A DNA stretch of 64,000 nucleotides from Desulfurococcaceae archaeon. GTDB taxonomy: Archaea; Thermoproteota; Thermoprotei_A; Sulfolobales; Desulfurococcaceae. Location: the NCBI GenBank assembly GCA_038823915.1, contig JAWBBY010000002.1, forward strand, positions 49,519 through 113,518, read 5' to 3'. The notes under the pieces were generated by a model. It was not told the DNA's origin. It worked only from the letters and a program-made list of their open reading frames with translations, and searched no databases. The position numbers were made by a program, and so were the translations under genes. Positions 1 to 64,000 of this stretch are shown here, one piece after another. Within the stretch, counting starts at the first letter, position 1. The number at the start of each line of letters is the position of its first letter.

Positions 1-1472
1 CTCAAATATACTGCATAGTTCTTAACAAAAGGTTCTTGTTTAAAACCATGTAGATCTACTTCCTTTTTATAATACTGTATCCTATAACCATAACTTAGAG
101 ATAAAAGAACAGCTTTTCCAATAACCCAATCGTAGAGAGGGGGCATTCTATTCCTCTCAATTAATTTCCATCCCAATTTAAGCATCAAATACTCCTCCCC
201 CCTATCACCATATTTACTCATTATTCTTTCACATCTATGAAATCTGCAATAAGCATCTTTGTATTGGAAGAACCATATGTAGACTAAGCTATTGCACAGT
301 GTAGCTATATCCCTCACTAAAGGTTCTTTATCAGTAATCCTGCCGGCTCTATGAGGTTCTCCTTCGAAATCAACAATGTAAACTTTATCCCTACTTCTAA
401 CCATTTGTAGGAAATGGAGATCTCCATGAATCCTGCCTTTATAGGATTCTTTGAAATAAACTAAATTGTTGAAAATAAGTTCTTTTAAACTATCGTATAG
501 TTTATTGAATCTGGATTTAATATCTTCATAATATTTCCTGAAATCCCCATCTTCTCGATTTATAATGTTGTCTAAAGCTTTAGAAATGTTTTCAGCATAT
601 GTTTCAATTCTATTATTAATCCAATTCTCAATATCCTTATCATCAATAGGAACTAAACCAAACAATTCATCTTTAATATTAACGTTAAGAGCATAATGCA
701 TATCTGCAACTATTCTGCCAATCTTTACAGCAAATTTCTCAAGCTGTTCATCGTGTTGAGAACTAATTTGTTTCTCGCGACTCATGCGCGATACAAGCCT
801 ACTATAGATATCATCCGCAAAAGGTTTTCCAGCATCTCTCTCCCCCTCAATATACTGAACAATAATTGATGATACGTAAGATTCTTTATCGTTCTCACTT
901 ATGACTCCCGGTTTAACTCTATAGATCGCTATTAATTTTGGAGAATATTCGAATTTTCTCTCATCTAATCTACTTATCATTAAGGGTTCGATATTATCCT
1001 TGGATAGAGTTGTATATGATTTAACAATTGACTCAACAGTATCTGAACCAATTTTTAAGGAATGTTTACCTATAGCGTTCGTAGAACCTAGCGATAGAGG
1101 CTCCGCTTTTTCCGATTCGAGTTTTCCCTCAACATTAAGTTTTACTTCTAATAAACCTTCCTCGACAAGATTATTCATCAATACAAAATAATCCATTTTG
1201 TAAGGAGCTTCAATTAAAAACCCATCATCTACACTAATACTTCTATTAATTAGTTCACCAGATAATTCATTTCTAGTGAAAACATATGGGAATTGAATAT
1301 ATCTCGTTTCTCCATTGTCTAAATTAACTCTTATAACTACGTATCCCATATCTCCGAATTTTTTATGTAGAGATATTTCAAACGATACATTCTTATCTTT
1401 GAAAGGCCACCATCTAGTATAACGTATCTTCTCCTTAATAGCTTTCTCAACATCCTTCTTACTAATAGTCAA
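1..1472 (-). CDS. Maltokinase-like kinase (Mak/Pep2 family, aminoglycoside-phosphotransferase fold); C-terminal end runs off the window
   Basis: Absent from the ORF track because it is open at the window edge. My translation of the minus strand from TTG 1472-1470 stays open to position 1 (about 490 codons): LTISKKDVEKAIKEKIRYTRWWPFKDK...GRIHGDLHFLQMVRSRDKVYIVDFEGEPHRAGRITDKEPLVRDIATL... The HGDLHxxQ and DFEGEP...PLxRDxA blocks resemble the catalytic loops of maltokinases. There is an upstream in-frame stop at 1514-1512 and no earlier start. Confidence 0.6.
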   Translation of the reverse strand, partial: MTISKKDVEKAIKEKIRYTRWWPFKDKNVSFEISLHKKFGDMGYVVIRVNLDNGETRYIQFPYVFTRNELSGELINRSISVDDGFLIEAPYKMDYFVLMNNLVEEGLLEVKLNVEGKLESEKAEPLSLGSTNAIGKHSLKIGSDTVESIVKSYTTLSKDNIEPLMISRLDERKFEYSPKLIAIYRVKPGVISENDKESYVSSIIVQYIEGERDAGKPFADDIYSRLVSRMSREKQISSQHDEQLEKFAVKIGRIVADMHYALNVNIKDELFGLVPIDDKDIENWINNRIETYAENISKALDNIINREDGDFRKYYEDIKSRFNKLYDSLKELIFNNLVYFKESYKGRIHGDLHFLQMVRSRDKVYIVDFEGEPHRAGRITDKEPLVRDIATLCNSLVYIWFFQYKDAYCRFHRCERIMSKYGDRGEEYLMLKLGWKLIERNRMPPLYDWVIGKAVLLSLSYGYRIQYYKKEVDLHGFKQEPFVKNYAVYL

Positions 1473-1473
1473 T

Positions 1474-2019
1474 CTATAAACTCCTGCCCCACTTGGTTCT
1501 TTCCTCTTTACTTATAAATTCGACTTCCTTAACCAAACTTATAGTATCTTCCAAGTATTTCTTGAGTTCGCTAGAACTAGTTATTTTTCCAGTTGTTAAT
1601 AACTCGTATAAAAACTGATCTCCAATACCATCTTTAACCCATATAGCTAAGAAACCTCTTCTAATATGCTCATCAATAACCTCCCGTGGAACTAACTCAT
1701 ACTCTATTATTGCATATAGTTGTTCATAACTACTAATTTTCAGTTGAAGAGGGTCTCCACGAACAGGGTCTGTAACGACGTAGGGCGGTGCTTCTTTCTT
1801 TATAGATAGTTTCTTAATGAATTCAATATAGTTTAAACCACGTGGTGTTAAACGGTAAGTATTAGTTTCAATTTTTTCAACCAACCCCTCCTTCTCGAGT
1901 AATTTAAGATACTTTCTCACAGTACTCGAGTTGACACCAAGCTTTGAAGCAATGTCATTGACGTCTACTAAACCGTTTTTTGAATAAATTAGAACTCTGT
2001 AACGAGCGATCCTAGCCAA
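1474..2019 (-). CDS. Winged-helix transcriptional regulator (ArsR/MarR/TrmB-like N-terminus) with an uncharacterised C-terminal domain
   Basis: 181-aa track ORF. The N-terminus DVNDIASKLGVNSSTVRKYLKLLEKEGLVEKIETNTYRLTPRGLNYI is a classic HTH plus wing. Its stop (1476-1474) lies 1 nt from the TTG of the kinase ORF, implying an operon. Confidence 0.6.
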   Translation of the reverse strand: MARIARYRVLIYSKNGLVDVNDIASKLGVNSSTVRKYLKLLEKEGLVEKIETNTYRLTPRGLNYIEFIKKLSIKKEAPPYVVTDPVRGDPLQLKISSYEQLYAIIEYELVPREVIDEHIRRGFLAIWVKDGIGDQFLYELLTTGKITSSSELKKYLEDTISLVKEVEFISKEERTKWGRSL

Positions 2020-2145
2020 ATTAAAACACCATTTCTAAACATATTTGCTATGAAATAAGATGTTAAGGTAAATAAAAACTTACTATCAACAATTCATTAT
2101 ACAAACAAAAACTGTTTTTCTAATCACTCGATTTAAAATTAGATT

Positions 2146-3693
2146 TTAAACCCAACCACCTCCACCGGGAGTTTCGATTAAAACTTCATCTCCAGCTTCA
2201 ATCTGTATAACAAACTTACTCGGCATAACTAGTTCTCTCCCTCCCATCCTAATCACAACTCTAGCCGGCGCACCGGGTTCTCCACCTAACAAACCGTAAG
2301 GTTTATGTCTGAATCTATCGGCTAGTATTGATAGAACAGCTTTTTCCCTAACAATAAATCCTCTCATCAAACCTTCTCCCCCGCGGTACAGACCATCGCC
2401 ACCACTACCTTCTCTAATTCTATATACTGTGTACATTATAGGGTAGTTTCTCTCAGCAACCTCTATAGGGGTGTTTAAAGTATTAGTCATATTAACGTGA
2501 ACACCACTAACTCCATGTTTACCGTATCTACCTCCAGAACCACCACCTACTGTTTCGTAGAAAGCCCAATAACCGGTTTTCTCGGAGAAACCACCTAGCA
2601 TAATATTCATCATCGTGCCCGAACCTGCAGCGGGTGTTTTCAAAGGATCTATTTTTGAGAATGCTTTTAGAACAGTATCAACTATTCTCTGACTAGTCTC
2701 TATATTGCCGCCTGATACTGGAGCGGGTTTTCTTGTGTTTAATATTGATTCCTCCGGTGCTGAAACCTCGATTAAACTATAGAATCCTTCATTTACAGGT
2801 ATATCTCCTCCCAAGAAAAGCATTATTGAGAAAACAGATACTGCATACGTTACTCCGAAAACAGCATTAAGTGGTGATGATACTTGATTAGATGAACCAG
2901 TATAGTCTATTCTAACCCCCTTACTTGAAATTTCTACACGAGCTCTGATAACTAAATCATTATCGTTTAACTCTATGTAATCCTCAGCTTCGGATGAGCT
3001 GAAACTATATGTTTCCAGAGCTTTCAATGTCTTAGTTCGACTGTACTCTACCGCTCTACGCCAAGCTTCATTAACGTTTTTAAATCCATATCTATTGAAC
3101 AGCTCCTGAACTCTATGAATACCTATTTTTACGGCAGCGTATTGAGCTAGCAAGTCACCGATAGTTATCTCGGGGGTTTTCACATTAGATACTATGAAAT
3201 TAACTACATCCCTCCAAATACTCCATTTCTCAGCAAGTTTAACTGGTGGAATAACTAATCCCTCTTCATATAGTGTTTTAGCTTCAGGATTAATACTTCC
3301 AGGAACAGGTCCTCCAACATCAACGTGATGTGCTTTATTAGCTACGTAAGCAACGACTTCTCCATTCCAATAAACTGGAGCGAGAACCATTATATCGTTC
3401 AAATGTGTTCCAGCAATATATGGGTCGTTGAGAACAATGATATCGCTATCATTCATAACTATATCGTTGTTCTTCAAGTAATTGAGAATTTGGTATAATC
3501 CAATTCTAAATGAACCAAGATGAACTGGAATGTGTTCAGCTTGAGCAACAATATCTCCATGACTATCTGCAACAACACAACTAAGATCTGTTCTCTCCCT
3601 AATATTAGGCGAAAGAGCAGATCTTTTGAGAGCAACCCCCATTTCTTCAGCAATAAATATTGATGCTTTATGAATAACCTCCCATGAAACCAT
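2146..3693 (-). CDS. hyuB: Hydantoinase B / oxoprolinase family protein (HyuB-like)
   Basis: Track ORF 2146..3768. It has long blocks typical of the hydantoinase_B family (SPNIRERTDLSCVV.D..G..VAQAEHIPVHLGS; GGGSGG..GKHGVSGVHVNMTNTLNTPIEV.E; GG.G). The likely true start is ATG 3693 (MVSWEV...), because the 25 upstream codons overlap the terminal hyuA reading frame, which stops at 3698-3696. Confidence 0.8.
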   Translation of the reverse strand: MVSWEVIHKASIFIAEEMGVALKRSALSPNIRERTDLSCVVADSHGDIVAQAEHIPVHLGSFRIGLYQILNYLKNNDIVMNDSDIIVLNDPYIAGTHLNDIMVLAPVYWNGEVVAYVANKAHHVDVGGPVPGSINPEAKTLYEEGLVIPPVKLAEKWSIWRDVVNFIVSNVKTPEITIGDLLAQYAAVKIGIHRVQELFNRYGFKNVNEAWRRAVEYSRTKTLKALETYSFSSSEAEDYIELNDNDLVIRARVEISSKGVRIDYTGSSNQVSSPLNAVFGVTYAVSVFSIMLFLGGDIPVNEGFYSLIEVSAPEESILNTRKPAPVSGGNIETSQRIVDTVLKAFSKIDPLKTPAAGSGTMMNIMLGGFSEKTGYWAFYETVGGGSGGRYGKHGVSGVHVNMTNTLNTPIEVAERNYPIMYTVYRIREGSGGDGLYRGGEGLMRGFIVREKAVLSILADRFRHKPYGLLGGEPGAPARVVIRMGGRELVMPSKFVIQIEAGDEVLIETPGGGGWV

Positions 3694-3695
3694 AA

Positions 3696-5677
3696 TTACA
3701 ACCTTTTCAGAACCAATTCGCCAATACTGCCGACTTCTATAACCCATCCAGGAGGTATTACTGTACATGAACTATATTCTTCGATAATCGTTGGACCTTC
3801 AATAGTGAAGCCTACAAATAGGTCATCTCTATTATAAACAGGCATTTCAATTCATTCGTCAAAAAATACTTTTCTAGTTTCAAGACGCTCTACTCTACGA
3901 GGTTCTTTATTCACAGCTCCTAGTTTTTGGTTTAGATTTATTTATTTTCACAGCAAATACTCTGATAAGCGTGATCTCGATATCTCTATCTAACTTAAAA
4001 CCAAATGTTGAATAATGTTTTTCTTCAAAAACTCTCTTAACTTCGAACGTGTCTGTAGGAGTTCCATCAGGAACTGTAAGTTCCCATCCCTGCCCAACGT
4101 ATCTAACATCTGCGTATCTAATAAAGTAATCTATATCACCAACCTTATTCATTAAATGTTCTTCAAGTTCTCTAAAAGAATCTTCTAGATTAGCCGGGTA
4201 AGCTTTACGCGCTTTAAATTTCCAATCAGCAAGTAGTAGACCCATGGCTGAGAATAGACCGGGATGTGGGGGTATAATGACCGTCTTTATCCCGATCTCT
4301 TCAGCAATAAAAACAGCGTGTTGAGGACCTGCACCACCATATGCAATTAAAACGAATTCTTCGGGATTTAAACCTCTCTCAATAGTTACAAGTCTCACAG
4401 CTCTAGCCATTTCTAGATTAACGAGTTGTAGAGCCTCATAAGCAACTTCAACGAGGTTTCCAAGTTTAGATAAGGATTTTTCCGCCAAATCGTAGTTAAG
4501 AATAATTAAACCATTAGCTAGTTTCAAACCTATTCTCCCCAATTACGAGGTTAGCATCAGTTATAGTTGGATTAACGCCTCCTAAACCATAACATGCGGG
4601 TCCAGGTTCTGAACCAGCACTCATTGGACCAACATGTAGTGCTCCTTCATAATCTCTCCAAATAATTGTTCCACCGCCTGCAGATACTTCAGCTAAATCG
4701 ATGAAGGGGAATCTTATAGGGTAGCCTGAACCCTTAATAACACGACCGTGATGGACCTCACTTCCTACTTCATACTCAGACACTATCGTTGGGTTGAAAT
4801 CAATAACGGATCTAGCTTTTGCAGTTGTACCGCCCATATCAAATCCTACAACCCTAGTTAAACCAAGTTCTCTTGCAAATACAGCTGTTGCCACAATCCC
4901 TGCGGCAGAGCTGCTCTCTATTATTCGAACAGGTCTTTCAACAGCTTCCTCAATATCGATTAAACCCCCTACGCTAGACATGATATATATTTCCTCTACC
5001 CCTAGTGGAGAAACCTCTTTTTTCAGAGAAGATAAGTATCTTGATACAACTGGTTTTAATAAAGCATTAATAACGGTTGTTGATGTTCTCTCATACTCTC
5101 TCGGTTCTGAGGAAACTTTGCTTGATAACGATACGTATTTAACGTATTTTTTAATAATATCTCCAACCATTTCCTCATGTATAGAGTTAATGATGGAATG
5201 TAGAAAAACTATAGCTACAGATTCGATTCCATTATCCTTAAGTTTTACCCCTATATCCTCGACTTCACGTAAATTTAGTGGTTCAACTATTCGACCAGTA
5301 TAATCGATTCTCTCAGTAACTTCGAATCTATATTCTCGAGGAACTAGAGGTTTTGGTTTCTCAAAGAACGGATCGTATAATTTGGGTCTATTCTGCCTAC
5401 CGATCTCAATAATATCTCTAAAACCTCTAGTTGTTATCAACGCTATTTTAGGAATCTCTAATCCAACTTGACCCCTAATCAAATTAGTTGCTAAAGTCGA
5501 TGCGTGTATTAAAACTCTTGGTTTTAAACCACACATCTCTAAACCTTTATAAATAGCTAATTCAGGTTTTCGGGGATTTGTTAATATTTTTAAACAACCA
5601 ATTGAACCATCTTCTTTAACATAAACTACATCTGTAAATGTACCTCCAACATCAACAGCTACAACGTTTAAACCCAA
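3696..5677 (-). pseudogene. hyuA: Hydantoinase A / oxoprolinase family gene (HyuA-like) broken by two frameshifts and one in-frame TGA
   Basis: The track splits it into 4514..5677 (N-terminal part, VDVGGTFTD start) and 3907..4542 (middle part, AYGGAGPQHA). The frames join as ...TDANLVIG|RIGLKLANG... at a G4 run (plus-strand C4 at 4537-4540). A third frame at 3696..about 3930 encodes AVNKEPRRVERLETRKVFFDE-TGA(3854-3852)-IEMPVYNRDDLFVGFTIEGPTIIEEYSSCTVIPPGWVIEVGSIGELVLKRL, the canonical HyuA C-terminus. Confidence 0.65.
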
Positions 5678-5841
5678 TTACTCATCCTCTCGTCAAAAGA
5701 ATAATCATTTTCGGAAAATGTTGATATAGGTTCATTAATATTGCATGAGAAACTTCCTATCTAGAGTATTTAGGTTTATGTATATCCCATATGGATCAGA
5801 AATTAGTTTTCATTCGAAGATGATTCGATTTAAATAGTCCA

Positions 5842-7119
5842 TTATTCAGGCGCTACTAGTATTTTTTCGGAATCGACTGTTTTAGTAGTTATTATCAGCA
5901 GTATTATCGATGATATGCCGAGTAGAGCTAAATGCATTGTAGTCTTCACGTATTCACCAAGTAGGAATAGTTGTATTGCTAACACGCTGTGAACGAACGG
6001 TATTAGGTATAATGGGTATTGAATAGTTATTGGTAATCTACTATAATCGATAAAGAAACTGGATAGAAAAATTATTGTTCCTATAGAAGTAACTATTGAA
6101 GCTATATTTGAAGCGCTACGAATACCCCTTGTTCTCGTAATAAAGGGGAGCGCTATTGATACGGATGCTAATATGGTGAAGAATGCTGTAATACTATGTA
6201 TTGCAAGTAGCGCTATATCTATGAATAACCATACGTTACCAACTATAACTGTTGCAGCGACAACGAAATAAATCATTACTGAAAAAGCATCTACAACTGC
6301 GACTATTAATCCAAGTAGTGTTGCAACGATCATTTTTGAATATATGATTGAATTCAGCGAAGCTGGGGATACCAGTAAGAACTCAATGGTTTTCCTCTCT
6401 CTTTCACCAATAATACCATCAATAACAAAGCTTGATGCTGGTACAACAACGAAGCTTAAAACCATTATTAAAAGCCTCGTCATAACCCCCTTAAACTCGA
6501 GTTCAGAAGGGGCAGCTTCACCGGTTAACGTAACGACCTCTGTTTTCCCACTTATGGGGTTCTTAATAGCTTGTTCAGAAACCGTAACGTTAGCTAATCT
6601 AGATAATGCTTTGATTTTTTGATTGGATAATCTATCGGAATAAGACCTGATAATATCATTTACAGCAGCTTCAGCTATTTGTGCTGATTGAAAAACTGCT
6701 CTGCGATAAATGATTACTCTAGCAGATTTATTTAAACTAGAAGCGTTAATGGAGAAATTCTCCGGTATGAGAACAACGACGTCGTAAATAGGGTTTTTAA
6801 TAGCTTCTATAGAATTAACCTTCTCCACTTCGAACTTCATCTTCTCTAATCTACTCGTAATGTTATTAACTAGCCACTCCGATGAAACAGTAATGTTTGT
6901 TAAAGGATCCGTGTATATCGATTTATCAGCGTCAACAATTGCTACTCTAACGGGTTGTTGAGAATATATTATACCAACTATGAATCCAAGTAATGGGAAA
7001 GTAATTACTGGTAATAGGATTGTTGTTATTATCGTTTTACGATCTCTAAGGAGATCTATGAGTTCTTTATGTATAAGTGCTTTCATGATCGAACCCATTC
7101 TCAACCCCCGAATTCTCAA
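5842..7119 (-). CDS. ABC-2 type transporter permease
   Basis: 425 aa with an N-terminal TM helix, a large extracytoplasmic segment and about 5 C-terminal TM helices. It overlaps the 3' end of the upstream ABC ATPase gene. The true start is probably an internal Met (MGSIMKAL or MKAL...). Confidence 0.65.
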   Translation of the reverse strand: MRIRGLRMGSIMKALIHKELIDLLRDRKTIITTILLPVITFPLLGFIVGIIYSQQPVRVAIVDADKSIYTDPLTNITVSSEWLVNNITSRLEKMKFEVEKVNSIEAIKNPIYDVVVLIPENFSINASSLNKSARVIIYRRAVFQSAQIAEAAVNDIIRSYSDRLSNQKIKALSRLANVTVSEQAIKNPISGKTEVVTLTGEAAPSELEFKGVMTRLLIMVLSFVVVPASSFVIDGIIGERERKTIEFLLVSPASLNSIIYSKMIVATLLGLIVAVVDAFSVMIYFVVAATVIVGNVWLFIDIALLAIHSITAFFTILASVSIALPFITRTRGIRSASNIASIVTSIGTIIFLSSFFIDYSRLPITIQYPLYLIPFVHSVLAIQLFLLGEYVKTTMHLALLGISSIILLIITTKTVDSEKILVAPE

Positions 7120-7876
7120 TGATCTTCACGAAAGCTTCTTCTAGATTAGATGAATTAGTTTTCTTCAATACATCTGCTGGAGCGCCTTCGAAGACTAATT
7201 TACCCTTATATATCAAACCAATCCTATCAGCTAAATACTCTATTTCCAACATATTATGACTACTTATAACAACAGACGACGAAGATTCCCTAACAAATTG
7301 TTTAATAATATCTCTTACTTTCAAACTAGCTTGAACATCTAAACCACTCGTGGGTTCATCAAGAATAGCTAACATTGGTTTACGCATAAGAGTTATGGCT
7401 AGTAGTAGACGCCTCTTCATCCCCTTACTATACGTTCCAGCTTCATCGTAAAGCCTATCTCCTAAACCACTAAGTTTAACTCCATACTCAACAGCTTCCG
7501 AATCTAAACCATATAGTTTAGCATAAAATTCTATATGTTCTAAACCAGTTAAACGATAATAAACATCTGCTTCTTCAGGTAAGTAACCGATATATTGTTT
7601 AGTAATCTCAGGTTTCTTAACAATATCAAAACCCGCAATTCGAATCAAACCCTTGGTAGGTTTAACTAAACCAGCTATTATTCTCAATGTCGTTGTTTTA
7701 CCAGACCCGTTTGGACCTATTAAACCATAAATCTCCCCTTTCTTAACTACAAAACTCAAGCCTCGTAATGCGTATACGCCATTGCTATAAACCTTATGTA
7801 GATCTAAAACCTCCAATACATGGGGCTCCATTTGTAAAAACCCGTGTACCGCGTGAAAATCAAATATATAGTTCAA
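7067..7876 (-). CDS. ABC transporter ATP-binding protein
   Basis: Walker A GPNGSGKTT, signature YSKGMKRRL, Walker B LAILDEPTSGLD, H-loop SSHNM. The likely start is ATG 7831 (MEPHVLEV...) rather than the TTG at 7876. Confidence 0.85.
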   Translation of the reverse strand: MNYIFDFHAVHGFLQMEPHVLEVLDLHKVYSNGVYALRGLSFVVKKGEIYGLIGPNGSGKTTTLRIIAGLVKPTKGLIRIAGFDIVKKPEITKQYIGYLPEEADVYYRLTGLEHIEFYAKLYGLDSEAVEYGVKLSGLGDRLYDEAGTYSKGMKRRLLLAITLMRKPMLAILDEPTSGLDVQASLKVRDIIKQFVRESSSSVVISSHNMLEIEYLADRIGLIYKGKLVFEGAPADVLKKTNSSNLEEAFVKIIENSGVENGFDHESTYT

Positions 7877-8157
7877 AATAGATAAATACTGTTGAGACTA
7901 TATTATCTACATTGACCAGCATAAATTACTAACTCTGAGGGTAATCAAAGCTATCTTTACTCACACTTACAAAACTACTTCAATTCAACCTGTTTTTAAT
8001 GCTTCGAGATATAGATGTTCATTGACCCATATTCAACAGTATTACAAATATCTGTATTTGTGTATTACTTGGATTTTATAGGAGGCAGTAATTAAGTGAA
8101 AATATTCTATTTAAAAACCCCTATTAAAGTTTAACTGAATTAATGGTGTTTTAGAAT

Positions 8158-8829
8158 TTGAGCATTCGTGAAAAAGTCCTTGATTTTCTAAATAGATATG
8201 GTGAAAAGGGATTTTTCGTTCTCAAATCTGCTGTTGAGATAGCTGAGGATCCCAATATTGATCATAAGCTTGGAGATTTTGATTATAAAAAACTATACTT
8301 TAAACTTCAGAGAAACGGTTTAAACTACGCTCCCCAGAATCTCTTGAGAATTCTCGAGAAAGAATATGGTTTAATCGAGAGGTCGTATACATCTAGTAAT
8401 CAAAAATGGTGGAGATTCGTAGATTTAGAAGAAGTTAGGAACGCTATATACGAGTTCATGGGTCACTTCGATATAGATGACCCTAAAATTACCGTTATTA
8501 GAGTTAAATATAGGAGTTTAGATCCTCAGAATATTCTCAGTACACTCAAGAAATTCTCTTTGAAAGAGAAGTTGAGTAATGTTGATAGAGAAGTTTTTAG
8601 AAAATTTGTTTTCGAAAATCTCGATATTATTGCTAAACTCTTGAGAGAAATGATGGAGTATGAAGATGTGTTCATTAATGAAATAGAGGTTTTGAAAGAA
8701 ATCCTACGATACGCAGATATCGTTTCTCAAAAGATTATTCCACTACATGGTTCTAGATTGGAGAAAACATATAGAGCTAATTTAGAAATTATTAAGGATA
8801 CGTATGAAGAACGGGAAAAGGATATTTGA
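8158..8829 (+). CDS. Hypothetical protein (possible N-terminal winged-helix)
   Basis: 223-aa ORF with normal composition. Its stop overlaps the start of the next gene (TGATG at 8827-8831). No family recognised. Confidence 0.5.
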   Translation: MSIREKVLDFLNRYGEKGFFVLKSAVEIAEDPNIDHKLGDFDYKKLYFKLQRNGLNYAPQNLLRILEKEYGLIERSYTSSNQKWWRFVDLEEVRNAIYEFMGHFDIDDPKITVIRVKYRSLDPQNILSTLKKFSLKEKLSNVDREVFRKFVFENLDIIAKLLREMMEYEDVFINEIEVLKEILRYADIVSQKIIPLHGSRLEKTYRANLEIIKDTYEEREKDI

Positions 8830-9698
8830 TGATAATTCACGAAATCGCGTCTAAGAAGATCGTTCCAATAGTTAAAGGGATTTTAGCACATCAATTGAGT
8901 GAAAATGGTTTTACACAGAGAAAAATAGCTTATATTCTAGGAGTTACACAACCTCAAGTAAACAAGTATTTATCTAAAAGTATAGATTACTACAGATATA
9001 AAATTGAGAAGATCGGAATTAATCCCGACCGTTTCATAACACTCGTTAGATCCATTGCTGAAACCGCTATTAGAGGGGATAAAGGTAAGTTTTTATTAAT
9101 GCTTAACTCAGTTATCGATCACCTAGTTAGAGACTACATATGCAGATTTTTCTATGATGATTTCAAAACATACTGTGATACAGGCAGGTTTTCCGATCCA
9201 TATATAGAGGAATATAGAAGTTTCATTAAGAGACTCATTAGTCTAGAATCACTATTTAAATTAATTCCAGAAGTGGGTTCCAATATAGTTTATGCTCCTG
9301 GAGAAGCATCCCATCCTATTGATGTAATTGGACTCTCAGGCAGACTTGTCAAGACCGGTTTAGCAATTGGAGTTATTGGTGAACCAATGTATGGCGGAAG
9401 TACTCATTTATCTAGAGTTCTATTGATAGCTAGGAAATACGATGTTTCGAAAAAAGTTGCTATGAACATCGCATACATCCCTCTACCAGAACCTCTTGAA
9501 AAAACGTATAGAGTAGCTTATACCGGTCCACATAGTAGTATTGAGGATTTCTGGAACTCGATAGAGAAGGCTTTAGCATCTAAACCCTCAATACTCTTAG
9601 ATAAAGGTGGTGTTGGGTTAGAACCAATAACTTACGTTTTTACTAGAGATTTCTCGGAACTAGAGGAGATTCTGCGATATATTATTCGTAGAATATAG
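8826..9698 (+). CDS. HTH plus ThiN-domain protein (ThiR-like putative regulator)
   Basis: N-terminal HTH (FTQRKIAYILGVTQPQVNKYLSK). The C-terminal region VGSNIVYAPGE...IDVIGLSGRLVKTG...GEPMYGGSTHLSRVLLIARKYD...AMNIAY...LDKGGVGLEPITYVF matches my memory of the ThiN fold signature (N-I-x-Y, GR, fGaS-H, N-I-r-y, G-x-G-x-EP). The ATG at 8829 is the likelier start. Confidence 0.6.
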   Translation: MMIIHEIASKKIVPIVKGILAHQLSENGFTQRKIAYILGVTQPQVNKYLSKSIDYYRYKIEKIGINPDRFITLVRSIAETAIRGDKGKFLLMLNSVIDHLVRDYICRFFYDDFKTYCDTGRFSDPYIEEYRSFIKRLISLESLFKLIPEVGSNIVYAPGEASHPIDVIGLSGRLVKTGLAIGVIGEPMYGGSTHLSRVLLIARKYDVSKKVAMNIAYIPLPEPLEKTYRVAYTGPHSSIEDFWNSIEKALASKPSILLDKGGVGLEPITYVFTRDFSELEEILRYIIRRI

Positions 9699-9734
9699 GG
9701 TAACTCAATAACATTCAATAGTGGTGCTTGTATT

Positions 9735-10658
9735 TTGAGAACCGATATATGTATTGTTGGTGGTGGTGCGATTGGCTCTATAATGGCACTATACGCTTAC
9801 AGAGGTGGTTTAGATAACATCGTAGTTCTCTATAGGAGTAGAAGTTCCGTTGAAAACGTTAATTCTGCGGGTGGTTTAATGGTTACGTATAGAGGTAGGG
9901 ATTTCTTCATCCCCATTCATGCAATGGTTTCCCATGAAGCTTATGTAAAATGTGATTACCTCATTAACTCCGTTAAAGCAATTGATGTTCCGGACACTAT
10001 AGGTGTTATGTCCAGACTTACGGAACCCGGAACACCTGTATTGATGGTTCAAAACGGTTTCGGTTCTCTCGAACTAGTTGAATCTTATTTAAAAGATCGT
10101 GAAGTTTCATGTGGTGTTGTTTTTATTGGTGCAACTAGGATTAGCGCTTGTAGAGTTATTCATAATGGAGGTGAAACCGTTTTCGCAGGAGTTAGGCATA
10201 CGTATCCTCGCGGATTGTTTGATTTAGCTTTTTACATGTTGAGAGGCGGTTGTGATTTCAGAATCGTTAGTGATATTGATCTCTATCGTTGGATTAAACT
10301 AGCTTTAAACGCCGTTGTTAACCCTATAACAGCTATTGTTAGAGGTAAGAATAGAGTTGTTTTATCTAAATGGGGTTTAGAACTTGCTAGAATAATTATT
10401 GATGAAGTTGTTCAAGCAGCATCTAAACATGGCTATACTCTAGACCCTGATAAGCTTTTTAAAATGATTGTTAGGAATGTTGAAGCTGTTGCTGAAAACT
10501 ACTCTAGTATGTATCAAGACGTGATTAATGGAAGGAGAACCGAGATCGATTTTATAAATGGTTATGTAGCTAGAGAACTAGGATTTAGAGGTGTTAATCA
10601 CATATTAACACTACTTGTTAAGCTTATTGAGGAGACTTATGTTGATCGATTCGGGTAA
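9735..10658 (+). CDS. panE: 2-dehydropantoate 2-reductase (ketopantoate reductase, ApbA/PanE family)
   Basis: N-terminal Rossmann motif ICIVGGGAIGS, ALNAVVNPITAI, and the C-terminal SSMYQDVINGRRTEIDFINGYV motif. It lies next to panB. Confidence 0.75.
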   Translation: MRTDICIVGGGAIGSIMALYAYRGGLDNIVVLYRSRSSVENVNSAGGLMVTYRGRDFFIPIHAMVSHEAYVKCDYLINSVKAIDVPDTIGVMSRLTEPGTPVLMVQNGFGSLELVESYLKDREVSCGVVFIGATRISACRVIHNGGETVFAGVRHTYPRGLFDLAFYMLRGGCDFRIVSDIDLYRWIKLALNAVVNPITAIVRGKNRVVLSKWGLELARIIIDEVVQAASKHGYTLDPDKLFKMIVRNVEAVAENYSSMYQDVINGRRTEIDFINGYVARELGFRGVNHILTLLVKLIEETYVDRFG

Positions 10659-11451
10659 AGTTACTGTTAGAGATATTGTTAAAGCTAAATCTGTTAGGAA
10701 AATAGTTATGGTTACTGCTTATGATTATGCATTCGCTAGATTAGTTGATAGATCGGGTGTAGACATTATTCTTGTTGGAGATAGTGTTGGAATGGTTGTT
10801 CACGGCTATCCATCAACACATTATGTAGATATGAATATGATGCTACTACACGTTTCAAGCGTTGCTAGAGCTAAACCTAGAGCACTAATAGTTGCTGATA
10901 TGCCTTTTCTAAGTTATGAAATAAGTATTGATGAAGCTGTGGAGAACGCTGGTTTAATGATTAGAGCTGGTGCTGATGCCGTCAAAATCGAGGGTGGCTC
11001 CGAATATGTTGATACTGTTAAAGCAATGGTTAGAGCCGGTATACCGGTTATGGGTCATATCGGTTTAAATCCACAGAGATCCCTCGTAATAGGGGGGTAT
11101 AGGAAAAGGGGTTTGAAGGATTCCGAAGCTAACAATATTTTGAGAGATGCTGTTGAACTCGAAAAAGCCGGTGTTTTCTCAATAGTAATTGAATATACTG
11201 CTGCTGATGTTGCTAAGGAGATTACTGAGAAAGTTAGTGTTCCAACAATTTGTATCGGTAGTGGACCATATTGCGATGGACAAGTCCTAGTTCTACACGA
11301 TATTCTCGGTTTCTACGATGAAATACCTCCATTTGCTAAGAAATACGCTAACATTGCTGAAATAGTTGTAAAAGCCGTTGAAACCTTCGCTCGCGAAGTC
11401 CGGGAAGGCTTGTTTCCTGAACAAAAGCATTACTTCACTAGAAAAACCTAA
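10615..11451 (+). CDS. panB: 3-methyl-2-oxobutanoate hydroxymethyltransferase
   Basis: MVTAYDYAFARLVDRSGVDIILVGDSVGMVVHGY, ADMPF.SY, VKIEGG and GHIGLNPQ blocks. The likely start is ATG 10639, overlapping the panE end. Confidence 0.85.
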   Translation: MLSLLRRLMLIDSGKVTVRDIVKAKSVRKIVMVTAYDYAFARLVDRSGVDIILVGDSVGMVVHGYPSTHYVDMNMMLLHVSSVARAKPRALIVADMPFLSYEISIDEAVENAGLMIRAGADAVKIEGGSEYVDTVKAMVRAGIPVMGHIGLNPQRSLVIGGYRKRGLKDSEANNILRDAVELEKAGVFSIVIEYTAADVAKEITEKVSVPTICIGSGPYCDGQVLVLHDILGFYDEIPPFAKKYANIAEIVVKAVETFAREVREGLFPEQKHYFTRKT

Positions 11452-11527
11452 TTTTAAGTCTAATAAAATACCCCTAAGGATCAGTCTTATTTATTAACCC
11501 CGACTTGTATAGGATACTCCATAACCG

Positions 11528-11944
11528 ATGTATCGAGTCGAACCCGTAGTGAGTAAGTCGTTCCGTATCGTAGATCTAAAACCAAATCTCGAAAACATAA
11601 CCGTTAGAGTGAGGGTTTTAGAAACACACCCTCCTAGAACGATACAGACGAAGAAGGGTATGAGAACGATCAGTAGTGCTATTGTAGGGGATAGTACTGG
11701 TAGAGTTGATGTAACGGTATGGGGGGAGAAAGCTGGTACACTCAAAAACGGTGATGCTATAGAGATCTCCGGCGCTTGGACAACAGTATTTAGAGGAAAC
11801 GTAGTTCTGAATATTGGTAGAACAACTATTGTTAATAAGATTGATGATAACGCGGTTCCTGGAGTAAACGATATTCCTAACACTAAACCCGTAGCTCGTG
11901 GGAGAAGAGGTTTTGAAGAAAGAAGTGGTGAGGAATATGAGTAA
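11528..11944 (+). CDS. ssb: Crenarchaeal single-stranded DNA-binding protein (single OB fold with acidic/RG-rich tail)
   Basis: LKPNLENITVRVRVLETHPPRTIQTKKGMRTISSAIVGDSTGRVDVTVWGEKAGTLKNGDAIEISGAWTTVFRGNVVLNIG aligns block-for-block with the Sulfolobus SSB sequence as I remember it ([81 protein letters not shown]). The tail is RGRRGFEERSGEEYE. Confidence 0.85.
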   Translation: MYRVEPVVSKSFRIVDLKPNLENITVRVRVLETHPPRTIQTKKGMRTISSAIVGDSTGRVDVTVWGEKAGTLKNGDAIEISGAWTTVFRGNVVLNIGRTTIVNKIDDNAVPGVNDIPNTKPVARGRRGFEERSGEEYE

Positions 11945-12236
11945 GGAGTATATGGGTACATATGAGGAAATTAAAAATAAGAAGCCTATGAGACTCGGGG
12001 AGTTTGTCGGTGGCGAGGAGAATTCATTTTATGTTGCTAAAAGCGAGAACGAGGTTTACGAATTATCTCCATTAGCTTACTATGTGTGGATGGTTTGTGA
12101 TGGAGACCATACTGTTGAGGAATTAATTAAAGCTGCTAGCGAAGAGATTGATGTCGACGAAAACGATATTATTGAGCCATTCATTATTGCATTAACGAGT
12201 CTAGTTAAAGCAGAGTTAGTTAAGTACGTTGATTAG
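11898..12236 (+). CDS. PqqD-family (RiPP-recognition-element-like) small protein
   Basis: YELSPLAYYVWMVCDGDHTVEELIKAASEEIDVDENDIIEPFIIALTSLVKAELV fits the PqqD pattern (L-x-x-x-a-x-x-iW-x-x-x-DG-x-x-T-v-e-e-L...fl-x-x-L-x-x-x-g-L-v). The probable start is ATG 11937, overlapping the ssb stop (ATGAGTAA). Confidence 0.6.
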   Translation: MGEEVLKKEVVRNMSKEYMGTYEEIKNKKPMRLGEFVGGEENSFYVAKSENEVYELSPLAYYVWMVCDGDHTVEELIKAASEEIDVDENDIIEPFIIALTSLVKAELVKYVD

Positions 12237-12380
12237 CAGAATAACTCACACAGTATTTCTTTCCCCAATCTTTTTTCTTCTCATGTTTCATTAGAACTCT
12301 GCATTAGGTATAATTAGATACAAATATATTCTGCATGATTACTATAATTGTAGTATAGTAATTTAGTAGGATGCGTTAAT

Positions 12381-13454
12381 GTGTATTCATTATTAAAAAT
12401 TGCGGTAATCAGTCTTCTACTCATTTATTCCACAATGAGCGATTTATCTCTATATTCAAATCTATATTCAAATACTAATTTATATCGAGACAAGATGGGG
12501 ATTTATCGTCTAAGTATTGTTCTAGAATATTTTGTTTCAAATAAAGGTAATAATGAGATTTTTATAAGGATTAATGAATTTCTCGGCAATTATTGTTTCG
12601 AATCAATACATAATGATCAATTTATTGAGGAATCATATCTAGTCATTAATGATACCGTTTTCCCCCTACAAGTCATCAATGATTGTTTAAAAGTATTGAA
12701 CGACACGTTAATCGAAATTCCAGTTTCGAATTCATTAAACATATCTGTAAAACTCGTTGGGTTAGTGAATCAAAGGTTGAGAATTATGGAGTTGAATAGA
12801 ACTCTAACTATTCTTGATAAAGCTACTATTGAGGCAAACATTAGTGAATACGGTTCTACAAGTTTATGGAACTATACTCACCCAATACTAAGTCTTGTTC
12901 TCAAGTATATTCGGAAAAACGCTTTACACGGAATCAACCCTATTATAAAGATATTAGAATATGTGAATAGAAATATTGTATACACAATTACTTTCCCATC
13001 TAGATATCCGTGGGAAACAATAGTTATTGGTTCGGGGGATTGCGATGATCAGAGCAATCTCATAGTAACCTTACTTCGTGGATTGGGGTTTAAAGCTTAT
13101 TTAGAATCCGGTATCGTTTTTCTCGATCATAGATACTTATTGAGTTTCTCGTCGAGCAATACAAGATTCAACTATACCTATATTGGGGGATTCATGCATA
13201 GTTGGGTTATACTAGAACTCGGGGAAAACCTATTTATCCGTATAGATCCTGTTGTTGCTAAACCATATTCAGACCCTACAACACTAATAAGTAATGCATA
13301 CTACTACGCTAGACCAGTTTTTGTTTTGAAAACAGATCTTTTGGGTGAGGACTATATTCTTAAAACATATGTTTCAATGCTTGAATTCTCAAATAGAAAT
13401 CTCTACTTAAACGTTACTCTTAGAATCTATGCTGAAGAACTACTTGTCTCTTGA
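12381..13454 (+). CDS. Membrane-anchored/secreted transglutaminase-like cysteine protease-fold protein
   Basis: N-terminal hydrophobic helix (LLKIAVISLLLIYS). Core triad context GSGDCDDQSNLIVTLLRGLGFKAYLESG (Cys), MHSWVILE (His) and IRIDPV (Asp). Several N-x-S/T sequons. Confidence 0.65.
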   Translation: MYSLLKIAVISLLLIYSTMSDLSLYSNLYSNTNLYRDKMGIYRLSIVLEYFVSNKGNNEIFIRINEFLGNYCFESIHNDQFIEESYLVINDTVFPLQVINDCLKVLNDTLIEIPVSNSLNISVKLVGLVNQRLRIMELNRTLTILDKATIEANISEYGSTSLWNYTHPILSLVLKYIRKNALHGINPIIKILEYVNRNIVYTITFPSRYPWETIVIGSGDCDDQSNLIVTLLRGLGFKAYLESGIVFLDHRYLLSFSSSNTRFNYTYIGGFMHSWVILELGENLFIRIDPVVAKPYSDPTTLISNAYYYARPVFVLKTDLLGEDYILKTYVSMLEFSNRNLYLNVTLRIYAEELLVS

Positions 13455-13819
13455 TCAACCTCTCTATATTTCTTATCTAGCATTTCAATAATATCAGCTT
13501 TATGAATTCTCAGTAGGTGGAGGAATAAGCCGCGTTTAGTGAATGGTCCTTTACCGCATAACCCGCATCTCAAGTGATTATTCTTCTCAGACACTAGTTT
13601 CTCACTAATACTATTTACAACATACTTCATTACTACATACCTTGTTGTTCCAACAATACTTCTTAATTCAAAATCGTCTGTTGATAGAGATAACGCTTTT
13701 CTAACAACATATTTTATCAATTCTTCTTTTAGGAAAATGTTCATTTCTCGCAGAACCTGTATCGTTCTATTCATAGGATTTATCTTTACTGAGCTGAAGT
13801 TATAAATAGAAGGGCCCAT
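13427..13819 (-). CDS. Small C2H2 zinc-finger protein
   Basis: CGLCGKGPFTKRGLFLHLLRIH has CxxC...HxxxxH spacing. It overlaps the end of the preceding gene convergently by 28 nt. Confidence 0.5.
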   Translation of the reverse strand: MGPSIYNFSSVKINPMNRTIQVLREMNIFLKEELIKYVVRKALSLSTDDFELRSIVGTTRYVVMKYVVNSISEKLVSEKNNHLRCGLCGKGPFTKRGLFLHLLRIHKADIIEMLDKKYREVDQETSSSSA

Positions 13820-13857
13820 ATTAATTCATAGCTAGACGATAGGGGTGTTTTAGATAT

Positions 13858-15033
13858 ATGGATAGAGTATTCGTTGTTGGCGTTGGTTTAACCAAGATAG
13901 ATAGGTTTTACGAGAGGAGTGCTAAAGACCTATTTAATGAAGCTCTATTCAAAGCAATTGAGGATTCAGGAGGCGTTAAACCCGAAGCCCTCGTTGTAGG
14001 TAACATGACGTCTAGCGTTCTGATGGAGCAGGATAGTCTAGCGGCTTTACTAGCCGATCACGCTGGTTTAAAAGGTATTCCAGCGTTTAAAGTAGAGGCT
14101 GCTTGTGGTAGTGGCGGTGCCGCTATTTATGCAGGTTATTCTCTCGTTAAATCCGGGTTAGTTGAGACGGTAGCTGTAGCGGGGGTTGAGAAGCTCAGTG
14201 AAGGGGGGACTAGTGAAGTTACTAGAGCATTAGCACAAGCTGCTGATGCGGAGTATGAAGTCTACTATGGAGTAACATTTACTGGTTTAAACGCGTTGCT
14301 AGCTAGGTTATATATGTCTAAATTTGGATATACTAGAAGAGATCTCGCTCACTGGAGTGTTAGAATGCATGAATATGCCTCTTACAACCCATACGCTCAG
14401 CTTCCACGTAAAGTTACTTTAGAAGCCGTTCTTGATAGTCCAATTATAGCTGAACCTATAAGCTTATACGACTCCGCACCAATAGGCGATGGAGCTGCTG
14501 TTGCAATACTTGTGCGCGGTGAAGATAGGGCTAGAGAAATAGCTAGTAGAATGGGTAGAGACGTGCTGGTTGAATTAGCTGGTCTGGGTTTTTCAACCGA
14601 TACTGTAGATATCGGTTCTCGAGAAGACCTCTTATCATTACCGTCGACGAGGAAAGCTACTATTGAAGCCTGTAGAATGGCTGGTGTAGAGATAAAGGAT
14701 ATTGATTATGTTGAGGTACACGATGCTTTCACAATAACTGGTTTTGTTTCTCTAGAAAGTATGGGTTTCGCGGAAAAAGGTAAATCGGTTAAGGAATGGA
14801 TTGATGGTAGATTTGGTAAAGGCGATAAACCTGAAGTAAACTTTAGTGGTGGTTTAAAAGCTAGAGGACACCCAGTTGGTGCTACAGGTATTTATCAATT
14901 TGTTGAAGCAACAATGCAGTTAAGAGGAGACTTCCCGGGATTTAAAGCTAGCGATCCAGTTATTGCTGCAACACATAATATTGGTGGTGTTGGGACATTC
15001 TCAATAGTTACTGTTCTAAAGAGATACAAATAA
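13858..15033 (+). CDS. Thiolase (archaeal acetyl-CoA acetyltransferase type)
   Basis: Active-site Cys context VEAACGSGGAA, VEVHDAF, NFSGGLKARGHPVGATG, HNIGG. The 391-aa length is typical. Confidence 0.85.
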   Translation: MDRVFVVGVGLTKIDRFYERSAKDLFNEALFKAIEDSGGVKPEALVVGNMTSSVLMEQDSLAALLADHAGLKGIPAFKVEAACGSGGAAIYAGYSLVKSGLVETVAVAGVEKLSEGGTSEVTRALAQAADAEYEVYYGVTFTGLNALLARLYMSKFGYTRRDLAHWSVRMHEYASYNPYAQLPRKVTLEAVLDSPIIAEPISLYDSAPIGDGAAVAILVRGEDRAREIASRMGRDVLVELAGLGFSTDTVDIGSREDLLSLPSTRKATIEACRMAGVEIKDIDYVEVHDAFTITGFVSLESMGFAEKGKSVKEWIDGRFGKGDKPEVNFSGGLKARGHPVGATGIYQFVEATMQLRGDFPGFKASDPVIAATHNIGGVGTFSIVTVLKRYK

Positions 15034-15115
15034 TTGTTTCTTCCACAATATACGTTTTAATATCACATCTAAATTAATTCAATTTATTTAATCCTATAAG
15101 AACTATTTTACGAAT

Positions 15116-16690
15116 GTGTTCATAATGGAGACCAGAGATCTGGATAGTCTATTAAACGAAATTAAATTGTATAGAGAGAAATCCATTATCGGTGGCGGTA
15201 AAGACAAAATTGATGCTCAGAGAAGTAAGGGCAAGCTTTGGGTTAGAGATAGAATTGAGAAACTATTGGATCCAGGTTCTTTCGAAGAAATACAGTGGAT
15301 GAGAACTCACGAATCAACTTTCTTTGGTTTAGATAAAATAAAGTATTATGGAGATGGAGTAATAATCGGTTATGGTAAGATCGATGGTAGAATAGTTTAC
15401 ATATATGCTCAAGACTTCACAGTAATGGGGGGCAGTATTGGAAAATCTCATGGTGAGAAAATCGCTTATATTATAGAACAAGCTATTATTAATGGCTCAC
15501 CCGTTATAGGTATATACGATTCCGGCGGTGCAAGGATTCAGGAAGGTGTGGATTCGCTCCATGGTTGTGGAAGAATTTTTGCAGCTAATGTCAAGGCGAG
15601 CGGCGTTATACCGCAAATCAGTTTAATAATGGGTCCATGTGCAGGAGCGGCTAGTTATAGTCCAGCATTAACTGATTTCATAATTATGGTTAAGAACGCT
15701 TACATGTTCATTACCGGTCCTGAAGTAGTTAAAGCAGCAACTGGTGTTGACGTTACATTCGAAGAACTCGGTGGTGCTGAAATACATGTTTCTAAAAGTG
15801 GTGTTGCCCATTTCTTAGCGGATGATGAGGAAACAGCATTTCTTATTACAAGGAAACTATTATCGTACTTGCCGAATAACTCGGATGAACCATGTCCATA
15901 TGTACCGACAGACGACCCTATTGATAGGAGATTGGATGAACTATACGAAATTATACCTACAGATCCTGTGAAACCCTTTGATGTCAGAGAAGTTATTGTA
16001 TCGTTACTTGATAATAGAGATTTCTTAGAAGTCCATAGCGATTACGCAACATCCTCAATAACTGGTTTCGGTAGAATCGGTGGTTTCACGGTATGTGTAG
16101 TTGCTAATCAACCAGTTGTTAACGCTGGAGTTATAGATATCGATGCTTCTAATAAAATCGCTAGATTCGTGAGGTTCTGTGATGCTTTCAACATACCAAT
16201 AATTACCCTAGTTGATACACCTGGTTTCATGCCTGGCATCGATCAGGAGCATGGAGGAATCATTAGACATGGTGCGAAAATCCTGCATGCATACGCTGAA
16301 GCAACAGTTCCTAAAATAACCGTTATTATGAGGAAAGCTTATGGGGGAGCATATATAGCTATGGGTAGTAAGTCTTTGGGTGCCGACGTATGCTACGCAT
16401 GGCCTACTGCTGAGATAGCCGTTATGGGTCCTGAAGGCGCTGTTAGAATTCTATATAGGAAGGAAGCAGAGAAAACACCGAATCCAGAGGAGTTCCTTAA
16501 AGAGAAACTTATTGAGTATCGGAAAATGTTTGCAAACCCGTATATAGCTGCTGAACATGGATATATTGATGAAGTCATTGACCCGGCTGAGACCCGTTTC
16601 AAGATCGCTAGAGCTTTAGAAGCATATGTGAGGAAAAGATTCGATACTATGATGATACATCCACGTAAACATACCAATATACCATTATGA
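15116..16690 (+). CDS. Acyl-CoA carboxyltransferase (propionyl-CoA carboxylase beta / methylmalonyl-CoA decarboxylase alpha family)
   Basis: GGGKDKIDAQRSKGKLWVRDRIEKLLDPGSF.E, AQDFTVMGGS.G, DSGGARIQEG, TGPEVVK..TG, PGFMPG..QEHGGIIRHGAK and RKAYGGAY blocks. The probable start is ATG 15125. Confidence 0.85.
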   Translation: MFIMETRDLDSLLNEIKLYREKSIIGGGKDKIDAQRSKGKLWVRDRIEKLLDPGSFEEIQWMRTHESTFFGLDKIKYYGDGVIIGYGKIDGRIVYIYAQDFTVMGGSIGKSHGEKIAYIIEQAIINGSPVIGIYDSGGARIQEGVDSLHGCGRIFAANVKASGVIPQISLIMGPCAGAASYSPALTDFIIMVKNAYMFITGPEVVKAATGVDVTFEELGGAEIHVSKSGVAHFLADDEETAFLITRKLLSYLPNNSDEPCPYVPTDDPIDRRLDELYEIIPTDPVKPFDVREVIVSLLDNRDFLEVHSDYATSSITGFGRIGGFTVCVVANQPVVNAGVIDIDASNKIARFVRFCDAFNIPIITLVDTPGFMPGIDQEHGGIIRHGAKILHAYAEATVPKITVIMRKAYGGAYIAMGSKSLGADVCYAWPTAEIAVMGPEGAVRILYRKEAEKTPNPEEFLKEKLIEYRKMFANPYIAAEHGYIDEVIDPAETRFKIARALEAYVRKRFDTMMIHPRKHTNIPL

Positions 16691-16780
16691 TTATTGAATA
16701 AGCATCTAGTGTTTTAACCTAAATACAACTTATTATGTTCAGATTACTTTAAGTTAAGTTAACTCTATTTAAATAGTGGT

Positions 16781-17491
16781 TTGTTGAGTATGAGTTTCAA
16801 ACTCCTAGTTCCAGTAGATATAGTTATGGATTCAAGAGAGTTTTCTAAAAATCCTGATGTTAAGAATATGCTTGAGAAAAATGGTATTAAAGTTGCAGTA
16901 ACTAAACTAGAAATCGGAGACTACCTCTTACTAGCTTCTGGTAAAGCTAAGCCAATACTGATTGAGCGCAAATCGATTATGGATCTCGCTCAAAGCATTA
17001 GAGATAGGAGATTATGGGATCAAGCAAAATTACTAATTAACCACTGTGATGAAAACGGGTATCAACCTCTAATTATAGTTGAGGGCGATATTTCTCTATT
17101 GAGAAAATATAGTAATTGGAGTATTCAGAGCATTTTAAGAGCTATCGATACAGTCATACTTGATTTTAAAATACCAGTGCTTAATACGCCGGATAAGGAG
17201 TCTACAGTACAATGGTTAATAGTTAAGGCTAGAAGTTTAGGTGAAACTAGTGAGAAGAGGATATATAGGCTTAGGGTTGAAAAGAAACCTTTGAGTATAC
17301 ATGATAGAATCCTATATGTTGCTGAAAGCTTATCGGGACCTATACTTGCGCGGAGATTGCTTAAGAAATTCAAAACTTTGAGAAACATAGCTAATGCATC
17401 CATATTGGAATTAACGAGTGTCGAAGGGGTTGGTGAAGCCAGAGCTAGAGAGATATATGAGATATTCAATACGGAATGGTGTGGAGATTGA
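16781..17491 (+). CDS. xpf: Short-form XPF/ERCC4 structure-specific endonuclease with C-terminal HhH2
   Basis: ERCC4 nuclease signature VMDSRE...IGDYLL...IERKSIMDL.QSI.D.RLW.Q and C-terminal LELTSVEGVGEARAREIYEIF (helix-hairpin-helix). The size of about 230 aa is typical for crenarchaeal XPF. Confidence 0.75.
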   Translation: MLSMSFKLLVPVDIVMDSREFSKNPDVKNMLEKNGIKVAVTKLEIGDYLLLASGKAKPILIERKSIMDLAQSIRDRRLWDQAKLLINHCDENGYQPLIIVEGDISLLRKYSNWSIQSILRAIDTVILDFKIPVLNTPDKESTVQWLIVKARSLGETSEKRIYRLRVEKKPLSIHDRILYVAESLSGPILARRLLKKFKTLRNIANASILELTSVEGVGEARAREIYEIFNTEWCGD

Positions 17492-18501
17492 TTAATGGAT
17501 TTGTCTTCATAGTACCCATTATCGTTTCATTCATTACAACATTAACTACAACGAAATTGTGGATAATTAGAGCTAGAGAGATAGGTTTTGTAGGTAAAGA
17601 TATGAATAAATATGGTGATAATAAGGTTGCTGAAGCTGGTGGAGTATGGGTAATGATTGGTGCATCTTTTGGATTACTAACACTTGTAGCTATGGAAACA
17701 TATCTCGAGAAGGGATACGAGCATCTCAATGAGCTTTTCGCATTAACAACTCTCCTACTACTTTCAGGTTTCATAGGATTTCTGGACGATACATTAGGTT
17801 GGAAGAAAGGTATTAAACCACAATATAGAGTTTTAGCAACAATACCTATAAGCATTCCTCTAGTTGTTATAAAAGCAGGTTATTCTAAAATGAATCTTCC
17901 ATTAATAGGTACAGTTGATTTCGGAATACTCTATCCGCTTATATTAATACCGATCGGCGTTATGGGTGCATCAAATGCTTTCAATATGATAGCTGGCTAC
18001 AATGGTCTTGAAACTCTACAATCTATTCTTCTATCTATGTTTACAGCTATATACGCTATCAGTAAGAATCAAGAATTCATCTTTGATTCTGCAATGATAA
18101 TGCTTTCGGCGGCGTTAGCTTTCCTAATATATAATAAGTATCCCGCAAAAGTATTCCCAGGAAACTCGTTCACATACGGGTTTGGAGCATTCTATGCTGC
18201 TATCGTAATAATAGGCGATTTCCAGAAATTTGGGTTAATGCTTTTCACACTATACTTTATCGAATTAATACTCTTTATTAGAGGCTTACTAAACGGTGTT
18301 TATAAAGAGAATTTTGGATTGCCCCAACCAGATGGTTCTCTAAAACCGCCATACAGTAAATGCTACAGTATTACACATATCGCTATTAAGTTTCTAATGA
18401 AAATTAAAGGTAGAGCTACTGAAAAAGAAGTTGTTCTACTTATCGCGGCTCTCCAGGTAATTATTGGTTTAACTACTTTCATAATAATAGACTGGATTTA
18501 A
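17476..18501 (+). CDS. aglH: UDP-GlcNAc:dolichyl-phosphate GlcNAc-1-phosphate transferase (MraY/WecA/Alg7 family, AglH-like)
   Basis: Polytopic membrane protein with the GFLDD and SNAFNMIAGYNGLE motifs of the polyprenyl-phosphate hexosamine-1-P transferase family. Confidence 0.75.
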   Translation: MVWRLINGFVFIVPIIVSFITTLTTTKLWIIRAREIGFVGKDMNKYGDNKVAEAGGVWVMIGASFGLLTLVAMETYLEKGYEHLNELFALTTLLLLSGFIGFLDDTLGWKKGIKPQYRVLATIPISIPLVVIKAGYSKMNLPLIGTVDFGILYPLILIPIGVMGASNAFNMIAGYNGLETLQSILLSMFTAIYAISKNQEFIFDSAMIMLSAALAFLIYNKYPAKVFPGNSFTYGFGAFYAAIVIIGDFQKFGLMLFTLYFIELILFIRGLLNGVYKENFGLPQPDGSLKPPYSKCYSITHIAIKFLMKIKGRATEKEVVLLIAALQVIIGLTTFIIIDWI

Positions 18502-18510
18502 GGTGTTTCA

Positions 18511-19965
18511 ATGAATTGTAGAGAAAGAATTGTTTTAGCATTAATTATCTCTCTACTACTCCAATCCATTGATTTCAATGCAATGTATTCGACTAGTAGT
18601 AATGTAGACTATATGGATATTATTAAAATAGAGCCTTTAATAAACGAGACATTCGTTAGTGGCGTAGTTAAGTTAAAAGTATTTTCTCAGAAACCCAATG
18701 TTGATGTATATGTTAACAACACTATTCAATACAGATTAAGCAACGGTAGTGAATGGTTAGTAGAATTCAATACATCAGCTTGGAGAGATGATCTATATGT
18801 CATAAGTTTCGTAGCTTACGATGAATATGGGAATTACTCTATAAAACTCTTATGGTTTGTCGATAACAATCCACCTATTGCTGAACTGAAACTACCGGTA
18901 TTAACACCCGATAATAAACCGTGGATTAACGGTTCTATAGCTCCAGTCATGGATCCATTTCTTCTCAATGAAAGCGATTATGTTAAATACTTCAATAATA
19001 GTGTTTACTATAAAATATACGTTAAAGGAATTGATCGATGGATCAACTACTCAACTCTATATATAAATGATAGTGTAGCTGAAATCTATTACAGGGATTC
19101 ATTTAGAAAAGGTGTTTTCTTCGGTAACGCTACATTATTAGCATATATTAGAGTCCCATCCAGCGGTTTATACTATATTAAACTAGAAGTAAGAGATCTT
19201 TCGGGAAAAGCGTCATATAGTATTCTCAAAGTAATATTCGATATCGATAAACCCATGCTCAGAATTGATAAGCCAATTAATGGAACGATCACTAATAACA
19301 CAACAGTAGGATTCAAATTAACGCCAATTGATGAAACAAGTAGAGTGTGTGCAATAGGTTTCTACATAACAACAAGTGTAGATGTAAAACCGAGTTTGAG
19401 AAACTACATGCCATTACCAGGTAGATACATGGTAGCTACTAATGAATCGATATATTTCAATCTAACTTTTAACAAAAGTTCTAAGTACATAGTTTGGTTT
19501 ATAGTTATAGATGAGGCATTGAATTACCGTGAAGAATATGTTACTATAACGATCGATAATGAATCTCCAGAATTGTATTTTGAAATAAAACCCTACGATA
19601 CTAAACTACATATTAAGATCAAAGCGTTAGATAACATCTCAGGTATTGAAGAAATAAGAGTTTATATAAACAGTTCTTTAATCATAACTAGCAGGAATTC
19701 AACACTAGAGGCACTAATTAATGCATCAATCGGTTACAATATCGTTGAAATACTAGCGATCGATAGAGCCCAAAACATTGCTTATAAATCAACAACAATA
19801 TATATTAACGCCTCCACTACAGGAACACAAAATCTGGATAGAATTTTGCAAATACCTTCTAGATCACATGAATATTTACACAAATATCTATTGCCCATTT
19901 TTCTAGTCATAGCCATACTTTTAATAATATACGCAACGCATCGGATTAGAATGAGGAAAACCTAA
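18511..19965 (+). CDS. Secreted, C-terminally membrane-anchored, heavily sequon-rich surface protein
   Basis: N-terminal signal-like helix, beta-rich body with more than 20 N-x-S/T sequons by my count, a C-terminal TM (LLPIFLVIAILLIIYA) and a basic tail RIRMRKT. Confidence 0.55.
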   Translation: MNCRERIVLALIISLLLQSIDFNAMYSTSSNVDYMDIIKIEPLINETFVSGVVKLKVFSQKPNVDVYVNNTIQYRLSNGSEWLVEFNTSAWRDDLYVISFVAYDEYGNYSIKLLWFVDNNPPIAELKLPVLTPDNKPWINGSIAPVMDPFLLNESDYVKYFNNSVYYKIYVKGIDRWINYSTLYINDSVAEIYYRDSFRKGVFFGNATLLAYIRVPSSGLYYIKLEVRDLSGKASYSILKVIFDIDKPMLRIDKPINGTITNNTTVGFKLTPIDETSRVCAIGFYITTSVDVKPSLRNYMPLPGRYMVATNESIYFNLTFNKSSKYIVWFIVIDEALNYREEYVTITIDNESPELYFEIKPYDTKLHIKIKALDNISGIEEIRVYINSSLIITSRNSTLEALINASIGYNIVEILAIDRAQNIAYKSTTIYINASTTGTQNLDRILQIPSRSHEYLHKYLLPIFLVIAILLIIYATHRIRMRKT

Positions 19966-20025
19966 TAATACATGATTTTGATTCATACGTTTAGCTAATC
20001 TAGAAATTGGTTTAGTGCAAGTGAA

Positions 20026-20469
20026 TTGGTTTCAAACTCTATACCGCATGATAAAGGTGTGTATCTACTGGTCATTAATGTCGATGAGGATATTGTCGTA
20101 AAGACTCGTAGAAGAGTATTCGATATAAATAGGGGTACATACATATACGTAGGTTCGGCTCGTGGAAATGGGGGTTTGAGAAGTAGATTAACGAGATATT
20201 TGTACAAATCTGGAAAATTGTTTTGGCATATCGATTACCTTTTATCATCGAATTCTACTAAATTGGTAGAATTCTGTTTCTACGTTACTGATGAAGATCT
20301 GGAGTCATTCTTAGCATCCATATTAATCAAAATGTGTTATCCAATAACTGGATTCGGCTCTTCGGATAAAAAGAGGGATTTCTCACATCTTTTCCGTTGT
20401 AACCATTTAGATTCGGTTTTTAACAAATTATATAGATTTTTACCAGGACTGAAATGTATTACTATATGA
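20026..20469 (+). CDS. GIY-YIG superfamily protein (DUF123-like)
   Basis: KGVYLLVI...GTYIYVGSARGNGGLRSRLTRYL....LFWHIDYLL matches the archaeal DUF123/Uri-like pattern (Y-x-Y-v-G-S-A...R-x-x-R-H...HWHIDYL) as I remember it. Confidence 0.6.
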   Translation: MVSNSIPHDKGVYLLVINVDEDIVVKTRRRVFDINRGTYIYVGSARGNGGLRSRLTRYLYKSGKLFWHIDYLLSSNSTKLVEFCFYVTDEDLESFLASILIKMCYPITGFGSSDKKRDFSHLFRCNHLDSVFNKLYRFLPGLKCITI

Positions 20470-20883
20470 TTAGCTTTTTCTAGGTAATATAGCTGATATA
20501 ACCGCTAGAGTTAACAGGAATATCGATAGAACGTAAATTATAATACTGAAATCTAGCTGTAACCTTATGGTATATTCGTTAAATTCTACGCTGTGACTGA
20601 ATAATCCATTATTCGTAACATAGAATACAATGAGTATAGAAGTAATCGATATTAACACGTTGAAAACTATTTTAAGAGGTTTAACAACGTATTTCGAAGC
20701 TATGCTTAAACCTATCGATATAGATGCTAAAGCAATATATGTTGATGATACGAATATCTCCTCTTCATAACCGAGTATTCTTGAGAAAACAAGTGGAACG
20801 ATGTACATAAATAATATTGTGTAAACAATAAGTGTTAATGCGCTGAAAAAGATATCCTTTAATAACCTGTTTATTTTAACCAA
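20470..20883 (-). CDS. Small integral membrane protein (about 4 TM), unknown function
   Basis: 137 aa with four hydrophobic helices. It overlaps the upstream gene by 13 nt, making it the last gene of a three-gene membrane-protein operon. Confidence 0.5.
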   Translation of the reverse strand: MVKINRLLKDIFFSALTLIVYTILFMYIVPLVFSRILGYEEEIFVSSTYIALASISIGLSIASKYVVKPLKIVFNVLISITSILIVFYVTNNGLFSHSVEFNEYTIRLQLDFSIIIYVLSIFLLTLAVISAILPRKS

Positions 20884-21269
20884 TTGACAACTACCATGTT
20901 AACTCTATATATCCCTTCAATTTTGAAATCAATAGAAAGATCTATTGTATCAAATCCACACATACTAGTATTTATAATTAGTATTAGAGTGTAGTTACCT
21001 GGTTTTAATTCATTAAATACAACGTTTGAACCACAAATCGTTATTTTGAAATCTTTTAGAGTAACCGGTACATCATAAATTAATGTTGCGTTAATCATAA
21101 CTAGTTCTTGATTATCTAGCGATTTTCTTATTTCATTTACCACAATGTTGAAAGAACCGGAGGGGTCTTGTACTATATATTGTGTAAACGTTATCAATGG
21201 GTATACCATGTGAATAAATAAAATGATAAAGGATAGCACTATCGATGATTTAACAAGTCCTATAAACAA
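20871..21269 (-). CDS. Small membrane-anchored protein with a beta-rich ectodomain, unknown function
   Basis: 132 aa with an N-terminal TM helix followed by a beta-strand-like soluble part containing sequons (NAT, NYT, NTS). Confidence 0.45.
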   Translation of the reverse strand: MFIGLVKSSIVLSFIILFIHMVYPLITFTQYIVQDPSGSFNIVVNEIRKSLDNQELVMINATLIYDVPVTLKDFKITICGSNVVFNELKPGNYTLILIINTSMCGFDTIDLSIDFKIEGIYRVNMVVVNWLK

Positions 21270-21286
21270 TTCTTTATAACACCGCT

Positions 21287-21607
21287 TTAATCCGATGTAC
21301 GTTTCCTGCTTCTCACATATACCTTAACTATTTTCGGAGGCTTATTGAAATCTATATACGACTTAGTTCCATATTTTATCAATATTGAACCAGACCAAAT
21401 AGCTGCAGCTATGAACGCGATTCTTACAGCTAGATTAACAATAGTGTTTACCGTAATCGATATAGATTGTTCTATAGAACTCGATGAAGAATCTATTGTT
21501 CTATAACTAATGAATTCTTTTAAAGCTAAATAAGCACTAATAATAACTATCGTTATACCAGTAGCTACTAGAACTAGAGGTAAAATAAGTCTCTTATCGA
21601 AATCCAT
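21287..21607 (-). CDS. Small two-TM membrane protein, unknown function
   Basis: 106 aa with two hydrophobic helices and a basic C-terminal tail (KVYVRSRKRTSD). It is the first gene of the trio. Confidence 0.45.
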   Translation of the reverse strand: MDFDKRLILPLVLVATGITIVIISAYLALKEFISYRTIDSSSSSIEQSISITVNTIVNLAVRIAFIAAAIWSGSILIKYGTKSYIDFNKPPKIVKVYVRSRKRTSD

Positions 21608-21673
21608 TTTTTACACCAGAGTTGTAACAATAAATATGAAGAGATTCGTAAATATAGTTATGCTTTCTATATT

Positions 21674-22204
21674 TCAACTACGCTTTTCAATAGGAGTAAT
21701 CTTCATTATTGGTTGATTAGCTTTAACTGCTTGTCCAGGTTTAACGTAGATTTCCGAAACATATCCTGAAATATTGCTTTTAATCTCAACAATCATTTTC
21801 ATCGAGAACAGTAGAGCAACAACATCGTTCTCCTTAACATAATCCCCTATATTGACTTTTATCTCTGTAATAACTCCTGAGATAGGGGCAGTAATCTCTC
21901 CTTTAACGACTAATCTCTTCTCCTCAATCTTGGGCATTCGTAATTTAGTGGAAGAAATTGTTTCAGAAATTCTCTGAATCAGACTCTGCTCGCTATCTAT
22001 AAGGATAGTGCCATCTTTAACTCTAACTCTATGATCAAAACCATCGATATTTACAACGTATTCTTCATCACTAATTTTAGTAACCCTAACCCTGAATTCC
22101 CTATTTATGTTTGTATACTTAACTATTACAAAATCCTTATCCTCATAAGTTTCTACTTCCAGCGACTCGCCACTATAAGTAACTATTTTGAATCTCCTAA
22201 CCAA
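21674..22204 (-). CDS. Biotin carboxyl carrier protein (biotinyl domain)
   Basis: C-terminal biotinyl domain with GEITAPISGVITEIKV..GD.V...D.V..L.SMKM..EI.S..SG.V.EI.V..G (the M-K-M biotinylation motif). Confidence 0.75.
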   Translation of the reverse strand: MVRRFKIVTYSGESLEVETYEDKDFVIVKYTNINREFRVRVTKISDEEYVVNIDGFDHRVRVKDGTILIDSEQSLIQRISETISSTKLRMPKIEEKRLVVKGEITAPISGVITEIKVNIGDYVKENDVVALLFSMKMIVEIKSNISGYVSEIYVKPGQAVKANQPIMKITPIEKRS

Positions 22205-22319
22205 TCAATACACCATAGATCAATGCAAAATATGATAAGTGTGGTCATTGATAAGCGCTGATCATTAAACATATTTTAATTACATAAAATATACTAATTT
22301 AAAGCCACTTGTTTACTAC

Positions 22320-23069
22320 ATGGTAGAGAATGTGAAGAGGTTAGACGAATCCTCTTCAGGTAGTTTAATTAAAGAGATGTTCAAATGCTTGGGTTTAATA
22401 CCTTATAGTTTCAGTATAATTGAGTCGAAATGTTTGGAGAAGTTTCTTAGTATATACTCAAAAACATTGAATGAAGTTGTAGTTTATGGTATTGTATGGC
22501 TTGAAGTGGATTATGAAGGCATTAAGTATGGTTTAGCTTCTAGTTTTAAAATTAGTAAGTTTAGGTCTGAATTAATGAATACCTTGAATAATGGTTTTCG
22601 TTACTTAGATTTAATGAATAAAGCTACGCTAATTAAAAATAGTGATTTGGGTAAATATATTAGAGATTTGAATGAACCGCGTTTCAGAAAGTTTACTGAA
22701 CATGTAGTTCGTTCGGAAACAGCTTGTTATAAAGTAAGTGGAGAGACTACTAGCTATATTTGTTTTATACCAACTAATCTTGGCACATATAGTTTCACAA
22801 ATTTATCATTGAATATTAGATGTTTAGAGGATTACCGCATAGAATTTAACTCTCTAAGCTTTTTCAGCAACTTAGTTTATAAATCTGGCGAAACTCTTCT
22901 CAATGCTTTAAGGAAGATTGTTAGGAGTAGAGCTAGTGAAAATCTTATTAATAAATTCCTCAATTATTTTCATGAATCACTACTAAACGAATTACACAAG
23001 GGTTATTTGAGAATTAAAGATTCAGATACTAGTATTGTGGATGCCATCATTGCCCAGTTTCGTAGGTAA
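22320..23069 (+). CDS. Hypothetical protein
   Basis: 249-aa ORF with ordinary composition. No family recognised. Confidence 0.45.
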   Translation: MVENVKRLDESSSGSLIKEMFKCLGLIPYSFSIIESKCLEKFLSIYSKTLNEVVVYGIVWLEVDYEGIKYGLASSFKISKFRSELMNTLNNGFRYLDLMNKATLIKNSDLGKYIRDLNEPRFRKFTEHVVRSETACYKVSGETTSYICFIPTNLGTYSFTNLSLNIRCLEDYRIEFNSLSFFSNLVYKSGETLLNALRKIVRSRASENLINKFLNYFHESLLNELHKGYLRIKDSDTSIVDAIIAQFRR

Positions 23070-23076
23070 ATGAAGT

Positions 23077-23607
23077 ATGAATATATTCCGCTGTATCAAA
23101 ACTTGTGGTTCTAAATGTTGTAGTTTTAAAACAGAGGAGGAATCTCCGCTTGTTTATCCTTGGGAGAAGAGATATATTGAGAGTCTAGCGAATAATCAGG
23201 TTTTCAAACAATATTTCTGTTATGCTTTAAATGATACTCTAGTGGTTTTGTTATATAAATGGGTTATGTATGGAAAATGCGTTTTTCTGAAAGGGAATTA
23301 TTGCTCAATACATAGTAATAAACCATTATCATGTAGAATGTATCCGCTATTAATTGGTTTTGATGATAATACTCTTAGAGTTAGTAGCTTATGTCCCCAC
23401 GTATCTCTAGACGATGCTGTGTCGAATCCACAAAATTACTTCGAAGAAGAATATAGAATTGCTATGAAGAACTATATTTTACTCAAATTAATTGATGATT
23501 ACATGATTAGTGGTAAGTGGATGAGAGTTTTGAATCCAGATATCCGGAAATACAGCGTTGTTAAAGATATAGATGAAATTATTGAACCACCCGAAATCGA
23601 TATATAA
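23077..23607 (+). CDS. YkgJ-family (CxxCxxCC) cysteine-cluster protein
   Basis: N-terminal CIKTCGSKCC and a later C..H....PL.CRMYP pattern typical of UPF0153/YkgJ zinc/iron-chelating proteins. Confidence 0.6.
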   Translation: MNIFRCIKTCGSKCCSFKTEEESPLVYPWEKRYIESLANNQVFKQYFCYALNDTLVVLLYKWVMYGKCVFLKGNYCSIHSNKPLSCRMYPLLIGFDDNTLRVSSLCPHVSLDDAVSNPQNYFEEEYRIAMKNYILLKLIDDYMISGKWMRVLNPDIRKYSVVKDIDEIIEPPEIDI

Positions 23608-23651
23608 GAGCTTTATTGGAAAGCCTGATCTATAGATTAGATTAATATTCA

Positions 23652-24086
23652 TTATTTCATTATTCTAATGAATAAGCCTAAATCATATATATTTTTATAC
23701 ACGTCATGATAGGGTTCAGCAACACCGATTACTCTATTATCCGAATTATCGATAACAGCAACGGGATTATTTAGAGGTGGGTGAGCTGAAACAATACTTT
23801 CCTTCAGAATATCCCTACCGTAGAGGAATGCTTTACACCCCATATCTGAAACTACAATAGATGCTCTAAATACACCGCTTCTATAAACGTCTTCATAAAT
23901 ATTTATCGAAATATACGGTTTATTTCTAATTAAAACCCCTATCCATCTACCCCCATATACTAGTGCATTAGTGTGAATGTAATGTGCTTCGGAAGAGCAG
24001 TATATTATGCATAATTCGTTGAAACACGAATATTCAGGTTCTTTGCACAAATATTTATCCGGATCTACATCAAGAACGTTCCGCAA
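23652..24086 (-). CDS. Nip7-like pre-PUA plus PUA domain protein
   Basis: The C-terminal AFLYGRDILKESIV....PLNNPVAVIDNSDNRVIGVAEP resembles the PUA part of Nip7/UPF0113 proteins. The first available start is TTG 24086, but the reading frame is open upstream to the TGA of the methyltransferase gene (see findings). Confidence 0.6.
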   Translation of the reverse strand: MRNVLDVDPDKYLCKEPEYSCFNELCIIYCSSEAHYIHTNALVYGGRWIGVLIRNKPYISINIYEDVYRSGVFRASIVVSDMGCKAFLYGRDILKESIVSAHPPLNNPVAVIDNSDNRVIGVAEPYHDVYKNIYDLGLFIRIMK

Positions 24087-24170
24087 ATATAGCCGAATTT
24101 CTTCAATGTAAGTTGTTGGTAGATGACCTTTCTTGAAAGATATTCTTGAACTACGCGTCTTAAATTGAAG

Positions 24171-25202
24171 TCACCTCTTAGTTTTTGTAATTAAACATAG
24201 TGTTAAACCAATCATTTCGTGTTTAAATGGAGTTATTCTAATGCATTTCGATACTCTGTCATCAAAATTTAATCTATGGAATTTACGGATACCGTGGTCC
24301 CAATCGATTAGTTTAATAAATGGTTCAATAATATCAACATCATTTCTAAACTCGAGGATTTTAGATACAACGTACTCGTTCTCCTCCGGAGCAATGCTAC
24401 AAGTAGTATATATTAGTATTCCATCATTGTTGAGAACATCTAGTAGAGAATTAAGTAATTTAATTTGTTTAACAACTAGTCTCGCTAAATCCCTCTGCTT
24501 AGTTTTCCTTTTTCTAGAAGGATCTAGCATAATAACACCTTCACCAGAACATGGTGCATCAACGATAACTCTATCAAACTTTCTCCTAAACACGTCTTTA
24601 ATTTTAGTAGCATCGAGCCATGTTACTACAACATTATTTAATTTCATTCTCAAAATATGGCTAACCAGAGATCTTAATCTATATAGGACGAGATCATTAG
24701 CATACACAATTCCACTATTATTTAAAAGTTCCGCAATAAATGTAGTTTTACCTCCAGGAGCCGCACAAGCATCTAGAACGTCTCCTGAATAGTCATATAG
24801 TAATAATATAACTGGTATTAGAGGCGCAGCATCTCTATGTACATAATAGAATCCCTTCAAATACTCATGTGTTGCACCTATTGAAGGCTTCTCAGGCTTT
24901 TCCAATATTCTGAAAGCATATGGATACCAATCTATATCTCTAAGTTCAAAACCGTGATCAATTAATTTCGAATAAGCATAATCGAGTTCAACAAATCTAG
25001 TATTGATCCTGACAACCGGTTTAAGCTTCTTCTCCATGGATTCGAGTAAACGAAGAGTATCTTGATAACCATACAGTTTTAAGTATCTCTCAATCATGTA
25101 TTTGAAATACCCATATTTAGAAGCTAGTTCTTCAGCTCTAGAACTAGGTGTTACGAATATTTCTCTAAAAACAGTGTTTTCATCAATAAGGTCTTGTTCC
25201 AT
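24171..25202 (-). CDS. NOL1/NOP2/Sun-family RNA (cytosine-C5)-methyltransferase
   Basis: SAM motif DACAAPGGKTT, DAPCSGEG (motif IV Cys) and YTTCS (motif VI Cys). Typical C-terminal end. Confidence 0.85.
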   Translation of the reverse strand: MEQDLIDENTVFREIFVTPSSRAEELASKYGYFKYMIERYLKLYGYQDTLRLLESMEKKLKPVVRINTRFVELDYAYSKLIDHGFELRDIDWYPYAFRILEKPEKPSIGATHEYLKGFYYVHRDAAPLIPVILLLYDYSGDVLDACAAPGGKTTFIAELLNNSGIVYANDLVLYRLRSLVSHILRMKLNNVVVTWLDATKIKDVFRRKFDRVIVDAPCSGEGVIMLDPSRKRKTKQRDLARLVVKQIKLLNSLLDVLNNDGILIYTTCSIAPEENEYVVSKILEFRNDVDIIEPFIKLIDWDHGIRKFHRLNFDDRVSKCIRITPFKHEMIGLTLCLITKTKR

Positions 25203-25204
25203 AA

Positions 25205-25918
25205 TTAATCAGCAATTCTACTCATCAATATGTTTTTCAAAACTCTAGCATTATCGAGCATCCAGTGATTATTATTGAAAAATACGTAAATCCTATCAGC
25301 TCCAGATTCAAATAATTTATTAGCTATTTCTTCTAATTCATTGAAACTATATTCATATCCATACCAGTATTCTCTACCATGTAATCTTAAGTAAATATTC
25401 CTATTACTGCGTACAATCCAATTAGCTATTGGTGCATCTATTGATACAATAGTCAATCCAAGTGTTGAAAACCAATCGACAACATCTTTATTGAAACAAG
25501 ATTGGTGTCTAAATTCAAGTGCAAATCTTTCTCCAAGACTAGTTTCTTCATAGAAAGACTTTATTTTCCTGAGATTTTCTTCACGACAAGTATAGTTAGG
25601 CGGTAATTGGAACAAGTAGAAATCTATGAGGCTATCCATCGGTTTGAAAAGCTCTCTAAAATTAAACCACGTATTTATGGCATCGCTACTTAATTTCCTT
25701 AAATGAGTTATACTACGGTGAACCTTAATAGCCCATCTTAAACTGGAACCTCTACGACTCCACGAAATAACTTGGTTTTTATATGGGAATCTATAGAAAC
25801 TAGCGTTAAGTTCAATAGCATTTAAACCACTATTTTCTACGAACCAATCTAAAGTACCATCCCCATTCCAGTCATATAGCCAACCCGACGTTCCAACGTA
25901 GATCTCCATAAGGATCAC
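25205..25918 (-). CDS. DUF72 (UPF0759) family protein
   Basis: N-terminal YVGTSGWLYDW, ELNASFYRFP, W.IKVHRSITH and later F.LQLPPN blocks typical of DUF72. Confidence 0.75.
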   Translation of the reverse strand: MILMEIYVGTSGWLYDWNGDGTLDWFVENSGLNAIELNASFYRFPYKNQVISWSRRGSSLRWAIKVHRSITHLRKLSSDAINTWFNFRELFKPMDSLIDFYLFQLPPNYTCREENLRKIKSFYEETSLGERFALEFRHQSCFNKDVVDWFSTLGLTIVSIDAPIANWIVRSNRNIYLRLHGREYWYGYEYSFNELEEIANKLFESGADRIYVFFNNNHWMLDNARVLKNILMSRIAD

Positions 25919-26013
25919 AGAACTCCAAATCTACACTAACTATCTAATACAATTCACAACGCTTTTTAATCGAGAATCAACTTTTCCACTACGCTGATCT
26001 ATATCAACCTCCC

Positions 26014-27099
26014 TCACCGCATTACCAAGAACTCCTCAATAGATTTAACGATCTTAAATCCAGCATCCCCTTTCCCTAAAATTCCTTCAACATATTTGTT
26101 TGGTTTATGCATGAGTATTTCTTCTACATCTATAGGTTTACGTGGATCGATTAATTTAACCCAACCATTTTCAAGAAGCTCAACCCATTCAGTATATTCT
26201 CTTAAAACAACCGCCGGTATTTTAACGAGATACGCTTCTCTCTGCACACCTCCAGAATCCGTGACGATTAGTTTAGCATACATAAGTAGTTTTAGAAAAT
26301 CCAGGTAACCTAGAGGTTTAATTAACAATATATTGTTTTCACTCAGTTTCTCTTCAAAACCATATTCTCTAATCATACTATAGGTTCTAGGATGTATTGG
26401 AAACACAACATTATTGTCTCGAGATAAATCGATTAATGCGTTAAGAATATTGATTAACCTAACTTGATCATCCGTATTCTCAGCTCTATGTATAGTAACC
26501 AACACATAATTACCTTTTTCAACACCTAATTTTTCCAAAATCTGGGATTTTTCATCAGCGACTCTAAACCACTTCATTAATACATCGACGTGAATATCTC
26601 CAGTTAATACTATTCTACCTGGAACATTCTCTCTAAGCAAGTTGTTAACAGCTGTTTTCGTAGGTGCGAATAGGAGGCTAGATAGGGTGTCAACAACTCT
26701 TCTATTAACTTCTTCTGGTACTCTACAATCGAATACTCTAAGGCCTGCTTCAACGTGGGCGACATTAAATCCGGATTTTACAGCTGCTAACGTTCCAGCT
26801 AATGTTGAATTAGTATCTCCATAAACAACTACAATATCCGGTTTAATTTCTAGAAGAACCTCTTTAACTCTCTTAATACATTCTCCGACCTGATAACCGT
26901 GAGATCCACTTCCAACACCTAAGTAGTACTGTGGTTGAGGTATCTCTAATTGATCGAAGAAAATTTTACTCAATTCATAATCATAATGTTGACCCGTATG
27001 TATAATTATATGCTCAAATTTTTCTCTCAAAAGATGATCTATCCCCGCTAATTTAACGAAATTCGGTCTCGCCCCCACAACAGAAACTACTTTTTCCAA
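26014..27099 (-). CDS. wecB: UDP-N-acetylglucosamine 2-epimerase (non-hydrolysing)
   Basis: VVGARPNFVK, HTGQHYDYELS, YGDTNSTLAG, HVEAGLR, HRAENTD, HPRT and TDSGGVQREA blocks. TTG start at 27099. Confidence 0.85.
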   Translation of the reverse strand: MEKVVSVVGARPNFVKLAGIDHLLREKFEHIIIHTGQHYDYELSKIFFDQLEIPQPQYYLGVGSGSHGYQVGECIKRVKEVLLEIKPDIVVVYGDTNSTLAGTLAAVKSGFNVAHVEAGLRVFDCRVPEEVNRRVVDTLSSLLFAPTKTAVNNLLRENVPGRIVLTGDIHVDVLMKWFRVADEKSQILEKLGVEKGNYVLVTIHRAENTDDQVRLINILNALIDLSRDNNVVFPIHPRTYSMIREYGFEEKLSENNILLIKPLGYLDFLKLLMYAKLIVTDSGGVQREAYLVKIPAVVLREYTEWVELLENGWVKLIDPRKPIDVEEILMHKPNKYVEGILGKGDAGFKIVKSIEEFLVMR

Positions 27100-27200
27100 T
27101 ACTAAATCCCTGTAGGAAATCTTTTTCTAATGATGATTAAAACGAGTTCAAGATTAAAAACGTGAGTTTAGTTGAGATTACTTAAATAAACAGCTCTCTA

Positions 27201-27208
27201 TTTATAAA
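27201..27208 (+). promoter_or_regulatory. TATA-box-like element upstream of deoC
   Basis: TTTATAAA lies about 30 nt upstream of the deoC ATG (27238). This spacing would give a very short leader, as is common in Crenarchaeota. Confidence 0.35.
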
Positions 27209-27237
27209 CCCAATATGTGCACTACTGAGGGATTGTC

Positions 27238-27957
27238 ATGGACCGATTAATCGAATTCATCAGAGAAGTAGATGAGAAATCCTTCGCGGAAATGATAGAT
27301 CATACGTTGTTAAAACCAGATGCAAACTATAGCTTAGTTGAGAAATACGTTAAGGATACGATAACCTATGGTTTCAAAACACTCGTTTTACCACTTAGTT
27401 TAATACCTATTGCTAAGAGTATTCAACCATCTATAAAGCTGTGTAGTGTTATAGGCTTCCCCTTGGGAAACGTTAGTACTAGAGTTAAAGTATATGAAAC
27501 GCTTGTTGCAGCTGAAGAAGAAGTTGAGGAAATAGATGTTGTAATGAATATATCCTATCTGAAATCGGGGGATTACGATAGAGTTTTGAGAGATTTAGTT
27601 GAAGTAGTCGGTACTGCTAAGAGGAATGGTATTGAGGTAGTTAAGGTCATTATAGAGACAGCTTTATTGAGTGATGATGAGAAGAAAATAGCTTCGGAAA
27701 TCGTTGTGAAAGCCGGAGCCGATTTCGTTAAAACGAATACTGGGTTCCTCGGTGGTGGCGCTACTGTTCACGATGTTACGTTAATTAAGAATACTGTTGG
27801 TGATAGAGCTAAAATTAAAGCTTCGGGTGGAATTAGGCATGCATTAGATGCGATTAGTTTAATTCTGGCTGGAGCGTCGAGAATAGGTACTAGTAGTGGA
27901 GATACTATTATGAAAGAGTACTTGGAGTTTAGAAAAACATTGGTGGGGAAGTATTGA
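27238..27957 (+). CDS. deoC: Deoxyribose-phosphate aldolase
   Basis: IDHTLLKPDA, VIGFPLG, KVIIET, DFVKTNTGF (Schiff-base Lys context) and KASGGIR. Confidence 0.85.
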   Translation: MDRLIEFIREVDEKSFAEMIDHTLLKPDANYSLVEKYVKDTITYGFKTLVLPLSLIPIAKSIQPSIKLCSVIGFPLGNVSTRVKVYETLVAAEEEVEEIDVVMNISYLKSGDYDRVLRDLVEVVGTAKRNGIEVVKVIIETALLSDDEKKIASEIVVKAGADFVKTNTGFLGGGATVHDVTLIKNTVGDRAKIKASGGIRHALDAISLILAGASRIGTSSGDTIMKEYLEFRKTLVGKY

Positions 27958-28832
27958 GTGAAACCGGATTCATAGTTGTAATCGAACCAACCACTCCTTT
28001 CTTCAAATGCTTATTTAATGTTAAGAAAGTCTATGCTGTAGAGAGAAGCGAGTTTCAAGAAGTAGCTTTACTAGAACTTGAAGGTTTCGGTAAAGCGTTG
28101 GTTATTGACAAACTCGTCCAGAGCACTGAGGCTGACGAGTATTTATATCATGAATCTCTAGTTCACCCAGCAATGATCCTACATCCAGAACCTAAAAGAG
28201 TTTTAATTATTGGTGGAGGAGAAGGTGCCGCTTTAAGAGAAGTTCTTAAACACAATACCGTTGAGAAAGCCGTTATGGTAGATATAGACAAAGTTGTTGT
28301 CGAGTTCTCCAAGAAATATCTTGATTTTATACATAAAGGTAGTTTTAACGATCCACGAGCAGAGATCGTTATAATGGATGGATTCAAATACATTAAGAAC
28401 GTGGAGAATTCTAGTTTCGATGTCGTAATAATGGATCTCACGGATCCATACGCTAGTGAAATCGCTAAACCAGTATATTCTCTTGAATCTATGAAAGAGA
28501 TTTATCGAATATTGAGTAGTGAAGGTGTTCTAGCTACACAAGCTGGTAATAGTTTCTTCTACAATAAATCCTATAATTACGTATTGAGAAATGTAAAAGA
28601 GGTATTCAAATACACAGCTGAATACTGGGTTTGGATACCTAGTTTTGGATATGCATGTAACTTCATAATAGGTTCTAAAGTATACAATCCTTTAGATATC
28701 GAACCCGAAGTTTTCAACACTAGATTGAGAACTAGAGGTGTTGAAACGAGATTTATTAATGGTGAGAGATACTTCGGATTAATTAAATTGAGAATAGTTA
28801 TGGGAGATTTAGAAAATAGAGATAAGAATTAA
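27954..28832 (+). CDS. speE: Polyamine aminopropyltransferase (spermidine synthase family)
   Basis: SEFQ.V.L.E....GKALVID...Q..E.DE..YHE.LVHP, LIIGGGEGAALREVLKH, V.MVDID and D.TDP motifs. It overlaps the deoC stop by 4 nt. Confidence 0.85.
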   Translation: MSETGFIVVIEPTTPFFKCLFNVKKVYAVERSEFQEVALLELEGFGKALVIDKLVQSTEADEYLYHESLVHPAMILHPEPKRVLIIGGGEGAALREVLKHNTVEKAVMVDIDKVVVEFSKKYLDFIHKGSFNDPRAEIVIMDGFKYIKNVENSSFDVVIMDLTDPYASEIAKPVYSLESMKEIYRILSSEGVLATQAGNSFFYNKSYNYVLRNVKEVFKYTAEYWVWIPSFGYACNFIIGSKVYNPLDIEPEVFNTRLRTRGVETRFINGERYFGLIKLRIVMGDLENRDKN

Positions 28833-28938
28833 TAACCCACTTATCATTTATAATTAATTTCTGCATCTATTTCTCTAACTAATTATCTCCATCTCTTCAT
28901 CTCCGCTCTTTAGCGAATTAATAGAATTAGGTGTTATT

Positions 28939-30024
28939 ATGTACGATCTCGCACTTATCGGTTTAGGTCGAGTAGGTTTTAGAACATTAGATTTCTTGTT
29001 GAAGTGGAAGCCGGATTTAAGAGTATTGGGTATCGATTGTTTAGATCGTTCGAAAACTATTGTTGAGAGAGGTTTCAATATAGATTTCACTAGAATATGT
29101 GAATCAATTGATATTGTAAAGCATTTAGAAGATGTTAAATTAGTAGCAACAGCTTTACCATCAAGTATTGTTTACGATTATGTTAATACACTTATCAATA
29201 ATGGATTCAACGTAATTGATGTTTCATACATTGGTTTTGACCCATATATTTTCAATAATACATGTTTAAACAATAATGTAACGTATGTTCCAGACGCGGG
29301 ATTCGCTCCTGGATTTTCAAACCTTGTTGTCAGTCATTTATCTAGAGAATTAAATGAGCTGGAGAGTGTTGAGATATATGTTGGTGGAATCCCTGTTGAA
29401 CCCAAGCCTCCGTTTTACTATGAGATTACATGGAGTCCTGAAGATTTAATCGAAGAATATACTCGTAGAGCTCACGTAGTTTTCGATAACGAGATCCGAG
29501 AAATAGATCCTCTTGAGAAAATAATTAAAATCGATATACCCGGGCACGGTGTTTTCGAAGGTTTCTATAGCGATGGTTTACATACTCTGCTTAAAAACAT
29601 TAAAGCAAGGAATATGTTTGAAGTAACATTAAGACATCCAGGTCATCTCAATAGAGTTAGAGTTCTTCGTGAACTCGGTTTCTTTGATGATATTAAGATT
29701 AATATTGATGGTATAGAAATCACTCCTAAGAGATTTACAGCCAAACTACTATCGAATAAATTTTCACAATCATCTCCGGATAAAGCAATATTATACGTTA
29801 AAATTAGAGGTGGAGGTTTAACACGTACAGTATTATCGGTTCTAGAGAGAACAGTTGGCTCTGCTACAGTTGATTTCACCTCAGCTGTTTTTGCAGAAAC
29901 AATCATTATTGCATTAGAGAAAGGTTTAGAACCAGGTGTACACCCGTTAGAGGATTTACATATGTATTATGAAGAATACGTGAGGAGGCTTAGAGAGATC
30001 GGTGTTACTATCCTAGAAACATAG
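28939..30024 (+). CDS. Saccharopine dehydrogenase-like NAD(P)-binding oxidoreductase
   Basis: N-terminal Rossmann motif LALIGLGRVGF. The PDAGFAPG..N and later GGIP...P.Y..TWSPE.LIEEY blocks resemble the Sacchrp_dh N- and C-terminal domains (lysine 6-dehydrogenase / carboxy(nor)spermidine dehydrogenase relatives). Confidence 0.55.
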   Translation: MYDLALIGLGRVGFRTLDFLLKWKPDLRVLGIDCLDRSKTIVERGFNIDFTRICESIDIVKHLEDVKLVATALPSSIVYDYVNTLINNGFNVIDVSYIGFDPYIFNNTCLNNNVTYVPDAGFAPGFSNLVVSHLSRELNELESVEIYVGGIPVEPKPPFYYEITWSPEDLIEEYTRRAHVVFDNEIREIDPLEKIIKIDIPGHGVFEGFYSDGLHTLLKNIKARNMFEVTLRHPGHLNRVRVLRELGFFDDIKINIDGIEITPKRFTAKLLSNKFSQSSPDKAILYVKIRGGGLTRTVLSVLERTVGSATVDFTSAVFAETIIIALEKGLEPGVHPLEDLHMYYEEYVRRLREIGVTILET

Positions 30025-30066
30025 TTCACATAACAATACCTATTCGCTCAGTAATTTCTCAATACT

Positions 30067-31224
30067 ATGGTGATCTCTATGAGAAACGTTAAGCCAATAT
30101 ACGCTTCTGCTACAACAATTTACTCCGCTGCTTGGGGAGTTTTATTCTCATTTATAACTAGGTATATAGCTGTAGAACTAAGTGGTGGAGTAAGAGCAAT
30201 CATATTGTTTACTGCACTAAACTGGGGTTTCACGCTTTTCGGTTTATTAGCAGGTAGAATAGCTCATATAATTGGCGAGAAAAGAGTAATTTTACTAGGT
30301 TCAACGTGTTCATTACCAGTTATTGTAGCGATATTTGTCAGAAATCCATTCATATTGTCTATAATTATTTCAACAACTACTATACCATGGGTTTTCATGT
30401 GGTCGGTTCTCGTTAAATTATTCTTTGCAATGGTTAGCGAAAATTATGGTCAAGAATATAGTGAGTACACTATAGGTATGGGTATCGGCTTCTTCATAGG
30501 CTCTACATTAACTGGATTCATCTACGCATTGGGCGGTTCATCAACTGTTTTCATAGCAAGTTCAATATTACTCGCAATTCCACCAATTATGTACTATAAG
30601 TTCTATCCCTTTAATGTCGAATTTGATGAAGAAATCGACCCCAGTATAAAACCAGTAGTTAAGAAACTATGTGGTCCACTATTATCTTTAGCAATCGTAG
30701 TATTTAGCCGTGAATTACTTTACTCAATAGCGCCCAGTAAACTCGATGTTAGTATAGATTCAGTACTACCTGGTTTGGATAATTGGTTGAAATACACCAT
30801 CTATGGAATTATCTACTCCGGGGGAGCTCTAATATCTCCATTCATAAGAGTATTAGTGGGCAAAACTGTGGATTACTTCGGTTCAATTAAAATCTACGTA
30901 TTTACAGTTATTGGATATACAACAATATATTGGTTATTCGTAGAAACACGTGGTTTAATACCAATACTGGTATGGCAAATACCGCTATATCCATTCCTAG
31001 ATATATCGTTCAACGTATATGTTGCTCAAAATCTAGATTCTAGGAATCTAGTCTCCGGATTTGGAGCAACACATGCATTTACAGCAATTGGTGGTTTAAT
31101 GCTCACGCCTATACTGATAGCACAAGATATTAATCTACGTGTAGCTGGATTCATGATTACACTACTGAACACGATATCGATCATACTAATATCCATTACT
31201 AAAACGGAAAAGAATTCAATATAG
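30067..31224 (+). CDS. Major facilitator superfamily-like transporter
   Basis: 385 aa with about 10-12 TM helices in two halves separated by a charged loop (NVEFDEEIDPSIKP). Confidence 0.6.
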   Translation: MVISMRNVKPIYASATTIYSAAWGVLFSFITRYIAVELSGGVRAIILFTALNWGFTLFGLLAGRIAHIIGEKRVILLGSTCSLPVIVAIFVRNPFILSIIISTTTIPWVFMWSVLVKLFFAMVSENYGQEYSEYTIGMGIGFFIGSTLTGFIYALGGSSTVFIASSILLAIPPIMYYKFYPFNVEFDEEIDPSIKPVVKKLCGPLLSLAIVVFSRELLYSIAPSKLDVSIDSVLPGLDNWLKYTIYGIIYSGGALISPFIRVLVGKTVDYFGSIKIYVFTVIGYTTIYWLFVETRGLIPILVWQIPLYPFLDISFNVYVAQNLDSRNLVSGFGATHAFTAIGGLMLTPILIAQDINLRVAGFMITLLNTISIILISITKTEKNSI

Positions 31225-31386
31225 ATCTCTAGTATCTAACGTAAATTAAATTTAGAACCCATCTGTTTATACTATTGAGTTATAATAGATCATTAATTAT
31301 AGCGTAAATGTATAGCGGATATGTTAAATTAACAACCTAACTATATTAATAGTACTTAGGATTTCTGTATTGGTGACTCAGTATTT

Positions 31387-31644
31387 ATGACTCTTTTAAA
31401 ACTCATAATAGGTTTCATAATAGCACTCATTATATTGATTATAATACCATTAATAATTATTGGTGCGATAATAGCAACTCTACTAATATTTCTCTTTTCA
31501 ACACCCATATTATTAATACTCCTACTACTCCTCTTATTCGGGTTTTTATCAATAGGTAGAGGTATCATTAAGATCCTTGTAGGTGCAGCTGCATTTGCAT
31601 TAATACTTCTCGGCGCTATTCTATTACTGATGATTCTACTCTAA
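31387..31644 (+). CDS. Very hydrophobic small membrane protein (tentative)
   Basis: 85 aa that is almost entirely I/L/A/G, with about 3 TM helices. The composition is so biased that the antisense frame is also open (31356..31568), so coding status is uncertain. Confidence 0.35.
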   Translation: MTLLKLIIGFIIALIILIIIPLIIIGAIIATLLIFLFSTPILLILLLLLLFGFLSIGRGIIKILVGAAAFALILLGAILLLMILL

Positions 31645-31645
31645 A

Positions 31646-32344
31646 CTACTCGGATTCCTCTACTTTACTTAAAGGCTCTAATTTTACTTTCTCTCTCAAA
31701 GCATTAATTATTCTAATAGCTTCATCATAACTAGTATGAATACCTTTCTGAATAACTTTACCCAACTCTTCTTTAAGAGCATCCTCTAGAGATTTACCGG
31801 CGTAGTCGATAACTGTTTTTTCGAAATGAACAGGTGTTGGCTCCAATATTGATGCTTTCTTCAATACAGCTTTGTTACCATTTAAAACATAGATAGATAC
31901 AGCACCTATTTCTTTATCACCAATTTTTATAGCGTATATTAGGTCTCCATCAATAGTTTCACCAATTTTCTCAATACTATATGATACTATGCCTGTTGAC
32001 AATTCCTCAGCTATTGGAATGAATTTTTCGAGATAAACCTTAATTTGGTCTTCAGGCATTTTCTTATAAACTACTATTTGTAAAGTATCCCATTTCCACG
32101 TAATGCTCTTATTAACTTCGTCGAACTCGTAGTCTATCATTATTTTAATACCATCGTCTTTCGATAATTTAATATCCTCGATTAGTAGTGTGAATAAAGC
32201 TCTATTTAGTCTAGCAACATAGTAATTAATTTTTTTAGCAACCTCCTTATCTCTAGCAAACTCCTTTAACTGAGCAAAAACTGTTTTCCTAATTTTATCG
32301 GCATAAATAGCTGCATATATTAAACCGGTATTTAAGCGAGGCAT
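31646..32344 (-). CDS. Conserved-looking archaeal hypothetical protein
   Basis: 232-aa soluble ORF (MPRLNTGLIYAAIYADKIRKTVFAQL...). I cannot assign a family with confidence. Confidence 0.5.
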   Translation of the reverse strand: MPRLNTGLIYAAIYADKIRKTVFAQLKEFARDKEVAKKINYYVARLNRALFTLLIEDIKLSKDDGIKIMIDYEFDEVNKSITWKWDTLQIVVYKKMPEDQIKVYLEKFIPIAEELSTGIVSYSIEKIGETIDGDLIYAIKIGDKEIGAVSIYVLNGNKAVLKKASILEPTPVHFEKTVIDYAGKSLEDALKEELGKVIQKGIHTSYDEAIRIINALREKVKLEPLSKVEESE

Positions 32345-32471
32345 AATCTCAACCTACTTAATAATATGTAAGTTTTGAATACGTAATTAATTTATTTATG
32401 AGGAAAACAATAATTGTATTATGCCAATAATGTAAATATTAACGTATTGAATACTCAGAACGTGATGGAGG

Positions 32472-33407
32472 TTGGGATTAAGAGAAATTAATGATGAAAT
32501 ACTTAGAATAGTTGAAGAAACCAAACAAGGAGTAGTTACCGTTATAACCGAAACTCCACATATTTCTCTATTCTACGGATACACGCCTATTAGAAATGTT
32601 GGTTCTGGATTCGCTGTTGATAAGAACTTCGTTGTAACAAATGCACATGTTGTTAGAAACGCAACTAGAGTTAATGTAGTGGCTTGGAATGGAGATGTTG
32701 ATACAGCTGAAGTAGTTGCTTCAGATCCTTCGAGAGATTTAGCATTACTCTCTACAACCATGAGTTTAAAACCTCTTAAACTAGGCGATTCCGATAAAAT
32801 CAGAGCTGGAGAAATCGTATTAGCCCTTGGCTCACCACTTGGTTTACCGGGTTTATCAGTAACGTTGGGGGTTATTAGTGCTACGGGAAGAACTTTCGTA
32901 GGGCAAGATATCATTCTCGAAGACTTGATCCAAACAGATGCAGCTATTAATCCAGGTAATAGCGGTGGACCAATTATTAATCTAGAAGGCGAAGCTATTG
33001 GCGTTGCAACAGCCGTAATACCTTATGCTCAAGGTATTGGATTCGCTATACCTATCTCAACCGTTAAGAGATTTCTACATGTTTTATCAAAATACGGTAG
33101 AGTTGTTAGAGCATGGATTGGTGTTTACGTAGCCGAAGTTGATAAGAGGGTAGCATCAATATATAGGCTACCCGTTAGTGAAGGATTACTCATTGTTAAA
33201 GTAGTTCCAGGTAGCCCAGCTTACTACGCTGAACTATATGAGGGGGACGTTATAGTTAGAGTTAATGGAAAACCAGTGAGGAAGACTAAAGAATTAAGAG
33301 AAGCTATTGAAGATAACATAGACAGGGGATTTGTTGAACTCGAAATCGCTAGGAGAGGTAAGAAATTCAGTATTAATGTTCCAATAGCTGTTGAGGAACT
33401 GGGTTAA
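32472..33407 (+). CDS. htrA: HtrA/DegP-family serine protease with C-terminal PDZ domain
   Basis: Catalytic triad contexts GSGF..D....VTNAHVV (His), DLALL (Asp) and GNSGGP (Ser). The C-terminal part is PDZ-like (GLLIVKVVPGSPA....L..GDVIV.VNG). Confidence 0.85.
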   Translation: MGLREINDEILRIVEETKQGVVTVITETPHISLFYGYTPIRNVGSGFAVDKNFVVTNAHVVRNATRVNVVAWNGDVDTAEVVASDPSRDLALLSTTMSLKPLKLGDSDKIRAGEIVLALGSPLGLPGLSVTLGVISATGRTFVGQDIILEDLIQTDAAINPGNSGGPIINLEGEAIGVATAVIPYAQGIGFAIPISTVKRFLHVLSKYGRVVRAWIGVYVAEVDKRVASIYRLPVSEGLLIVKVVPGSPAYYAELYEGDVIVRVNGKPVRKTKELREAIEDNIDRGFVELEIARRGKKFSINVPIAVEELG

Positions 33408-33433
33408 ACGTAGTTAAACAACTATTATAGCCG

Positions 33434-33766
33434 TTAAAGAATATCGTTGAGTGATTTGGGTTCTCCAGGTCTTAAAGAACCGTATTTTTCGATAATTTTC
33501 CTTCTCAAATTCTCGCTTAAATTGTAACAACCAGTTGCTCTCTCTAAATAACCCTTCTCAACTAATCTAGCAATAGCTTTATTAATTTCCATTTCTATCA
33601 CGGGGTCGTCGAATTCCGAAACTAAATCTGGATCTCTTAATCTCTTAACTTCTTCTCTCAAATCAATAACAGCAATTATTTCTCCAACACTAATATGACG
33701 TACAAAATACTCTAATATAAGTTTCTCTAATTTCGATAATTCACGTATCAAGATGTATAGCACCAT
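33434..33766 (-). CDS. Small hypothetical protein (possible winged helix)
   Basis: 110-aa ORF. KAIARLVEKGYLERA resembles a recognition helix plus wing. No family recognised. Confidence 0.45.
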   Translation of the reverse strand: MVLYILIRELSKLEKLILEYFVRHISVGEIIAVIDLREEVKRLRDPDLVSEFDDPVIEMEINKAIARLVEKGYLERATGCYNLSENLRRKIIEKYGSLRPGEPKSLNDIL

Positions 33767-33879
33767 TATACAATAGTTTAATCGATTCCTAGTAGAATGT
33801 AAAACATTAATGAAGCATTATTAATATCAATAATTCGAGATACTCCCTTAACAGCATGTAAAGGTATAGTTATCATTTA

Positions 33880-34671
33880 TTGGCGTCGTCTATGAAGATA
33901 CTACATATTTGGAATACGGCTGGTGTTGCCAGTACTTTAGCTAAATTTATGGATAGGATATACGGATCTAGAAGTACAGTTATTTATAGAAGGGTTTTCG
34001 ATAAATTCGGCCATACAATTTATGGGGAATTAAAGGATTGCGGAGCTAAGGAATTCGTTCTTAGAGCTGTTCTGAGGTCTTTGAAGTACGATATCATACA
34101 TATACATAGTTTAGATAAACTTGTACCTATCATTAGAATACTGAATCCACGTAAACCAATAGTTTTACACTATCACGGTAGTGAGATTAGAGGTAAGTGG
34201 ATGATTAGGAAGAAGTTCTGGAATATTCCAAATGTTGTTGTTCTGGTTTCTACTAAAGATCTTTTGAATGGTGCTCCGGAACATGTGATCTATTTGCCTA
34301 ACCCCGTAGATACAGATATTTTCCGCCCGAACCCAGCTATCGTTCGAAAAACGCGATCTGCACTAGCTTTCCGATACTATATTGATGAAGTTAAAGTTAG
34401 GAAATATGCTGAGAAGTATGGTTTAGAATTAACTATACTTGAACGTGAATATCCCTATCTCGAGATGCCTAGGCTTCTGAGTAGTTACGAGTTCTTTATT
34501 GATAGAACGGAGATTCCATCATTGAGTAAAACTGCTTTAGAAGCATTAGCTTGTGGAACTAAAGTTATTCGTTGGGATGGTGAAATAATAGATCATTTGC
34601 CTGAAGAGCATAAACCAGAAAATGTTGTTAGAAAATTATATGACATATATAGGATAATGATTGAAAAGTAG
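33880..34671 (+). CDS. Hypothetical protein, possibly glycosyltransferase-like (GT-B half)
   Basis: 263 aa. MKILHIWNTAGVAS...IHIHS...LHYHGSEIRG is reminiscent of GT-B N-terminal domains. The call is weak. The likely start is ATG 33892. Confidence 0.4.
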   Translation: MASSMKILHIWNTAGVASTLAKFMDRIYGSRSTVIYRRVFDKFGHTIYGELKDCGAKEFVLRAVLRSLKYDIIHIHSLDKLVPIIRILNPRKPIVLHYHGSEIRGKWMIRKKFWNIPNVVVLVSTKDLLNGAPEHVIYLPNPVDTDIFRPNPAIVRKTRSALAFRYYIDEVKVRKYAEKYGLELTILEREYPYLEMPRLLSSYEFFIDRTEIPSLSKTALEALACGTKVIRWDGEIIDHLPEEHKPENVVRKLYDIYRIMIEK

Positions 34672-34714
34672 TATTAAACCTATTATGGTTCTCGAAATTC
34701 GCTATAGAACACTA

Positions 34715-35779
34715 CTATATATGACATAATCCGTATATCAATATATGTTCTCCACAGAATGGACATCTATATTTACCACAACTATATGTTAATCTAAATT
34801 CTAGAACTCTATAACGGCTCCTATATATCAATATTTTACCGCATTTTGGACATTTCGTTGATTCATATATTTCATTAAAAATATTACCTATATAGACGTA
34901 TTTCAACCCCATTTCTCTAGCATAACGATGTATTTCAATGAGTTTCTCTACCGGTGTTGGAGGCTCTCTCCATCTATGTGCAGGGTAATACCTGTTTATG
35001 TGTAGTGGTGTATCGTATCCTAAGTAATCAATATGTTTATTAATTATCCATTCATAGCATTCCCGGTAATCATTAGTATTTGTAACAACTAAATAAACTA
35101 TTTCAACGTGTCCTCCACGATCCAGAACATATTTGGCATTTCTAAAGACAACCTCATGATCGATCCCTACAAGTGCTTTACTCATGCTTGGACAACCCTT
35201 GATATCTGCTGAGAAACCATCAATTCCAGATTCAATAGCTTTCTTCAAACTACTCGTTGTAAAATACATGTTCGTTACAACCATGCTGTAAAGCCCGTAT
35301 TTCTTAGCTTCGATAGTCGCGTCTATAACGTATTGGAACTGAGTTAAGGGTTCATTGAAACTCGCAGATAATCCATGGACATTCCTAGCTAGCGCTAATC
35401 TAACTAAGTCTTGTGGCGATAAATATGGTGATTGAACGGGTATTTTCGAGAAACTAATATGGTCGTTTTGACACCAAGGACAGTAGAAGTTGCATCCATA
35501 ATTACTATATGTTAACGCTAAACTACCCGGGTAGTAGTGATACAATGGTTTTATTTCAATTGGTCTAACTTCAACATGCGATAATTTACCATAACCAATA
35601 TGGTGTAGACGACCATTAATGTTCTCATAATTACCGCATACGCTTCTAACATTAGTTTTAAGTATACATTTTCTTTCACAAATAAGGCATTTAACATAAT
35701 TATCTGTTCTCTCGTAAAGTTCATTATCAACAGGTTTTCCAATTGAATTATAAATATTATAAATATTATCCATATTCAA
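34715..35779 (-). CDS. AmmeMemoRadiSam-system radical SAM enzyme (PFL-activase-like)
   Basis: N-terminal CLICERKC...C cluster, IEIKPLYHYYPGS, the radical SAM motif GCNFYCPWCQN, and a C-terminal zinc ribbon CPKCG...CPFCG. This matches the family layout as I know it. Confidence 0.75.
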   Translation of the reverse strand: MNMDNIYNIYNSIGKPVDNELYERTDNYVKCLICERKCILKTNVRSVCGNYENINGRLHHIGYGKLSHVEVRPIEIKPLYHYYPGSLALTYSNYGCNFYCPWCQNDHISFSKIPVQSPYLSPQDLVRLALARNVHGLSASFNEPLTQFQYVIDATIEAKKYGLYSMVVTNMYFTTSSLKKAIESGIDGFSADIKGCPSMSKALVGIDHEVVFRNAKYVLDRGGHVEIVYLVVTNTNDYRECYEWIINKHIDYLGYDTPLHINRYYPAHRWREPPTPVEKLIEIHRYAREMGLKYVYIGNIFNEIYESTKCPKCGKILIYRSRYRVLEFRLTYSCGKYRCPFCGEHILIYGLCHI

Positions 35780-35806
35780 ACCCGTAACCCATTAATAAGT
35801 GTGGAT

Positions 35807-36676
35807 TTAAGTGGTTAAACAGGGTTTAACAGTTAGAAAACCTCCAATGGTCTCGATGAATTTAACTTCTATGAAACCAGCTTTTCTAAGCCTATCGCTT
35901 ATTCCTCTCAATAACCTACCCGATAACGGTTCTCCAGTATAGTGAAACATTTTACCACATGGTTTTAGAACTCTAAATAACTCTGTATAGAATTCAAAAC
36001 TATATAGAGAACCAGTTGAACTGGTGAATCGCGGAGGATCATGTATAATCTTATCAAAAACTTCATCATCGATACTCCTGATTAATTCAGTAATATCGCC
36101 TTTAACTATATGGATTTCTCTACGTGATAAACTTCTACTCCAGGGATTTCTCTCGGCAACCCATATAACATTAGGGTCTATTTCAAAAGTATATACTTCA
36201 GCAGCACCTCTGAGAATAGAGTTTATAGCTGTATACCCCAAACCCATACATGTATCTAGAACAATATCGTTCTTCCTAACACCCACTACTTTGACTTTAC
36301 TTGCCGCATCCCTCCACGGGTCTAAACCAGTTATTCTATGCATGTGAATACCGTTTATCTCTAGTGTTGGAGAGAGATCTATACCGATAGCTTTAAGTTT
36401 ATAGTAACCACCATTTCTTACTTCAATAACGTAACAATCATTGTTCTCGCAGAACGTGATCTTATCTTCAGACCCAGGATCTATATCGTTTAACTCAAAC
36501 ATCTTTCCATTTACAACGATGTAATTTTCATAAACATATACTTCTCTATAAGTTAAACCAAGGTCAAGAGTAGTATTTACAATACCCCTGTTTTTTCTTA
36601 AATAATTGATTAAATATCCTGAAAACCATAATCCTGTTCTAGGTTTAAAATCTACTTCTTTAATTCCATTAATCAA
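35807..36676 (-). CDS. Class I SAM-dependent methyltransferase (archaeal COG2521-like)
   Basis: SAM-binding DTCMGLGYTAI, acidic E at FEID, and a DPPRF motif (D/N-PP-F/Y type). Confidence 0.65.
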   Translation of the reverse strand: MINGIKEVDFKPRTGLWFSGYLINYLRKNRGIVNTTLDLGLTYREVYVYENYIVVNGKMFELNDIDPGSEDKITFCENNDCYVIEVRNGGYYKLKAIGIDLSPTLEINGIHMHRITGLDPWRDAASKVKVVGVRKNDIVLDTCMGLGYTAINSILRGAAEVYTFEIDPNVIWVAERNPWSRSLSRREIHIVKGDITELIRSIDDEVFDKIIHDPPRFTSSTGSLYSFEFYTELFRVLKPCGKMFHYTGEPLSGRLLRGISDRLRKAGFIEVKFIETIGGFLTVKPCLTT

Positions 36677-36815
36677 AAAATCACACTCTTATTCATAAAT
36701 AGATCCTTATAGGTAGGTAATCTTGATATTCATAAGAACGATTCTCTAAGCTGAAATATATATGTTACTTAATAAAATTGTCTAAAGAGATATTTTGATT
36801 TAAAAATATCGATGA

Positions 36816-37235
36816 TTAAAACTGCTGTGAACCAAGTTTTGGTCTATAGGCAATACCATAATTTATTATTCCATAATCACCAGCTTCACTAACTCTTCTA
36901 AGAACAGGCTCCATAACCATGTTTTCGCTAAGCTCTTCTGGTAATACATCGGTTAATCTAGATATTAGTTTAACCTTACTGTTAATCGTCTCTAGTAAAC
37001 CTATTAGTAAAGGTTTTTGATGCGATAAGCCGCTTGGAGGACTATATATCGCTGTCCATGAGAGTAGCCTAGCGTCTTCATCAACGAGATTTACACTCGT
37101 TATATTCCTAGAACCACATGCTCTACACACGTTTGAAGCAGGAAATAGTGTTTTACCACAATCTAGGCATTTCGTTGCTTTCAATAAGTAATGACCATTC
37201 CTCTCTCTCCAAGCTCTCGGTAAGGAGTAGAACAT
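36816..37235 (-). CDS. DUF35 protein (zinc ribbon plus OB fold), scaffold partner of HMG-CoA synthase/thiolase
   Basis: The CLDCGKTLFPASNVCRACGS rubredoxin-like ribbon is followed by an OB-like segment. It lies immediately downstream of the HMG-CoA synthase gene (6-nt spacer). Confidence 0.75.
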   Translation of the reverse strand: MFYSLPRAWRERNGHYLLKATKCLDCGKTLFPASNVCRACGSRNITSVNLVDEDARLLSWTAIYSPPSGLSHQKPLLIGLLETINSKVKLISRLTDVLPEELSENMVMEPVLRRVSEAGDYGIINYGIAYRPKLGSQQF

Positions 37236-37241
37236 TATTCA

Positions 37242-38300
37242 TCACTCCTGTATTCTCGATATTAATCCTCTAAATTTAGAGTAGGTTGCGTAATCAATAT
37301 ATGTTTTCCTAGCTAAGTAATCATCTACTTTTGGAGCGAGATCCTTCTTTTCCAATACTTTATCCGTAACTAATATGCTGAACGCATCGCTACCTGCACC
37401 GCTACCGAATGGTGCTAATAATACTCTATCTCCAGGTTGAGCTATTTCAAGTACTCTTGCAAAACCTATTAATGCCGAGGAATTATAGCTATTACCTATT
37501 ATTGGTGTCAATAAACCCGGTTTAACTTGCTCAGTTGTGAATCCCAATATTCTAGCTACACTCAGAGGGAACTTACCATTGGGCTGGTGAAACACAGCAT
37601 ATTTGAAATCACTCGGTTTTAAACCTGTTTCTTCGAACAATTTCTTAACAGCGTTAATGATGTGATTGAAATACGCTGGTTCACCAGTAAATGCTTCTCC
37701 ATGTAGTGGATATGGAGAACCATCTCTACGCCAGAAATCAGTAGTATCGCTAGTATAGCTAACACTAGCTTCAAAAACAGCTACGGATTCGTTTGAAGGA
37801 CCTATCACTAGCGCTGTTGCAGCTGATGAGGCTGAGAACTCCAATACATTACCTGGATTAGCTTGAGCAGTATCTGAACCTATAACCAATGTGTAATTAA
37901 CTAAACCTGATTCTACAACACCTATACTGATCCTGATGGCTTCACTAGCTGCTCTACAAGCAAACTCTAAGTCGGAACTAAGCTTAGTTCTAGGAAGTCC
38001 AAGTGCCTCGGCAATTATAACGGCTGATGGTTTAACAGCATATGGTTTAGATTCAGTACCAACCCAAACAGCACCTATCTTATTCTTATCAATACCTGCT
38101 CTCTTCAGAGCATTCCTAGCTGCTTCCCAACCCATCGTAACAACATCTTCATCAATACCTGCAACAGCTTTCTCCTCCAAACCGATCTCTTGAGGAGATT
38201 TTGGATGAAAACCCCAGATTCTAGCTATTTCGGATGCTTTAACTCTCCATCTAGGTATATAAACGCCCCAGCCGATTACTCCAGCCAAATCAAGCACCAC
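37242..38300 (-). CDS. Hydroxymethylglutaryl-CoA synthase (archaeal type)
   Basis: GV.EKAVAGIDEDVVTM..EAA..AL, VGTESKPYAVKPSA, the active Cys context LEFACRAASEA, FHQPNGKF and GNSYNSS. GTG start at 38300. Confidence 0.85.
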   Translation of the reverse strand: MVLDLAGVIGWGVYIPRWRVKASEIARIWGFHPKSPQEIGLEEKAVAGIDEDVVTMGWEAARNALKRAGIDKNKIGAVWVGTESKPYAVKPSAVIIAEALGLPRTKLSSDLEFACRAASEAIRISIGVVESGLVNYTLVIGSDTAQANPGNVLEFSASSAATALVIGPSNESVAVFEASVSYTSDTTDFWRRDGSPYPLHGEAFTGEPAYFNHIINAVKKLFEETGLKPSDFKYAVFHQPNGKFPLSVARILGFTTEQVKPGLLTPIIGNSYNSSALIGFARVLEIAQPGDRVLLAPFGSGAGSDAFSILVTDKVLEKKDLAPKVDDYLARKTYIDYATYSKFRGLISRIQE

Positions 38301-38348
38301 GATAATGTTTCTTTAACGTGAAGTAGAATAAGCAATTGAATTTAAAAA

Positions 38349-40121
38349 CTACCTGGTTCTTAATCTTGGCTCCACTATTCTCTCAATAGCTTGACCAACG
38401 AAAATGAAGGTTAGAGATGTGAATACTAATGCTAAACCAGGAGATATAACCCACCAGAAAGCACCGGTTCTCCACAGACCTGTTATGCCTAGGAAGGCTC
38501 CTTCAGTTGCTTGTTCAAGCACCAACCCCCAAGTTACAGTAGTGGGGTCTCCAATACCAAGTATTCTTAAACCAGCCTCGGTCAGTACTGGGCCTGGTAT
38601 ACCGAATGCTAGTGATACAAACATTATGTGAACAACTTGGGGGAACACGTATCTCAAAACTATTCTAGCATGGCTCGCTCCCAACGCTCTAGCCGCCTCA
38701 ATATATGTTTGCTCTCTTATCTGTAGAGCCATAGATCTAATGCCAAACTGTCCTCCCATCCATCCGAAGAGTATTAATAGCGATATGAGCATCCATATGC
38801 TAGTATTCCTTAAACTATACATAATTAAAATCATTAATGGTAAAGCCGGTAGATTAGTGTATATTCTCGCTATTTGCTGCATTATTACATCAACCTTTCC
38901 GCCGAAGTAAGCTGATGTTACTCCGTAGAGAGTTGCTGTGAAAGTCGTTACTGATGATATAATAACGCCCATTAATAGAGCCCACCTTAAACCATATACA
39001 ATTGCGCTCCAAAGATCCCTACCGTTGTTATCCGTTCCTAGTAATCCAAACCCTCCATTCACTCTAGCTCGCACAACTTCAACATTTGTTCTCTCATTTA
39101 TAGCTTCTTCTTTGAGATTAAGTAGAAATCTTATTTCAAATTCATAGTTACCAGTGAGAGGCACGAATTTACCTTGAAGAGCTTCGGGTGTAGCTTGGCT
39201 GAACAATAGATTAAACAATTTCATATTAGTGGATAATTCAGTTGTATTAGCTTTATCCATCAATGGCTTTAGAATTAGTTTTAATTCTATTTCCTTAAGC
39301 CTTAGGTTAGTAAAGGATATGTATCTTAGTAGAGATAATCTCCAAGTTTGATTAGGTGTAAATCCACCCGCACCCCTATAAAATCCTAATTTATCCATTA
39401 ATTCTACATTAGATAAATCAGCATATTGGTTAATATCGAAATCCGCGGTCGGATACTTAGTTCCTGGAACAATCGATATTACTATGCCATCAGGCCTTCT
39501 AACGTAAACACCGAATCCCTGTGGGATTCTATAACCCAATGGAGATGTTTGATTAAATACTCTACTACCAATATCTATTTTCAAATGAAACTGGACATCT
39601 AGTGGAGGCGCTTTCTTATTGAAATTATAGACTGAAATAATTTTTATTAAAACCCATTTCTCATTTACAGGTGTTTTACAGTAGAGTTGAGATATAGCAT
39701 TTATAACATCGCTCTCCAGTATTGTCCTATTAGGATATTGTGTCTGCAACGTCTCTCTAATAGAACTACCTCTGGTAATATAGTAGAACTTGATGCATTG
39801 CTGTTTATCTCTTAAATCATATTCTTCTCTATGAATAACGTAATCTAAATCTTTGGTTGGAGGCGGAGCGTACGGGTCAATATAACTAATCCATATTGGT
39901 GGAGCTAGTTCTGGATTACCCTTAGTTGCTATGTAACCAATGTTAAACCAATTATCAACAGTTTCTTTATCAGCAACAACAGGGTATAGGATAAGTAATA
40001 ATATCTGTATAGCTAGGAATGTGAATCCAACTATACCGATCTTGTTTCTCTTAAGCTCTCTCAAGATATCTCTAATAAATCTCGCGATTTTAACTCTGAA
40101 GAAACTAGTAGTTTTAGCCAC
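38349..40121 (-). CDS. Opp/Dpp-family ABC transporter permease (OppC-like) with an extracytoplasmic insert of about 300 aa
   Basis: TM1 (IVGFTFLAIQILLLILYPVV), then about 315 aa of soluble sequence, then the canonical OppC core (GTDNNGRDLWSAIVYGLRWALLMG...YIEAARALGAS..RI..RYVFPQ). Confidence 0.8.
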   Translation of the reverse strand: MAKTTSFFRVKIARFIRDILRELKRNKIGIVGFTFLAIQILLLILYPVVADKETVDNWFNIGYIATKGNPELAPPIWISYIDPYAPPPTKDLDYVIHREEYDLRDKQQCIKFYYITRGSSIRETLQTQYPNRTILESDVINAISQLYCKTPVNEKWVLIKIISVYNFNKKAPPLDVQFHLKIDIGSRVFNQTSPLGYRIPQGFGVYVRRPDGIVISIVPGTKYPTADFDINQYADLSNVELMDKLGFYRGAGGFTPNQTWRLSLLRYISFTNLRLKEIELKLILKPLMDKANTTELSTNMKLFNLLFSQATPEALQGKFVPLTGNYEFEIRFLLNLKEEAINERTNVEVVRARVNGGFGLLGTDNNGRDLWSAIVYGLRWALLMGVIISSVTTFTATLYGVTSAYFGGKVDVIMQQIARIYTNLPALPLMILIMYSLRNTSIWMLISLLILFGWMGGQFGIRSMALQIREQTYIEAARALGASHARIVLRYVFPQVVHIMFVSLAFGIPGPVLTEAGLRILGIGDPTTVTWGLVLEQATEGAFLGITGLWRTGAFWWVISPGLALVFTSLTFIFVGQAIERIVEPRLRTR

Positions 40122-41248
40122 TACTCCTCCACCCCCTTACCAACTCTTACACGAGGGTCTAGAAGCATATATATGAAATCTAACGCGAATATTGCTATTA
40201 AGTAGAGTAAAGTAATAACCCACGTATTAACAATTAAAACACCTGCATCCTCCTGTGCTAGAGCTAAATAGAATACGTAGCCTGCGCCTGGCCAATGGAA
40301 TATTCTCTCACTAATAAGTGCACCACCTAACGAACCTATTATTGAGAAGAGAGAACTTGTAACTATTGGTGGAGAAGCAGCTCTCAAAATATGTTTATAT
40401 AGAATCATTCTTTCGGGTAAACCTTTGGCTCTCGCTACCGTGACAAAATCCTCTCTACTAATAATTAATACTAGCGTCCTCATACCATAAACACCGATGA
40501 GTAGGGAGACCATGAATATCGTAATTAATGGAAGAGACATGTATTTGATCCATGCTGCAAGATATCTTACAATATATTCATGGAAAGGCAAATTAAGCTC
40601 TTTTAATCTCCTTATTTCAACTTCAACTCCGACGGCTTTCGATGGGAATATTGGAATTACATATGCGAATAGCATTATCATTATTAAAGCAGTCCACCAT
40701 AGTGGTAGAGAGTTTTGAAACATAGCTATTGTTGCAACGATCTTATCCAATAACCCCCCAGCTCTCTGAGCAAGCTTGATTCCAAATAAGAGATTAATTA
40801 CTATAGCAATAATGGTTGCAGTAGTAAATAGTATAGCAGATCTAGCCATACCATTAAGAGTAACTTCTAAAGCATTATTACCTGGAACCGGGTATAATGC
40901 ATTGGCTCCTATTGGTATGCCTGTCAAATTAAAGGTAATTAAACACTTAGTGTAATAGAATATTCTGAAAGAAACTGGGAGATTTAAACCATATTTCTCA
41001 TAAACCTGCTCTTTATATGTCTCAAGTAATATCTCGATTGCTTGAGGACTAAGACCCCTCTGCTGCAGTAGAGATTGCCTATAAGCTCTAATTTCTTCTT
41101 CAGCAAGTACTTTTAACCTATCATATGTGTATATGGAGAATATGACGGAATATATTATGGCGATCGATATGAACACTATAATGAAGTTAATTACGGTTAA
41201 TACAACCACTCTCCCTAATCCACGCATATTTTGCACCATAAGTTTCAA
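40121..41248 (-). CDS. Opp/Dpp-family ABC transporter permease (OppB-like)
   Basis: Six-TM BPD-transporter layout with the EAA-type loop REDFVTVARAKGL.ER.I.YKH.LR.A..P. Confidence 0.8.
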   Translation of the reverse strand: MKLMVQNMRGLGRVVVLTVINFIIVFISIAIIYSVIFSIYTYDRLKVLAEEEIRAYRQSLLQQRGLSPQAIEILLETYKEQVYEKYGLNLPVSFRIFYYTKCLITFNLTGIPIGANALYPVPGNNALEVTLNGMARSAILFTTATIIAIVINLLFGIKLAQRAGGLLDKIVATIAMFQNSLPLWWTALIMIMLFAYVIPIFPSKAVGVEVEIRRLKELNLPFHEYIVRYLAAWIKYMSLPLITIFMVSLLIGVYGMRTLVLIISREDFVTVARAKGLPERMILYKHILRAASPPIVTSSLFSIIGSLGGALISERIFHWPGAGYVFYLALAQEDAGVLIVNTWVITLLYLIAIFALDFIYMLLDPRVRVGKGVEE

Positions 41249-41271
41249 TAAGATACCGATTATATCTACAG

Positions 41272-41916
41272 CTAATATTTTATTCTAAAAAGGTGTTTAA
41301 AACTATTGTTTACAAACGCATTATAACAGTAGGCAATCAGTATTTGAATCAAATAACCAAGTGTATAGAAAAATTTTGCCTTGGAAATGCCTGTTTTAGA
41401 ACTAGATGTTGCTAAGTGATAACTTAGTAGTAAGATGGCTAAGAAGAAGCCTATTATTGAAAATACTGTTGCAGGTATACTTAAGTAAATCAATGGTTTA
41501 CGTTCTTTCAAAACAATGTAGGTATAGTTGAATGAACCATTAACGTACTGGATATAGTATGAATTAATACCTATCGCGACGAACTTCTTCGTCATGATTT
41601 CGTTGAAGTCTAGTACTTGTGTTTCATTATGTAGATTATCAAGTATTACGATATTGCAACAACCCTGTATTAACAACTCTGTTGTATATACTGAGTAACT
41701 AGTAGTGTATTCTAAACCATTTGGAATAATTACTTCATTTGCAATACTCCCAGTCTCTCTATATACTTCTTCTCTAACTACGTAATTATCAATAATGAAT
41801 AGAAGAGTTAAATTGAATAACATAAATAATAACAGTATGATAAGTAATGAACGTGATTTCAATAAACCTTCTTTTATCAAACAGCCATCCCTAAAACATA
41901 ACTGTTGTTTTACCAA
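41272..41916 (-). CDS. Hypothetical membrane protein embedded in the Opp operon
   Basis: 214 aa with an N-terminal TM, a soluble segment of about 110 aa containing sequons, and C-terminal TM helices. TTG start. No family recognised. Confidence 0.45.
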   Translation of the reverse strand: MVKQQLCFRDGCLIKEGLLKSRSLLIILLLFMLFNLTLLFIIDNYVVREEVYRETGSIANEVIIPNGLEYTTSYSVYTTELLIQGCCNIVILDNLHNETQVLDFNEIMTKKFVAIGINSYYIQYVNGSFNYTYIVLKERKPLIYLSIPATVFSIIGFFLAILLLSYHLATSSSKTGISKAKFFYTLGYLIQILIAYCYNAFVNNSFKHLFRIKY

Positions 41917-41928
41917 TAATAAACCTAT

Positions 41929-43053
41929 CTACCTCTTAGCATAGAGCCAACAAGCTACGTAATGACCAGGTTCAACCTCAACCATAGGGGGCTCCATTTC
42001 CCTACAGAACCTTCTAATCTCGGGATGAGTATCGTAAGCTACACATCTCGGGTGAAACCTACAGCCTGGAGGTATATTTACTGCACTAGGTACTTCACCT
42101 TTAATGGGTATTTCACGCATCCTCCTCCTATTTTCAGGGTCTGGTTCAGGTATTGCAGCTCTTAATGCTACTGTATATGGATGTAGAGGATTATCTATAA
42201 CTTTCAACGTTTCACCCATCTCGACGATTTTACCTAAATACATTATAGCGATCTTATTAGTAATATACCTTGCTACAGCTAAATCGTGGGTAATGAATAT
42301 ATACGTTAAATTATATCTAGCTTTAACTTCGAGCATTAACTCGAGAATTTCCGCTCTAATAGACGCGTCAAGCATTGAAACCGGCTCGTCGGCAACGATC
42401 AATCTGGGTCTAAGAATCAATGCTCTAGCAATACCAACTCTCTGTCTCTGACCTCCACTTATCATATGAGGATATCTATCCATAAACTCCTCTACTGGAA
42501 CTAGTTTAACATCTTCAAGAGCCTTAGCAACAATTTCCATCCTCTCCTCTCTGGTTTCGCCAATACCATGAATAATGAGTGGTTCTTCCAAGATCCTCGA
42601 TAAAGTATGTCTAGGATTGAGAGATCCGTAAGGGTCTTGAAAAACGATCTGTATTTCCCTTCTCAACGGTCTGAGATACCTACCAGGTATTTTAACCAGG
42701 TCAATCCTCCCATCATTATCAACAATTGGTGGTTGATAACCAATTTCTCGCCAAGCCTCAAGAAGCTCTTTTCTCGGCGAATACGCTAATATACCACCAG
42801 TCGGTTTGTAAAGCCTCATAATAACTTTACCTAAAGTAGTTTTACCACAACCGCTTTCACCAGCAATGCCGAATATATCGCCTTCCTGGATCTTGAAAGA
42901 TACACCATCAACCGCGTGAACGTATCTTCTAGGAGACCTCTTGAAGAACTCGGTTAAAGTCCTCCTTAATGGAAACAACATTCTAACATCAATACCGTAT
43001 AAAATAGTGTTCTTATCTACAACGAATGGAAGTTTAGAAACAACATCACTCAA
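41929..43053 (-). CDS. Opp/Dpp-family ABC transporter ATP-binding protein (OppF-like)
   Basis: Walker [10 protein letters not shown], signature ISGGQRQR, Walker B IVADEPVSMLD, H-loop ITHDL, and the C-terminal oligopeptide-transporter domain with CRFHPRC. Confidence 0.85.
   Translation of the reverse strand: MSDVVSKLPFVVDKNTILYGIDVRMLFPLRRTLTEFFKRSPRRYVHAVDGVSFKIQEGDIFGIAGESGCGKTTLGKVIMRLYKPTGGILAYSPRKELLEAWREIGYQPPIVDNDGRIDLVKIPGRYLRPLRREIQIVFQDPYGSLNPRHTLSRILEEPLIIHGIGETREERMEIVAKALEDVKLVPVEEFMDRYPHMISGGQRQRVGIARALILRPRLIVADEPVSMLDASIRAEILELMLEVKARYNLTYIFITHDLAVARYITNKIAIMYLGKIVEMGETLKVIDNPLHPYTVALRAAIPEPDPENRRRMREIPIKGEVPSAVNIPPGCRFHPRCVAYDTHPEIRRFCREMEPPMVEVEPGHYVACWLYAKR
41932..41991 (-). 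repeat. 60-nt block nearly identical to 43063..43122 (3' ends of the two Opp ATPase genes)
   Basis: By eye 56/60 nt are identical. All 4 differences are third-codon-position transitions. Both copies encode [20 protein letters not shown]. Confidence 0.8.
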
Positions 43054-43059
43054 TCGAAA

Positions 43060-44022
43060 TCACCTCTTAGCGTAGAGCCAGCAGGCTACGTAATGACCGG
43101 GTTCAACCTCAACCATAGGGGGTTCGGTCTCCTTACATGGTTTGAAAACATAGCTACATCTAGGGTGGAATCTACAACCTGGAGGAGGCATTATTAAATC
43201 AGGCGGCACGCCTGGTATGTAGTGTAGCTTCCTTATCTCCCCCTTTAACCTAGGTACACTATTGATCAAACCTATAGTGTAGGGGTGTTTAGGTGTTAAA
43301 TAGATGTGTTCTGAAGTACCGAGTTCGACTGCTTTGCCAGCATACATAACCATTACTTTATCGGCTATTTCAGCTATTAAACTAAGATCGTGGGTAATGA
43401 GTATAATAGACATACCTCTTTCTCGCTGAAGCTTCTTCAACAAATTCATAACCTGAGCTTGGACAACGACATCTAGAGCAGTAGTTGGTTCGTCAGCTAT
43501 AACTAGAGGAGGGTCTAATGCTAAAGCCATAGCAATCATAGCTCTCTGCTTCATACCTCCAGATAACTCGTGTGGATAACTCCTCAACCTAATGGGATCA
43601 ATACCGACCATTTTCAATAAATTCGCTGCTTCAGCATAAGCCTCTTTCTTAGTTAATCCTTTATGAACAACCAGAACCTCAGCGAGCTGCTCACCTATTG
43701 TGAAAACAGGATTGAATGCATTCATAGCTCCTTGAAAAACCATACTGATCTTTTTCCACCTAATTCTCTTCCTAAACTCTTCGGGAGAGAGCTTTAAAAT
43801 ATTCTCTCCTTCAAAAATTACCTCACCACCAACAATCCTGCCCGGTGGTGGTACGAGTCTAATAATTCCATAAGCAGTAGTGCTCTTACCACAACCGCTT
43901 TCACCAGCAATTCCTAAAACCTCGCCTCTCTCTAAAGTAAATGATACATCATCAACAGCCTTAACGGGTCCAGCCATTGTATAGAAATAGATCTTCAGAT
44001 TCCTCACTTCTAGTAGAGGCAT
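43060..44022 (-). CDS. Opp/Dpp-family ABC transporter ATP-binding protein (OppD-like)
   Basis: Walker [10 protein letters not shown], signature LSGGMKQR, Walker [13 protein letters not shown]-loop ITHDL, and a C-terminal CRFHPRC domain. Confidence 0.85.
43063..43122 (-). repeat. Second copy of the 60-nt block (see 41932..41991)
   Basis: Same alignment as the partner copy. Confidence 0.8.
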
Positions 44023-44118
44023 ATCTGTACAACTCCATGTTTTCCAGCTCTTTAGTTTTAATCAAAAATTAGAAGTATTTTAATTTTCTACTTTAAAACC
44101 TGGTTTAAGGTACCGAAT

Positions 44119-45159
44119 TTGTATTGTTTTAAGAAAATTGGAATTGTTTATGGTAGGAGACCATTATACTTAATTAAAATACCCTTGATCTACACATATA
44201 TTGGTTTCGGCGTAATCGATAGGGGAACCAATGTTCTTCAAATTAGACCCACTACGCTCTGTCCACTCAACTGTATATTCTGCAGTGTTGATGCCGGTCC
44301 CTTCAGTAGGAATAGAGTTGCCGAATTCATTATTGATAAAAACTCAATATTAGAGACCGTTAGGGAAATTGCTTCTTATAAAAACACGAGTATTGAAGCA
44401 TTAATTGATACTATAGGCGAGGGATTAACCTATCCATATATTTTCGAATTAATCCAGGAACTTAAGAAAATACCATATGTAAAAACCGTTGCTTTAGAAA
44501 CACATGGTTTACAACTAACTAGGGAGACAATTATTAAATTATGGGAGAATGGTTTGGATCGTGTTAATTTAAGTATAGAAACATTCAATGTTGAGAAAGC
44601 TAAACTATTACAGGGTGTTCCATGGTACAATCCTTTAAGAGTTAAAGATTCTGCTGAATTCCTTGTGAAGGAGACGGATATCGATCTACATGTAACGCCT
44701 GTTTGGTTACCTGGGCTTAACGACGATGACCTTGTGGAAATCGTTGAATGGGCTTACAGAATAGGTGCTGGTAAGAAATGGCCTCCTGTAACGATACAGA
44801 AATTCATACTACATAGATTCGGCAGAGCTCCAAATTCGATTAAACGAATAAATTGGAAGGATTTTTGGAAATGGTTGGAGAATTTCGAGGCAAAAACTGG
44901 ATATAGAGTTTCGTGGAGTATGGAGGAATGGGGTATGTATAGAGCTCCACGTATAAAATGCCCATACAGTCCTGGAGACATAGTCGGTTTAGAAATTGTT
45001 TCAACAGGTGTTTTTAAATGGGAGTTTCTCGGAGTTACGTTAGATAAGAATATAGTTGTTTGTGTACGTGATAGGGTTAAAATTGGTGGGAAATATTTCG
45101 TTAAGATAACGGATACGAGAGATTGTTTAATTAAAGCAAGAGTTGTTGGAGAAGTTTAA
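44119..45159 (+). CDS. Radical SAM protein (archaeal COG2100-like) with a C-terminal OB/TRAM-like tail
   Basis: CPLNCIFCSV CxxxCxxC motif near the N-terminus, followed by TIM-barrel-like GGE-type blocks (IGEGLTYP). Confidence 0.7.
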   Translation: MYCFKKIGIVYGRRPLYLIKIPLIYTYIGFGVIDRGTNVLQIRPTTLCPLNCIFCSVDAGPFSRNRVAEFIIDKNSILETVREIASYKNTSIEALIDTIGEGLTYPYIFELIQELKKIPYVKTVALETHGLQLTRETIIKLWENGLDRVNLSIETFNVEKAKLLQGVPWYNPLRVKDSAEFLVKETDIDLHVTPVWLPGLNDDDLVEIVEWAYRIGAGKKWPPVTIQKFILHRFGRAPNSIKRINWKDFWKWLENFEAKTGYRVSWSMEEWGMYRAPRIKCPYSPGDIVGLEIVSTGVFKWEFLGVTLDKNIVVCVRDRVKIGGKYFVKITDTRDCLIKARVVGEV

Positions 45160-45221
45160 TCAAAACAATATTGTTTGTTCTCAATGTTACATTAGATTAT
45201 TCTTTTTGAAAACAGTTTAAT

Positions 45222-46139
45222 CTACAATCCACAAGCATTTATAGCTAAATCTATGTTGCCGAATTCCAATACTGCTACAGTATCTCCACATACTTCAAAA
45301 AATGAAATCTCGAATCCTTCGCCGAAATCGTTTTTCTTATCCATAAGAACCTCCTTATCCAAACCTCCAGAGCCTCCAATAGTTATCCACGATACTACTC
45401 TTGCTTCTTCAATAATTCCATGTTTCTTAATAATTGGGGATAGATACGTTTCTCTACTTAAAGTTACAGCTGTACCTGGATGATATGCTCCACTAGCTGG
45501 AAGAACGAGTATTTCATTACCAAATTCAGATGGAATAATTAGTATCGATGGTAACTTATATATTCCGAAACATCTCAATCTAGGATGTTCGTGACCCATA
45601 ATGATTAAATCGTAATCTTCAATAACGGTATCTAGATGCCCATGCGTAAACAATATTTTGCTACCACCAGATTCTATAACGTATTCTCTAGTTAGCTTCA
45701 AACCATAATTTTTAAGAACAGGGATTAAGAAGTTATCGTGATTACCTCTAACCAACACTATGTCTTCAACACCACGTGAGAATAGGAATTCGATTAATCT
45801 AGAAACCTCCACTCTCTCTTGTCTTAGTAATCTATCAAAAGCATGTTTAACATCACCATTTATGAGAATACGTTTAGTTTTAACAATATTCAGTAATTTA
45901 TCAAGCATTGAAATAACATTTCTAAACTGTATTTTAGGAATAAACATCCCCACTGTACTTGAAGTGCTTTTAGAATCGTAGTATAAGCCTCTAGCAACTG
46001 CTTCTTCAAAACCTAAATGTAAATCCGATAATACGATTAGATCCTCGTGTGGTAGATAAACTACTGGATAACCAGGAATCGCGACAACGTTCTCCCTTAA
46101 CTTACCTAAACTAATTTTCTTAAACATATTGATAACCAT
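45222..46139 (-). CDS. Calcineurin-like metallophosphoesterase (SbcD/Mre11-related archaeal type)
   Basis: Motifs LSDLHLG, NGDVKH, RGNHD and GHEHP in canonical order. There is an alternative start at ATG 46127. Confidence 0.7.
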   Translation of the reverse strand: MVINMFKKISLGKLRENVVAIPGYPVVYLPHEDLIVLSDLHLGFEEAVARGLYYDSKSTSSTVGMFIPKIQFRNVISMLDKLLNIVKTKRILINGDVKHAFDRLLRQERVEVSRLIEFLFSRGVEDIVLVRGNHDNFLIPVLKNYGLKLTREYVIESGGSKILFTHGHLDTVIEDYDLIIMGHEHPRLRCFGIYKLPSILIIPSEFGNEILVLPASGAYHPGTAVTLSRETYLSPIIKKHGIIEEARVVSWITIGGSGGLDKEVLMDKKNDFGEGFEISFFEVCGDTVAVLEFGNIDLAINACGL

Positions 46140-46146
46140 GTAGAAG

Positions 46147-46211
46147 CGGGCCCGCCGGGATTTGAACCCGGGACCTACGGGTTAAGAGCATCGGCTAACC
46201 GACCGACCCCC
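46147..46211 (-). tRNA. 3' half of tRNA-Lys(CUU) (positions 31-73, 46189..46147) preceded by a 22-nt GC-rich leader (46211..46190); no 5' half present
   Basis: The minus strand reads GGGGGTCGGTCGGTTAGCCGAT-G-CTCTTAA-CCCGT-AGGTC-CCGGG-TTCAAAT-CCCGG-CGGGCCC-G. This gives an anticodon loop with CUU, the 3' anticodon stem, a 5-nt variable loop, a perfect T arm, the 3' acceptor strand and the discriminator. The upstream 22 nt cannot supply the acceptor 5' strand (GGGCCCG needed), a D arm of normal size, or the 5' anticodon stem (ACGGG needed, CGATG present). Confidence 0.7.
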
Positions 46212-46239
46212 TGAATCTATTAGGTTAATTCATGTTCGC

Positions 46240-46247
46240 TTAATAAA
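46240..46247 (-). promoter_or_regulatory. TATA-box-like element upstream of the tRNA half
   Basis: The minus strand has TTTATTAA about 30 nt upstream of the GGGGG leader start, in the 60-nt spacer after the radical SAM gene. Confidence 0.3.
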
Positions 46248-46271
46248 TCTTGATTTCTAGAAACAACGTGT

Positions 46272-47882
46272 TTAACATCTGATAATTCTACGCCAGACTT
46301 CATACTCCGCTAAAAGTATTTTTTCTAAATTCTCATTCAGAGCTATATTGCTCCAAGGAAGTTTCTCTCCAAATCTATAACCTTCAAAAACATATTTAGT
46401 TGAAAACCCCGTTTTTTTCAAAACTCTCCTCCAAGAACCTAAACCACCTCCTTCTAAACCCCACTGTATCAATACATCGCTTATACTCTGGTCGCTCAAC
46501 GATATTGCTGATTGAACCCAAGCATAATTGATCTCATATAATTTTGTATCAACATAACCAGGTAATTCTCTCTTAATATATCTCAATATTTCTCTCGCAC
46601 GAACCAAATTGATCATACCTATCCATTGGAAAACAGTGTGTGGTTTAGGAATTAAGAGATTTAAACTAATCTTAACTTTTACTCCCTTCTCCCTAGCTCT
46701 AGACGCTATCTTCCTTATTGAATCTAACATTACTCTAATATCATCTAAACTCTCGTTTTTGAACCCATACATTAAATACATTTTCACATCAAAACCATGG
46801 TTTATTATTCTATAGATAGAGTTTAGAACGAGGTCTAAATCCATATACTTAGCTATCAATCTCTGAATAGTGGGACACAGATATTCTGGAGCAATAGTTA
46901 AAGATCTCTGACCAGCCTTTTTAATTAAATCGAGAAAATCGTCTTCAACGTATTCTAATCTAAGAGACGGTATGGATACCGAGTATCCATGTTCCGCGAT
47001 GAACTGTATAATCAGTTTTTCAACATTACTTGAAGGGAAAGATAGTGAGTATATGATTACTTTATTTAAATTGTTAGTTAGTAATCCCTGTTCAATGATT
47101 TCTCTTAGTTTACCGAAGCTTCTAGAACGATAAGGTTTGAATAATCTAGATTCCATACAAAACCTACACCAATATCTACAACCCCTGCTAGTCTCAATCA
47201 TAAATCCCTCTCCAAACGGGTGCTCTACATTAACACTACGGAATTGTTTAATAGGATAGAAAGCTGAATCTAGGTCCTCAACGTATCTTCTATATATTTT
47301 CTCATCGGGTTCATCTATTGACGGAACATAAACGTATTCTAAACTAGAGACTTCCTCTAGAAACCTCTTCTTATCGAATCTATTCTCAACCCATTTCTCA
47401 ACAATAGCTGGTAAGGTGACCTCGGCTTCTCCAATAACAGCTACGTCTATTATTTTACTATATGGATGAGGATTACTCATAACAGCTGGACCTCCCGCTA
47501 TTATTGGTTGAGATCTGAATCTATTCCTAGGATCTATGCCGCTACTGTGAAGCATCCATACCAAGTTAGCTATGTCGAGCTCATAGTGTAGACTTGTTAC
47601 TATGAATTCAAAATTTCTTAACGTTGTTTTTGTTTCTAAACTATAGTATGGTCCCTGCTTACTCGACAAATATGTTCTTTCAAGATAAACGTCTTCGAAT
47701 TCTTCATTAATCATGTAGTATATGATATGTGAAGATAAGCTAGCAACCATAGCTTCATATAAACTTGGATATAAATAAACCATTCTAATTGTATTCCGCG
47801 AAACTCTCTTCTTAACCGTATTATACTCTATCATTGGCTGTAACCAATCAAATTTATATTTTGCACATACCTCATTATACAA
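46272..47882 (-). CDS. B12-binding-domain-like radical SAM protein (COG1032 / TIGR03960-like)
   Basis: The N-terminal IRMVYLYPSLYEAMVASLSSHIIYYMINEE..DVYLER resembles the Rossmann-like N-domain of this family. The radical SAM motif is SRGCRYWCRFC. The true start may be an internal Met (M17 or M34). Confidence 0.7.
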   Translation of the reverse strand: MYNEVCAKYKFDWLQPMIEYNTVKKRVSRNTIRMVYLYPSLYEAMVASLSSHIIYYMINEEFEDVYLERTYLSSKQGPYYSLETKTTLRNFEFIVTSLHYELDIANLVWMLHSSGIDPRNRFRSQPIIAGGPAVMSNPHPYSKIIDVAVIGEAEVTLPAIVEKWVENRFDKKRFLEEVSSLEYVYVPSIDEPDEKIYRRYVEDLDSAFYPIKQFRSVNVEHPFGEGFMIETSRGCRYWCRFCMESRLFKPYRSRSFGKLREIIEQGLLTNNLNKVIIYSLSFPSSNVEKLIIQFIAEHGYSVSIPSLRLEYVEDDFLDLIKKAGQRSLTIAPEYLCPTIQRLIAKYMDLDLVLNSIYRIINHGFDVKMYLMYGFKNESLDDIRVMLDSIRKIASRAREKGVKVKISLNLLIPKPHTVFQWIGMINLVRAREILRYIKRELPGYVDTKLYEINYAWVQSAISLSDQSISDVLIQWGLEGGGLGSWRRVLKKTGFSTKYVFEGYRFGEKLPWSNIALNENLEKILLAEYEVWRRIIRC

Positions 47883-47885
47883 ACA

Positions 47886-49127
47886 TTGGTGTTCAGTAAT
47901 ATGGATCCCAGTTATGATAAATACTTAAGTAATGTCACTAAAGAAATTAAAGCATCCGATATTAGAGAACTTCTCGCTGTAATTAGGAAAAAACCTGGAG
48001 TAATAAGTTTTGCAGGAGGATTACCTGATCCAGCGACATTCCCCAAGAAAGAAATTAGTGAATTAGCTAAATACGTTATCGAAGAGAAAGGGGATTTAGC
48101 GCTCCAGTATTCCGAAACGAAAGGTATTTTAGAGGTTAGAGAAGCGTTATCGAAGTTTCTACAAGATACTAAGAACATTAGAGTAGATCCTGAAGATATC
48201 ATTATAACTACGGGTAGTCAGCAAGCAATAGATCTCGTTACGAAAACTTTCATCAACCCTGGAGATATCGTTGTAACAGAAAATCCCACATACTTAGCTT
48301 CCCTAGGTACGTTTAGAATATATGGCGCTAAAGTTCATGGAATCACCATAGATGAGCATGGTATAAAAACGGATCTTTTAGAGAAGGAGATTAGAAGGAT
48401 TAGAAGTGAAGGGGGGAGAATTAAGTTCATATATGTAATACCTGTTGCTCAAAACCCATCAGGAGTTACTATGAGTATTGATAGGAAGAAGCATTTAATG
48501 GAGATTGCTTCAACCCATGATCTAATTATTTTTGAAGACGACCCATATAGCTACTTCATCTACGATGAAGGTGTTGACACGACAATTCTTAAGCAACTGG
48601 ATAAGGAAGGTAGAGTTATATATGTCAGCACTATAAGCAAGATAATGGCTCCAGGAATCAGAATTGGATGGATAGTTTCTCCACCCGAATTAACAAGAAG
48701 ATTCGAATTAGTTAAGCAATACTTAGATCTACATTCACCAACATTAAATCAATATATATTAGCTGAAGCGATCAATAGAGGTTTATTGAAAAACCATATT
48801 TCTAAATTAGCTCCATATTATAGAGTTAAGAGAGACGCTATGATCAAATCTATGGACGAGTACTTCTCCCGCGAAGAAACATGGTATATTAAACCTGTTG
48901 GTGGTCTGTTCCTAATGGTTTATGTTTATAAGAAGGGGTTTGACGCTTCAAATTCGTTACCTATAGCTATCGAGAAGTACGGTGTAGCTTACGTTCCTGG
49001 AGCCAGTTTCCATACTGATGGAACAGGTAGGAATAGTATGAGACTTAACTTCAGCTACCCTAGTGTTGAGAAAATAGTTGAAGGTGTTAAAAGATTAAAT
49101 ATGCTTATTAGAGAAACCGCTGGATGA
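47886..49127 (+). CDS. Class I/II PLP-dependent aminotransferase (aromatic / 2-aminoadipate aminotransferase-like)
   Basis: ISFAGGLPDP..FP, Y....G, NPTY, AQNPSG, EDDPY, the PLP-lysine context YVSTISKIMAPGIRIGW, and R.NFSY. The likely start is ATG 47901. Confidence 0.8.
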   Translation: MVFSNMDPSYDKYLSNVTKEIKASDIRELLAVIRKKPGVISFAGGLPDPATFPKKEISELAKYVIEEKGDLALQYSETKGILEVREALSKFLQDTKNIRVDPEDIIITTGSQQAIDLVTKTFINPGDIVVTENPTYLASLGTFRIYGAKVHGITIDEHGIKTDLLEKEIRRIRSEGGRIKFIYVIPVAQNPSGVTMSIDRKKHLMEIASTHDLIIFEDDPYSYFIYDEGVDTTILKQLDKEGRVIYVSTISKIMAPGIRIGWIVSPPELTRRFELVKQYLDLHSPTLNQYILAEAINRGLLKNHISKLAPYYRVKRDAMIKSMDEYFSREETWYIKPVGGLFLMVYVYKKGFDASNSLPIAIEKYGVAYVPGASFHTDGTGRNSMRLNFSYPSVEKIVEGVKRLNMLIRETAG

Positions 49128-50027
49128 ATCTTCTCTAACTCTTTTTACATTCACGATTACACCTAGATCACGGGGGGGTAGAAGAAGAATAGATTCGCTT
49201 ATATCATTAATTTCAACATAACCTAAAGCTTTCATTAAAGTAGTAGAGATAGAGCTTACTAAACTGTAATTAAATGATTTATCATCGAATGTGGATATAA
49301 TTTTAGCCTCGAACTCCCTCTTCAGAGGCAAGTATTTAAGCATTACATATGAAGATATAATAACATTCCTATAATTTAGCTCGTGAAGCGAATCGTGTAT
49401 GAATGGGAAATCACCATCTGCTACGTAAACTGTTGAGTAAGACTTCGATGTAGCACTAATTGATTCATAAATTTCTAAACCAAGTCTTTTAACGCTTCTC
49501 GGCGGATTTTCACAAACTATAACTGGTTCTTCTCTTCCAGTTTTCTTAAGTACCAACGCTACCGCTATACCAATAATGTTGCATCCCAACACTATAGAAG
49601 GATCTTCTCCCAACTCCACTAAATTTATAGCATGCGAAACGTATGGAATGATCGCGTGAAACGGCTTAGGTTGATTAATGAATCCCCATATATTCTCTGG
49701 AGGTATTGATGCAAAATGAGTTAACAAACCATTCCTCTCTAAACCGATTAAACCATGTCTACTGAATGGTTTTACTATAACAAGTTTCCCGGATAGATCC
49801 CCTCTTCTTCCAGAAGGATCTTCAATAACCTTAGCTACACCTGATGAACCAGGAATAACTGGTTTCTTGGGAAAATACGTATTGCTAAAGAGTTTCTTTT
49901 CGAGAAAACCTAAATATATGAATAGTGGTTTACAGATCATTGAATTAGGTTCGGCTAACGTAAATTCTTCTTCAATAACGTTGATATTCTCCGATACTAG
50001 AACATACTTATTCCTCAAAATAACCAC
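49095..50027 (-). CDS. Hypothetical protein, weakly medium-chain dehydrogenase/reductase-like
   Basis: 310 aa with a GroES-like N-part (PGSSGVAKVIE) and a degenerate Rossmann segment (VLGCNIIGIAVALVLKKTG). No zinc ligands recognised. It overlaps the aminotransferase end convergently. Confidence 0.4.
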   Translation of the reverse strand: MVILRNKYVLVSENINVIEEEFTLAEPNSMICKPLFIYLGFLEKKLFSNTYFPKKPVIPGSSGVAKVIEDPSGRRGDLSGKLVIVKPFSRHGLIGLERNGLLTHFASIPPENIWGFINQPKPFHAIIPYVSHAINLVELGEDPSIVLGCNIIGIAVALVLKKTGREEPVIVCENPPRSVKRLGLEIYESISATSKSYSTVYVADGDFPFIHDSLHELNYRNVIISSYVMLKYLPLKREFEAKIISTFDDKSFNYSLVSSISTTLMKALGYVEINDISESILLLPPRDLGVIVNVKRVREDSSSGFSNKHI

Positions 50028-50126
50028 CCACCATAAACGAATACGTTGTTTTATCTAAAGTTCTAAGCATTAAGTTAATTATGAAATAGTGAAACCAATA
50101 ATTATTCGTTAGAGGTGCTTTAATTT

Positions 50127-50477
50127 TTGATAAAAAATAGAATTCCTGTTCACTGGTTAAGTAAGGAAGCTAGATATAGAATAATAGAGCGTTTACTATC
50201 CACTAGAAGCGTTAAGGAGCTTGCAGAAGAGCTCGGTTTATCTAGAAATGCTATTAGGAAATATATTAATAGAGAAACTCATCCTAGTGATGAAGTAATG
50301 GAGAGAGTCTTCACTATTTTGAGAGATTACGAGATTGAAGCAATAGTATCGATCGTTGTCGACGATCTATTGAAAGCGTTTGAAATGCTATTATCTGCTT
50401 TGAATGAAAGTAGTGACAAATATAGAAAAATAATTGTTGATAAGTTTAGAGAGGCGTATGGAAAAATTGGAGAATAA
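50127..50477 (+). CDS. Small HTH protein
   Basis: SVKELAEELGLSRNAIRKYINRE is a helix-turn-helix. It is the first gene of a co-directional trio and overlaps the next ORF. Confidence 0.5.
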   Translation: MIKNRIPVHWLSKEARYRIIERLLSTRSVKELAEELGLSRNAIRKYINRETHPSDEVMERVFTILRDYEIEAIVSIVVDDLLKAFEMLLSALNESSDKYRKIIVDKFREAYGKIGE

Positions 50478-50847
50478 ATTACCTCCGTTTGCTAACGGAA
50501 GTATTGTTGGCGATTACAAACCACTCTTAAAATACATGGATATTGCTAGAAAAACGTCAACTGGATTAAATAGATTGATTGTACGTGAAGACCTGGATTT
50601 CTTATCAAATCTTATTAGAACTAATGAACGCTTAAACCTATTGGAACTATTGGATTTACTCAAAAATAGGGTTAAAAATAGGATCGATTGTAGTCTAGCT
50701 TCTATAGCTTTTAAAGAAGCTTATGGTGTAGATCTAGGTGATGATGTAGCGTGTTTAAAAATGGCTGAGATCCTTGCAGGCTGGATCATAGAGATTGCTA
50801 AAACACTAGGTATCATCAATATTAGAGAGAGTTGGAGAAATAGTTGA
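50434..50847 (+). CDS. Hypothetical protein
   Basis: 137-aa helical ORF overlapping the previous gene by 44 nt in another frame. An internal start at MEKLENK (50459) is likelier. No family recognised. Confidence 0.45.
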   Translation: MLISLERRMEKLENKLPPFANGSIVGDYKPLLKYMDIARKTSTGLNRLIVREDLDFLSNLIRTNERLNLLELLDLLKNRVKNRIDCSLASIAFKEAYGVDLGDDVACLKMAEILAGWIIEIAKTLGIINIRESWRNS

Positions 50848-50875
50848 GCTGAATATTGAATTCGAGGTTTTAATT

Positions 50876-51643
50876 ATGGGTAGGAATATTTACGTATTGA
50901 AACTAAAAATAGCATCAGAAATACTCAATAAATCCGTTAAGAGAAAAGATCTAAGTAGAGCGAAACTAGTTAAAATCCTTAAAGCATTATATAGGAAATA
51001 CAGGGTTAAACCATTCAAAGGTAAAGCTAATCCACAAGACCTCTATGACAAGGAATTAACAACTCTATACGTTATCGGTAAATATGGTTTAAATCTAGAC
51101 CAGGAGTATCCAGATTTTTTCGAAAACGTTTTCTACATAGAAAGAGTTCTAGATACTTGCATAGATATGATAATGCGTGGTGAATATGAGAAAGCCAGAG
51201 AACTTTTAAGAACAATTTCTCCATCTAATGTCGTCGACAGCAATACTATTGCTAAACTATTGAGAGTACCTTTTACAAAACATATTTTTGGATTCATAGA
51301 TGAAGAAACATTTGCTGAAATACTTGTTAAAACTAAAGAAGCGTTTCCGGAAGAGGATGTTAGCGTAAGAAACTACGTTAGATTCTATATTGCGTTCAGA
51401 GTTGCTGAAGCTATTTCTAAAGGTTTAGTTAAAGACCCTGGTTTTAAAGAAGCTTTGAAGAAATCAATTGGTTTAAGAATAGGTTTTCCAAAAACTATTC
51501 CGAGTGACGAATACATTAGAGTTATTGCGAAAGAAGTTTTTGGCGTTAAAGACGATTTTCTAGATAAAGTATTGGTAAAAATTAGTGGTAAGACAGAATC
51601 TATCGAGAAGAAGGATTCTCCAAAATCTATCGAGAAAAAATGA
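50876..51643 (+). CDS. Hypothetical protein (helical, lysine-rich tail)
   Basis: 255-aa ORF. The C-terminus has a short repeat, ESIEKKDSPKSIEKK. No family assigned with confidence. Confidence 0.5.
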   Translation: MGRNIYVLKLKIASEILNKSVKRKDLSRAKLVKILKALYRKYRVKPFKGKANPQDLYDKELTTLYVIGKYGLNLDQEYPDFFENVFYIERVLDTCIDMIMRGEYEKARELLRTISPSNVVDSNTIAKLLRVPFTKHIFGFIDEETFAEILVKTKEAFPEEDVSVRNYVRFYIAFRVAEAISKGLVKDPGFKEALKKSIGLRIGFPKTIPSDEYIRVIAKEVFGVKDDFLDKVLVKISGKTESIEKKDSPKSIEKK

Positions 51644-51645
51644 AG

Positions 51646-54303
51646 CTAATGTTCTGCAGCGATCTGTACATACTTATCCGGATACTTGTGTTTAAGGTAT
51701 TCAATTACCTGGTCATACAATGTTTTAATCATTCTCCTAATATCCTCCATTAGAACAATATCGGTATATCCATGAACAACTATGTTATGTGCAAATGGAC
51801 TTGGTATTTTCGTTGGTCCAAATACTCTTAAATCTATCTCACCTCTATGTATCTTATTCAGAACTTCTTTAGCAGCATCTATATGCATATAATCTTCAAT
51901 TATCTCTCTATAAGTCTCTTCGAGAACGGGGAAATTACCCAATTCTTCAATAGCTTTTAAAAGTTCTTCAGCATTAATCTGTAGTTTATGAACACTCTTC
52001 TCCGAATCTCTATATTTTCTTAATAACATGAATGACCTAACAGCACAATGTCTAAATCTTCTTTTAAACATTTCGGTTCTACGTATGATCTTTCTCAACA
52101 TATTTTCAATATTGTTTGAATCGATCTTTTTGAATAAACCTATCCAATCAAGATCTTTTTTAACTGGTAATGTGAGCATGAAACCATTATCGGTTACAGT
52201 TATTGCTACGTTAACTCCCAGTTCTTGACCTATAATGTAGCCATAACATCTCGATAAAGCTTCATTAACTCTCCTACCTACTAGGCTGTGAACAATTATA
52301 TTTCTCCTATTTAGCTCATCGAATATTTCAATGAGGAATAATTTATCGCTAGGAACTAGACCACCCGTGAATAAGTATTGTTCATATATGTATTCATAAA
52401 TGGAATTTGCTGTTTTCTCATCAATACTGTAGTTATCCATAAGCCACTTAACAACATCGTTCTTGTTTTCAGAAGATACTTTTTCTGCAACAAGTCTTCT
52501 GAAACGACCAACTTCTATTGCTGAATCGTAAGCTAGCGGTAACATTTCGCTAAACCATATTGGAACGGTTGGTCTAGAACCATCGGCTGGTTTAACGTAT
52601 ACTTTCAATCCCTTACTAGTTATGTATTCGAAAACCCTACCACTAAGTACGAATTTATCTCCAGGAGAGAGATGTTCAACGAATTCTTCCTCGAGATCAC
52701 CAATATATCTACCTTCGATTGTGAAAACATGAGCTTTACTCTCATCAGGTATAACTCCTACATTCTGGTAGTATATCATTCTCGAATTCTTTTTCCTACC
52801 GAAAACCCCTTCTTCATCGTCAAACCATATTTTAGAATATACTCTGGCGTGTTCGAAGTAATCGCCATACATTCCTGCTAAATAACGTATCGTGTTAAGA
52901 AAAGATTCGAAATCTAGATTGTGGAAACTATAGCTTCTCTTAACAACTCTATAAGCATCATATATGTTCCATTTCTTCTCTAAACTCATGCCAACAATGT
53001 GTTGAGCGAGAACGTCAAGAGGATTTCTCGGTATATGAATATTATCTATTTTTCTCTCCAAAGCAAGTTTAGCTAATGTAACGCATTCGATCAAATCATC
53101 TCTATCAACAACAATTATTACGCCTCTACTAGTTTCTCTAATGTGGTGACCAGACCTACCTATTCTTTGAAGTAATCTTGATACGCTCTTAGGAGAACTA
53201 AGTAAAACCACTAAATCTATGTATCCAATATCTATACCAAGCTCTAAACTAGTAGAACTAACAATAACTCTTAACAAACCTTTCTTCAACTTATCCTCTA
53301 TCTCTAACCTAACATCTCTACTTAAACTACTATGATGAGCCTCTATCTCATCCATATCGACAACTCTCTCTTTCTCCATACTCTTACGTAGTTTAAACAC
53401 AACTCTCTCTGTAGCACTACGAGTATTTGTAAAAACCAACATTGTTCTACTATTCATAACGAGTTCTTTCAACTCACTATAAATTCCTTCATTGATTTCT
53501 TCAGCCGAAGCTGTAACTAGATTATTTACTGGTGTAACAACGCTTATCTCAATTGGTTTAGCGAATCTAGCATCAACAATGTAGCAATCCCTTGTCTCAC
53601 CATTATCTCTATATCCAACTAGGAATTTAGCAACCTCCTCTAGAGGAGATACGGTTGCACTCAAACCAATTCTTTGCAACTCTGTACCAGCGAGATACTC
53701 TAATCTCTCTATACTCAATGATAAATGACTCCCTCTCTTACTACTAGCTAATTCGTGTATCTCGTCTACAACAACAACTCTGGTATTCGCGAGTTTCTCT
53801 CTAAATCTCGGAGCATTGAGAGCTATTGCAAGACTCTCCGGTGTTGTAATTAGAATGTGAGGAGGGTCTCTAAGCATTTTCTGCTTCTCGTATGGAGATG
53901 TATCGCTAGTTCTAACGGCGACTTTTATCTCGGGTACTTCGTAACCCATATCTCGAGCTATACTGCTGATCTCGTTCAACGGTTTGATCAGATTTTTAAA
54001 CATATCATTATTCAGCGCTCTCAATGGACTAACATATATGACGTGAACACCCTGTGGAAGCCTACGCGTCTTTTCGTACTCCTCGTAGAGATTATCTATT
54101 AACCCCAAAAATACAGCTAGAGTTTTACCAGTACCCGTAGGGCTGGATACTAATACGTTCATACCGGTTTTAACGAGCGGTATCGACAACCTTTGTGGAG
54201 GAGTGAATGAATTGTAGGTTCTAATAAACCATTCTCTAACATATGGTCTAAGCATACTCAGTATTTCACTATCACTATACTCAACGTTCCAAACCCTAAT
54301 CAC
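51646..54303 (-). CDS. lhr: Lhr-type superfamily-2 ATP-dependent helicase (Lhr-core)
   Basis: Motif I SSPTGTGKT, motif II VVVDEIHE, motif III LSAT, motif VI QRIGRSGH, plus a C-terminal extension of about 400 aa like the DEAD/DEAH-associated domain of Lhr proteins. Confidence 0.8.
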   Translation of the reverse strand: MIRVWNVEYSDSEILSMLRPYVREWFIRTYNSFTPPQRLSIPLVKTGMNVLVSSPTGTGKTLAVFLGLIDNLYEEYEKTRRLPQGVHVIYVSPLRALNNDMFKNLIKPLNEISSIARDMGYEVPEIKVAVRTSDTSPYEKQKMLRDPPHILITTPESLAIALNAPRFREKLANTRVVVVDEIHELASSKRGSHLSLSIERLEYLAGTELQRIGLSATVSPLEEVAKFLVGYRDNGETRDCYIVDARFAKPIEISVVTPVNNLVTASAEEINEGIYSELKELVMNSRTMLVFTNTRSATERVVFKLRKSMEKERVVDMDEIEAHHSSLSRDVRLEIEDKLKKGLLRVIVSSTSLELGIDIGYIDLVVLLSSPKSVSRLLQRIGRSGHHIRETSRGVIIVVDRDDLIECVTLAKLALERKIDNIHIPRNPLDVLAQHIVGMSLEKKWNIYDAYRVVKRSYSFHNLDFESFLNTIRYLAGMYGDYFEHARVYSKIWFDDEEGVFGRKKNSRMIYYQNVGVIPDESKAHVFTIEGRYIGDLEEEFVEHLSPGDKFVLSGRVFEYITSKGLKVYVKPADGSRPTVPIWFSEMLPLAYDSAIEVGRFRRLVAEKVSSENKNDVVKWLMDNYSIDEKTANSIYEYIYEQYLFTGGLVPSDKLFLIEIFDELNRRNIIVHSLVGRRVNEALSRCYGYIIGQELGVNVAITVTDNGFMLTLPVKKDLDWIGLFKKIDSNNIENMLRKIIRRTEMFKRRFRHCAVRSFMLLRKYRDSEKSVHKLQINAEELLKAIEELGNFPVLEETYREIIEDYMHIDAAKEVLNKIHRGEIDLRVFGPTKIPSPFAHNIVVHGYTDIVLMEDIRRMIKTLYDQVIEYLKHKYPDKYVQIAAEH

Positions 54304-54314
54304 GATTTAAACCT

Positions 54315-55760
54315 CTATAACCACTTCTCTCTCCTAACGTTTAAGTAAACATATGCTAATGCAAACATGAATGTAAATCCAGATACAATAACTAATCTCC
54401 GTATTAATAAAGCGATTGTTAAAATTGTGAAGAGCGATGCTAAAATATACTCCGATAACGGTTTAGATACTAGTTTCTTCTCGAACTCTCCTTTAGGTGT
54501 TCTTCTAAATTCTAATGGGTATCCCAGTAGCAATCTCATGATAGATTTCAGGATCGTGTGAGATAAGTAATTATGTATAACGCCAGACCTACCTAGTATA
54601 ACAATTGTTTTCCAAACATTACGTGTGTAACTATGAATTACATGTGCTAAACATAACGAGAATAGTGTGAAACTAATAAACCATGCTGTAGCGAAAGGTA
54701 AGTGTTCTAGAACGAAGTCTTTTCCATAAATAACTGATATTATTGATGAAACCAGAACACCTAGGAAAAATAGTACGGATGATAAGTATTGATTTAGGTA
54801 CAAAGATAGTTCTAGTTTAACTAGTGGATTAATAGGGCTTAAAAACAATCTACGTAAATACTTCTTGAAAGTATATAATGCTCCATAAACCCATCTTTCT
54901 TGTTGTATTTTGAGAGAGGATAACCTATTGGTTACTTCAACTAGAACAACATGATCATCTAAGAATGCAGTTCTACGACCACCCATTATGATTCTTAAAC
55001 CAGCATCTATATCTTCAACAATATTATCCTCACTCCAACCCTTCAATACCTCTCTCACATAATCCCTTCTATATACAGTTCCAGCACCAAGAGTAAATAC
55101 TGGTAATCCTAGTGAGTATCTGCCTCTATATAGAGTATTTACTTCAAACTCCATAACATACCATAGTGTTTCAGAAACTATGGTTTCTCGATTTAAACCC
55201 CTCCACCTAGAAGTAACCGCGACGAATTCTGTGTTCTTCTCTAATAGATCTATAGCTTGAAAAACGAAATCGCTGTTGAAAACGGAATCTATATCGATTA
55301 CCAAAATGTAATCATAACGCGCAAGCCAAAGCGCTGCATTTATAGCTCCAGCTTTAAAACCCCTTCCACCTTCCCTCCACATTAATATGACGTTATCAAC
55401 TCCTCCTCTAGTTTTATCTACAACCTCTCTGATCTTGACGTAGTCGTTGTAATCATCATGCGATACGATAATAAGCTCCCCATATTTACTTAGTTCGGAG
55501 TTAATGAAGTTCTTGATTAGAGCTTCTATCTTATCCATAGGTTCTCCTTTCATTGAAACAAGTATTGAAACACCTTTTCTTGCCGTAGAGCTTTTCACTA
55601 CATTTCCATTTCTATTAACTGATCTCAATCCAGCTAAATAATAGATCACGTATAGAACCTGGTATAGAGTAGCGATTACGAAACATATAATTAGCGCGGC
55701 TGAACCCAATGCTTCCACGATGTTCATGGTATAAACCATCAATATTTTAATGAATAACAA
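54315..55760 (-). CDS. Family 2 glycosyltransferase, processive (cellulose/chitin/hyaluronan-synthase-like) membrane enzyme
   Basis: N-terminal TM helices, GT-A core with VSMKGEP, KAGA.N.AL and VIDIDS (DxD), a QQERW motif (the Q-x-x-R-W of processive beta-glycosyltransferases), and C-terminal TM helices. Confidence 0.8.
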   Translation of the reverse strand: MLFIKILMVYTMNIVEALGSAALIICFVIATLYQVLYVIYYLAGLRSVNRNGNVVKSSTARKGVSILVSMKGEPMDKIEALIKNFINSELSKYGELIIVSHDDYNDYVKIREVVDKTRGGVDNVILMWREGGRGFKAGAINAALWLARYDYILVIDIDSVFNSDFVFQAIDLLEKNTEFVAVTSRWRGLNRETIVSETLWYVMEFEVNTLYRGRYSLGLPVFTLGAGTVYRRDYVREVLKGWSEDNIVEDIDAGLRIIMGGRRTAFLDDHVVLVEVTNRLSSLKIQQERWVYGALYTFKKYLRRLFLSPINPLVKLELSLYLNQYLSSVLFFLGVLVSSIISVIYGKDFVLEHLPFATAWFISFTLFSLCLAHVIHSYTRNVWKTIVILGRSGVIHNYLSHTILKSIMRLLLGYPLEFRRTPKGEFEKKLVSKPLSEYILASLFTILTIALLIRRLVIVSGFTFMFALAYVYLNVRREKWL

Positions 55761-55830
55761 ATGGATAGCATTACAATATGAATACTTTGATAGGAATTAA
55801 TACCGCTACACATATTTAGATAAATTGTAG

Positions 55831-56487
55831 GTGTGTAGATGTATGGTTAAGATCAAGTGGTTTGGACATGCATGTATTGCTGTTATTAGAAGCGATAACT
55901 ACACAATCGTTTTCGACCCCCATGATGGCTATAGTATTGGTTTACGTAAACCAGATGTAGTTGCTGATTTAATTCTTGTTAGCCACGATCACTTCGATCA
56001 TAACGCTGTAAAGAGTGTTTCGAAGAAGGAGAGTAGGGTTTTGAAAGAATTCTTTGGTGAAGTAACTGTTGATAACGTTGTTGTAAAAGGATTTAAAACT
56101 TATCACGATAAAGATGGGGGTAGGAAAAGGGGTTTAAATGCTGTTTATCTTGTTGAAACAGAAGGGTTTAGAATTGCTCATATGGGGGATTTAGGAGATA
56201 CTCCTGAACCCAAGGTTATCGATAGTATTAGGAATGTAGATATTCTCTTCATACCCGTAGGCGGCGTGTATACGGTTGAACCAATTGAAGCAGCAGAAAT
56301 TGTTGATAAAGTTAAACCTAAGAACGTTATGCCCATACACTATTGGATTCCTGGTTTAAGACTACCATTAAGAGAAGTAGGGGATTTCCTAAATTACGTT
56401 AAAGGTTTTGATATCGTTAAACTCGATACTAACGAGTTCCTACTAGAACAGTATAGTGGTAAATTAATTGTAGCAAAATATGTTTAA
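55831..56487 (+). CDS. Metallo-beta-lactamase-fold hydrolase (UPF0173-like)
   Basis: IKWFGHACIAV, FDPH, VSHDHFDHN and HMGDLG motifs. The likely start is ATG 55843 (MVKIKW). Confidence 0.7.
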   Translation: MCRCMVKIKWFGHACIAVIRSDNYTIVFDPHDGYSIGLRKPDVVADLILVSHDHFDHNAVKSVSKKESRVLKEFFGEVTVDNVVVKGFKTYHDKDGGRKRGLNAVYLVETEGFRIAHMGDLGDTPEPKVIDSIRNVDILFIPVGGVYTVEPIEAAEIVDKVKPKNVMPIHYWIPGLRLPLREVGDFLNYVKGFDIVKLDTNEFLLEQYSGKLIVAKYV

Positions 56488-57287
56488 CCTGTAATCACGA
56501 ATAAATAAGTTATATAACCGCTGGATTCTAAATACTCGTATTCTACAGTTTCTAGATCAAGATAAATCGTTAAATCCACAATTGTAGGTATAGATAAGCC
56601 GCCACGATATCTATAAACATACCTTATATTCACCTGACTTCCAGGATTCAGAATAATAGCGTCTTCTGGGAAACGATCTATTTGTTCAAAGTAATCGTCT
56701 ATATATTCTTTACTAATATAATTTATGAATGATAGATTTATACGAGCAGGGTTTACAATTACTCCTTTATTCATCCTATTACTAATTACGAGAGTGATTT
56801 CGAAAGTAGAGCCCGTAATGATCTTCGTAGTGTTAACTAATATTAATTTATCTATTGGAGCCTGCGTTTTAGATAGTATATCGAATACGTTTCCTCTCAT
56901 TGTAGTGATCTTTATAGATAGTATTTCGGATAAATCGTATTTTAATGTAAGATTTATTCTACTAATGGACCCTAATGGTACTGTATAGGAAACGTTGTAT
57001 TTGTATACTGTGAGATTTCTAAGAACCAATATAATGTTATTAACTAAGATATCGACTTCTCCTCTATTGTATATGTAGAGGGTTAAAATCCACGAATCAT
57101 TATTTTTCCTAACAATATAATCTACATTAATGGATTCCCTCGCCTTATCGATCATCAAGGACATATTGTTTAGAGCGTAACCGCTTAATCTCGATTGCCT
57201 AATCATAGTATTCACTAAGAAGAAAATACTCGTAAATATCATTGAAACAGTTATGATCGCAGCAATATAGTTAGAAATAGCTTTCAC
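56484..57287 (-). CDS. Type IV pilin-like / archaellum accessory-like protein with class III signal-peptide-like N-terminus
   Basis: The N-terminal MKA-ISNYIAAIITVSMIFTSIFFL (short basic leader then a long hydrophobic helix) is followed by a beta-rich domain with sequons. It overlaps the upstream gene by 4 nt. Confidence 0.45.
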   Translation of the reverse strand: MKAISNYIAAIITVSMIFTSIFFLVNTMIRQSRLSGYALNNMSLMIDKARESINVDYIVRKNNDSWILTLYIYNRGEVDILVNNIILVLRNLTVYKYNVSYTVPLGSISRINLTLKYDLSEILSIKITTMRGNVFDILSKTQAPIDKLILVNTTKIITGSTFEITLVISNRMNKGVIVNPARINLSFINYISKEYIDDYFEQIDRFPEDAIILNPGSQVNIRYVYRYRGGLSIPTIVDLTIYLDLETVEYEYLESSGYITYLFVITG

Positions 57288-57775
57288 AACCCACCACCTC
57301 TAATGACCTTAAGATTAATTTCAATCATTCTTCTAGATTCAGTAATCAAAATTGTTTTTACAAGGGAACCAGGCGGAAAACCGATCTCGGGTTTAGTAAT
57401 ATATAATTTTAAGTAACTCACTCTACCTGGAGGAATCCTATGATTAAGTTTGAAAACTTCAGTAATTATAGAACCATTTATGAAAACACCGTAAATTCTA
57501 ACTTCCTTTATAGTTATATCGTAATCACCGTAGTTATACAGAATTATCAAAACCTCTTTATGTGTTAAATTTATTAATCTAATATACCCATCTACAAAAC
57601 CAATTTTTTCCCCAATTCTTCTCCAAGCTTGTTCTTCGAGCTCCATTAAACCAACTTGTTGTACTCTCGTTTGTTGAATGAATTGTCTATAAACAATATA
57701 ACCAGCAACTATAGCCACACCTATAAGCATAATTACACTTATTGATTCAGCAATTAATTTTAATCTCTTAGTCAA
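57284..57775 (-). CDS. Type IV pilin-like / FlaF-FlaG-like protein
   Basis: N-terminal KRLKLIAESISVIMLIGVAIVAGYIVY, then a beta-sandwich-like domain of about 120 aa. It is divergent from the FlaJ-like gene. Confidence 0.45.
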   Translation of the reverse strand: MTKRLKLIAESISVIMLIGVAIVAGYIVYRQFIQQTRVQQVGLMELEEQAWRRIGEKIGFVDGYIRLINLTHKEVLIILYNYGDYDITIKEVRIYGVFINGSIITEVFKLNHRIPPGRVSYLKLYITKPEIGFPPGSLVKTILITESRRMIEINLKVIRGGGL

Positions 57776-57899
57776 ACACCAACACCGAAACTACAAGTTG
57801 AATAAAAATCCTTTTACCTTTTTAAGAGATATAAGTTTTATACCTTATTTAATACATGCATTTAAACTTATTACCAACTATAGGGTTAATATTTAATGA

Positions 57900-60386
57900 A
57901 TGGTGATTTTAATCTTGAGTATTTTTAAGAAAATACGTTTCTTCAAGAAAAAAGAGACGAAAGAAGTTGGTGAAACTGAAACTAAACCACAAGTTTCTGA
58001 AGAAGCGGGGAAAGAGAAACGATTTAAATTGAGAATAGAATTCCCCAAAATATTTGCGAAGAAGCGGGAGAAACCTGTTGAGGAGAAACCATCTCCGGTT
58101 AAAGAAGCTAAACCTCGAATAGCTTTAAAGTTATCGAAACCAGAAACTAAACCGGTTAAAGAGAGAGGTATTCTTACACGTGAAGTATATAAATCAGTAA
58201 TAATGCTATCAATAGAAGGATTCGTGTTCGGTTCATTAGTAGCTTTCCTACTATACATTGTTTTAACGGGTTTTGCTAAATCAAAACTTATTCTAGACAT
58301 ATCTAATCTATTCATGTTGGATAATTACATAGTTCTACTAATCGTTCTCGTACCGCTGGGAATATCGATTGGAGTGTTGGGAATAGATCTGATATTCAAA
58401 TCACAGAGAGGTATAGGCTTACTCTCCGTAATGAGTAGAAGAGGTAGAACCGTTAGGACAGAGACCAGATTACCAACTGTTCATCCTGGAAGAATAGTTT
58501 TAGCTGGAGTTTCAATGCTTATACCTTTATCTGGATTACTAATACTATATCTGTATCAAGGCTACCCATTCGCGCCTGCAATAGGTTCGGTTGTTCTAGG
58601 TATTGGCATGGCTATTTCTCTCTATTTATTCGCAACTTCTCTGAAACCAGCTCCTCCACTACCATGGTATGCTGCTTTGGCGGTTGAATCTAAGAGTATA
58701 AGTATTGAAGAATCTCGTAAATTAGCTCAATTAATTAAAGTTGCTGGTATAACTGCATCGCCATCTCTAATCATAGCGAAATACTATGCTTTAACAATAA
58801 TATCTATCATAATTACAGTAGCCGTATCTATCTTAGTATCGGTATCCATATTTTATGGAACAATAGCACCAGACGTTGGAATTGCAATTATATTCATGTT
58901 CTCACTTATAATAATAGCTTCAATGTATTACCCATATTTGAAATTCAATCAAATAAAAAACGATAGGAAAAGAGCTGTTGAGAGAGAACTACCGTTTTTC
59001 GCAATGTACTCCAGTATTATGCAAACAGCTGGATTTAACGTAGATAAAGCTTTCGAAAGAATGATCGGTAATAAGCTGTTCCCAGGTATAGATCGGGAAG
59101 CCAGAATACTCATTAGAGACATAAGGCTCGGTACAGATCCCTTGGAAGCTCTCACTAAATTAGCACTAGATCATCCGAGTAAGAAGTTCAAAGACTTTAT
59201 ATTCGGCTATACATCTGTTTTGAGAAGCGGTTGGAATACACAATCATATTTATCGATGAGAATTAGAGAATATACGCAGGAAATGAAGTTCAACTGGAGA
59301 CAATATGTTGAGAGAGCCGGCGGTATTGGAGAGATGCTTGTAACACTATTCCTAATGACTACAACTTTATTCGTTCTCATAGCTGTTGTTTTACCCTATG
59401 GTATTGAGAATATGATGAATATATTCAATTTCCTACTACTACCAATAGTTGCTGTAGTAATGATTCAAACTATAGATGCTTTAATACCGCAACCTAAGAT
59501 TAGGGATTACTATAAGACTAATATATTTATAGTTGCTGGAATACCTTTAGTATCATTAATCGTTATAAGCATGGTTTTGCCACAAGACCCTAATTATCCA
59601 ATGTATCTTCTAGGTTCATTTATAGTATCGATTCTTCTAGCTTTAGGTATAGATTTTCAAGTTCAGAGAGCTGAGATTAGAGGAATAGAATCTGCATTAC
59701 CGGAATTCCTGAGAGATATAACTGAGTATAGAAAAATCGGTTTCCCAATGCTTAGAGCAATATTCATGATCAAAGATACTAATAGAAGGTATAACAAGTA
59801 TTTTGATAGGTTGCTAAACGTTATTGTTGCTCAACTCAGAGCAGGTGTTAGATTAAATAAAGTTAAAGTTCCGACAAGGTCTTGGTTAGGAGTATTCGTA
59901 TTCTGGCTACTCGGTGAAGTAGAAGATACTGGTGGTGGAACTCCAGCTCTACTCGAGGAGTTCACTAACTTAATAACCGAACTTCTCGATTCCCGTGAAA
60001 CCGCTAGGAAGCAGTTGAGATTATATGATGTTTTAACATTCATAACGCCTGTTTTCCTCATAATATTCGTAGCTATTGGTGCAGCTATTAGTAAAATGAT
60101 CGAATTCGTTACCGGAGAACAAGCTGGAGCTATGGAAACTCTACGTAGGGAGCTTGGAGGAGTTGAAATGCCGATAATGTTGAGACCAGCTTATGAAGCT
60201 ATCAGGTATGCTCAAATGAGTGTTTTAGTCGCTAGTTTAATGTTATCGTTAACTATGACTAAAGCAGTAGATCTCACTCCTAGAAATACCGTTAGACCAG
60301 CAATTATATTATCGTTAGCAATAGTTATGGTTGCATTAACCGATATGATTGCTAATATGTTTGTGAAAATGGTTGGTGTATCGTAG
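57900..60386 (+). CDS. FlaJ/ArlJ/TadC-like type IV filament membrane platform protein with a long N-terminal extension
   Basis: Two T2SS-F-like cytoplasmic domains (ERELPFFAMYSSIMQTAGFNVDKAFERM...DPLEAL...PS..FKDF; IESALPEFLRDITEYRKIGFPMLRAIF), each followed by TM helices. They are preceded by about 340 extra residues, including a K/E/P-rich segment (KKKETKEVGETETKPQVSEEAGKEK...KPVEEKPSPVKEAKP) and extra TM helices. Confidence 0.7.
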   Translation: MVILILSIFKKIRFFKKKETKEVGETETKPQVSEEAGKEKRFKLRIEFPKIFAKKREKPVEEKPSPVKEAKPRIALKLSKPETKPVKERGILTREVYKSVIMLSIEGFVFGSLVAFLLYIVLTGFAKSKLILDISNLFMLDNYIVLLIVLVPLGISIGVLGIDLIFKSQRGIGLLSVMSRRGRTVRTETRLPTVHPGRIVLAGVSMLIPLSGLLILYLYQGYPFAPAIGSVVLGIGMAISLYLFATSLKPAPPLPWYAALAVESKSISIEESRKLAQLIKVAGITASPSLIIAKYYALTIISIIITVAVSILVSVSIFYGTIAPDVGIAIIFMFSLIIIASMYYPYLKFNQIKNDRKRAVERELPFFAMYSSIMQTAGFNVDKAFERMIGNKLFPGIDREARILIRDIRLGTDPLEALTKLALDHPSKKFKDFIFGYTSVLRSGWNTQSYLSMRIREYTQEMKFNWRQYVERAGGIGEMLVTLFLMTTTLFVLIAVVLPYGIENMMNIFNFLLLPIVAVVMIQTIDALIPQPKIRDYYKTNIFIVAGIPLVSLIVISMVLPQDPNYPMYLLGSFIVSILLALGIDFQVQRAEIRGIESALPEFLRDITEYRKIGFPMLRAIFMIKDTNRRYNKYFDRLLNVIVAQLRAGVRLNKVKVPTRSWLGVFVFWLLGEVEDTGGGTPALLEEFTNLITELLDSRETARKQLRLYDVLTFITPVFLIIFVAIGAAISKMIEFVTGEQAGAMETLRRELGGVEMPIMLRPAYEAIRYAQMSVLVASLMLSLTMTKAVDLTPRNTVRPAIILSLAIVMVALTDMIANMFVKMVGVS

Positions 60387-60390
60387 AATA

Positions 60391-60678
60391 TTAGAAGTAA
60401 TCGCTATTATCATCAACATCATTCTCTAAAAACTTTTTTCTTATAGCTCTATAAACATGATAATCTCTAATGTGTTGTATGAGGTCTTCGAAAGAGTAGA
60501 AGAATATTAATTTGGGTTCATAACGCTCACTATTCTCTTCATCAAGACAAGTTATTGCTGCATTAACACATATTGGACACGCAATCATTTTAGTAATTCT
60601 ATCTCTACATGTCCTAACAACTATACCGTGTGATTCAACAATAATTTTCTCCCAACGAGGCTCCCAAGAGAAACTCAT
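60391..60678 (-). CDS. Small C2H2-like zinc-finger protein
   Basis: CPICV... followed by LIQHIRDYH (CxxC...HxxxxH). 95 aa. Confidence 0.45.
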   Translation of the reverse strand: MSFSWEPRWEKIIVESHGIVVRTCRDRITKMIACPICVNAAITCLDEENSERYEPKLIFFYSFEDLIQHIRDYHVYRAIRKKFLENDVDDNSDYF

Positions 60679-60688
60679 ACCGGGTCTC

Positions 60689-61135
60689 TCAATAAATTAC
60701 CTCTACTTCACGAAACCCATCTTCACTCTCATTCACTACAATAGCCTCATTCTCTATTAATTTACTCGATTTACCTAACCTATCCATAATTGCATTTATA
60801 AAATCACTTCTATTAGGAACCCTACCGATGAACATTAATTTACCATTAATGTATACCTGAGGCAAATCTATAGCTTGTAAAGCGTATTCCTGGTTAAACC
60901 ATACATGTATGGGTTCTACTTCTACGAAAATATTCTTATCCAAAAGCTCTTCAGCAACAGATAGTGCGAGTTCAAGAATTTTCTCGCTCTCCTCGCTGAA
61001 ATCGAGAAGTAGCGTTACTTGAACAACACTATAGTTTAGCTGAACATCATCTAAATCTTCTTCAACCATATTAAACACCATTAGTATCGTTAGAAAAGAT
61101 TCTCTTAAAACAAGTTTACCCAAGTTATACAACAT
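60689..61135 (-). CDS. Hypothetical thioredoxin-fold-like protein lacking a CxxC
   Basis: LPQVYINGKLMFIGRVP resembles the glutaredoxin beta3-beta4 region. No redox cysteines. The start is probably the internal Met (MVEEDL). Confidence 0.4.
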   Translation of the reverse strand: MLYNLGKLVLRESFLTILMVFNMVEEDLDDVQLNYSVVQVTLLLDFSEESEKILELALSVAEELLDKNIFVEVEPIHVWFNQEYALQAIDLPQVYINGKLMFIGRVPNRSDFINAIMDRLGKSSKLIENEAIVVNESEDGFREVEVIY

Positions 61136-61197
61136 TGAACACTAATGGTTTAAATTCTGTTGACTAACATAAAGTTAAATTTCGAAATAAATAATCA

Positions 61198-61788
61198 ATG
61201 CTTAATCCAGTACAGACCCCTAAGTTGATGGATATGATGATCGAAATAAGATGGCATGGTAGAGGAGGTCAAGGAGTATGGACTGCTAGCAATTTGCTAG
61301 CAGTATCTGCATCTAGTGAAGGGAAATACGTCCAGAGCTTCCCAGCTTTCGGGCCGGAGAGAAGTGGAGCTCCTGTTCTAGCTTTTACTAGGATCAGCGA
61401 TGAACCGATCGATATTCATTCTATGATATATGAACCAGACGTTGTCGTTGTTCTCGATGAAACTCTTGTTTCACCAAATATTGTGAAGGGATTGAAGAAG
61501 GGGGGTGTAGTCATAACTAATTTTACCGGAACTAAGGATGAGCTTCTCGGTAAATTGGGAGGTGGTGATTACACTATGTATGTTTGTCCAGCTTCTAAAC
61601 TAGCTTTAGAAATCCTCGGTAGAGGAATTACTAATACCGCTATGGTTGGCGCGTTTCTAAAAGCGGTAAACATTGTTAAATTAGAAACAGTTATTGAGAA
61701 TGTTAGGAAATGGTTTAAACCAGGTGTTGCTGAGAAGAACGTTGAACTTGTTAGAAAAGCGTATGAATTAACATCTAGGGTGGTTTGA
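61198..61788 (+). CDS. 2-oxoacid:ferredoxin oxidoreductase gamma subunit (POR/VOR type)
   Basis: IRWHGRGGQGVWTASNLLA and FPAFGPERSGAPV blocks. It is the first gene of a gamma-delta-alpha-beta operon. Confidence 0.8.
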   Translation: MLNPVQTPKLMDMMIEIRWHGRGGQGVWTASNLLAVSASSEGKYVQSFPAFGPERSGAPVLAFTRISDEPIDIHSMIYEPDVVVVLDETLVSPNIVKGLKKGGVVITNFTGTKDELLGKLGGGDYTMYVCPASKLALEILGRGITNTAMVGAFLKAVNIVKLETVIENVRKWFKPGVAEKNVELVRKAYELTSRVV

Positions 61789-61789
61789 A

Positions 61790-62077
61790 TTGAGTGAACC
61801 ACGAGGTTGGAAAAACCTACCTTTAGGTGCATTACCCTATAAGTTGTCTCTCGAGTATAAAACTGGTGATTGGAGAGCTGAGAGACCCGTTATTGATTAT
61901 ACTAAATGTACCAGATGCTTAATATGCTGGCTCTTCTGCCCGGAGCCCGCAATTGTTTGGGATGGTAGTAATGTTATGATCGATTACGATTACTGTAAAG
62001 GCTGCGGTATATGCGCGTATGAATGCCCTGTTAAAGCAATATCTATGGTTCCAGAGTATAGAGGTGGTTCTGGATGA
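61790..62077 (+). CDS. 2-oxoacid:ferredoxin oxidoreductase delta subunit (2x[4Fe-4S] ferredoxin-like)
   Basis: Two cluster motifs, CTRCLICWLFCP and CKGCGICAYECP. Confidence 0.85.
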   Translation: MSEPRGWKNLPLGALPYKLSLEYKTGDWRAERPVIDYTKCTRCLICWLFCPEPAIVWDGSNVMIDYDYCKGCGICAYECPVKAISMVPEYRGGSG

Positions 62078-63318
62078 TACCGAAAGTTCCTCTAGATAAA
62101 CAGATCCGATTAAATGTTAATGGAGATGAAGCTGTTGCTTATGCTGCTAAACAATGTTTAATTGATGTTGTAGCCGCGTATCCTATTACTCCACAAACTA
62201 TTATTGTTGAGAAATTCTCGGAATTCGTAGCTAACGGTGAAGTTCACACAGAGTTTATAGCTGTAGAATCGGAGCATTCGGCTATGAGTGCATGTATTGG
62301 TGCTGCAGCTGCTGGTGCTAGAGCATTTACATCAACATCAGCTCAGGGTTTAGCTTTAATGGTTGAGACGCTCTACATAGCTTCTGGTTTGAGATTACCG
62401 ATAGTTATGGCTCTGGTTAATAGAGCGCTCTCTGCTCCGATAAACATTCATTGCGACCACAGCGATGCTTACTTAATGAGAGATTCCGGTTGGATCCAAT
62501 TGTTTGTAGAGAACGTTCAGGAAGCATACGATACTACAATACAAGCGTTCAGAATCGGTGAGGATGAAAGAGTACAATTACCTGTAGCCGTTAATCTAGA
62601 TGGTTTCTTCCTAAGTCATACTATGGAGAACATATATATACTACCAGACGATGTTGTTCACGAATTTATAGGAGGATACCGTAAACCACCCGTTGTTAAA
62701 ATCGATTATCTAAATAAAGAAGTGTCTTATCAATTGAATCCAGCATATCCGTTGACGATAGGACCTCTAGATCTCTACGACTACTACTTTGAACACAAGA
62801 TTCCCCAAATCATAGCAATGGAGAATGCTTTAAGTGTTATTAAAGAAGTTAATGAAGAATGGTTTGCCTTAACCGGTAGGAGATATGGTAATGGATTAAT
62901 TGAAACAACATATGTTGAAGATGCTGATGTAATTATAGTGATTATGGGTAGCTCAGCTGGAACCGTGAAACAGGTTGTGAAAAAGAGGAGAGGTAGAGGC
63001 GAGAAAATAGGTGTCGTTAGGATCAGGTCTTTCAGACCATTCCCATACAATGATGTTGCTGAAACATTGAGAAACGCGAAAGTAATTGTTGTTATGGATA
63101 GGGGATTAAGCTTCGGTAGCTTTGGTCCACTATATTTAGAGATTAACGCTTCTATTTCAGACCTGAGCGTGAAACCGATGTTGTTAAACTACATTTATGG
63201 TTTAGGGGGTAGAGATCTTTCTCCAGAAATGATTGAGAGAGTTATCGATGAAGCTACTGATGTTTTGAAGAGAGGTGTTATTCCGAGAAAAATAAGTTTC
63301 GTAGGTGTTAGGGAATGA
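62074..63318 (+). CDS. 2-oxoacid:ferredoxin oxidoreductase alpha subunit
   Basis: [10 protein letters not shown]......[36 protein letters not shown] and later domain III blocks. It overlaps the delta stop by 4 nt. Confidence 0.85.
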
Positions 63319-64000
63319 GTGCTCCACCGGTTTCAACCATAATTGATAAAGAAAAGTATTATAGGATCTGGGTTTTCGAACCAGGAGCCAAATCCGATTC
63401 ACCATTAATATTCAACCTTAGAGAATTAGCATCTAAGAAAACCCCCGCTATACTACCTGGACATAGGTTATGCGCTGGCTGTGCAGCATCAATTATTGTT
63501 AAATTAGCGAGCTTTGCTTTCCGAGGACCAACTATTGTTGTATCACCAACGGGTTGTTTAGAAGTATCAACATCTGTATTCCCATATACAAGCTGGGCAG
63601 TCCCCTGGATACATAATGCGTTCGAAAACGCTGCAGCAACAGCTTCGGGAATCGAAGCATCTATAAAAGCTTTGAAGAAAACTGGAAGGATCAAGTATGA
63701 GCACGTTGATATAGTTGTTTTCGCAGGTGATGGAGGGACATACGATATCGGTTTACAAGCATTGAGCGGTGCTTTCGAGAGAGGACACGATTTCCTATAC
63801 ATTCTCTATGATAACGAGGCGTATATGAATACGGGTATTCAGAGGAGTGGAGGTACACCAAAATATGCTTGGACAACCACTACGCCCGTAGGTAGGGTTC
63901 AACCAGGTAAACTTGAACATAGAAAACCTATTGCTGAAATAATGGTTGCTCATAAAGCTAAGTATGTTGCAACAGCAACTCCAGCGCATTGGGTAGACCT
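63315..64000 (+). CDS. 2-oxoacid:ferredoxin oxidoreductase beta subunit (TPP-binding), 3' end beyond the window
   Basis: Absent from the track (no stop in the window). The ATG at 63315 overlaps the alpha stop (ATGA). My translation is [19 protein letters not shown]...[15 protein letters not shown]...SPTGC...[43 protein letters not shown], i.e. the Cys ligands and the GDG-x-DIG...N TPP motif. Confidence 0.85.

Follow-up and report, generated by a model that had tools for sequence, protein, structure and literature searches.

Why would the 3' part of a tRNA gene, complete with the anticodon CUU, stand alone in an archaeal genome? The window, i.e. the whole 64,000-nt stretch of DNA analysed here, contains a 65-nt unit that a preliminary description had read as the 3' half of a split (trans-spliced) tRNA-Lys(CUU) gene. 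Judging from sequence comparisons, this reading is very probably correct: the element appears to be a 3'-half gene, orthologous to the split gene of Staphylothermus marinus and S. hellenicus, in the Desulfurococcaceae genus DTBP01. The features of the locus are as follows, with pairing partners and cut site as predicted and a slash marking the cut within a bulge.

46247..46240, minus strand: TATA-like box TTTATTAA, candidate archaeal promoter (7/8 matches to TTTAWAWA), its centre 32 nt upstream of the leader
46211..46147, minus strand: 3'-half unit of 65 nt, i.e. a 22-nt G+C-rich leader followed by a perfect 43-nt tRNA-Lys(CUU) segment (positions 31-73)
46211..46190, minus strand: leader, GGGGGTCGGTCGGTTAGCCGAT, 15/22 G+C
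46196..46211, minus strand: leader positions -22 to -7, GGGGGUCGGUCGGUUA, strand of the outer helix h' (partner: 5'-half trailer UAACCGAACCGACCCCU)
46192..46195, minus strand: leader positions -6 to -3, GCCG, one strand of the central 4-bp helix H (partner: tRNA positions 25-28, CGGC, of the 5' half)
46190..46191, minus strand: leader positions -2 and -1 (A, U), forming with G31 the 3-nt bulge that holds the 3' cut site AU/G
46147..46189, minus strand: 3' exon, GCTCTTAACCCGTAGGTCCCGGGTTCAAATCCCGGCGGGCCCG, consisting of G31, the anticodon loop CTCTTAA (CUCUUAA in the RNA), the 3' anticodon stem CCCGT, the 5-nt variable loop AGGTC, the T arm CCGGG-TTCAAAT-CCCGG, the 3' acceptor strand CGGGCCC and the discriminator G73
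45222..46139, minus strand: metallophosphoesterase gene (from the ORF list), starting 7 nt past the discriminator base; a context marker outside the RNA

The 3' half in the window

All stems and loops of the 3' exon are intact and its end falls at the 30/31 split position; CCA is absent from its coding sequence. The element is the strongest G+C island of the 64 kb (0.70 vs. about 0.35 for the background), and both the G+C content of the leader and the TATA-like octamer upstream are as first described. The 43-mer and the leader are each single-copy in the window even when three mismatches are allowed, the expectation from shuffled sequences being 0. ARAGORN finds no tRNA gene in the window, and Rfam gives no match at the gathering score. 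At permissive thresholds, Rfam matches only the T arm and, weakly, a mascRNA-like structure. The latter (mascRNA-menRNA, 23.3 bits vs. a gathering score of 42.5) would correspond to a tRNA-like fold in cis, and its source is the T arm together with a chance pairing (6/7) of the leader motif GGGGUCG with CGGGCCC. We rejected this fold because the pairing fails, by eye, for the Staphylothermus leaders.

As the preliminary description had stated, no 5' half starting with GGGCCCG occurs in the 64 kb: this motif is found solely inside the element, and scans tolerating wobble pairs and one mismatch gave no tRNA-like match. The span free of a 5' half covers 46 kb on one side of the element and 17.8 kb on the other. 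Apart from the opposite strand of the leader itself, the only complement of the leader of at least 9 nt in the window is a chance 9-mer at 49951, and an energy scan of all window 20-mers against the leader gave nothing better than -23.1 outside the locus. Two candidate positions were tried and rejected. Synteny with S. marinus would place a 5' half about 4.78 kb downstream, near 41,433 on the minus strand. This position lies inside the ORF 41272..41916, and the spacer 41249-41271 (23 nt) is too small for a 5' half. A decayed 5' half at about 41,250-41,330 was suggested by the stretches TAGCTGTAGA and ATAATCGG and by a flank resembling the upstream region of L008, a locus of a Staphylothermus relative. 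As blastn and tblastx searches with L007-L009 against the window gave no similarity there, we dropped this idea as a chance resemblance of A+T-rich DNA.

A fragment of this kind might also mark the border of an integrated virus or plasmid (att-site remnant). Integrases often use a tRNA position near the start of this fragment, which speaks for such an origin. Partial tRNAs are also known in Desulfurococcales, e.g. six in A. pernix (PMC3218864, Table S3). However, a duplicated copy of the 43-nt segment bordering an integrated element, the mark of such a remnant according to the preliminary description, was not found: the 43-mer has no second copy in the 64 kb, and its neighbours include neither an integrase nor any other mobile-element gene (Pfam list). 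Moreover, the fragment occupies the same syntenic spot in six lineages, and the 22 nt upstream of it are under pairing constraint with a distant locus. The att-site reading is effectively refuted, and the split gene is the reading that we follow below.

The host and the location of the 5' half

The ABC-ATPase of the window is identical to proteins of several MAGs at NCBI (L001-L006). In these MAGs, the intergenic region carrying the element is identical to the window and the neighbouring gene (45222..46139) belongs to the Pfam family Metallophos. Their accessions lie within the range deposited by a study of Tengchong hot springs (PMC11094006). According to its supplement, JAWBJC belongs to the Desulfurococcaceae genus DTBP01 of GTDB, with 1.12 Mb on 23 contigs, 96% completeness and 36.2% G+C. 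The host is an uncultured Desulfurococcaceae genus (GTDB DTBP01) from the Tengchong hot springs and not a Staphylothermus; the phosphoesterase adjoining the element shares 49% identity with the S. hellenicus protein.

The 5' half was searched for on the basis of the bulge-helix-bulge (BHB) geometry. This geometry predicts that GCCG (-6 to -3) pairs with positions 25-28, that the bulges read GG/N and AU/G, and that the trailer pairs with the leader upstream of -6. A scan of a genome collection with a pattern derived from it found true 5' halves in Staphylothermus-like MAGs (L007-L009), and L008 carries both halves, 3.6 kb apart. This first pattern required an unbroken helix, wobble pairs being tolerated. 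As the trailers of DTBP01, S. marinus and S. hellenicus deviate by a one-base insertion or deletion, it did not detect these three. A scan of metagenomes for the conserved 5' exon with a non-G base after it returned 120 loci. At one of them (L133), the trailer T-TAACCGAACCGACCC is a near-exact complement of the window leader, and the 5' half sits between a DUF2070 gene and a TBP gene. Using the TBP of L133 as an anchor (P0121, 99% identical, 'Desulfurococcaceae archaeon'), we found the same 5' half, GGGCCCGTAGCTCAGCCCGGTAGAGCGGCGG/TTAACCGAACCGACCCC, in ten assemblies. The 5' half and the predicted products are given below, a slash marking the end of the 5' exon.

Between the DUF2070 and TBP genes, on a different contig of the same MAGs: 5' half of the window species, GGGCCCGTAGCTCAGCCCGGTAGAGCGGCGG/U-UAACCGAACCGACCCC
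Predicted precursors: 5' exon + UUAACCGAACCGACCCC, and GGGGGUCGGUCGGUUAGCCGAU + 3' exon
Joined mature junction: ...GCCCGGTAGAGCGGCGG/GCTCTTAACCCG
Mature junction specific to DTBP01: GCTCAGCCCGGTAGAGCGGCGG/GCTCTTAACCCGTAGG

In GCA_038832995.1, the 3' half lies on JAWBJC010000001.1 (L006) and the 5' half on JAWBJC010000002.1 (L137); in GCA_038897995.1, they lie on contig 2 (L004) and contig 4 (L138), respectively. The distance between the halves in GCA_038832995.1 is at least about 107 kb (about 73 + 33), assuming correct binning and single-copy halves. Their linkage rests on MAG binning in these two assemblies, the 5' half coming from MAGs of the same species and not from the window. A 5' half complementary to the leader is thus present in the same assemblies, as expected for a stand-alone 3' half of a trans-spliced tRNA, and the lack of any complementary locus, which the preliminary description had held to count against this reading, is not what we found. 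Its prediction for the 5' anticodon stem was right in part: the 5' half exists, but the strand reads GCGG(G) instead of ACGG(G), with a G27-U43 wobble pair. ARAGORN calls the joined exons as a tRNA-Lys(ctt) of 74 nt with a clean cloverleaf including this wobble, and makes no tRNA call on either half alone.

Alternatively, the two halves could belong to one gene, cis-spliced or circularly permuted, that yields a single precursor transcript. In favour of this, halves that share a contig also share the strand, and the 3' half comes first, an order known from permuted tRNA genes. Yet the halves of relatives are 3.6-16 kb apart with protein genes on both strands between them, and each half has its own TATA-like box. 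As the halves of the window species lie on separate contigs, at the distance estimated above for GCA_038832995.1, a single-transcript gene is effectively refuted for this species, and two separate half genes remain the preferred reading.

Predicted trans pairing and splice junction, and co-variation

In the window species, the trailer and the leader form an outer helix of 16 bp with one bulged A (-28.8 kcal/mol), and 0/2000 shuffled trailers reach the pairing of the own trailer (z = -4.6). This result is in line with the pairing proposed from the window between the leader and the trailer of a distant 5' half. The leader had been expected to pair with this trailer; this holds for positions -22 to -7, but not for GCCG, which pairs with positions 25-28, nor for AU, which is bulged. 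The co-fold of the 3'-half unit with the 5' half gives a dimer of -76.2 kcal/mol, with a ddG of trans co-folding of -30.9 kcal/mol at 37 °C and -21.5 at 85 °C. Both the acceptor stem (7 bp) and the leader-trailer helix form in trans, and the five other lineages for which both halves are available behave alike.

A canonical hBHBh' structure is available at the 30/31 junction in six out of six lineages, with 4/4 pairs in helix h and 4/4 in helix H. Helix h would consist of A21-G24 with C32-U35 and helix H of C25-C28 with the leader motif GCCG, which is invariant across the six lineages and finds its 4/4 pairs in each. The two 3-nt bulges would be GG/U and AU/G, and cutting each of them behind its second base separates the exons exactly at their ends, i.e. 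behind position 30 and ahead of G31. The position of the AU/G bulge reads AG/G or AA/G in other lineages and in cis introns. This geometry, which agrees with the BHB site first proposed for this junction, was imposed: the unconstrained MFE co-fold draws the junction as a 2x2 internal loop and not as two staggered bulges. The BHB is fully compatible with the two RNAs but was not predicted de novo.

We compared matched leader/trailer pairs from six lineages: DTBP01 (the window species), S. marinus (L151), S. hellenicus (L011), Staphylothermus sp. AUK105 (L008), GCA_053939965 (L013 and L147) and Desulfurococcales ex4484_58 (L015 and L149). The 3' exon is identical at 43/43 positions in all six, although the neighbouring phosphoesterase is only about 50% identical, and the 5' exon varies by one D-loop base, in DTBP01 only. 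Leaders and trailers change together. Six outer-helix positions differ between the window leader and that of AUK105, each opposite a complementary trailer base, and in GCA_053939965 a C-G pair has become U-A through a double change. The approach is validated by the S. marinus and S. hellenicus pairs, in which the published G-U vs. G-C difference reappears. In a 6x6 cross-matrix, each trailer prefers its own leader, or an identical or near-identical Staphylothermus leader; with foreign leaders, the window trailer reaches -14.2 kcal/mol or weaker, vs. -28.8 with its own. A formal consensus pair count from a MAFFT alignment of the six joined constructs was set aside in favour of the duplexes of each lineage and the cross-matrix, because lineage-specific bulges shift the outer helix out of register and lead to miscounts.

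These data also bear on whether the half genes, though real, are a redundant or decaying relic, the work being done by an intact tRNA-Lys(CUU) elsewhere or by tRNA-Lys(UUU) through wobble. In the MAG table, this 96%-complete genome has only 37 tRNAs, so the tRNA set is incompletely accounted for. The 64-kb window and the MAG loci of about 12-21 kb contain no intact tRNA-Lys(CUU). A relic would however gain mutations, whereas here the 3' exon is unchanged across six lineages with neighbour proteins of about 50% identity, and leader and trailer have changed together while keeping the 16-bp helix. Furthermore, the split gene of S. marinus is its only tRNA-Lys(CUU) (PMC3218864). We consider a relic improbable and a functional split gene the better reading.

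The genomic surroundings of both halves are conserved as well. In all split lineages (including L008, L011, L013, L015 and L151), the phosphoesterase gene immediately follows the 3' half, and the TBP and DUF2070 genes flank the 5' half. A further lineage (L134) likewise has its 5' half between TBP and DUF2070. In the cases where both halves are on one contig, they share the strand, the 3' half is upstream, and the distances are 3.6, 4.8, 4.8, 13.1 and 16.1 kb, with protein genes on both strands in between. TATA-like octamers (6-7/8 matches) are located 26-32 nt upstream of the leader in six out of six lineages, in DNA of 65% A+T. Such boxes are also found upstream of the 5' halves, being consensus-like only, in A+T-rich DNA. 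They are consistent with promoters of the half genes.

From these observations, a trans-splicing pathway can be proposed. The 3'-half unit of about 65 nt would be transcribed from its own promoter, and the separate gene between DUF2070 and TBP would give a 5' half made of tRNA positions 1-30 and a trailer of about 17 nt. The two RNAs are predicted in silico to anneal through the 16-bp leader-trailer helix and the 7-bp acceptor stem, and the annealed junction would fold as helix-bulge-helix-bulge-helix. Cleavage by the crenarchaeal splicing endonuclease would take place behind the second base of either bulge, so that the 5' exon ends with position 30 and the 3' exon starts with G31, and ligation by an RNA ligase would yield a normal 74-nt tRNA-Lys(CUU), presumably used in translation. 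We infer cleavage and ligation because archaeal tRNA splicing and the split tRNAs of Nanoarchaeum and Caldivirga are well established. A heterotetrameric (alpha2beta2) splicing endonuclease, along with an RNA ligase, is expected for Crenarchaeota (PMC3218864).

Related genes and the origin of the split

The kind of gene is already known, and the window case is an orthologue of the published one in another genus. Chan, Cozen and Lowe (2011, Genome Biol 12:R38, PMC3218864) described a split tRNA-Lys(CUU) joined at 30/31 in S. marinus and S. hellenicus, which agrees with what the preliminary description had mentioned for Staphylothermus. Its 3' half has about 65 nt as a precursor and 43 nt in the mature tRNA, and its 5' half about 48 and 31 nt. 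A distance of 4.78 kb separates the halves, which share a strand; they form a canonical hBHBh' and, next to it, a perfect trans helix of 13 nt. In S. marinus, this split gene is the sole tRNA-Lys(CUU) gene. The RT-PCR and northern experiments of that paper were carried out on A. pernix and not on Staphylothermus. The window species shares with Staphylothermus the 30/31 junction, the 22 + 43 nt structure of the 3' half, a 3' exon identical at 43/43 positions, a 5' exon identical at 30/31, the BHB core H (CGGC with GCCG), the bulge GG/N and the flanking genes of both halves. In contrast, its host belongs to another genus (49% identity for the phosphoesterase, 68-69% for TBP) and is terrestrial, not marine. 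The outer helix also differs, with 16 bp and one bulged A vs. 2 bp, an A-A mismatch and 13 bp in Staphylothermus, as do the 3' bulge (AU/G vs. AG/G) and one D-loop base. Finally, its halves occupy different contigs, with at least about 100 kb between them; a spacing of about 4.8 kb, which is not seen in the window species, is a trait of the published cases and not a defining one.

A split tRNA-Lys(CUU) is also present in N. equitans, with the same isoacceptor, a 30/31 junction, a canonical BHB (PMC3218864) and widely dispersed halves. Unlike the window species, N. equitans is a distant lineage with several split tRNAs per genome, and its mature tRNA-Lys(CUU) differs from that of Staphylothermus at 7 positions (PMC3218864). 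The other archaeal split tRNAs, i.e. tRNA-Asp(GUC) of A. pernix and T. aggregans and the split and tri-split tRNAs of Caldivirga maquilingensis, share the principle of half genes with G+C-rich complementary flanks and a junction BHB (PMC3218864; PMC4033280). They concern different tRNAs and junctions (37/38, 25/26, 29/30) and are not orthologous. Split tRNA genes are rare. A review of 2014 puts the hyperthermophilic archaeal genomes with such genes at seven, naming no species other than N. equitans, A. pernix, S. marinus, T. aggregans and C. maquilingensis (PMC4033280). Full-text searches of an incomplete literature collection gave no paper on a split tRNA-Lys beyond Staphylothermus.

Most of the 120 metagenome loci (78) are cis tRNA-Lys(CUU) genes with an intron of 13-34 nt exactly at 30/31, representing 43 distinct introns. 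These introns start with A in 72 of the 78 genes and end with G-Y-Y-G-A-G/G, the slash marking the start of the 3' exon. In their 5' exon, these cis genes are identical to the split gene, and they share its central helix and bulges; their outer helix, in contrast, is closed by a loop, so that a single gene yields a single transcript. In Thermogladius sp. 4427co, tRNA-Lys(CUU) is intact and free of introns (Rfam tRNA, 72.8 bits), located 105 nt from the orthologous phosphoesterase gene and on the opposite strand. Its mature sequence matches the joined halves at all but 0/74 positions for the Staphylothermus type and 1/74, a D-loop base, for the window species, with 43/43 identities over the 3' exon, but it is encoded by a single uninterrupted gene. 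The DUF2070-TBP spacer of Thermogladius and Desulfurococcus contains no tRNA piece.

Because the cis introns share the central helix and the bulges, the split gene looks like a gene with a 30/31 intron whose outer helix has been opened in its loop. Duplication followed by reciprocal loss has previously been proposed for permuted tRNA genes, and it would account for the constant order of the halves (3' before 5') better than an insertion into the intron would. The split has been proposed to be a recent, genus-level event (2011; PMC3218864). We see an even chance that it is instead an old, stably inherited state of a Desulfurococcaceae clade of several genera (the Staphylothermus, DTBP01, ex4484_58, GCA_053939965 and L134 lineages). 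The halves would then have drifted apart stepwise (3.6, 4.8, 13 and 16 kb, then at least 100 kb) with leader and trailer co-evolving, and their order would point to duplication and reciprocal loss, not to an insertion into the 30/31 intron.

Compared with the description of 2011, the split is now also found in a terrestrial lineage distinct at the genus level and in several further MAG lineages, and the halves can be dispersed, not 'relatively close'. In addition, the comparative series provides co-variation support for the trans helix. The mechanism is not new, but an observation made in two species becomes a series of at least six lineages with one orthologous split, in which the exons are frozen, leader and trailer co-vary and the halves lie anywhere between 3.6 kb and over 100 kb apart. 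Thermogladius adds an unsplit outgroup to the series, and many relatives carry an intron in cis at the position of the split. The series permits tests of the age of the split, of its origin and of how much pairing the helix needs. Split tRNAs figure in debates on the origin of tRNAs and their introns and on whether splitting shields tRNA genes from integrating elements. As standard tRNA finders miss this gene entirely, tRNA-Lys(CUU) will seem to be missing from these MAGs.

Order of the two halves and rearrangements around them

In every case in which both halves of the split tRNA-Lys(CUU) lie on one contig, they are on the same strand and the 3' half is upstream of the 5' half (permuted order). 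The distance between them is 4.8 kb in S. marinus (L151), 4.8 kb in S. hellenicus (L011), 3.6 kb in Staphylothermus sp. AUK105 (L008), 13.1 kb in GCA_053939965 (L013+L147) and 16.1 kb in Desulfurococcales ex4484_58 (L015+L149). DNA simply inserted into an intron would give the order opposite to the 3'-half-first arrangement observed.

We compared the position of a radical-SAM gene between the window and two Staphylothermus loci.

Radical-SAM genes compared
window 44119-45159, +, 346-aa radical-SAM gene
L008 4145-5194, -, radical-SAM gene
L011 8793-9821, +, radical-SAM gene

In the window, GCA_053939965 (L013) and ex4484_58 (L015), the 346-aa radical-SAM gene is downstream of the phosphoesterase gene and convergent with it, whereas in Staphylothermus (L008, L011) it precedes the 3' half and is co-directional with it. 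A rearrangement with a breakpoint adjoining the 3' half distinguishes these gene orders.

In Thermogladius, a transposon-associated gene is located between the phosphoesterase and TBP regions; this interval is the one that separates the two halves in the split lineages.

TnpB/Cas12f-like transposon-associated genes of Thermogladius
L152 15918-17105, -
L154 11704-12885, +

The 3' half and the phosphoesterase gene

The ATG of the metallophosphoesterase ORF starts 7 nt past the 3' half's discriminator base (window 46139-46147, -); the start used in MAG annotations is an ATG 12 nt farther on. Since this tight, co-directional adjacency is kept in all split lineages, the 3' half and the metallophosphoesterase gene may share a promoter or a transcript. 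In Thermogladius, the intact tRNA-Lys(CUU) (L154 5822-5896, -) and the phosphoesterase gene are divergent; in the split clade, the 3' half (window 46147-46211, -) is co-directional with that gene. This implies that an inversion, or else another orientation in the ancestor, is involved as well.

The 3' half has a weak Rfam match to mascRNA-menRNA (window 46148-46210, -; 23.3 bits, E = 0.026). Between the leader segment GGGGUCG and the 3' acceptor strand, 6 of 7 pairs are possible, resulting in a pseudo-tRNA-like fold. [quoted passage not shown]

Related 5' sequences in metagenomes

In a set of metagenome loci (L023, L040, L042, L071, L072, L089, L090, L097, L099, L106, L107, L116 and L130), the first 31 nt are those of tRNA-Lys, with an interruption at 30/31. 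Such genes run on into a CTCCAGA anticodon loop (anticodon CCA, Trp), in many cases with an additional insertion; others run on into CTTTTAA (Lys UUU). A single 5' sequence is therefore common to several tRNA identities in these archaea.

Hot-spring metagenomes also contain further 5' halves of split-like appearance, which form a second family.

Second family: the same 31-nt 5' exon, then AGGAGCGGGTCCGCGGAGCAC and a T run
L031 284-315, +
L041 9266-9297, -
L051 679-710, +
L081 92-123, +
L082 1786-1817, +

Neither a T arm nor a 3' acceptor was found within 260 nt of these five 5' halves, and the 3' exon is absent from their whole contigs (up to 12.9 kb). These AGGAGCGGGTCCGCGGAGCAC-type halves could belong to another split tRNA, from a different lineage.

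A further lineage has a stand-alone 5' half on a contig that lacks the 3' half.

L134 3110-3140, +, stand-alone 5' half with trailer ATACCGGCCGGTCTCCCC

It is flanked by ORFs of 194 aa and 585 aa, whose size and orientation agree with those of TBP and DUF2070 in S. hellenicus.
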